From Mycoplasmoides pneumoniae FH (lineage in GTDB: Bacteria > Bacillota_I > Bacilli_A > Mycoplasmatales > Mycoplasmoidaceae), in assembly GCF_001272835.1 (NCBI RefSeq), contig NZ_CP010546.1, positions 302,809 to 334,808 of the forward strand: 32,000 bases of DNA, read 5' to 3'. Numbering within the stretch: the stretch's first letter is position 1; every line of letters starts with the position of its first letter. The position numbers and the translations under genes were made by a program. Below, piece by piece: positions 1 through 32,000 of this stretch. The notes beneath the pieces are model-generated. The model was given only the letters and a program-made list of their open reading frames with translations, searched no databases and was not told the DNA's origin.

Positions 1-607
1 CATTTACCGCATTTTTATTGCTGTACCTACCATTATTTTTTTGGGATTAAATCACTTACTTGGTAGTGTTGCTAGTTTTACAGTGTTAGGCAATGTCACC
101 ATTCACCTACAGGTTAGCCTTTTTATTGGGGGAGTCTTGTTTATTACCGCAGTTATTTCTGATTATTTAGATGGGTATTGAGCGCGGAAGTGAAGGGTTG
201 TGTCTAACTTCGGTAAGCTGTGAGATCCGTTAGCTGACAAGGTGATTATTAACGGTGTCTTAATTGTCCTAGTAGCATATGGCTACTTTCACTTTAGTTT
301 TTTAATTGTGATTGTGCTGCGTGATTTAGTGCTAGACGGATTGCGCTTTTACGCTCAGGAAAAACAGCTAATTATTCCCGCCAACCAATGGGGTAAGTGA
401 AAAACCACTTGACAAATGATAGCAATCTTAATGAGCTGTTTTGTGTTTAGTTTTTCTTTGAAGGAAACCAACAGTGCTAACACAAAAATCTTTTACTGAG
501 CCATAGTGCATTTGCCCTATTATTTAGCTACAGCCTTCTCCTTGGTCTCGTTTGGTATTTACGCCCAACAAATATATAAAACCATTAAGGTTAAAGTAAA
601 GTTATAA
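1..607 (+). CDS. pgsA: CDP-diacylglycerol--glycerol-3-phosphate 3-phosphatidyltransferase (5' end outside the window)
   Basis: Frame 2 is open to TAA 605-607 when TGA=Trp. The complete CDP-alcohol phosphatidyltransferase signature DG-x2-AR-x8-G-x3-D-x3-D (DGYWARKWRVVSNFGKLWDPLAD) lies at 170-238 and contains three in-frame TGA codons. Flanking sequence is hydrophobic. Confidence 0.9.
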
Positions 608-628
608 TTTTGGAACTTTCTTATTGTT

Positions 629-1101
629 GTGTACGCGCGCTTAATTGCTGAAAAACTGCTAAATCATAAGCTCACCATTGCCACTGCAGAGTCAGTTACT
701 GGGGGCCTTTTGAGTAGTAGCTTAACCGACATCGCTGGTGCTTCTCGTTTCTTTAAGGGTGCCATTGTGGCATACAGCAATGAATTGAAAAAATCACTTT
801 TAAATGTCAAACAATCAACCTTAATTAACCACGGTGCTGTTCGCGTTATTGTGTTCGTGAAATGGCGTTAGGTTTAATGCAAAAATTCAATGTTGATATT
901 GCCGTGGCCTGCAGTGGGTTAGCGGGTCCTGATGCATTGGAAAACCAAGCAGTTGGTAGCTTGTTTTTCTGTGTGATTGTTGCCAACAAGGCTTATGACT
1001 TTGAAACAAAACTACCAGCTGGCTCTAGAAACGAATTGCGCCAGCTTTTTGTGCAAAAAATCTTGCAAACAGTTGAACACATTTTAAGTGAAATTTCTTA
1101 G
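629..1101 (+). pseudogene. CinA C-terminal domain / PncC-like nicotinamide-nucleotide amidase family gene, reading frame broken by an apparent 1-nt deletion near 840
   Basis: ORF 629-871 (frame 2, GTG start) encodes ...TIATAESVTGGLLSSSLTDIAGASRFFKGAIVAYSNELK...HGAV. ORF 862-1101 (frame 1) encodes the rest, (SRYCVRE)MALGLMQKFNVDIAVACSGLAGP.... Frame 1 is open only from 829. The total span of 473 nt is not a multiple of 3. Confidence 0.7.
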
Positions 1102-1126
1102 GTTAAATAAGGTTTAAGAGAACAAG

Positions 1127-1882
1127 ATGCAGCGTACTTTAAATGTTGGGGTGATCCTGTGTGAAAGCTTTATTTCCAACGCCCAAAACCCAGTTAACTC
1201 CTACATTAAGATTTACGAAAACGTGAGGATGTTTGAGTTTGCGATTAAGCTACTTCAAGAATCGCGAATTAACTTCCAAAAGATCCTTTTATACGTTTTG
1301 GAAGAGCAAATTCCACTTGTGGAAAAAGTAGTTGCCAAGTACGAAAACTGCTGGGTCTTTCGTTCCAAGCACAACGAGGTTGAGGACATTTATGAAGCCA
1401 AGGGCTTTATTGAAGACAAGTACAAAATTGGTTTAAAAAGTTCTAAAAACCAAGCCTCTTCGTATTATGACAACTGTTGTTTTGTTGTCTTGGAAGCATG
1501 TCGACCTTTAACTTCCAAGAAGGTTGTTAAAAACGTGTATGAAAAGGCAATGATTGACGGTGCCGCTGTAGCTGTACTACCGTTTGAAAGGCAGCTTGTT
1601 TGTGGTGATAATACTAAGGCGGTGCGCCAGTTAAAGGACAAGGGCAACATGAACTATTGGCGTCAAAGTAGTACTTGGGAGTTGCAATTTCCCCAGGCTT
1701 ATACGCTCAATAAGTTAAACCAGTATCATAAAAACCTCTTTATGAAGGCGCGGAACATGCTTGATTTAATGAACATTTCCGCTAAGAATCCCCTAAGCAT
1801 TGTCGATGGTAGTGCTTACAGCTTTCGTGTAGTTACTAGCCTGGACTTTGAAATTTTGTTAGGTATTTTGCGCAATGGATAG
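1127..1882 (+). CDS. Hypothetical protein with a degenerate IspD/TarI-type nucleotidyltransferase (cytidylyltransferase) fold
   Basis: Uninterrupted 251-aa ORF. Pattern-level match along the whole length to IspD: VGVILCES.. at the position of the AAGxGxRM loop, FVVLEACRPLTS vs VLVHDAARP, TWELQFPQAY vs LWxxxTPQxF, and SIVDGSAYSFRVVTSLDFEIL vs LVEGxxxNIKVTxPEDLxLA. The Gly/Arg catalytic loop is not conserved. Confidence 0.6.
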   Translation: MQRTLNVGVILCESFISNAQNPVNSYIKIYENVRMFEFAIKLLQESRINFQKILLYVLEEQIPLVEKVVAKYENCWVFRSKHNEVEDIYEAKGFIEDKYKIGLKSSKNQASSYYDNCCFVVLEACRPLTSKKVVKNVYEKAMIDGAAVAVLPFERQLVCGDNTKAVRQLKDKGNMNYWRQSSTWELQFPQAYTLNKLNQYHKNLFMKARNMLDLMNISAKNPLSIVDGSAYSFRVVTSLDFEILLGILRNG

Positions 1883-2546
1883 AAAAATAGTTCAACTAAT
1901 TCATAACTTTAGCGGTACAGAAAAACTAAAAGCAGCTGTTTTTTCACACGACGAACAGTGTTTCTTTGACTTTGTTAGCTTCGATGAATTAAACAGTAAG
2001 CTAACTGGGTTTCTGTTATTTGACAGCTTGGAGAAGCTGTTCAAACTAGTAGAAACAATTCAGCAAAAGCGCAGTTGGCTTTATGTTGATGAATTGTGAC
2101 TGATCAATACTGCAACTGACAACCAACAACTCAATGAAGTGAGCGTTTGGTTAGTGAAAAAGGAGCTTGCGCAAGTCGGTGTTTTAACCCAATTGGATAC
2201 TAGTTTAGTCAAGCTTTTAATGGCTTCCAAAAATACTGACAGTGCCCTTTACAACACTTACATTAAACCAGTGGAGTTGCAACAGTTTACCCAAACACCA
2301 GCTCCTGATAACGTTAATGCAGAGCAATCGCATTTAACCTTGGAGTCTACCACCGACTTGAACAACAGTCAACTAGCCAATACTCCAGCGTTGTGGGAAG
2401 TGGAACAAACGACCCAGGAATTGTTACCAACCATGGACTTTTCTAAGTTTATTGATGAATTAGATCAAATTACCAAAAACTTTTCTGATTTAGAGTTAGA
2501 ACCACTTAGTTTTAACGAAGGTTTTGATGAGTGAAACCAAGAGTAA
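1875..2546 (+). CDS. Hypothetical protein with an acidic C-terminal half
   Basis: ORFs 1875-2099 and 2139-2534 are in the same frame and are joined by TGA(Trp) at 2097. The TGA at 2532 is also read through to TAA 2544-2546. Overlaps the upstream gene by 8 nt and galE by 20 nt. I recognise no motif. Confidence 0.6.
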
Positions 2547-3543
2547 AGTACTCGTTTTAGGCGGTTTAGGTTACATTGGGAGCTGTTTTATTGACCAGCT
2601 TCTAAAACAGTACCCTGATGTAACTGTTAGTGTAATTGACATTAACCACACTAGTCTGGCGCTACAACTGTTACCAAGACAGGTCAACGTTCACTTTGTT
2701 AACTTACTTGACCGTGCACAGTTAACAGATACGATTGCTCAAATTAACCCTGATGTCGTGTTTCACTTTGCGGCAAAAACAAGCGTAAAGGAATCGACCG
2801 AACAACCACTTACATATTTTGACCATAACCTAGTCGGTACGCTCAACTTACTCCACGCTTTAAAAGAACTACAAAAACCGATCCAGCTGTTCTTCTCCTC
2901 CACTGCTGCAGTCTTTGGTAGTGCTAGTACACTTCCAATTCCAGAAAACTTAGTTTTAGAGGAAACACTCGCTTCCAATCCGTATGGCATTAGTAAGTTT
3001 TTAAGTGAAATAGTACTGCAAACACTTACCCGTAGCCCCCATTTTCAAGTAATAGCGTTGCGCTACTTTAACGTAGCGGGTGCTAGTAATCCCTTTGGTA
3101 ACTTCAATAAAAACACGACCTTACTGATTCCTAACCTGATTAAAGCCTTTATGGAAAAGCGCACCTTCTTTCTGTATGGTGATGACTATGACACTAAAGA
3201 TGGGAGCTGTATCCGTGATTACATCCATGTAGTAGACTTGTGTGATGCCCATTTGTTGGCGTGAAAGTGGTTGCAAGCCAATCCTAAAGTGCGCTTTGAA
3301 AGCTTTAACTTAGGTAGTGGTCAGGGCTTTTCCAATTGGGAGGTCATTAATACTGCTCAAGCAATCTTTGCGCCTGAACAATTACAGCTCAAAATTGAAT
3401 CACGAAGGGCTGGTGATCCACCTGTTTTAGTGGTTGATTGCACGAAGGCAAAACGCTTACTCAACTTCCAACCAACCCGCTCATTACACAAAATGCTGAG
3501 CGATGAAACAATTTTTTATCGGGATTTTTATAATAGGCTTTAA
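2527..3543 (+). CDS. galE: UDP-glucose 4-epimerase
   Basis: ORFs 2524-3264 and 3271-3543 are in the same frame and are joined by TGA at 3262. N-terminal Rossmann motif [12 protein letters not shown], the SDR catalytic segment NPYGISK (YxxxK), and RYFNVAGA. The ATG at 2527 is preferred over the TTG at 2524. Confidence 0.93.
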
Positions 3544-3557
3544 ATTCAATTTTGGCA

Positions 3558-5276
3558 ATGTCAAAAATAGCCTTCAGGATGGAAAATATCTGCAAGAGTT
3601 TTGACAATGGTAGGGTCAAAGCTAATGTAGATGTTAACCTCACGGTTTACGAAAATACTGTCCACACATTGCTGGGTGAAAATGGTGCGGGCAAATCTAC
3701 TTTAACTTCCATTTTGTTCGGTTTATACCAACCCGACAGCGGCAAAATTTTTATTGGTGAAGAGGAAGTACACTTCAAGTCCTCCAAGGATGCCGTGCAG
3801 CACAAAATTGGGATGGTGCACCAGCACTTTAAGCTGGTTGATAACTACACCGTCTTAGACAACATTATTTTGGGCAATGAAAGTAGTTTTTCCATTCCTT
3901 TTACCAACGGTAAGCTTAAACTACCTTTATTGCACCGTAAAGCTAGCGAAGCCAAAATTCAAGCAATGATGGAACGGTATGACCTCCATGTGAACTTGCA
4001 CCAAAAGGTAAGCCGCTTAACGGTGGGTCAGCAACAACGGGTCGAGATCTTGAAGGTGTTATTCCGTGACAGTGACATTCTCATCTTTGATGAACCAACC
4101 GCTGTTTTGAGCGACCAGGAGATCAAGAGCTTTTTAAACATCATTAAAAACTTCAAGAAGATGGGTAAAACGATTGTGCTCATCTCCCACAAACTCAACG
4201 AAATTAAGGAAGTAGCGGAGACTGCTACCATTTTGCGTCAAGGTCACTCCGTTGGCACCTTCCAAATTAAGGACACTTCAATTGATGAAATGGCACGCTT
4301 AATGATGGGAAAGGAGTTGAAGAAAACCAAAAACAATACTCAGTTTACCGCCAAAGGTGAGCCCGTTTTAAAGGTCGAAAACCTCCATCTTTATTTAAAC
4401 CAAAACTGGTTTTACAAGTTAATTGCGCGCTGGAACCAAAAGCGAATTAATCAACTCCAAAAACAGGGTAAGCCAGCGAAAACACTGTGGTTAAAGAGTT
4501 GACTAGAAGGGTTGGCAGCTATTGAAAAAACACCCCGTTTTATTCGTGGAATCGTTAATAATTTAGGTTTTGGTAGCCAACAGGTGTTTGATAAAGGGAT
4601 TAGTTTTGAGATCCATAAGGGTGAAATTTTTGCCATTGCCGGGGTGGAAGGTAACGGTCAAAACCAATTAATAGATCTTATTTGTGGCTTGGAAAAAGCA
4701 GCACCAAAAAAGGTCTTCTTCAATGGTTTTGACATTTCACGTTATTCCATTCGCAAGCGGATTAACGCTGGTATTGGTTTTGTGTTAGAAGACCGCCATA
4801 AATACGGATTAATCTTAGACCAAACGGTGCGTTTTAACGCGGTGAATAACCAAATTGATCGTAAGCAATTTAGCAGTTGAAATTTTTTAAATCAAATGCA
4901 AATAGCTGTTTACACTAACCAAATCGTCGATAAATTTGATGTTCGTGGAGCGGTACAAGGTACAGCAATAGTGCGTTTACTTTCCGGGGGTAATCAGCAA
5001 AAGCTGATTATTGGTCGGGAACTGACAAAGCAGAACGAGCTGTTAGTGTTTGCTCAAGTAACCCGGGGTTTGGATGTTGGTGCCATTTCGTTTATCCACC
5101 AAAAGATTTTGGATGCAAAGAAACAAAATAATGCAATCTTGTTAGTGTCATATGAGTTAGATGAAATTTTAGCTATTGCCGATACCATTGGCGTAATTAA
5201 CAAAGGCAACCTGTTGGAAGTCAATAAACGTGATGTAATGACGCGTGAACGCATAGGCAAACTAATCATGCAATAA
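3558..5276 (+). CDS. ABC transporter ATP-binding protein with two fused NBDs (CUT2 sugar/nucleoside type)
   Basis: Three same-frame ORFs (3552-4502, 4512-4880, 4896-5276) are joined by TGA at 4500 and 4878. NBD1 has Walker [10 protein letters not shown], signature LTVGQQQR and Walker [12 protein letters not shown]2 has [15 protein letters not shown] and a degenerate Walker [12 protein letters not shown] at 3558. Confidence 0.92.
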
Positions 5277-5292
5277 GAAAAAACTGGGAATT

Positions 5293-6846
5293 ATGAATGC
5301 TTTAAATTACCTCAAACACCGTTTTCTGTTTAGTAAAGACAAGTTTTGGTACGCCCCTTTTAAACAAAAGCAACGTCGGAGCATCTACTCCACCTTTTCG
5401 TTGATTGTTCTCTCCTTTATTGTTTCGTTCTTTTTAATAGTCGCCATTCCCGGCATTAAAGGCGGTACCTTCTTAGAAATCTTTACCCGTTTATTTAAAG
5501 ATAGGGTTAACATCGAAAACTTTGCACGACAAATTGCGATTTACACCCTAGCTGCTTTGGCGTTTAGCTTTTGTATGAGTGTTGGGGTGTTTAACATTGG
5601 GATTTCGGGACAAATGATGGCTGGCGCTAATTTTGGTTTCATGATGATCCTCAAGGTTTTCCCCGAGTCATTCCGTCCTGCCTTTGGTGGTCAGATCATT
5701 ACCATCCTCTTAATGATTCTAGGTAGTGTGACCGTTGCTATGGTGGTAGCTGCTTTAAAGGTCTTCTTTAAGGTTAATGAAGTGGTTAGTGCCATTATGC
5801 TCAACTGGGTAATTGTGCTGGTTAGCGCTTATCTAGTGGGTACTTACATTAAACCGGAAAAAACTGATACTTCCCAGTTTTACTCGATTGAACTACCGGA
5901 TGCCTTTGCGCTGTATAACTTCTCTGATGTTCAACAAAAGTATGGTTGATTAACCTCGTTGGTTATTGCCATAGCAGCTGCCATATTCATTGCAGTTTTA
6001 ATGAAGTTCACCGTTTTTGGACACAAACTCAAGTCCACGGGTTTAAGTGTGACGGGTTCGCAAGCCGCTGGTTACATTGTTAAGAAGTATCAGTTCCTCT
6101 CGTTTGTGATTTCAGGAATCCTTTCTGGTTTACTAGCAGCTGTAGTTTATACCGCATCCTTTGAAAAGCAGTTAACGTTCTCAGATGTGGGTGACTTTGG
6201 GATTACATCGGTACCGATTACTGGGTTTGATGGAATTGCAATTGGTTTAATTGCGCTCAACAGTCCAGCGCGAATTGTAATAGTTTCCACCATTATTTCA
6301 TTTGTAACCATTGGTGCTAAACCAGCGGGGTTAAACGCTGCTACTGCGAGCTTGGTGTTGGGTATCATGATGTATTTCGCTGCCATTTATAACCTGATGA
6401 TTTACATCAAGCCATGGCGCATGATTGTCAAGCTCAATATTGGTAAGATGAACGAAGCGGCATATGATGAATTCCAAAACGAGATGGCTGCTAATTTAGA
6501 AACGCTGTCGTTCCAGCGCTTTTTAGATAAACAAAAACGGAAGCATGATAAAGAGCGAATGGTTTGGTTTGACACCAAGCGCTTTGAGGAGTACCAGAAA
6601 AAGAAGCAAGCAACTCTACAAACCTTCCATGAAAATTCCTCGCAAAACTTACTGCAGTACTGAAAGCAACAGTTACTAGTAGCCGATGTAAAGCGATTAA
6701 CTTTCAAATGAGACTTTCTTACCTTTAAACACCAGCAAAAGTACATCTTACGCTGGTACAAGGGCAAGAACAAAAAGCAAACAGCACTAGAAAATGAGTT
6801 TGCTAGTTTAAACGAAGCTATTAGTCAAAAATTGGAGGAGAAATAA
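5293..6846 (+). CDS. ABC transporter permease (BPD_transp_2 / RbsC-like) with a long charged C-terminal tail
   Basis: ORFs 5293-5949 and 5959-6663 plus 6664-6846 are in the same frame, joined by TGA at 5947, 6661 and 6709. It is multi-pass hydrophobic to about 6420, then has about 140 K/Q/E-rich residues ending at TAA 6844-6846. Confidence 0.85.
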
Positions 6847-7781
6847 TGTCACAGTCTTTAATTTCTTTTAGTAACTTAGATAACTGGTTGTTTGTCGCTC
6901 CTGCACTGCTACTCGCTGTATTGAGTGGTTACTTATCTGAGCGGGTTGGTATTGTCAATATTGCCATTAACGGGGGCATGGTGTTTGGCGGGATGTTCTT
7001 ATCCTTAATGTCTTATGCCTTTGTGCCCAATGCAAATGATTCTGCACCATCTTGATCACTAGCAATAAGCATCCCTTTAAGTGTTATCTTTGCCTCAGCT
7101 GTTGGTTTTCTGTTTGGCATTGCCGCCATTAAACTCAAAGCCGATCACGTGATTGTTGGCACAGGGGTTAACTTACTGGGCACGGGAATTAATTTCTTTG
7201 TGGCACAAAATGCCCGCTCATTGCTTAACGATACTGATTTAAGGGTACGATACAGCTTTGTAAGAACAGGAAACTCTGTAAGTATTGAGGGTATAGCAAT
7301 CTTTGCCTTTGCAATTATCTTTGTTTTATTAGTGTGGTATTTGATGAACTTTACTAAAACGGGCTTGCGTTACCGTGCTGTTGGGGAAAATCCTAATGTG
7401 ATTGATACCCAAGGTATTAGTGTGTATAAATACCAGTGGTTTGGGGTAATGGCTTCGACGATGGTAGCAGCTTTAGCGGGTTGTTGTTTTGCTTTAAGTC
7501 CACAGGTACCTAGCTTTTCTAGCGGGGATGTGAGCGGGTTTGGTTTTATTGCCATTGCCATTATGATCATTTCGATGTGACGAATTATCCCAAGTATTGT
7601 GATCTCGCCCTTGTTTGCACTAGCTTATGTGCTTACTACCGGTGTGGTAGGTAATGCTAATAACACTTACTTATTGAGAACTATTCCGTTTATTATTTCG
7701 CTGTTGGTAATGATGGTATTTGGATATCTCAATGTAGGGCCGAAAAACGTTGGTAAGCATTTCGATAAGGGTTTGCGATAG
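6846..7781 (+). CDS. ABC transporter permease (second membrane subunit)
   Basis: ORFs 6846-7055, 7149-7580 and 7599-7781 are in the same frame, joined by TGA at 7053 and 7578. The ATG overlaps the upstream stop (TAATG) and GGAGGAG lies 6 nt upstream. Hydrophobic throughout. Confidence 0.88.
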
Positions 7782-7794
7782 GTTAACCTTTATT

Positions 7795-7806
7795 TATAGT
7801 TATAGT
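7795..7806 (+). promoter_or_regulatory. Candidate -10 region, tandem TATAGT-TATAGT upstream of topA
   Basis: tatagttatagt lies 12-23 nt upstream of ATG 7818, in the only intergenic gap (36 nt) before topA. Confidence 0.3.
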
Positions 7807-7817
7807 CAAGCCAACAA

Positions 7818-9953
7818 ATGAGTAAAAATCTGGTGGTGATTGAATCACCCAATAAAGTTAAAACGTTGCAAAAATATTTACCGAATGACTTTGAAATAGT
7901 TTCTACCATTGGTCATATTCGGGAAATGGTGCACAAAAACTTTGGTTTTAACGAAGCCGATTACTCACCAGTTTGGGAAGACTGAACTAAATCAAAAAAG
8001 AAGTTTTCTAGCCTTAGCTTTAAAGGTAATCTTAAGGGCAAAAAACTTTTAAGTAAGTACGACATCATCAAAAGCATTAAAGAGAAGGCTAGTAAAGCCA
8101 CTAACATTTACCTAGCAACCGACCCAGACCGTGAGGGAGAGGCAATTTCCTGACATGTTTACGATGTTTTGGATGAAAAGGACAAGTCGAAGTGCCAACG
8201 CATTACCTTTAACGAAATTACCAAGAACGCCGTTTTAGATGCACTGAAAAACCCACGGGAAATTGATCAGAGTTGGGTGCAGAGTCAGTTTGCGCGCCAA
8301 ATTCTTGACCGGATGATTGGTTTTCGCCTTTCAAGGCTGTTAAACAATTACCTCTCAGCTAAGTCAGCGGGACGGGTACAATCAGTAGCACTGCGTTTTT
8401 TAGAAGAACGTGAACAGGAAATTCGTAGCTTTGTACCACGGTTTTGGTGAACGCTCGATGTGTTGTTAAATCCCAAGGCTGAAGGTGTTAGGGAGGCGTG
8501 TGCTAATCGTTCAATTCCAATTGTCTTGCGTGAAATTAATCCTGCTTTACGTGCTGGCTTGAAATTTGAAGAGGAGAAGAGCGTATCGGGAATTGACTTT
8601 TTAGATGAAGCATCAGCTAAAAAGTTTGGTGAACAGCTCAAGGGTGTCTTTGAGGTGTACAACATTGATGAAACCAAACACTACAGCAGTTCGCCCAATT
8701 CCGCTTACACCACCGCTTCATTGCAAAAGGATGCCATCAACAAACTAGGTTGGTCTTCCAAAAAGGTAACCTTAATTGCCCAACACCTGTATGAAGGGGT
8801 GAGTATTAATGGAGAACAAACCGCTTTAATTAGCTATCCCCGTACCGACTCAACTCGTTTATCAGCGCAATTTCAACAAAGTTGTAAAGAATACATCTTA
8901 AACCATTACGGAGAAAAGTACCTCTCTAATCGGATTGTAAGCGCTAAGGGAAAAAAAGGTGAAAAAATTATCCAAGACGCCCATGAAGCAATTCACCCAA
9001 CTGACATGAACATTACCCCGGAAATGGTCAAGAATGCGATTAAGAAGGATGAGTTCTTACTGTACCGCTTAATCTGGATCCGTACGGTCGCTAGTTTAAT
9101 GGCGGATTGTAAAAAATCACATACCCACATCCGGTTTATTAACGATGGTAATAAGTTTTACGCTTCTTCCAAGTCATTAGTATTTGATGGTTATCGCAAA
9201 ATTTACGAACACTTTGAAAATAAGGAAAGTAATGATCTCTACATTGATTTGGATAAGATTAGGGTTGGTGATCGTTTCATGGCTAAAGACATTAAGATCA
9301 CAGCCCGCCAAACCCATCCAGCAGCCCGTTATACCCAAGCTAGTTTAATTGAAGCGTTAGAAAAGTCCAATATTGGTCGACCTTCCACCTATAACACGAT
9401 GGCTAGTGTTAATTTAGACCGGGGTTATGCTAGTTTAAATAAACATGCTTTTCACGTAACACAACTAGGGGAGCAGGTTAATGAAGAATTGTCCAAACAC
9501 TTTGGTAAGATCATTAACAAAGAGTTCACTAAAAACATGGAGAAGTCTTTGGATGAAATTGCTGAAAATAAAAAGAACTACCAGGAGTTTCTCCGTGATT
9601 TTTGGTCAAACTTTAAGGAAGAGGTAAAGCTAGCGGAGGGTTCGATTCAAAGAGTGAAAAAGGAAAAGGAATTTGTTGGTCGTGATTGTCCAAGCTGTGC
9701 TAGTCCCTTGTTGTACCGCTATACTAAACGGGGTAATGAAAAGTTTGTTGGGTGCAGTAACTTTCCCAACTGTAAATACAACGAGTTTAGCCAAAATAAA
9801 CCGAATTTAACTTTGGAAAAGCTCGAAGAACTGTGTCCGGAGTGTAACAGCCAACTAGTGAAAAGACGCACTAAGTTTAATCCCAATAAAACCTTTGTTG
9901 GTTGTAGTAATTTCCCTAGGTGCCGCTACATAAAGAAGGATAATGCTAGCTAG
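7818..9953 (+). CDS. topA: DNA topoisomerase I
   Basis: Frame 3 from ATG 7818 (MSKNLVVIESPNKVKTLQKYL, Toprim) continues through TGA codons into ORFs 8169-8450 and 8460-9953. Contains DPDREGEAISWH, the active-site region ISYPRTDS, and two C-terminal C4 zinc ribbons (CPSC...CSNFPNC and CPEC...CSNFPRC). Confidence 0.96.
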
Positions 9954-11370
9954 TTTAACGAGCAGAAGTGCCACTTCCTTCTCAATAATTTGAGCGTTGG
10001 TAAGTGCCATTTTGATCTTAAGTATCCTCATTTGGCTTATTATCACCATTTTCTTTGCTTGAAATTTACACCTCAAAAACAACAAGAAACGAACAAAGTA
10101 CCACTTAGAGCCGGAACAAATTAAGCACAAGATCATCCAAAATAAGACTAAATTGGGCAAAATGTTGGACTTTTACCAACAGCAGATTAACACTACTGCA
10201 ACTGAGCTGAAGTGGTTGGATGGTCAGTTTCAGCAAATTGATGAAACCGATAAAAAGAAAGCGCATCAAATTACAATTAGACTAGCGCGGAACCAACTGT
10301 TACAACAGCTTAGTGTAAAGTTAGACCAAAAGCAGTTTAGTCAACGCGCTAATAATGAACTGCAAAAGTTAAAGTTGTCTAACTTAGAGAGCTTTACTGA
10401 CCAAAAGATTAAATGAGACCAGGAGGGGATGAAATCCGCTGTATCCCGCGTTACCATTAACGAGTGAACCTTTAACCATTTTGCTGGTAAAAACCGTGTT
10501 TACTGGGATTACTTTAAACAAGTTTGTGATGTGGATTGCTCGATTAAACCACTTAAAGATCAGTTAGAGATTACTTTTTCGAGCTGAAGCTTATTGAAAA
10601 GACTGCAAGCAAAAAACCTGTTTAATAAGTTAATTGCTCAAAGTAGCAGTGTCAAGATGAGCGAAAAACTGATTAACAATGCTTTGCAATTAGTTCAGGA
10701 CAATTTGGCATTACAAGCGAGTGAAAGTGGCAATAAGCTGCTCAAGGAGTTTGAATTATCGTGCACTAACACACAGCTAGTCCAACTGTTGGGCTTTCAG
10801 CAGTTTTACTTCGGTACAAACCTGCTTAGCTTACTTGATTTGAGCCGTTCAATCGCTGTTTTAGTGCGCTTTTTAAATGAGCACTGTAAGTGAGAATTAA
10901 ACGAACGCTTACTAGTGGAAACTGCTTTGTTTAACAACTTGCAATGGGTTAATAACAACGACTTCTTTTTAAAGTCACACAATGATTTAAAACAGCTGCA
11001 CCTCTCCGCTGAACAGTTGGCGATTATTGAACAGCAAAACCGTCCCTTTTACATTGATGCTTATGCTTTATTGATTGCTGGCGTAAAGCAAATGCTGATG
11101 GAGCACGATGCTGTGGAACCAAAACAAATTCACTTTCATAATGCCAAAAAGGTAATGGAAAGCTTCCAGCTGTTTGGCATTGACCAGTTAGCGTTAATAG
11201 AGTACAACAACTGTCTCTATGGCTTTGTCACCACTAAACTCTATGAGATTAAACAATTAGATGATTTAGCTTTATTTAAAGTTTTGTTTAAAAGCTTTTT
11301 GAACAAGCATTTGAAACAAAAATTTGCAACAATCAGTTTATTTGTAAATACCCAAACACTCATGATCTAA
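9943..11370 (+). CDS. Membrane-anchored RNase Y-like protein lacking the HD catalytic residues (pseudo-RNase Y paralog)
   Basis: ATG 9943 overlaps the topA end by 11 nt. Frame 1 is open through TGA codons at 9991, 10060, 10414, 10465, 10585 and 10891, linking ORFs 10153-10416, 10594-10893 and 10915-11370. It has an N-terminal TM helix and a coiled coil. KH-like and HD-like segments align with the rny copy in this window (see findings). Confidence 0.75.
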
Positions 11371-11403
11371 CACTTTAGATCATGGAAACAATTAGCGAAC
11401 TTT

Positions 11404-11409
11404 TAGAAT
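11404..11409 (+). promoter_or_regulatory. Candidate -10 box TAGAAT upstream of trxA
   Basis: TAGAAT lies 27 nt upstream of ATG 11436. The same hexamer recurs upstream of spx and of the 19757 ORF. Confidence 0.3.
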
Positions 11410-11435
11410 ATAAAACAATTGAAAACAAATAGTTT

Positions 11436-11744
11436 ATGGTAACTGAAATTAAAAGTCTCAAACAACTCGGAGAGTTATTTGCTAGCAACAATAAGGTAAT
11501 TATTGATTTTTGAGCAGAATGGTGTGGGCCGTGCAAAATTACTGGACCAGAATTTGCTAAAGCTGCTAGTGAAGTGAGCACTGTAGCGTTTGCCAAGGTA
11601 AATGTCGATGAACAAACTGACATTGCCGCTGCTTACAAAATTACCTCACTACCTACAATTGTTTTATTTGAAAAAGGCCAGGAAAAGCACCGTGCTATTG
11701 GTTTTATGCCTAAAGCCAAGATCGTGCAACTTGTCAGCCAATAA
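11436..11744 (+). CDS. trxA: Thioredoxin
   Basis: 102-aa frame 3 ORF, missed by the track because of an in-frame TGA at 11511. It encodes the canonical DFWAEWCGPC active site, with the first Trp encoded by TGA. Confidence 0.95.
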
Positions 11745-11755
11745 AACTTCGTTTC

Positions 11756-12601
11756 ATGATTGACTTGCTCGGGTTAGATCTTGATGGCACTTTGTTGTCT
11801 AGAACAAGGCAAATTAACGATCCTACTAAACAAGCTTTGGCTAATTTAATCCAAAAGAAGCCTAGCTTAAAGGTAATGATTCTAACCGGTAGATCATTAT
11901 TCTCCACCTTGAAGTACGTTCAAGAGCTCAACGAGCTGTGCAAAAAACCGCTAGTGGAGTACTTTTGCTGTTATGGTGGGGCTAAGTTGTACCAACTCAA
12001 TAACAACCAACCCCAAGAACAGTACAAGTTTTTAATTGACAGCCGGCAAGTTAAAACAGTGTTTGAAATTGTGGAACAACACAAGGGTTTGTTTTTGGCA
12101 TACCTCGATAAACCAAAGGCACCCTACATTATTTTGGGGGCAAACCAGTTTTATGCTTGACTGATTAAACAGTTTTGGTACAAACAGCGTTGTGAGTACT
12201 TTAAAAATGATCATTTAACCGATGGCATCTTAAAGATTAATGTGTACTTCGCGTGTCCTTTAAGGTTGAAGAAGGTGTACCAGATCATTAAGCGTCAGTT
12301 TCAAGACACGCTTAACGTTGTGAGTTTTTCCAAGCACTTAATTGAAATTACCCACAAGGATGGAAATAAGGGCTATGCAATTGAAGCAATTGCCAAAAAA
12401 CAAGGACTTTCGTTAAAACGGATGGCGGTGATTGGTGATTCCTTAAATGACCGTTCGATGTTTGAAAAGGTACAGTATTCGTTTGCAATGTCGAAATCAC
12501 CCGATGAACTCAAACTGTTAGCCACTGAAATTGGCACTAAAACAAACCGCTTTCGTTTCAGTAGTTTAGTTGATTTAATTACCGAAAAAATTATTAACTA
12601 A
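11756..12601 (+). CDS. Cof-type HAD-IIB family hydrolase (sugar-phosphate phosphatase-like)
   Basis: ORFs 11756-12160 and 12242-12601 are in the same frame, joined via TGA at 12158. HAD motif I is GLDLDGTLL and motif IV is IGDSLND. Confidence 0.88.
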
Positions 12602-12608
12602 AACTTTT

Positions 12609-13649
12609 TTACTTGATGTTTTGGCTTCCTAGTCCAAAGCCATCATAGAAAAGTGCTAGTGTTGTTCTGGCCGTTGCTTGGGCTTGATTTTTACCCGCCT
12701 GGAGGCAGTTAAAGACCTGTTCACGACTAATCTGTTCCCGTTTTCTCTGAATGTTAACTAGCAGATTAACGGTTGCTTCTGTAAGTGCGTTTTTGAGATC
12801 TAAATAAGATTTAGTACTAAAGTAAGCTTCTAGATCATTCCCTAACTGATTGGTTAAGGATTGATTGACAGGCTCTTTTAAAAGTGCCTTGAGAATTGTG
12901 AGCATATTGGTCACCCCTGGCTGCGTTTTGGAAGCAAAACGGATTTTGTTAAAGCTGTCAGTGGTAGCTTGACGAATTTTTTTAACCACTACTTCTTTTG
13001 GGTCATCCAAGTAAATTACTCCGTTTTGGTTCTTTGAGGACTTACTCATCTTTTTGGTTGGGTCAAATAAGTCCATAATACGGTTGGTATCTTTGTTTTG
13101 GACAAACTGGGGTAGACGCAGCTTGAGCTTAAACTTCTTTTGAATTCGCTGCGCTAAATCACGAGTAAGCTCTAGGTGTTGTTTTTGGTCATTACCAACG
13201 GGCACAATGTCAGGTTGGTACAGCAAGATATCTCCCGCCATTAGGGCTGGATAAGTTAACAGTCCGGTGGGAATGTTTAAGGTGCCGTTTGGGTTACGGG
13301 TTTGTTCCGCTTTTTTGGCCTTGAACTGCGTCATCCGTTGCAGTTCACCGAGATTGCTTTGCACCATCATTAAATAACCCATCATACTGTGCTCCAAAAG
13401 ATCGCTTTGTAAAAAGAGACAAGCTTTTTGTGGATCTAGACCAACCGCTAATAAAGTACGTACCAAATCAAAGTTATTTTGTTTCAGTGCTTGGGGTTGA
13501 AAATCAACGGTAATTGAGTGTAAATCAGCGACAAATACAAACAGTTGGCATTGCTCTTGGAGTTCAATTAACGACTGCATTACCCCCAAATAGTTGCCTA
13601 AATGCTGTTTGCCCGATGCTTGAATCCCGGTAAGAGCGCGTTTCATCAT
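12609..13649 (-). CDS. trpS: Tryptophan--tRNA ligase
   Basis: 346-aa ORF. Class I signatures GKQHLGNYLG (HIGH-like) and KMSKS, plus the typical GNDQKQHLELTRD segment. Confidence 0.96.
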   Translation of the reverse strand: MMKRALTGIQASGKQHLGNYLGVMQSLIELQEQCQLFVFVADLHSITVDFQPQALKQNNFDLVRTLLAVGLDPQKACLFLQSDLLEHSMMGYLMMVQSNLGELQRMTQFKAKKAEQTRNPNGTLNIPTGLLTYPALMAGDILLYQPDIVPVGNDQKQHLELTRDLAQRIQKKFKLKLRLPQFVQNKDTNRIMDLFDPTKKMSKSSKNQNGVIYLDDPKEVVVKKIRQATTDSFNKIRFASKTQPGVTNMLTILKALLKEPVNQSLTNQLGNDLEAYFSTKSYLDLKNALTEATVNLLVNIQRKREQISREQVFNCLQAGKNQAQATARTTLALFYDGFGLGSQNIK

Positions 13650-13661
13650 ATGATTGCAATT

Positions 13662-13669
13662 TGTAGAAT
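13662..13669 (+). promoter_or_regulatory. Candidate extended -10 (TGTAGAAT) for the spx-nadK-EIIB-rny gene string
   Basis: TGnTAGAAT-like element in the 56-nt divergent gap between trpS and spx, 37 nt upstream of ATG 13706. Confidence 0.3.
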
Positions 13670-13705
13670 CTATTACAGATAGACAAACGTTATTTTAAAA
13701 GAAAA

Positions 13706-14143
13706 ATGCTTAAGAAAAAAGTTAATAATGATGCTGGTAAGACGTTTATCTTAATTTCATCATCTTGCTCGTCTTGCCAAAAGGCAATCGAATACTTTAA
13801 GGAAAATAATTTGAGTTATACGATCGAAAACTTTTACAAAAAACCGATAAGTGACAAGCGCTTTCGTGACATTTTAAGTTTGAGTGAAGATGGCACCGAA
13901 AGTCTGTTTTCCAAGCGTGCTGACCAAATTCGTAGTAACACTAATCAATCAGTGGAAGATTTGACCATTCCTGAATTGATTAAGTTAATTCGCGAACGTC
14001 CTTCAATTTTGCGTCGACCAATTATTATCCAGTACAACTCTTCGGGGATTCCCAAGCGGATGCGCATTGGTTATAACGCCGCTGAAATTAAGGTATTTGA
14101 ACGCAGCTTAATGGAACCTAAAGTGCGTACAGTAAAGAAGTAA
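13706..14143 (+). CDS. spx: Spx/ArsC-family transcriptional regulator
   Basis: 145-aa ORF. N-terminal CxxC (CSSCQKA), RFRDILS and ILRRPII motifs typical of the Spx/MgsR subfamily. Confidence 0.85.
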
Positions 14144-14922
14144 TGAAGTACAAGATTTTTGCATCAACAACACCACAAACCGAGCCAGTTTTGCAAAAGT
14201 TAAAGCAGGTGTTGAAAGGTTGTGAGGCAGTTGAAAAGGGCTTTGATTATCTCTTTGTATTAGGTGGTGATGGTTTCTTTGTTTCTACTGTGGCCAACTA
14301 TAACTGCCACAATTGTAGGGTAGTAGGGATTAACACTGGTCATCTAGGTTTTTACACATCGTTTAATGAAAAGGATTTGGATGATAATTTCCTCCAAAAG
14401 CTCCAGCAATGTCACTTTCAACGGATTAGTTTGTTGGAAGTTAGTGTCAATGGCCAGCAGCACTTGGTTTTGAATGAACTGGCAGTTTACACCAACACAG
14501 CTTACCCAATTAACATCTTTATTGATGGTGAAGCGTGGGAGTTTTACCGCGGTTCAGGTTTATTAATCGGTCCGCGTACTGGTTCGACTGCACTGGCTAA
14601 ATCTGCTAAAGGGGCGGTGATTTTCCCTGGCATTGATGTGCTGCAAATTATTGAAATGAATCCACTTTTGCACCCCAATCAAGTTACTATCCAATCACCA
14701 ATTATTTTGCCCAAAGAAACGCAAGTGGAATTTGTGGTCAAAAAAGCCTTTAACCCACAACAGTTTCCCACCTTTTACTGTGACGGGAGAAAGTTGGAAT
14801 TGCCAAACGCTGACACAACTTTAGCGCTTAAACTAGTGCAATCCACACCGATGTTTAACATTTCACTCAAAACACAGGACTTTATCAATAAACTTAAGTC
14901 CACTTTTATTAAACAAAGCTAA
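14143..14922 (+). CDS. nadK: NAD(+) kinase
   Basis: 259-aa ORF. GGDG motif (VLGGDGFF), NELAV and GSTALAKSA(K)G motifs. The start overlaps the spx stop (TAATG). Confidence 0.92.
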   Translation: MKYKIFASTTPQTEPVLQKLKQVLKGCEAVEKGFDYLFVLGGDGFFVSTVANYNCHNCRVVGINTGHLGFYTSFNEKDLDDNFLQKLQQCHFQRISLLEVSVNGQQHLVLNELAVYTNTAYPINIFIDGEAWEFYRGSGLLIGPRTGSTALAKSAKGAVIFPGIDVLQIIEMNPLLHPNQVTIQSPIILPKETQVEFVVKKAFNPQQFPTFYCDGRKLELPNADTTLALKLVQSTPMFNISLKTQDFINKLKSTFIKQS

Positions 14923-15275
14923 TGAAAGTATTGTTGTGAATTGGTTATGTGTTGAGCTTTGGCTTACTTTACCTTTATTTGGTAAAACGTGCTAAGAGGG
15001 CCGCGCTACAATTAAACAACAAACTAGTCGAATCACACACAATTCCTTTTGCTGTACGTGACTTTATTGCCGCTTGCGGGGGTAGAACTAACTTTGTTAG
15101 TTTACGCACCTCACCCACCCAATTAATTGTTAGTTTTGCCAAGCCAGAGTTAGTTCAAATTGCCGCTTTGCAAAAGCTTGGAATTAAAGGGATTAATAAG
15201 AGTCAGAACCAGTACCGCTTTGTATTGGGCAATTTTGTCAATCAATTAAAACAGCAAATTGAAAATGAGCGCTAA
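14922..15275 (+). CDS. Membrane-anchored PTS EIIB(Glc)-like domain protein without the phospho-accepting Cys
   Basis: ATG 14922 overlaps the nadK stop, and the TGA at 14937 is read as Trp. This extends track ORF 14949-15275 by an N-terminal TM helix (MKVLLWIGYVLSFGLLYLYLV). FIAACGGRTNFVSLRTSPTQLIVSF aligns with the EIIB pattern xxAxGGxxNIxxxxxCxTRLRxxV, with Cys replaced by Ser. Confidence 0.75.
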
Positions 15276-16746
15276 GTTAACGTTAGAAAGCATTGCAAAA
15301 ACATTTGCCGAAACATCGATCTTTGCGATCTTGTTTTTAATTATTGTCATCCTCAATTTAGGTTTACTTGTTTTTTTAGCGTATCAGTACCGTGTTTACA
15401 AAAAGAAGCAAAGAGCAAACCTCACCAAGCAGACTTATAACAATGACTATGGCCAAATTGTTAATTTAAAACAGCAAAACGCTGCCAAGATAAAGGAGCT
15501 TGCTAACTTAAAAGATCAGTTAAGTGAATTAGGCCAAAAATTTAACACCACACTGAGTGAAATCATTAACAAACCACTTGTCAATGTGATTGATGAATAC
15601 TTGGATGAACAGTTTAAACAAGCTGCTAATTTTCGTGAAGCAGAACTTAATGCCGTTTTAGATAGTAATGACCAGAAAACAGTGTTCCATAAGCGTTTGT
15701 TCAATAAATTTCACTTTGGTGTCGACAAGCTAGCTAATATTAATGTCAAAAATCCGCTCAATTTATGCTGGGTTGACAGCGCTAGTTTTACCGTGATTGA
15801 AAGTGATTTCCGCAAACTTAATGGTGTTGGCGGGATTAATAAAAAGTTGTTAATTGAAAAGTTAAGGATTGAAGATATTATCTTTACCAATATCGATAAG
15901 AAGTACTATGAGGTACAGATACTATCTGACTCGCCAGTAAAGGTACAAAAAACAGTGTTAACTATTCGCAACATCTTGATTAATGATTACGTGGACAATG
16001 AAAAAATTGAGTCATATGCTAGGGAAGCTAACGGTTACTTCAATGACCACTGTAAACTGATTGGTAAGCAGGTGTTAGAACGACTCAATATCTTTGAAAT
16101 TAGCCCTAAACTACACAAGTTTTTTGGTTTATTAGCGTTTCGTTATTCTTTCGGTCAAAACGTTTTATCACACTGTCTGGAAACTGGTTTTCTCACCGCT
16201 TACCTAGCGCTTTTAGTTAACTTTAAACCTGATGTTGCATTAAAGTGCGGTTTGTATCATGATATTGGTAAAGCGGATGATGAAAACGGGAAGAAGAACC
16301 ACACGGTTACAGGTGCCAAGATCGGTGATGAATTTTACTTTGAAAACGATGTCAAATACACAATTGCCAACCACCATAATAAAAATGTCGATAACGTATA
16401 CTGTCGTTTAACTCAAATTGGCGATAAGCTTTCAGCAGGGCGTTTGGGTGCGCGCTCTGACAGTTCGGTTTTATTTAACCAACTCAAACAAGAATTAAAG
16501 CAAATTGTGGAAGAAACACTAGCACAATTTAAAACAACCATCCTTTTAGGACAAAGTGGACGCCGATTAGTAATTTGATTGGAAACCAACCAGCACAATA
16601 ACATTATTGACAACCAACAGTTAACTGATTTGGCTACTACCATTAAAAGCAAAATCGTGCAAAACAACATTACTAATCGCTTTCCAATTAAGGTAGTATT
16701 ACGCTATAACTTCGAACACAGCTTTGATACAAAGGACAAGAACTAG
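15265..16746 (+). CDS. rny: Ribonuclease Y
   Basis: ATG 15265, with an alternative TTG at 15259. The TGA at 16576 is read through to TAG 16744-16746. It has an N-terminal TM helix, a coiled coil, a KH region, FRYSFGQNVLSHCLE, the HD domain LYHDIGKA, IANHH and LSAGRLGARS. Confidence 0.93.
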
Positions 16747-16748
16747 TT

Positions 16749-17036
16749 ATGCAATACACCGTTTTAATTCCACTGTTTATTTTTATAGGAGCCATGGTGT
16801 TGTTTGGTTTTAGCTTTCAGAAAAAGCAACCACAACGCCGCATCGTTCAAATTCTGTTCTTAGCTTACTGTGTGGATTTTTTAGCACTAATTATTGCAGT
16901 GATGATGCTCACATTCTTAAGTTATGATGACTTAATGCTGGGCGTTTTAATTCCAGTATTAATCCTTTCAATCATTATGTTCTTTGTGATGATTATTGCC
17001 CACTATCCACTAATGAAACGCTTGTTTGGACATTAG
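16749..17036 (+). CDS. Small hydrophobic membrane protein (3 predicted TM helices)
   Basis: 95-aa ORF starting 2 nt after the rny stop. Strongly hydrophobic. No recognisable motif. Confidence 0.6.
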   Translation: MQYTVLIPLFIFIGAMVLFGFSFQKKQPQRRIVQILFLAYCVDFLALIIAVMMLTFLSYDDLMLGVLIPVLILSIIMFFVMIIAHYPLMKRLFGH

Positions 17037-17119
17037 ACAAAACGTGTCTCATTCAAGTTGTGCACAAACTTAGGTGTTTTAAGTAGATAGTCGAAGCGTT
17101 AAAAAAGTATTTTGGGTCT

Positions 17120-17148
17120 TCTACTTTTTCCCTAAGTAGATGTTTTTT
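17120..17148 (+). terminator. Candidate intrinsic terminator after the rny/small-membrane-protein string
   Basis: 7-bp stem tctactt(17120-17126)/aagtaga(17134-17140), 7-nt loop, followed by tgtttttt. The stem is AT-rich and therefore weak. Confidence 0.3.
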
Positions 17149-17297
17149 ATTGATGTAAATAAAAGGCCAAATTTAACTCTTATGAGTTAAAAAGTTCATT
17201 TTTTAAATAACATTAAACCGGAAATTTCAATTAGTTTCCTCTTCTTCAAAAGGATTTTCCAAAAAAAGCAAAATAATGCAATTATTTTTTACTGTTA

Positions 17298-18052
17298 ATG
17301 CGTAAAAAGAAGTTTTTGTCAAGGTTTTCTTTTAGTTCTCTATTTTTATTATGTGGAACATTGTTAAGTGCTTGCACTGGTATCCAAGCTGATCTTAGAA
17401 ATCTTATTAAAGAAACCACTGGTAAAGACATTGATTTGTCTAAAGCAATTAAAACTAAAGAAGGCAAAAAGAACATAATAGCTTCTTTAAAAAATCTTAC
17501 GAAGTTAATCCGAAAGATACAACAAAATTGTTGTTAGACGCCTGAAAACAGAGTTTTGAAGAGGGTAAATTAGGTATTGCGGATTTTGATTTTGACCATG
17601 TAGCTTATCCTCAAACAAATGATCCTTTCACGATGGAGCGAAAGGTTGATCATTTTCAAATGACATACCAAAGTTTTAAGGATTTGTTAGTTGAGGCTAG
17701 GCTGAGCTATACCTTTAATTGATTTGGGGATTATTCTTCAGGTGATTTCACTGCTAAGAGAGGTGACAAGCATTATTTTTATCTTTTCCTTAAAATTAAA
17801 TCTGATCCAAAAAAACAATTTTCAGCAAAAAAATTTCTTACTGAAGGAGAAGCGTTTACTGATCAAGAAGGAAAACAAACTACAAGAAATTTAGAGTGAA
17901 TTGAGTTTAGCGCTTCGATTAGCTGATGAACAAAAGGCAAAGATGATGTTAGTCAAAAAAGTTTGAAGAAATTTTTAGAAAGCTTTGCTACTAACACAGG
18001 CTACTCATCAGATATTAATCTCTTTAGTTATTTGGAATATTTAATTAAGTAA
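17298..18052 (+). pseudogene. Lipoprotein gene interrupted by a -1 frameshift in an A6 tract (possible phase-variable or decayed gene)
   Basis: The signal peptide plus lipobox MRKKKFLSRFSFSSLFLLCGTLLSA|C is in frame 3, which stops at 17535-17537 after 79 aa. Frame 2 is open from 17459 to TAA 18050-18052, including 4 TGA=Trp codons, and continues the protein ([25 protein letters not shown]...). The frames meet at AAAAAA 17489-17494. Confidence 0.75.
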
Positions 18053-18117
18053 TTTGTTGTGATTTTTTAGTTTTACTTGGAAAAAATTTAGCCACCTGCT
18101 TTTCAACTTGAACAAAT

Positions 18118-18150
18118 GGTTTTTTATTTGTACCGCATGAATAAAAAACC
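18118..18150. terminator. Perfect 11-bp hairpin between the convergent lipoprotein and DUF16 genes (possible bidirectional terminator)
   Basis: ggttttttatt (18118-18128) and aataaaaaacc (18140-18150) are exact reverse complements with an 11-nt loop. A second hairpin ccagcaa/ttgctgg (18149-18180) is followed by a T-rich run. Confidence 0.35.
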
Positions 18151-18202
18151 AGCAACTAACTTTTACAGATTAATTGCTGGTATTCTTTATTTTGAATAAT
18201 AT

Positions 18203-18836
18203 CTACTTAGAATCTAGTTTATCTAGGCGAACATCCATTGAATCCAAGCGATTGCTCATCTTTTGCAACATTTGCAAGATTAACTGTAGAGTTTCTCCTT
18301 GAACTTTTTGCTCCGCTTGAAGTTCTTTAATTTGTTCCCCTTGAGTTTGAACAGTTTCGGTTAATTGTTTAATTTGCTCACCCTGAACCTTGATCTGTTC
18401 ACCCTACGTTTTTTGCAGTTCAAACACAACATCAACTTTACCTTCAACGCGCTTCAATCGGCTTTAGTGGCGAAGTCTTTGAGCTTTTCGTCAAGCTATT
18501 GGTGAATTACAAATTCATATGTTTTTGACACCTTTTTACTTCCTGAATTAGGATCATTAGGACCTTTTGGAAATCCTGGTTATTTAGGGTTCTCAGGTTA
18601 TTCTGGTTTTTCTAGAAATTTTGGCAACTTCGGAGACTTTGGAATATCCGGTGTATTCGGATTCTCAGGTTTATCCAGTTGATCTTCTATTATCGTAAAG
18701 TCTTTATCCTTAAAATAGTACTCTTAGGTAGCTTGTGCAAACCATTTCTTTGCTTGGTATAGACAATTTGAAAATTAACTCTTTCCTTTGTCCGGGAAAG
18801 GATATTAAATTCCTTTTAGGAAATAACTTTAGGCAT
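18203..18836 (-). pseudogene. DUF16 (UPF0134) family coiled-coil protein pseudogene
   Basis: On the minus strand, GGAGG lies 9 nt before ATG 18836. The C-terminal part reads [66 protein letters not shown] with stop at 18203-18205, which is the family-typical heptad region. Upstream there are at least 5 in-frame TAA/TAG codons (for example 18816-18818 and 18404-18406) and at least 2 frameshifts. Confidence 0.8.
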
Positions 18837-19049
18837 TAATAAATTCCTCCTTTCTGTTCAAGGTTTAGAAAACTAAAACGTGCAACTTTGTTGCCAGCAA
18901 GGATCAACATCATCGTTGATCTAATAAATATATTGAGTAAAGGCATAATTTCCCTTCACTAAATAAATTGAACGCCTTATTTTGAAATGACAACAAATTG
19001 ACAAATTTCTTTTTAATTAAAGAAAATTTTGGAAATTAAGAGCTAATGC

Positions 19050-19663
19050 TTAATTTAAAGTCGTTGAATTTAAGCCTTCTTTTTGTTTTTGAACTCAATC
19101 GAATAAATAGTTTTGGTAATAATCCAATTGCTTTTTACGCATTTCAATTTCTTTGGGAATACTTTCGGTAAGATCGTTACATTTTTTTCAAAAGCAAAGA
19201 GGATATCGGCAATCTTTTCTTGAATTTCTAGAGGTGGGAAAGTAAGTTCAATTTCTGCTAATTTACTTATTCCTAATTTAGGAATAGGGCAAGCATAATT
19301 AACAAACTTAGATGTTTGCAATCTGAGTGCATAAGCTAAAAATTTAGGATTAATTTCTTCGTTTTTTACTTTTAAAACGCCACAGTCTTGTCTTGCATTA
19401 AACTGTCCTTTTCTATAGAATACAGCACCAGCATAAGAACCTCCTGTAGTTCAAGTCACGTACTCGCCATCTCGGTCACAATCTTTAATTTTGCCAACTT
19501 CACCATCATTTAAGGTTGAAGCTGAATAAACCGGGTATTAACCGAGATTATCCTTAATATATTTTTTAGTAATTGCACGACCCCTCGAGATCTCGCAAAT
19601 ATCTTTGATTTTGTAAGTTTTGATTTGCACAACAGTAACAGTTTAATTTCTTTTAAAAGTCAT
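19050..19663 (-). pseudogene. hsdS: Type I restriction-modification specificity subunit (HsdS) relic: one target-recognition domain plus the C-terminal conserved helix
   Basis: The minus-strand translation reads YKIKDICEISRGRAITKKYIKDNLG*YPVYSASTLNDGEVGKI...GEYVTWTTGGSYAGAVFYRKGQFNARQDCGVLKV...FLAYALRLQTSKFV...PPLEIQEKIADIL. After a frameshift in A7 (plus-strand T7, 19182-19188) it continues as LTESIPKEIEMRKKQLDYYQNYLFDW. It carries two in-frame TAA codons. Homology may extend to about 19715. Confidence 0.8.
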
Positions 19664-19740
19664 TTTCAGCGACTGTTTTAGATTTTTCTTTGTCATCATT
19701 ATTGCGCTCTTTCTGCATATTAAGTGCTTGTTGGCAAATT

Positions 19741-19746
19741 AGAATA
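19741..19746 (+). promoter_or_regulatory. Candidate -10 box TAGAAT, 10 nt upstream of ATG 19757 (near-leaderless transcript)
   Basis: aaatTAGAATaatacccagttATG. This is the same hexamer as upstream of trxA and spx. Confidence 0.3.
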
Positions 19747-19756
19747 ATACCCAGTT

Positions 19757-20038
19757 ATGAACCGTCCTACTCCCAATTTTGAAGCAATCGATAAGAAGAT
19801 TAGTGCCTTTGTCACTAACCACGATAACTTATTGGATAAGTTACTCAAACAACAAACCGAATTGTTAACTAGTGAAATTACGACTAATTTTGAGGTAACC
19901 CAACAAATCCAGGAAGAAGTAGCCAAAAAGACGAAGCAACACTCTAAAAACTACAAGTGACTAGCCACTGTTGTTTTAGCGAACGGTGTTGTAAGTCTCT
20001 TTCTTTTAGGTGGGTTAATCTACCTCTTTAGTAAGTAG
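19757..20038 (+). CDS. Small tail-anchored hypothetical protein (coiled-coil N-terminus, C-terminal TM helix)
   Basis: ORF 19757-19960 is extended through TGA 19958 to TAG 20036-20038 (93 aa). The C-terminus [24 protein letters not shown] is hydrophobic. Overlaps the 3' end of the HIT gene convergently by 24 nt. Confidence 0.5.
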
Positions 20039-20449
20039 TTCCCAATTAGCTTCAATTGAGCGGTTGTTCGTCTTTTTAACGTTGTAACAAAAGCCTAAAC
20101 CAGTTTCGTATTTTGGTACTACATGCATGTGGTAGTGAAATACTTCCTGCCCTGCCTTAGCCCCTTCATTGACAACATAGTTTAATCCAGCTGGTTGGAG
20201 CCGTTGTTGTAGCTTTAAAGCCATTTCTTTGGCGAGTAAACTAACCGCCTTCAAACTCTCATCATCAGTCGAGGAATAGTTAACGGCGTGTTTTTTGGGA
20301 ATTACAAGCGTATGACCATCAGCAACTGGAAAGGCATCTAAAAAGGCAACAGCGTGTTCGTTTTCACCAACCTTAAAGGATTTCACATTCCCCTCTACAA
20401 TTCCACAGAAGATACAGTTATTGTTTGCCATACTTTGTTTTTGCACCAT
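20015..20449 (-). CDS. HIT (histidine triad) family nucleotide hydrolase/transferase
   Basis: 144-aa ORF. CIFCGI zinc-binding-like N-terminus, [11 protein letters not shown], and the histidine triad HYHMHVVP. Confidence 0.92.
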
Positions 20450-21218
20450 AATAACGGTTATTTATAACAAAAAGCCCCCACAGGATTAAAAACATTGATG
20501 CAAAAATAGGGATTGATCAAAACCAAACATAGCTGTTATATTTGGTTTGGGAGAAGAAACCATAGACCGAGTACGAATCATGCCCGTTGTCCCATATCTT
20601 TAGAAAAGGTACTGTTTGTAAATAAAAGGCATAAAGGCTTGGGTACACCCCTGCCTTGAGTAAAAACTTACCCAATTCATGTAGCGGCTCGCGCATTTTG
20701 TAAGTTTTAAAGAAGATTCAGATAAAGCCAAAGAAGCTAGCGGGGTAAATCACGTGGAGAAACAGCTGCGCAAATGAAATTCAATCAGTTAAAGGATTAC
20801 CACTAAAACTGTATGGCATTTCACTCGTAATAGTCGAAAACCAACCCTTAACGTGTTCTTCTACATTAACAAATCCAGTAACACGTGACAGTACATACAG
20901 GTTAAAAAAGATGACGGTAAAGACCAAGTAACCTGCAGCACTTAAAAACAACGCATTATTGTCAAACAGCTTACAGCGTCGTTTACAGAGGTACATTAAG
21001 ACACAAACAGCGGCAATTGTGTTGCTCTGGTAGGTAAAGGTATCAAAGTTAGTAAACCAGATTAATTGTGGTTGGTTGTTATAAACCACACTGATAACAG
21101 CACTAGCTACCATTACCCCAAGGTTAAACAGGGAAAACGGCGCGAGAAAAAGTAAATAAAAGTCGCAATTATTGTTAAGATAGAAAAAACGGTAAGCGAG
21201 TCCTATTGTTTTTTTCAT
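20418..21218 (-). CDS. Multi-pass membrane protein (FTYQSN motif, possibly Pr6Pr-type)
   Basis: Track ORF 20781-21218 continues through TGA at 20781, 20719 and 20515 to TAA 20418-20420 (266 aa). Checked codon by codon, with no TAA or TAG. Overlaps the HIT start by 32 nt, or by 14 nt if HIT starts at its second Met. Confidence 0.7.
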
Positions 21219-21239
21219 CGCAAGTTAGTTAACTAATAC

Positions 21240-21542
21240 ATGAGTTTTAAAAAGATTACCGAAATGATGCGCCAAGCTGAACGACAAAGCAAGCAAAAAG
21301 CGCTTGATTTCGAGCAAAAATTGTTTGAGTACAGCTATAAGAATGCTGCCATCAAGATTATCATTTTTGGTAATCTCACCATTAAGTCTATCACAATCGA
21401 TCCCGCATTAATTGACCCAGAAGACAAGGTCACTTTAGAGGAGATGATTACAGAAGCTGTCAATGAGGCTGTGGGTGATGTTAAGGCCAAGTACGACCAG
21501 TTAATGGAAGAGGCTATGCCACAGATGCCTGGGCTTTTTTAA
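21240..21542 (+). CDS. YbaB/EbfC family nucleoid-associated DNA-binding protein
   Basis: 100-aa ORF. Family-typical layout: N-terminal helical MMRQAERQSKQ, central beta region AIKIIIFGNLTIKSITIDPALIDPED, and C-terminal LEEMITEAVNEA. Confidence 0.85.
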   Translation: MSFKKITEMMRQAERQSKQKALDFEQKLFEYSYKNAAIKIIIFGNLTIKSITIDPALIDPEDKVTLEEMITEAVNEAVGDVKAKYDQLMEEAMPQMPGLF

Positions 21543-22371
21543 GCTGCAGTGCTAGCTTAACCATTTGTTTATCTTTAGTGAGCTGTATAAAGGTTGGAAT
21601 GTTGACGAGAACTGTCAACAATACAATGGCGAAATAGCTCAACCCAAAGCTAACTCCAAAGATTAAATCAGCATTTTTTGGATCTAGCTTGAGGAACACC
21701 GCTACATTCTTGTACTCACCGCTCAGTCAATCTTCAGCCAAAATGCCGGTAGTATTACCGGTAATTTGTCCCTTAAAGATGTTAACCATCAAGGCCACAT
21801 AACTGAGATATGCTAGCGCAAACACGTGGATGTAGAAGAACGAAATTAAGCTAAAGCCATCGTCTCATAAAAAGACAGCCAGACTCAACAAGAAACTCAA
21901 GAAGTGCATCATGAAGTAAACCTGGTTGTTTTCCAAACCAACAAAGAGAAATTTGACAATCTCCTCTTGTTTTAATGGAGTAAAAATTAACTCGCCAAAT
22001 AAGGTTATTGCAGCACCGTAAAAACCAAAGATCGCCAACACACCCGCCACCTTTTTCTGGCGTAAAAAGATAAAGATCGGGCCGATTAAGGCAAAGAAGG
22101 GGCAGAGATCTAACAAAAAGATCCTGCTCAACCTTAGTGAATCTAAAGGAACATTTGCAACAGCATTCTTAGCCTTGGCTGCAGTGCCGTAAATATCGGG
22201 AAAAATATAGATAATTTGCCGCCCGAAAAAGACATAGAGAAAGAGAATAGCTGCAAAAACTTGTAAACAATAAAACTGGATTTTTAATTTGCGAATTAAT
22301 GGGGTAAATCCCAAGATAACTAGCACCCCGGCTACTGTTAGGATGACTACAAGATAGTTAAGCGACTGCAT
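21514..22371 (-). CDS. Multi-pass membrane protein, function unknown
   Basis: Track ORFs 21865-22443 and 21514-21699 are in the same frame, joined through TGA 21865 and 21733 with no TAA or TAG between. ATG 22371 (MQSLNYLVVILTV...) is preferred over GTG 22443, which would overlap lysS. The 3' end overlaps ybaB convergently by 29 nt. Confidence 0.7.
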
Positions 22372-22415
22372 TAATTGCTTAAAATTAAGATAATAATTTT
22401 TTAAATTTGTCTTCG

Positions 22416-23885
22416 ATGAGCGATCGTTTAAATGATCAAGCACAAAATCGCTTGCAAAAACTCCTAAACCTCAAACAAACTGGCAACGATCCCTACCTCA
22501 TTACTAAGATAGAAAACACCCACTCAGCGGCTAGTTTTCAAAAAGCATTTGCCAACCAATCTGACGCTGAGTTAAAGCAGTACCAAGTGATCTTAACCGG
22601 TCGGATTATTGCGCTCCGGCAGACCTTTATTATTATCCAAGACTTTAGTGGGAAAATGCAGTTGTACATTAATAAAAAAACTGCCCCCGAACTGTTTGAA
22701 TATTTCAATAATTACATTGATTTGGGTGATCAAATAGTAGCCACTGGCCATCCAATGATGACCAAAACAGGTGTTTTAACGCTGAACGTAGAGCGATTAC
22801 AAATTGTCGCTAAATGCTTACAAACCCCACCTGAAAAATGACATGGGTTGACCGATCCAGAAGCGCGAGCACGAAAGCGTTACTTGGATTTGACCTACAA
22901 CCGTGCGCAGGTCGAAGTCTTTTTGAAACGCACCCAGATTATTACAGCTATCCGTACCTTTTTAAATGAAGCGGGCTTTCTAGAAGTGGAAACACCCATT
23001 TTACAAGCCGTTTTAGGGGGTGCTAACGCCAAGCCCTTTAAAACACACTATAACGCCTTAAAGGGTGATTTTTACTTGCGGATTGCAAATGAAATAGCAC
23101 TCAAAAAGCTCATTGTGGGCGGTTTGCCGAAAGTGTATGAAATGGGGCGGATGTTTCGTAACGAAGGGGTGGATACTACCCATAATCCGGAGTTTACGAG
23201 CATTGAAATGTATCAGGCTAACGCTGACTATGCGGTCATGATGGATTTAACCGAAAACCTCATTAAGTTTGTTTGCAAAACACTCAATCAGTGAAGTTTT
23301 AACTGGAACGGGCAAACACTTGATTTAGCCAAACCGTTCAAGAAAGTCAAAATGGTAGATTTAATCTGCCAAGTTACTGGGGTTAATTTTGATGATGTTA
23401 AGGATGATCAAACAGCCATTGCGCTTGCAAAGCAGCACAAAGTAGAGTTAAAAAAGCACGAGCAGAACAAACAACACATTATTAACCGTTTCTTTGAACA
23501 GTTCTGTGAGCATACCTTAATCCAACCCACCTTTGTCACACACTATCCCAAGGCCGTTTCCCCGCTAGCTAAACAAGATCCCCACAACCCCGAGTTTACT
23601 GAGCGCTTTGAACTTTTTATTAATACAAAAGAGTTAGCGAACGCTTACAGTGAGTTGAATGATCCCCTAGAACAACGTGCGCGCTTTGAACAACAGTTGC
23701 AGGAAAAACGCATGGGTAATGATGAAGCGAGTGAATTAGATGAATCCTTTTTGGATGCTTTGAGTTTTGGTCTCCCGCCAACAGGCGGCCTTGGGATTGG
23801 GGTTGATCGGTTAGTGATGTTATTGTGCGAGTGCAGTTCCATCCGTGACGTTGTTTTCTTTCCCCAACTACGTGAATTGAAATAA
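22416..23885 (+). CDS. lysS: Lysine--tRNA ligase (class II)
   Basis: ORFs 22407-22841, 22848-23294 and 23352-23885 are in the same frame, joined via TGA at 22839 and 23292. It has an OB anticodon-binding domain, [18 protein letters not shown] (motif 2 region) and [14 protein letters not shown] (motif 3). ATG 22416. Confidence 0.95.
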
Positions 23886-25044
23886 GTTTGATTTCATTGT
23901 TTTAGGTGCTGGCATTAGTGGCATAGTTTTATCACATGTTTTAGCACAGCATGGTAAAAGTGTTTTACTGTTAGAAAAACGCAACCAATTAGGTGGTAAT
24001 TGTTATGACAAGTTGGATGAAACCACCGGGTTACTGTTCCACCAGTACGGTCCTCATATCTTTCATACTGATAATCAGAAAGTAATGGATTTTATCCAAC
24101 CCTTTTTTGAACTAAACAATTACCAGCACCGTGTTGGCTTACAACTGGACAACAATTTGGATTTAACGCTTCCATTTGACTTTAGCCAAATGCGCAAGTT
24201 GTTGGATACAAAAACAGCTAGCAGTTTAATTAACTTCTTTCAACAGCACTTTCCAGCTGAAAAGCACTTAACACTGATGCAGTTACAAACAATTAACTTT
24301 GCTCCAGTCCAACAGCTGTACCAGTTTTTAAAAACAAAGGTGTACGGTCCTTACAGTGTGAAAATGTGGGGCATGCCATTAGAACAAATTGATCCTAGTG
24401 TATTGGGTCGAGTCAAAATTAGTTTAAGTGAAAACAGTAGCTATTTCCCTACAGCCACTATTCAAGGTCTACCTAAGGGTGGTTATACAAAGGCCTTTAC
24501 AAAGATGGTGGATCATCCTCTGATTGATTTAAGGTTAAACTGTCCAGCTAACTTAATTAGCGTAAACAATAATCAACTCTTGTTTGCAAATCAACCAATT
24601 ACCAAACCAGTGGTTTATTGTGGTTTAATTGATCAGCTGTTTGGCTATTGTTTTGGGCGATTGCAGTACCGCTCGCTCCACTTTGAATGAAAGCGTTATG
24701 CTGTAAAACAACACCAAGCTTACCCCGTAATGAACTGGCCACTCCACCCAACAATAACGCGCCAAGTGGAATACAAACAGTTAACGCAAGAGGGTTTGGA
24801 GTCTAACCAAACGATTGTTTCGTGTGAAACTCCTGGTGCTTTTAGGGAAGGCGATCCCCGCTTTATGGAGCCGTACTACCCGCTAAATGATGTAAGTAAT
24901 AATGCCTTGTTTGCGCGTTATTTAAAGTTAGCTAACGCTATTCCTAACATACATTTGTTAGGTCGGTTGGCACTGTACCAGTACATTGATATGGATAGAG
25001 CAATTGCTCAAAGCTTAGCTAAAGCCGAACAACTATTACAGTAA
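23872..25044 (+). CDS. glf: UDP-galactopyranose mutase
   Basis: Frame 1 reads [38 protein letters not shown] (FAD Rossmann), then GPHIFHT. ORFs 24013-24690 and 24730-25044 are joined via TGA 24688. No ATG lies upstream of the Rossmann motif, so the start must be GTG 23872, or TTG 23851 or GTG 23845, overlapping the lysS end. The exact start is uncertain. Confidence 0.88.
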
Positions 25045-26840
25045 TGGAACAACAAAAAATTAGGAACTTTTCAATTATTGCCCACATTGACCATGGTAAG
25101 TCAACGCTGTCAGATCGCTTAATTGAACGCAGCATTGGCTTTGAAAAACGCTTACTGCAAGCGCAAATGTTGGACACCATGGCGATTGAGCGTGAACGGG
25201 GTATTACTATTAAACTCAACGCCGTGCAGCTCAAAATGGCCCAAGGCAACCAGCAGTACTTGTTTCACCTAGTTGATACTCCGGGACACGTTGACTTTAC
25301 TTACGAGGTATCACGCTCTTTAGCAGCTTGTGAGGGTGTTTTACTGTTAGTTGATGCTACCCAAGGGATTCAAGCACAAACGATTTCCAACACTTACTTA
25401 GCATTGGAAAACAACCTCGAAATTATTCCGGTAATTAACAAGGTGGACATGGAGAGTGCTGATGTCGAGAAAACCAAACAAGCCTTTCACCAACTGCTAG
25501 GGGTGGATCCCAACACCATCCCCTTAGTGTCCGCTAAAACCGGGCTTGGTATTGACCGGTTAATCACTACCATTATTGAAAAAGTACCCCCTCCAAAGGG
25601 CGATGAAAGTAAACCACTCAAAGCCTTACTGTTTGACAGCTATTACGATCCTTATAAGGGGGTAGTGTGCTTTATTCGAATCTTTGAGGGGAGTTTAAAA
25701 CTCAATGATAAGATCCGCTTTGCTAGAAGTAACTCGGTTTACCAAATTGTGGAATTGGGAATTAAAAACCCCTTTTTTGAAAAACAAGACGTGTTAAAAG
25801 CCGGGGAGATTGGTTGGTTTTCCGCTGGGATTAAAAAACTAAGGGATGTAACGGTTGGTGACACGATTGTTCACGCTGAGGACACGACCACTCCACCCTT
25901 ACCGGGTTACAAAAAGGTGTTACCGATGATTTACTGTGGTCTGTACCCGATTGACAACAATGATTACCAAAACCTCAAAATGGCCATGGAAAAGATTATT
26001 TTGAGCGATGCGGCCTTGGAGTATGAATATGAAACATCACAAGCATTGGGCTTTGGGGTGCGTTGTGGTTTTTTGGGGTTGTTGCACATGGATGTAATTA
26101 AGGAGCGGTTGGAGCGCGAGTACAACCTTAAGTTAATTTCCGCTCCTCCTTCAGTGCGGTATAAGGTGTTGTTAACCAACGGGGAGGAATTGGAACTCGA
26201 TAACCCTTCACTCTTACCAGAGCGCTCGCGAATTAAATCAATTAGCGAACCGTTTGTACGCGTTTACATTGATCTACCCGATCATTATTTAGGTACAGTA
26301 ATTGATCTGTGTCAAAACTTCCGTGGGCAATACGAAAAGTTAGAGGAAATTGACATTGACCGCAAACGCTTGGTCTACTTAATGCCCTTGGGTGAAATTA
26401 TCTACAGTTTCTTTGATAAGTTGAAATCAATCACTAAGGGTTATGCTTCGCTCAATTACGAGTTTGACCAGTACCAGGTGTCCCAATTGGCTAAGGTGGA
26501 AATTATGTTAAACAAACAGAAGGTGGACGCTTTATCTTTTATTGCCCACCATGACTTTGCCTTTCAACGGGCCAAGAAGTTCTGTGTCAAATTAAAGGAA
26601 CTAATTCCCAAGCACCTGTTTGAAATTCCAATTCAAGCCACAATTGGAAGTAAGGTAATTGCTAGAGAAACGATTAAAGCAGTGCGTAAAGATGTAACAG
26701 CAAAGCTGTATGGCGGGGATGTCACGCGGAAAAAGAAGCTGTTGGAAAAACAAAAGGAAGGGAAGAAAAGACTGAAAGCAATTGGTAGTGTGGAGCTCCC
26801 CCAAGAGCTGTTTAGTCATTTGCTCAAAGATGAAGATTAA
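25044..26840 (+). CDS. lepA: Translation elongation factor 4 (LepA)
   Basis: 598-aa ORF. G1 [10 protein letters not shown]3 DTPGHVDF, G4 NKVD, and the LepA-specific C-terminal domain. The start overlaps the glf stop (TAATG). Confidence 0.97.
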
Positions 26841-26872
26841 CTTATTTATAATTGATTACTGTTTAATTACTG

Positions 26873-26889
26873 ATACCTTGTAAAGGTAT
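26873..26889 (+). terminator. Small hairpin after lepA (weak terminator candidate)
   Basis: atacctt-gta-aaggtat (7-bp stem, 3-nt loop) 33 nt after the lepA stop. The downstream sequence is AT-rich rather than a clean T-run. Confidence 0.2.
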
Positions 26890-26918
26890 TAACTAATTAT
26901 TTTGATCTTTTATAAGTA

Positions 26919-28628
26919 ATGATTAAGGATTTTGATCCTAGTGAGTTTGTCGGTAAAACTCCTACCAAGATTTTTGCCTTTGGTGGTATCCAAGAAGTTG
27001 GAAAAAACATGTATGGAATCGAGTACGATGATGAGATTATCATCATCGACTGCGGTATTAAGTTTGCTAGTGATGATCTACTAGGGATTGATGGTATTAT
27101 CCCGAGCTTCGAATACCTCATTGAAAACCAAGCTAAGGTTAAAGCACTGTTTATCACCCACGGCCATGAAGACCACATTGGTGGGGTGCCTTACTTGTTA
27201 AAACAAGTCGATGTACCGGTGATTTACGCACCCCGGATTGCCGCTTCTTTGATCTTAAAGAAGGTCAACGAACACAAGGATGCTAAGCTCAATAAAGTGG
27301 TCGTATATGATGACTTTAGCAACTTTGAAACCAAGCACTTCAAGATTGACTTTTACCGCGTCAACCACTCGATTCCTGACGCCTTTGGTGTCTGTGTTCA
27401 AACTCCCAACGGTAACATTGTTGAGAGTGGTGACTTTCGCTTTGACTTTGCCGCTGGCGGGGAAATGCTCGATGTGCATAAGGTCGTGAAGATTGCCGAG
27501 CGCAATGTCCATGTCTTTATGTGTGAGACTACTAACGCCGAAATCCCGGGGTTCTCCCAGAGCGAAAAGTTAATTTACCGCAACATCAACAAGATTATTA
27601 AAGAAGCACGTGGTCGGGTCATTCTCACTACCTTTGCTTCCAACATTACCCGGATTAACGAAATTATTGAGATTGCTGTTAACAATAAACGGAAGGTCTG
27701 CTTGTTGGGTAAGTCGATGGATGTGAACGTCAACATCTCGCGTAAGATTGGCTTAATGGACATTGACAGCAATGACATTGTGGAAGTCCGTGACATTAAG
27801 AATTACCCCGACCGCAGTATCTTAATCTTGTGTACGGGTTCCCAAGGTGAAGACTCAGCAGCCTTAAACACAATGGCACGGGGTAAACATAACTGGGTTA
27901 GCTTAAAGTCCACTGACACCATTATTATGTCCTCCAACCCGATTCCGGGGAACTATGCAGCGGTGGAAAATCTCTTGAATGAGCTTTCGAAGTACGGGGT
28001 GACCATCTTTGAAAACTCACCGAACATGAAGCTACACGCCTCTGGTCACGCTACCCAGCAAGAGTTGCAGTTAATGTTAAACCTCGTGTTTCCAAGGTAC
28101 TTAATTCCGATTCACGGGGAGTACAAGATGATGCGCACCATCAAAAACATAGCGCAAGAATGTGGCATTAACGGTGATGATGTTGGTTTGCTAGCTAACG
28201 GTCAGGTGATGTACCTAATTGATGGCAAGCTGTATTACTCAGGGGAAGTGATTAATGCTGACCCGATTTACATTGAAAGCCGCAATTCTTCTCCAGACTT
28301 AGCGCGGGTAATTAAACAACGCCAAATCTTGAGTCGGGAGGGAATGTTTGCTGTGATTGTAGTCTTTGACAAAAACAATAACATTTTAGGGATGCCTACT
28401 CTGATTACTCGGGGTTGTTTCTTTGCTCTAGATTCCAGTCCGTTAATGACTAAGATTACCCACTCAATTAAACGCGGTTTGGAAAACGTTATTCAAAACA
28501 AGCGTTTTAATACCCGTGAACAGATGATCAAGGAATTGAAACGAGTATGTAAGGAAACGGTGTCTTACTTCATTTGGAAGAACAAGAGTCGTAACCCGTT
28601 GATTTCAACCGTATTGTCTTGAGTTTAA
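26919..28628 (+). CDS. rnj: Ribonuclease J
   Basis: Track ORF 26919-28622 is extended through TGA 28620 to TAA 28626-28628 (569 aa). Contains the metallo-beta-lactamase motif THGHEDHIGG, a beta-CASP region and HASGHA. Confidence 0.95.
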
Positions 28629-28807
28629 ACCTTAGTTTTAACTAATTCTCAATTGGACCCAATTATTGGAAATTAACACCTTTATAAGGCTGTTTTTGCC
28701 AGTAGTTGGGTTTTCTTTTGTTTGCTCTTGAGATCTAATTAATGCATACAAAAAGCCATTAATTGCCCAAAAATCAGATTCTTTTTACTTTCTTAAAAAT
28801 ATTTTTT

Positions 28808-28813
28808 TAAGAT
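28808..28813 (+). promoter_or_regulatory. Candidate -10 box TAAGAT upstream of the large lipoprotein gene
   Basis: ttttTAAGATttgcc lies 26 nt upstream of ATG 28839, at the 3' edge of the AT-rich element (28780-28811) that is repeated at 31701-31728. Confidence 0.25.
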
Positions 28814-28838
28814 TTGCCATCTTTTTTCGCTTGGGAAG

Positions 28839-31198
28839 ATGAAATTTAAGTATGGAACGGTTGTTTTGGGCAGTTTTTTAGGGCTTTCTGTGGTGTTAGC
28901 TGCCTGTGGTGCTCGTGGTAAATTTGACCAATTTGATGATGGCAAAATTAAGCTAGCATCATCCTTAACTTCCAAAGCAGCTGCCAATGCTTTACAAACA
29001 ATAATAGAGAAGTACAACATTGTCAAAAGCGGCAAGGATTACCCCATTGAAATTACCCAAATTGCTGGTGGTTATGACGGCGGGCGGACTGATCTCCAAA
29101 CCCGAGTTAGTGTTAAGGATAAAACGAACTTTTATAACCTTATTTTGAACTATCCAGATTTAGTTTCTGTGTTAGCGCGCAGTGGAATGGAACTGCTTTT
29201 TGACAAAGTTAATGTTGATAAATTAGAGCCGAACTTCTTAAAGTTTAATGAACAGATTAGTGGAGTCGCTAAAAGTGGTAACTATGGTATTCCCGTGTCC
29301 CTTTCAACTGACATTTTGGTCTTAAATGGTCCGGTGTTGCACTATATTTTGAACAGTGCGAAGAAAGAAGAGGCTAATTCTCAAGTTAAAAGTCAAATAA
29401 AAACATCACAAATTCAAGCTAAAGGTTCATTAACAATTGATACAGATGAAAATACCAAATCACTTTGAGAGAAAATTCAAAATTCAGCCAAAGCTAATGG
29501 TGAAACTAATCAAAAAGGACGAAAAGCTGCAAAATCAAATAAAACTGCATTAGTTCAACTTAAAAATGGCGCTGATACTACCACTAACGAAGAGAATAAA
29601 GATACCAAAACTAGTGATGATAAAGTTAAACAAACTTGAGGTGATTATGTAGAAAAGGATGATGGTCTTAAAAACTATACCTTTAGGGCTAGCGTGTTTG
29701 AAAACTGGCATGATTTCCTCGATTTTTCGACAAGGGTAGCTAAATCTTTTACTGAAAAGGTAAGCAACATTACCAATAAAAAGGGCACTGATATTCAGGG
29801 AGTGCTTGGTGTCGACAGTTCTCCTAATGTTTTATTTGCCTCTGTATTTGCTGCAGGTGGTGGTAATTATGAAAACTTCTTTTATAAGGTGAAAGATGGT
29901 CGGGCTGATTTTAGTAACTTTAAGAACAAGGGTAGTTCTTACCAAAACCTCCAAAGCGTTTTTAAAGACTAAAGTGAACTAATTAAAAGTAACGGTCTTT
30001 TTGTCAATAAAGGTGGTTCTTATTCTTCCAATTTCCAGAAGTTTCACCAATTAGCTTACAGTATTTCTTCCACTTCTGGCTTTAAGTATTCGTTTGCCGA
30101 TAAGAACGCTAAGCGCTTGAAGTTTAGTGACGACAACACCTTCGTTGAATATCCTGATTTTACTCAGGAAATTAAGTCGCCAGACCAACAAAATGGTCAA
30201 AATACTGATGACAATAACAGTAAAAAAGAAGAAAACCTTTTAGGTACCTTTGAAGTTAAAGATTACTCGAAATCTAATAAAGGCGGGAAAGGAAAAAGTA
30301 AGGGTAAAGGCGGAAGCAGCAGTAATATGAAGACTATTTACATTTACAAAGGCTATATTCCTGAAGATAAAAAGAAAGGTGATAATGCCATTTTAGTTAC
30401 TGAGAAAAAAATTATTGATGCTTTAGAAAAAGCTGCTAATTCTAATGGTGAAAGTACACAATCTAATCCAAAAACCATAGCACTTCAAGCAGCTAAAAAA
30501 GAAACTAAAAAGAGCAATAAGAAAGAATCAAAAACGATTGGATATACAACTACTGGTTATGTCAATGCTGATGGTAAACATATTTTTGATACAGACAGAA
30601 TTAACAATGAGAGGTTTGATCGTAAAATTATTATTGGTGCTACTCTAGAAACTTTAGACCAATCTAGTACACTCCAAAGTGGTGAAGCAATTGTCTTACC
30701 AGCACCTGGTAAATATAAGAGTAGTGATCAAAAAACGGTTATGACAGCGCAAGGCCCCAAGATAATCGGGATCCATGCTAATGCTAAAGAGAACGAAGAA
30801 ACACAAAAATTTGTTAATTGGTTTTAAATACGCCAGAAACTTGAGAAAGTAAGAGGAATAAGAAAAACTCTAATGAAAAACAAACTGCAGCACAATACTT
30901 TGCTCAAGAGGCATCTTACATCTTGCCCTTAAAAGAAAACTTTGAAAAGGTTCAAATTAACGATAAAGGTGAGAAAAATGAAAATGACACAAAGGGCAAT
31001 ACTTATACCGCTAAAGCTTTAGAACTCTTTAAAAAAGTTTCTCAAAATGAAATCGTGAGTTACAGTGACCCAAGTGACTTTAGAAGTGGTAAGTTTCGTG
31101 ATGCGATTGGCTCTAACTTTAACGCCATTATTAATTCCAAAGGAGACTTCAATAAATTTATTAGTAGTTTTACCGCAAGTTTAGGCTCAGACTTTTAG
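28839..31198 (+). pseudogene. Large (~786-aa) surface lipoprotein gene, disrupted by an in-frame TAA and a frameshift in a T4 run
   Basis: The signal peptide plus lipobox is [22 protein letters not shown]|C. Frame 3 is continuous from 28839 to 30827 (TGA=Trp at 29466 and 29637) except for TAA 29970-29972. Frame 3 then stops at 30825-30827, while frame 2 continues from 30824 (LNTPETWESKRNKK...[13 protein letters not shown]...) to TAG 31196-31198. Track pieces are 28839-29468, 29694-29972, 30117-30827 and 30923-31198. Confidence 0.75.
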
Positions 31199-31337
31199 TC
31201 TTTTAAATACCCAATTGATTTATTTTTTAATCGATTAATTTATTTAATGGAAAAACAAGTAGATAAATTAGTGAAAACTTTAATTCATCAAAAAGCGTTT
31301 CAATAAATCCGGTTCTTAGAAATAAGGTTTTAATAAA

Positions 31338-31385
31338 AAAACATACCAGCAGTTAATGCTTCCAAATTAGCTGTGGGTATGTTTA
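31338..31385 (+). terminator. Imperfect long hairpin downstream of the lipoprotein gene (terminator candidate)
   Basis: acatacc(31341-31347)/ggtatgt(31376-31382) plus a further cag/ctg pairing, followed by ttattctt. Confidence 0.25.
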
Positions 31386-31431
31386 TTCTTGTCAAATAAA
31401 TAAAAAAGCCATCTATCTAAAAGACAGACAG

Positions 31432-31644
31432 CTAAAAAATACTTTTTTTAACGATATTGAAATTAACAGAAAGATCTGTTAGCAAATGTGAAGGAAGAGG
31501 CTCTATGCAAACTTTCAATATGTGGCGTGTTGAAAAACCTTTAAGAATATGCACCAATTGGGGGCAGAAAAGCAGGTCTTCAACATAAATTTTCGTTTTC
31601 CTGCTCCCATTAGATAAATTGAGTTGCTTTTTAAAAGACGCCAA
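31432..31644 (-). CDS. Unassigned ORF (70 aa from a TTG start; open frame extends to 31671)
   Basis: Track ORF only. I recognise no motif. The region is AT-rich. It may be a gene fragment. Confidence 0.2.
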   Translation of the reverse strand: MASFKKQLNLSNGSRKTKIYVEDLLFCPQLVHILKGFSTRHILKVCIEPLPSHLLTDLSVNFNIVKKSIF

Positions 31645-31742
31645 AAAGATTAAATGTTCTTCTAATTTGGTTTTTTAACTTCTTCTAACTATTAATAGGG
31701 TCTTTTACTTTCTAAAAATTTTTTGAAGTTATTTTGTCACAT

Positions 31743-32000
31743 TTACTTTTTGGGCAATTTAGATCATGAATACCGAAAAAGTATAAGATTCATTAAGTTA
31801 ACGAGGTATCACCTCTTTTTAAAACAAGCCCAATCGCAACTCGTTTCTTTGTTTAACCAAAACTTTTTGCAAGTTTTGTTGGCATTTCTAAATAAATCTT
31901 TCAATTTATTTAGTGATGACACAAAAATTAATATGTTGAACTTTTTAAATAAATCAACAATGGTATTGATCCCCGTTGGCAGCAGTGCTCCAAGTTCTAG
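31743..32000 (-). CDS. Unassigned partial ORF running off the window (3' end at TAA 31743-31745)
   Basis: 85 consecutive sense codons under code 4 (3 TGA=Trp) in about 30% GC sequence: ...LELGALLPTGINTIVDLFKKFNILIFVSS...RWYLVNLMNLILFRYSWSKLPKK*. It is absent from the track because it has no start codon inside the window and is split at TGA. No motif recognised. Confidence 0.3.

Follow-up and report, generated by a model that had tools for sequence, protein, structure and literature searches.

The hsd/vsa system of Mycoplasma pulmonis requires paired inverted hsdS genes, specific recombination sites and a site-specific recombinase. In these invertible loci (cited in PMC4537597), hsdS is physically associated with surface lipoprotein genes. 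The RepMP2/3, RepMP4, RepMP5 and MgPar cassettes, which feed the P1/MgpB adhesin genes (summarised in PMC3472980), are non-expressed partial paralogues that can exchange with expressed genes by homologous recombination, and their variation among strains and during infection is documented. RepMP1/DUF16 genes form a recombination network (Musatovova et al. 2012, PMC3472980), with a published list of 26 genes in which MPN013 is given as RepMP1-core-negative, and 10 hsdS genes have been catalogued (PMC4537597). Two M. pneumoniae loci are directly comparable with the one described here: MPN343-MPN344, within a Type I R-M locus that has hsdM at MPN342 and a degenerate hsdR at MPN345-347, and the MPN010-MPN013 cluster, in which DUF16 genes flank the Family-5 lipoprotein genes MPN011 and MPN012.

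Here we describe an island of three genes in a 32,000-nt stretch of Mycoplasma pneumoniae DNA (the window). With a probability of roughly 0.78, we read it as an M. pneumoniae-specific patch of intragenomic duplicates from three dispersed multigene families that have since decayed. The island is a previously uncatalogued, decayed copy of known multigene families; the cluster is an ordinary outcome of gene duplication and decay, not a new system.

A species-specific segment between conserved neighbours

Because TGA encodes Trp in M. pneumoniae, a table-11 ORF list breaks the genes into pieces, and ORFs were therefore translated with genetic code 4. The species-specific segment then comprises 17037-19756 (2720 nt, ~2.7 kb), between MPN270 and MPN272, with the following features in and around it:

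16749-17036, + strand: MPN270, left conserved neighbour, outside the island (NCBIfam NF045746 'MPN270 family', E=1.7e-54)
17037-17297, + strand: non-coding leader upstream of MPN271, with no ORF and no Rfam match
17298-18052, + strand: MPN271, Family-5 lipoprotein gene (Pfam Lipoprotein_3, PF00938), frameshifted in the window strain
17489-17494, + strand: poly-A tract 1, A6 in the window (gene off), A7 in the intact and 198-aa alleles
17809-17815, + strand: poly-A tract 2, A7 in the window, A6 in the 198-aa allele of the other lineage
18148-18181, - strand: hairpin from the terminator scan, likely a terminator, a 13-bp stem then a T-run, in the gap where MPN271 and DUF16 converge
18203-18836, - strand: DUF16 pseudogene of the MPN013/MPN344-like, RepMP1-core-negative type (Pfam DUF16, PF01519)
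18682-18971, - strand: MPN013-like tract, ~135 nt upstream plus the first ~34 codons of the DUF16 relic
18837-19049, - strand: hsdS-DUF16 spacer, bearing a repeat found upstream of DUF16-family genes
19050-19630, - strand: hsdS relic, a single TRD joined to the C-terminal conserved helix (Pfam Methylase_S, PF01420)
19757-20038, + strand: MPN272, 93 aa with a C-terminal membrane helix, right conserved neighbour
20015-20449, - strand: HIT-family gene, conserved neighbour (Pfam HIT/DcpS_C in public gene calls), syntenic in M. genitalium

In M. genitalium, sequence orthologous to MPN270 lies directly after rny, and DNA homology runs up to 17035 and no further. This makes the left boundary exact, at 17036/17037, which is where a sequence-only reading of the window had ended the conserved string. 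That reading had the string resume only at the HIT gene, with an island reaching 20014 and a small tail-anchored ORF as its last gene. This ORF is MPN272, an exact match to the 'MPN272 family protein', and M. genitalium has a 93-aa orthologue of equal length at the same position (37% aa identity, E=1e-17), including the 24-nt overlap with the HIT 3′ end. Because MPN272 is orthologous and syntenic, the segment ends at 19756 and holds three genes. (The 'MPN272' of PMC7156367 is DnaK, evidently a mislabel there.)

MPN270 and MPN272 are separated by 14 nt in M. genitalium versus 2720 nt in the M. pneumoniae window, and the syntenic M. genitalium locus shows no trace of a lipoprotein, DUF16 or hsdS gene. 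This comparison upholds the proposal of an accessory island between conserved neighbours. Its absence from M. genitalium could reflect either a gain by M. pneumoniae or a loss from M. genitalium; a search with Rny gave these two species only.

The lower GC of the island, also proposed earlier, is pronounced: at 0.319 versus about 0.39-0.41 in the flanks, none of the 239 other segments of its size within the 32 kb has a value as low (minimum 0.327, mean 0.396). Runs of seven or more A/T are ~4 times denser than in the remainder of the window. There are no tRNA genes in the window, no flanking repeats beyond short ones at chance level, and no recombinase, integrase or transposase among the window ORFs. 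Scans of the island for Rfam families, tRNAs, repeats and promoters found the terminator-like hairpin and nothing else; this hairpin is inside a 208-nt segment that shares 86.5% identity with the 3′ end of MPN094 and its flank.

Closest relatives within the same genome

We compared the island with paralogue loci (L005, L066, L067, L069, L072 and L075). In all, the comparison covered ~132 kb of the remaining genome (16%), and further partners in sequence exchange, as donors or recipients, may exist. All three island genes have their closest relatives within the same genome. Positions 18242-19623 align contiguously with the MPN343-MPN344 region (9207-10570 of L005; 69% over 1438 nt), an alignment that spans the hsdS 3′ half, the spacer and DUF16 (P0001, confirmed as MPN_344); the hsdS 5′ end aligns separately to the MPN343 region at 75%. 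This contiguity indicates that hsdS, spacer and DUF16 were duplicated together as one unit. The island and MPN343-MPN344 share the order and strand of these elements, the hsdS N-terminus and C-terminal helix, and a DUF16 layout of N-terminal domain, Pro-rich linker and coiled coil. In contrast to MPN343-MPN344, the island copy has a single TRD in place of a pair, is missing the AELS tandem repeat, has no hsdM or hsdR beside it, and has both genes interrupted.

MPN271 is related to the other comparable locus. Its product has 50% aa identity to MPN012 and 44% to MPN011, which are adjacent Family-5 paralogues (locus L067), and the gene with its upstream region is 73-79% identical to MPN012 at the nucleotide level. 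Specifically, 17094-17156 in the leader is paralogous to the MPN012 upstream region (79% over 68 nt, blastn; L067, 12177-12110). As in the MPN010-MPN013 cluster, a Family-5 gene lies beside DUF16, and the 5′ half of the DUF16 relic plus its upstream sequence is 78% identical to MPN013, with a core at 95-98%. MPN010 and MPN011 are convergent, like MPN271 and the DUF16 relic, whereas MPN012 and MPN013 are divergent. The MPN010-MPN013 cluster contains no hsdS and its genes are intact, whereas the island has an hsdS relic and broken genes.

A DUF16 gene is found within 5 kb of 7 of the 9 published hsdS loci (random-placement P=0.004; conservative P=0.01) and adjoins every one of the five Family-5 lipoprotein genes; in addition, lipoprotein-hsdS-DUF16 strings occur at MPN284-290 and MPN363-365. 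The recurring lipoprotein/DUF16/hsdS module that had been proposed for such genomes therefore stands as co-occurrence, but gene order, orientation and lipoprotein family vary from locus to locus and there is no fixed module. The island shares with the M. pulmonis loci the association of hsdS with a lipoprotein gene, but has none of the paired inverted hsdS genes, recombination sites or recombinase of that system.

Alleles of the MPN271 lipoprotein gene

MPN271 is listed as a Family 5 lipoprotein in PMC2515320 and is transcribed, as it was detected there by qPCR. The gene encodes a signal peptide and lipobox (LLSAC), MRKKKFLSRFSFSSLFLLCGTLLSAC, and its product matches Pfam Lipoprotein_3 with 32.7 bits against a cut-off of 22.7. 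When its frame is reconstructed, it gives exactly the 251-aa sequence of 'Uncharacterized lipoprotein MPN_271' (P0027). In the window strain, a 79-aa N-terminal ORF is followed by the remainder out of frame. The frameshift noticed earlier is thus real, with the split at the A-run 17489-17494, but the lesion is not general: the intact 251-aa form occurs on 62 contigs, including that of strain M129 (AAB96211.1). The 79-aa product of the tract 1 lesion occurs on 130 contigs, and the 198-aa product of the tract 2 lesion on 351, plus 23 with a 177-aa call of the same allele. Tract lengths were read from alignments to three haplotype loci (L002, L004 and L074); a 213-aa call in L004 is an artefact from a folded-back contig end. 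The intact and 198-aa alleles share one SNP haplotype and differ solely at tract 2.

Coding homopolymer tracts that vary in length between isolates and shift the frame are what a contingency locus would show. MPN271 may accordingly be a phase-variable surface lipoprotein whose two A7 tracts slip reversibly, with truncation as a functional OFF state in immune evasion. Three allelic states separated only by ±1 A at two coding A-tracts favor this idea, as do the prevalence of OFF states in sequenced clinical genomes (about 504 contigs versus 62), the transcription of a surface lipoprotein gene (PMC2515320) and the density of long A/T runs in the island. However, an A7 run is short by the standards of contingency tracts. 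Each allele is tied to one SNP haplotype, with no intact MPN271 on the window's type-2 haplotype and no reversion among the few loci inspected, a pattern that fits two fixed clonal losses. Homopolymer indels also occur in the neighboring relics, which argues for plain relaxed constraint. The two independent homopolymer knock-outs would also fit adaptive on/off switching; on balance, we consider reversible switching possible but unlikely, and favor clonal decay of a duplicated gene.

The DUF16 relic and its MPN013-like tract

The DUF16 relic matches its Pfam family, including the coiled-coil profile (E=1.4e-14; 54.9 bits versus a cut-off of 40), and retains the family's invariant motifs, QGEQIKEL among them. 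(A DNA-pattern search for QGEQIKEL gave 59 matches, all of them fortuitous and from unrelated MAGs, with M. pneumoniae not represented, and is uninformative on paralogues; a pattern from the DUF16 alignment gave 111 hits, of which none was confirmed, and loci L006-L064 were accordingly left aside.) Full-length aa similarity to MPN344 and MPN013 is 53-55%. Its frame is broken by five in-frame TAA/TAG stops (18818, 18600, 18582, 18498 and 18406) and at least two net frameshifts, in agreement with the pseudogene call made earlier; the lesions are mostly base-substitution stop codons. The ~300-bp RepMP1 core is missing, and the 5′ part is just 39-45% identical to the core gene MPN094, which amounts to no homology. 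The relic is, like the RepMP1/DUF16 network genes, a DUF16 member with the family's short intergenic repeat upstream and signs of domain-level exchange with another member; it differs from them in being a core-less pseudogene outside the published 26. The spacer shares homology with the sequence preceding MPN094, MPN010 and MPN013, and with window positions 31844-32000.

These signs lie in the MPN013-like tract, which is 95.2% identical to MPN013 over 292 nt, with a core at ~98% over ~240 nt. Across it, other paralogue pairs reach at most 72% identity, and the remainder of the relic has 45-83%. The codon-7 stop of the relic (TAA versus CAA in MPN013) is a single C>T change. We read the tract as one probable gene conversion of ~240-290 nt, and an old one, because it is already ~2% different and identical in both lineages.

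This tract also speaks for a further possibility, that the island works as an archive of silent donor cassettes and, similar to RepMP/MgPar, actively feeds expressed DUF16 and hsdS genes. Such an archive would explain 240-290 nt at 95-98% to MPN013 within a ~70% background, and an 84-nt stretch at 93% and an identical 33-mer shared with MPN615; in addition, RepMP1/DUF16 genes recombine through short repeats (PMC3472980). Against it, the age of the tract and its sameness in both lineages speak for a past event, in which the relic may have been the recipient and not the donor. The island has 2 SNPs per 2720 nt versus 7 per 9568 nt outside, and its three indels are all homopolymer length changes; with divergence equal to the flanks and every indel a homopolymer slip, nothing points to ongoing exchange. 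At the island locus, the strains showed no rearrangement relative to each other and no strain-variable tract (16% of the genome and few strains compared). Thus, where RepMP/MgPar sequences vary, the island has one old tract and is as invariant as its flanks. The sole 'recombinant', an apparently intact 193-aa hybrid HsdS (P0044) seeming to join MPN615 and the relic, was rejected as an assembly chimera: in a three-way alignment, its 1.5-kb short-read contig switches paralogue at the identical 33-mer and ends right after it. (A 319-aa HsdS, P0021, has no entry in the contig index.) The recombination reservoir proposed from sequence alone is therefore weakly supported, by a single old conversion tract with MPN013 but no evidence of current exchange, and an active archive is in our view improbable.

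We give still less credence to a two-layer variation device, in which MPN271 would be switched at its two poly-A tracts and the dead hsdS-DUF16 pair would serve as a donor cassette that could occasionally rewrite the 5′ ends of expressed DUF16 genes (MPN013, for example) or the TRDs of hsdS genes, MPN615 and MPN343 among them. If true, the donor-cassette principle of RepMP/MgPar would then also cover the methylation-specificity and DUF16 families.

The hsdS relic

The hsdS relic is well recognized by its profile (E=7.4e-26; 91.8 bits versus a cut-off of 22), with 71% aa identity to TRD1 of MPN343, 61% to TRD2 and 63-71% to MPN343-type HsdS; its C-terminal helix is of the CR2 type. In place of an uninterrupted two-TRD ORF, it has one TRD with one stop (TAA at 19540-19538) and one -1 frameshift, at the A/T7 tract 19182-19188, and the published set of 10 hsdS genes does not include it. 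Judged by its sequence, it is a pseudogene or half-gene relic, as had been suggested, and not a functional member.

An active fragment would require a half-size HsdS, made from an internal start, that dimerises and with HsdM adds a methylation specificity. Half-size or truncated HsdS can work in other bacteria (PMC4537597). In the type-1 lineage, a T5 to T6 change at 19131 brings the C-terminal helix back into frame, and this compensating indel gives a 136-154-aa ORF whose NCBI annotation reads 'restriction endonuclease subunit S'. However, the stop at codon 31 takes away the conserved N-terminus, the start of the helix in the restored ORF is replaced by a 17-aa out-of-frame patch, the helix is wholly out of frame in the window lineage, and there is no adjacent hsdM. 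We regard such activity as highly improbable.

The stops and frameshifts of both relics are common to all three haplotypes examined. The view of the island as degenerating copies applies to DUF16 and hsdS, which are dead in every haplotype seen, but not to the lipoprotein gene, which is polymorphic and intact in M129.

A probable history of duplication and decay

In the duplication-and-decay reading, the duplicates would have been inserted between MPN270 and MPN272. The hsdS-spacer-DUF16 stretch was copied in one piece from an MPN343-MPN344-like source, as the contiguous alignment shows, and its hsdS was reduced to one TRD, probably by in-register deletion between the two TRDs; the Family-5 gene and its leader are related to MPN012. 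The DUF16 and hsdS copies probably became non-functional before the type 1/type 2 lineage split and would now be inert pseudogenes; earlier, the 5′ end of the DUF16 copy probably exchanged its ~240-290 nt with MPN013 via gene conversion. MPN271 would have stayed intact longest, as it still is in M129-like strains, and was probably knocked out twice independently, each time by loss of one A at a different A7 tract: tract 1 in the type-2 haplotype of the window, tract 2 in the majority of type-1 genomes. The low GC, long non-coding gaps and excess homopolymer indels would follow from relaxed selection.

The reading of the island as a horizontally acquired mobile element (from its low GC), or of its lesions as sequencing or assembly errors (from their error-prone homopolymers), is effectively refuted by the same-genome relatives of all three genes, the absence of an integrase, tRNA gene or flanking repeats in the window scans, the recurrence of MPN271 alleles on 62 to 351 independent contigs where they co-segregate with SNPs, and the mainly substitution stops in DUF16.

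The locus reveals no new mechanism and is chiefly useful for keeping the gene inventory and annotation of a model minimal genome in order. To catalogues of 10 and 26 it contributes an 11th hsdS and a further DUF16 copy, both pseudogenes. MPN271, annotated as intact in the reference M129, is cut short in about nine out of ten sequenced genomes, owing to two independent, lineage-marking homopolymer slips. This could matter where lipoprotein or antigen studies take M129 as a proxy for clinical strains, and the slips could serve as simple lineage markers.

As a smaller observation, the restoration of the hsdS frame at 19131 sits a little uneasily with complete neutrality of the relic.

Boundaries and content of the island

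The island at 17037-19756 is a decaying, lineage-specific patch of paralogues of three well-known M. pneumoniae multigene families, and its relics are uncatalogued additions to those families. Reading frames were taken from table-4 translations, because the sequence is Mycoplasmoides pneumoniae and TGA therefore encodes Trp; a table-11 ORF list misleads.

Features of the island and its right-hand neighbour
17298-18052, + strand: lipoprotein gene MPN271, with signal peptide and lipobox (…LLSAC); Pfam Lipoprotein_3, 32.7 bits (cut-off 22.7)
18181-18148: hairpin with a 13-bp stem and a T-run, between the convergent MPN271 and DUF16 genes
18203-18836, - strand: interrupted DUF16 gene; Pfam E=1.4e-14
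19050-19630, - strand: interrupted hsdS gene; Pfam Methylase_S E=7e-26
19757-20038, + strand: MPN272, 93 aa, named by sequence match

The sequence-only reading had described 17037-20014 as a low-GC stretch holding these genes, and that description was accurate: GC is 0.319 across 17037-19756, compared with flanking values of 0.392 (left) and 0.408 (right), and all 239 windows of that size taken from the remainder of the 32 kb have higher values. Scans for tRNA genes, significant flanking repeats and Rfam matches found none of these.

The left neighbour is MPN270 (ORF 16749-17036), a full-length hit to the NCBIfam 'MPN270 family' model (E=1.7e-54). The syntenic M. genitalium locus (CP159789.1) has rny followed by MPN270-orthologous sequence (56% amino acid identity); a 93-aa gene begins 14 nt further on and shares 24 nt with the 3′ end of HIT. 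MPN272 matches this gene with 37% identity (E=1e-17), equal length and an equal HIT overlap. Because the orthologue shares position, length and overlap, MPN272 is a conserved neighbour. The small tail-anchored ORF that had been counted as an island gene is thus MPN272, and the right boundary moves from 20014 to 19756. DNA homology between the two species runs up to 17035 and begins again at 20050, and the rny-to-HIT comparison, searched with lipoprotein, DUF16 and hsdS queries, yielded no match to the three island genes at the M. genitalium locus. The species-specific segment is thus 17037-19756, 2,720 nt with three genes. A gain in M. pneumoniae and a loss in M. genitalium both fit this two-species comparison.

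Two side observations concern these flanks. The convergent 24-nt overlap of MPN272 and HIT is kept across species (window 20015-20038; M. genitalium locus 10016-10039) despite only 37% protein identity. In addition, the match to the MPN270 orthologue at 9458-9743 of the M. genitalium locus is spread over two frames (residues 1-90 in one, 69-95 in the other), and the orthologue is not called as a gene there; it may be frameshifted in CP159789.1.

Structure and sources of the DUF16 and hsdS relics

The DUF16 relic retains the whole MPN344/MPN013 architecture, with an N-terminal domain, a proline-rich linker and a coiled coil, and is 53-55% identical to those proteins over its entire length. It carries five TAA/TAG codons (at 18818, 18600, 18582, 18498 and 18406) and two net frameshifts, near 18735-18722 and near 18450. 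It is absent from the list of 26 published RepMP1/DUF16 genes (PMC3472980). A DNA pattern for the DUF16 motif QGEQIKEL returned no M. pneumoniae contig from species-representative genomes; the collection may lack or mask the species, or the scan may have overlooked it.

The hsdS relic has a single target-recognition domain (TRD) followed by a C-terminal conserved helix, and is broken by an in-frame TAA (19540-19538) and a -1 frameshift at an A/T7 run (19182-19188). It is likewise absent from the 10 published hsdS genes (PMC4537597), and NCBI annotation calls this fragment in some genomes. Its TRD is 71% identical at the amino acid level to TRD1 of MPN343 and 61% to TRD2; an in-register deletion between TRD1 and TRD2 would account for this together with the C-terminal helix. 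The MPN343-type hsdS of a type-1 genome (paralogue locus L005, 8537-9778) has 12 tandem AELS copies in its central helix, which match the variable repeat of Xiao et al. 2015, whereas the relic has none. The records behind this locus and two other paralogue loci (CP179123.1, CP179011.1 and CP179000.1) are ~857.8 kb long, ~41 kb above the usual ~816 kb; the excess may be a large duplication, an insertion or an assembly artefact.

The closest intact DUF16 paralogue (protein P0001) is MPN_344, which immediately follows the hsdS gene MPN343, on the same strand, in the main Type I R-M locus. Island positions 18242-19623 align contiguously with the 3′ half of MPN343, the spacer and DUF16 (69% over 1,438 nt), and therefore hsdS, spacer and DUF16 were duplicated as a single piece, a modest point but one that may be worth retaining. 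The 5′ end of hsdS and the sequence upstream of it also align with that locus, at 75%. Other parts have other relatives: MPN271, leader included, is a paralogue of MPN012 (50% amino acid, 73-79% nucleotide identity); the 5′ half of the DUF16 relic with its upstream region matches MPN013, the neighbour of MPN012 (78% over 662 nt); and the DUF16 3′ end with the terminator region matches MPN094 (86.5% over 208 nt).

Three haplotypes and two inactivations of MPN271

PMC2515320 places MPN271 in Lipoprotein Multigene Family 5 (MPN011, 012, 271, 411 and 505), a family it calls unique to M. pneumoniae, and detected the gene by qPCR; MPN271 is therefore transcribed. In the window its frame is broken at an A6 run (17489-17494), and with one A added there the product is identical to the 251-aa 'Uncharacterized lipoprotein MPN_271' of M129.

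Three haplotypes were distinguished at the island, differing in MPN271 at this tract 1 and at a second poly-A run, tract 2 (17809-17815). The window haplotype (type 2) has A6 and A7; in a type-1 haplotype (L002) the tracts are A7 and A6 and the product is 198 aa long; and another type-1 haplotype (L074) has A7 at both, giving the intact 251-aa protein. The 79-aa form is carried by 130 contigs, the 198-aa form by 351 (with 23 more carrying its 177-aa call) and the 251-aa form by 62, the original M129 entry AAB96211.1 among them. The 79-aa ORF bears B434_ locus tags (strain 19294), a strain that clusters with type-2 strains (Xiao et al. 2015). The complete genome CP178938.1 is identical to the window over 12.3 kb around MPN270, and CP010539.1 has an identical island.

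At every SNP the 251-aa and 198-aa alleles agree, and tract 2 alone separates them. MPN271 was therefore inactivated in two independent events, each removing a single A. These alleles are not sequencing errors, because they are seen in many independent assemblies and co-segregate with SNPs. The lipoprotein gene had been read as broken; this is right for the window (tract 1) but not in general, as the gene is polymorphic and intact in M129. The double knock-out, which marks lineages while the reference strain is still intact, is a second modest point that may be worth retaining. A 213-aa lipoprotein form on another contig with this locus (L004, 7132-7891) is spurious, since the end of that contig doubles back and repeats the MPN271 region in inverted orientation.

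Age of the lesions and evidence for recombination

All DUF16 and hsdS lesions are common to every haplotype (n=3) and therefore predate the split of the two lineages. In the strain comparison that had been proposed, MPN271 alone is intact in some contigs. SNP density between lineages is the same in the island (2 SNPs in 2,720 nt) as outside it (7 in 9,568 nt). Indels number three in the island and one outside, and all three are homopolymer length changes. One lies in the hsdS relic at 19131 (T5 in the window, T6 in both type-1 haplotypes), where the type-1 +1 change, 52 nt beyond the frameshift in the downstream direction, brings the C-terminal helix back into frame. A 17-aa out-of-frame patch remains, and the resulting 136-154-aa ORFs are annotated by NCBI as 'restriction endonuclease subunit S'. 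This restoration may reflect chance or residual selection.

Conversion was assessed by a sliding comparison of five DUF16 loci. From ~18974 to 18735 (~135 nt upstream and the first 34 codons), identity of the relic to MPN013 is ~98%, and a 292-nt alignment gives 95.2%; over this stretch all other paralogue pairs reach at most 72%, and elsewhere the relic shows 45-83%. We interpret the stretch as a gene-conversion tract, in which either copy could have been the donor. The codon-7 stop lies inside it (TAA, compared with CAA in MPN013, one transition), and the tract terminates at a 1-nt deletion. The event is old, because the two lineages do not differ over the tract and ~2% differences have already accumulated in it.

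Recombination at these families is expected (PMC3472980), and the sequence-only reading had proposed the island as a recombination reservoir. That proposal gains one old conversion tract, but across the ~132 kb of genome outside the island that was compared there is no sign of a current donor role. The only apparent modern recombinant, a 193-aa uninterrupted HsdS (P0044), sits on a 1.5-kb short-read contig (Logan ERR973245) that runs through rplM-rpsI-MPN615, switches to the relic at an identical 33-mer and ends just after. Given the short contig and the switch at a shared 33-mer, we treat it as an assembly chimera. Both this artefact and the contig end behind the 213-aa lipoprotein form are attributed to these repeats.

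A loose association of the three families

On published M129 coordinates, a listed DUF16/RepMP1 gene lies no more than 5 kb away from six of nine hsdS loci (P=0.017 under random placement); the count is 7/9 with MPN344 added (P=0.004) and 6/8 with MPN285 and MPN289/290 merged as one locus (P=0.01). All five Family-5 lipoprotein genes adjoin a DUF16 gene (MPN010/013, the relic, MPN410 and MPN504).

Gene order at inspected loci
MPN342-347: hsdM, hsdS, DUF16, hsdR fragments
MPN089-094: hsdS 3.7 kb upstream of DUF16, same strand
MPN284-290: lipoprotein, hsdS, …, DUF16, lipoprotein, hsdS
MPN363-365: lipoprotein gene, hsdS immediately after
MPN010-013: DUF16, two Family-5 lipoproteins, DUF16, without hsdS
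MPN615: lone hsdS

From these counts, loci and neighbours, the three families are significantly co-located. Loci differ in gene order, in orientation and in which lipoprotein family is present (Lipoprotein_X/10 or Lipoprotein_3). The earlier idea of a module recurring at several loci therefore holds for co-location but not for a constant arrangement; what segmental duplication has produced is a loose association rather than a fixed cassette.

The large lipoprotein gene to the right, previously noted as disrupted, is indeed in three pieces:

28839-31198: split Lipoprotein_X/Lipoprotein_10 gene (pieces 28839-29972, 30117-30827 and 30818-31198)

It is probably MPN281, which is entered as 'Pseudo' in PMC4814563. 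The hsdS-DUF16 spacer of the island holds a short repeat known upstream of other DUF16 genes, and this upstream-of-DUF16 repeat is also found at the right edge of the window (31844-32000), ~70% identical to island 18873-19025. With the split lipoprotein gene and this repeat, a second lipoprotein/DUF16/hsdS cluster (MPN281-290) therefore seems to start here.
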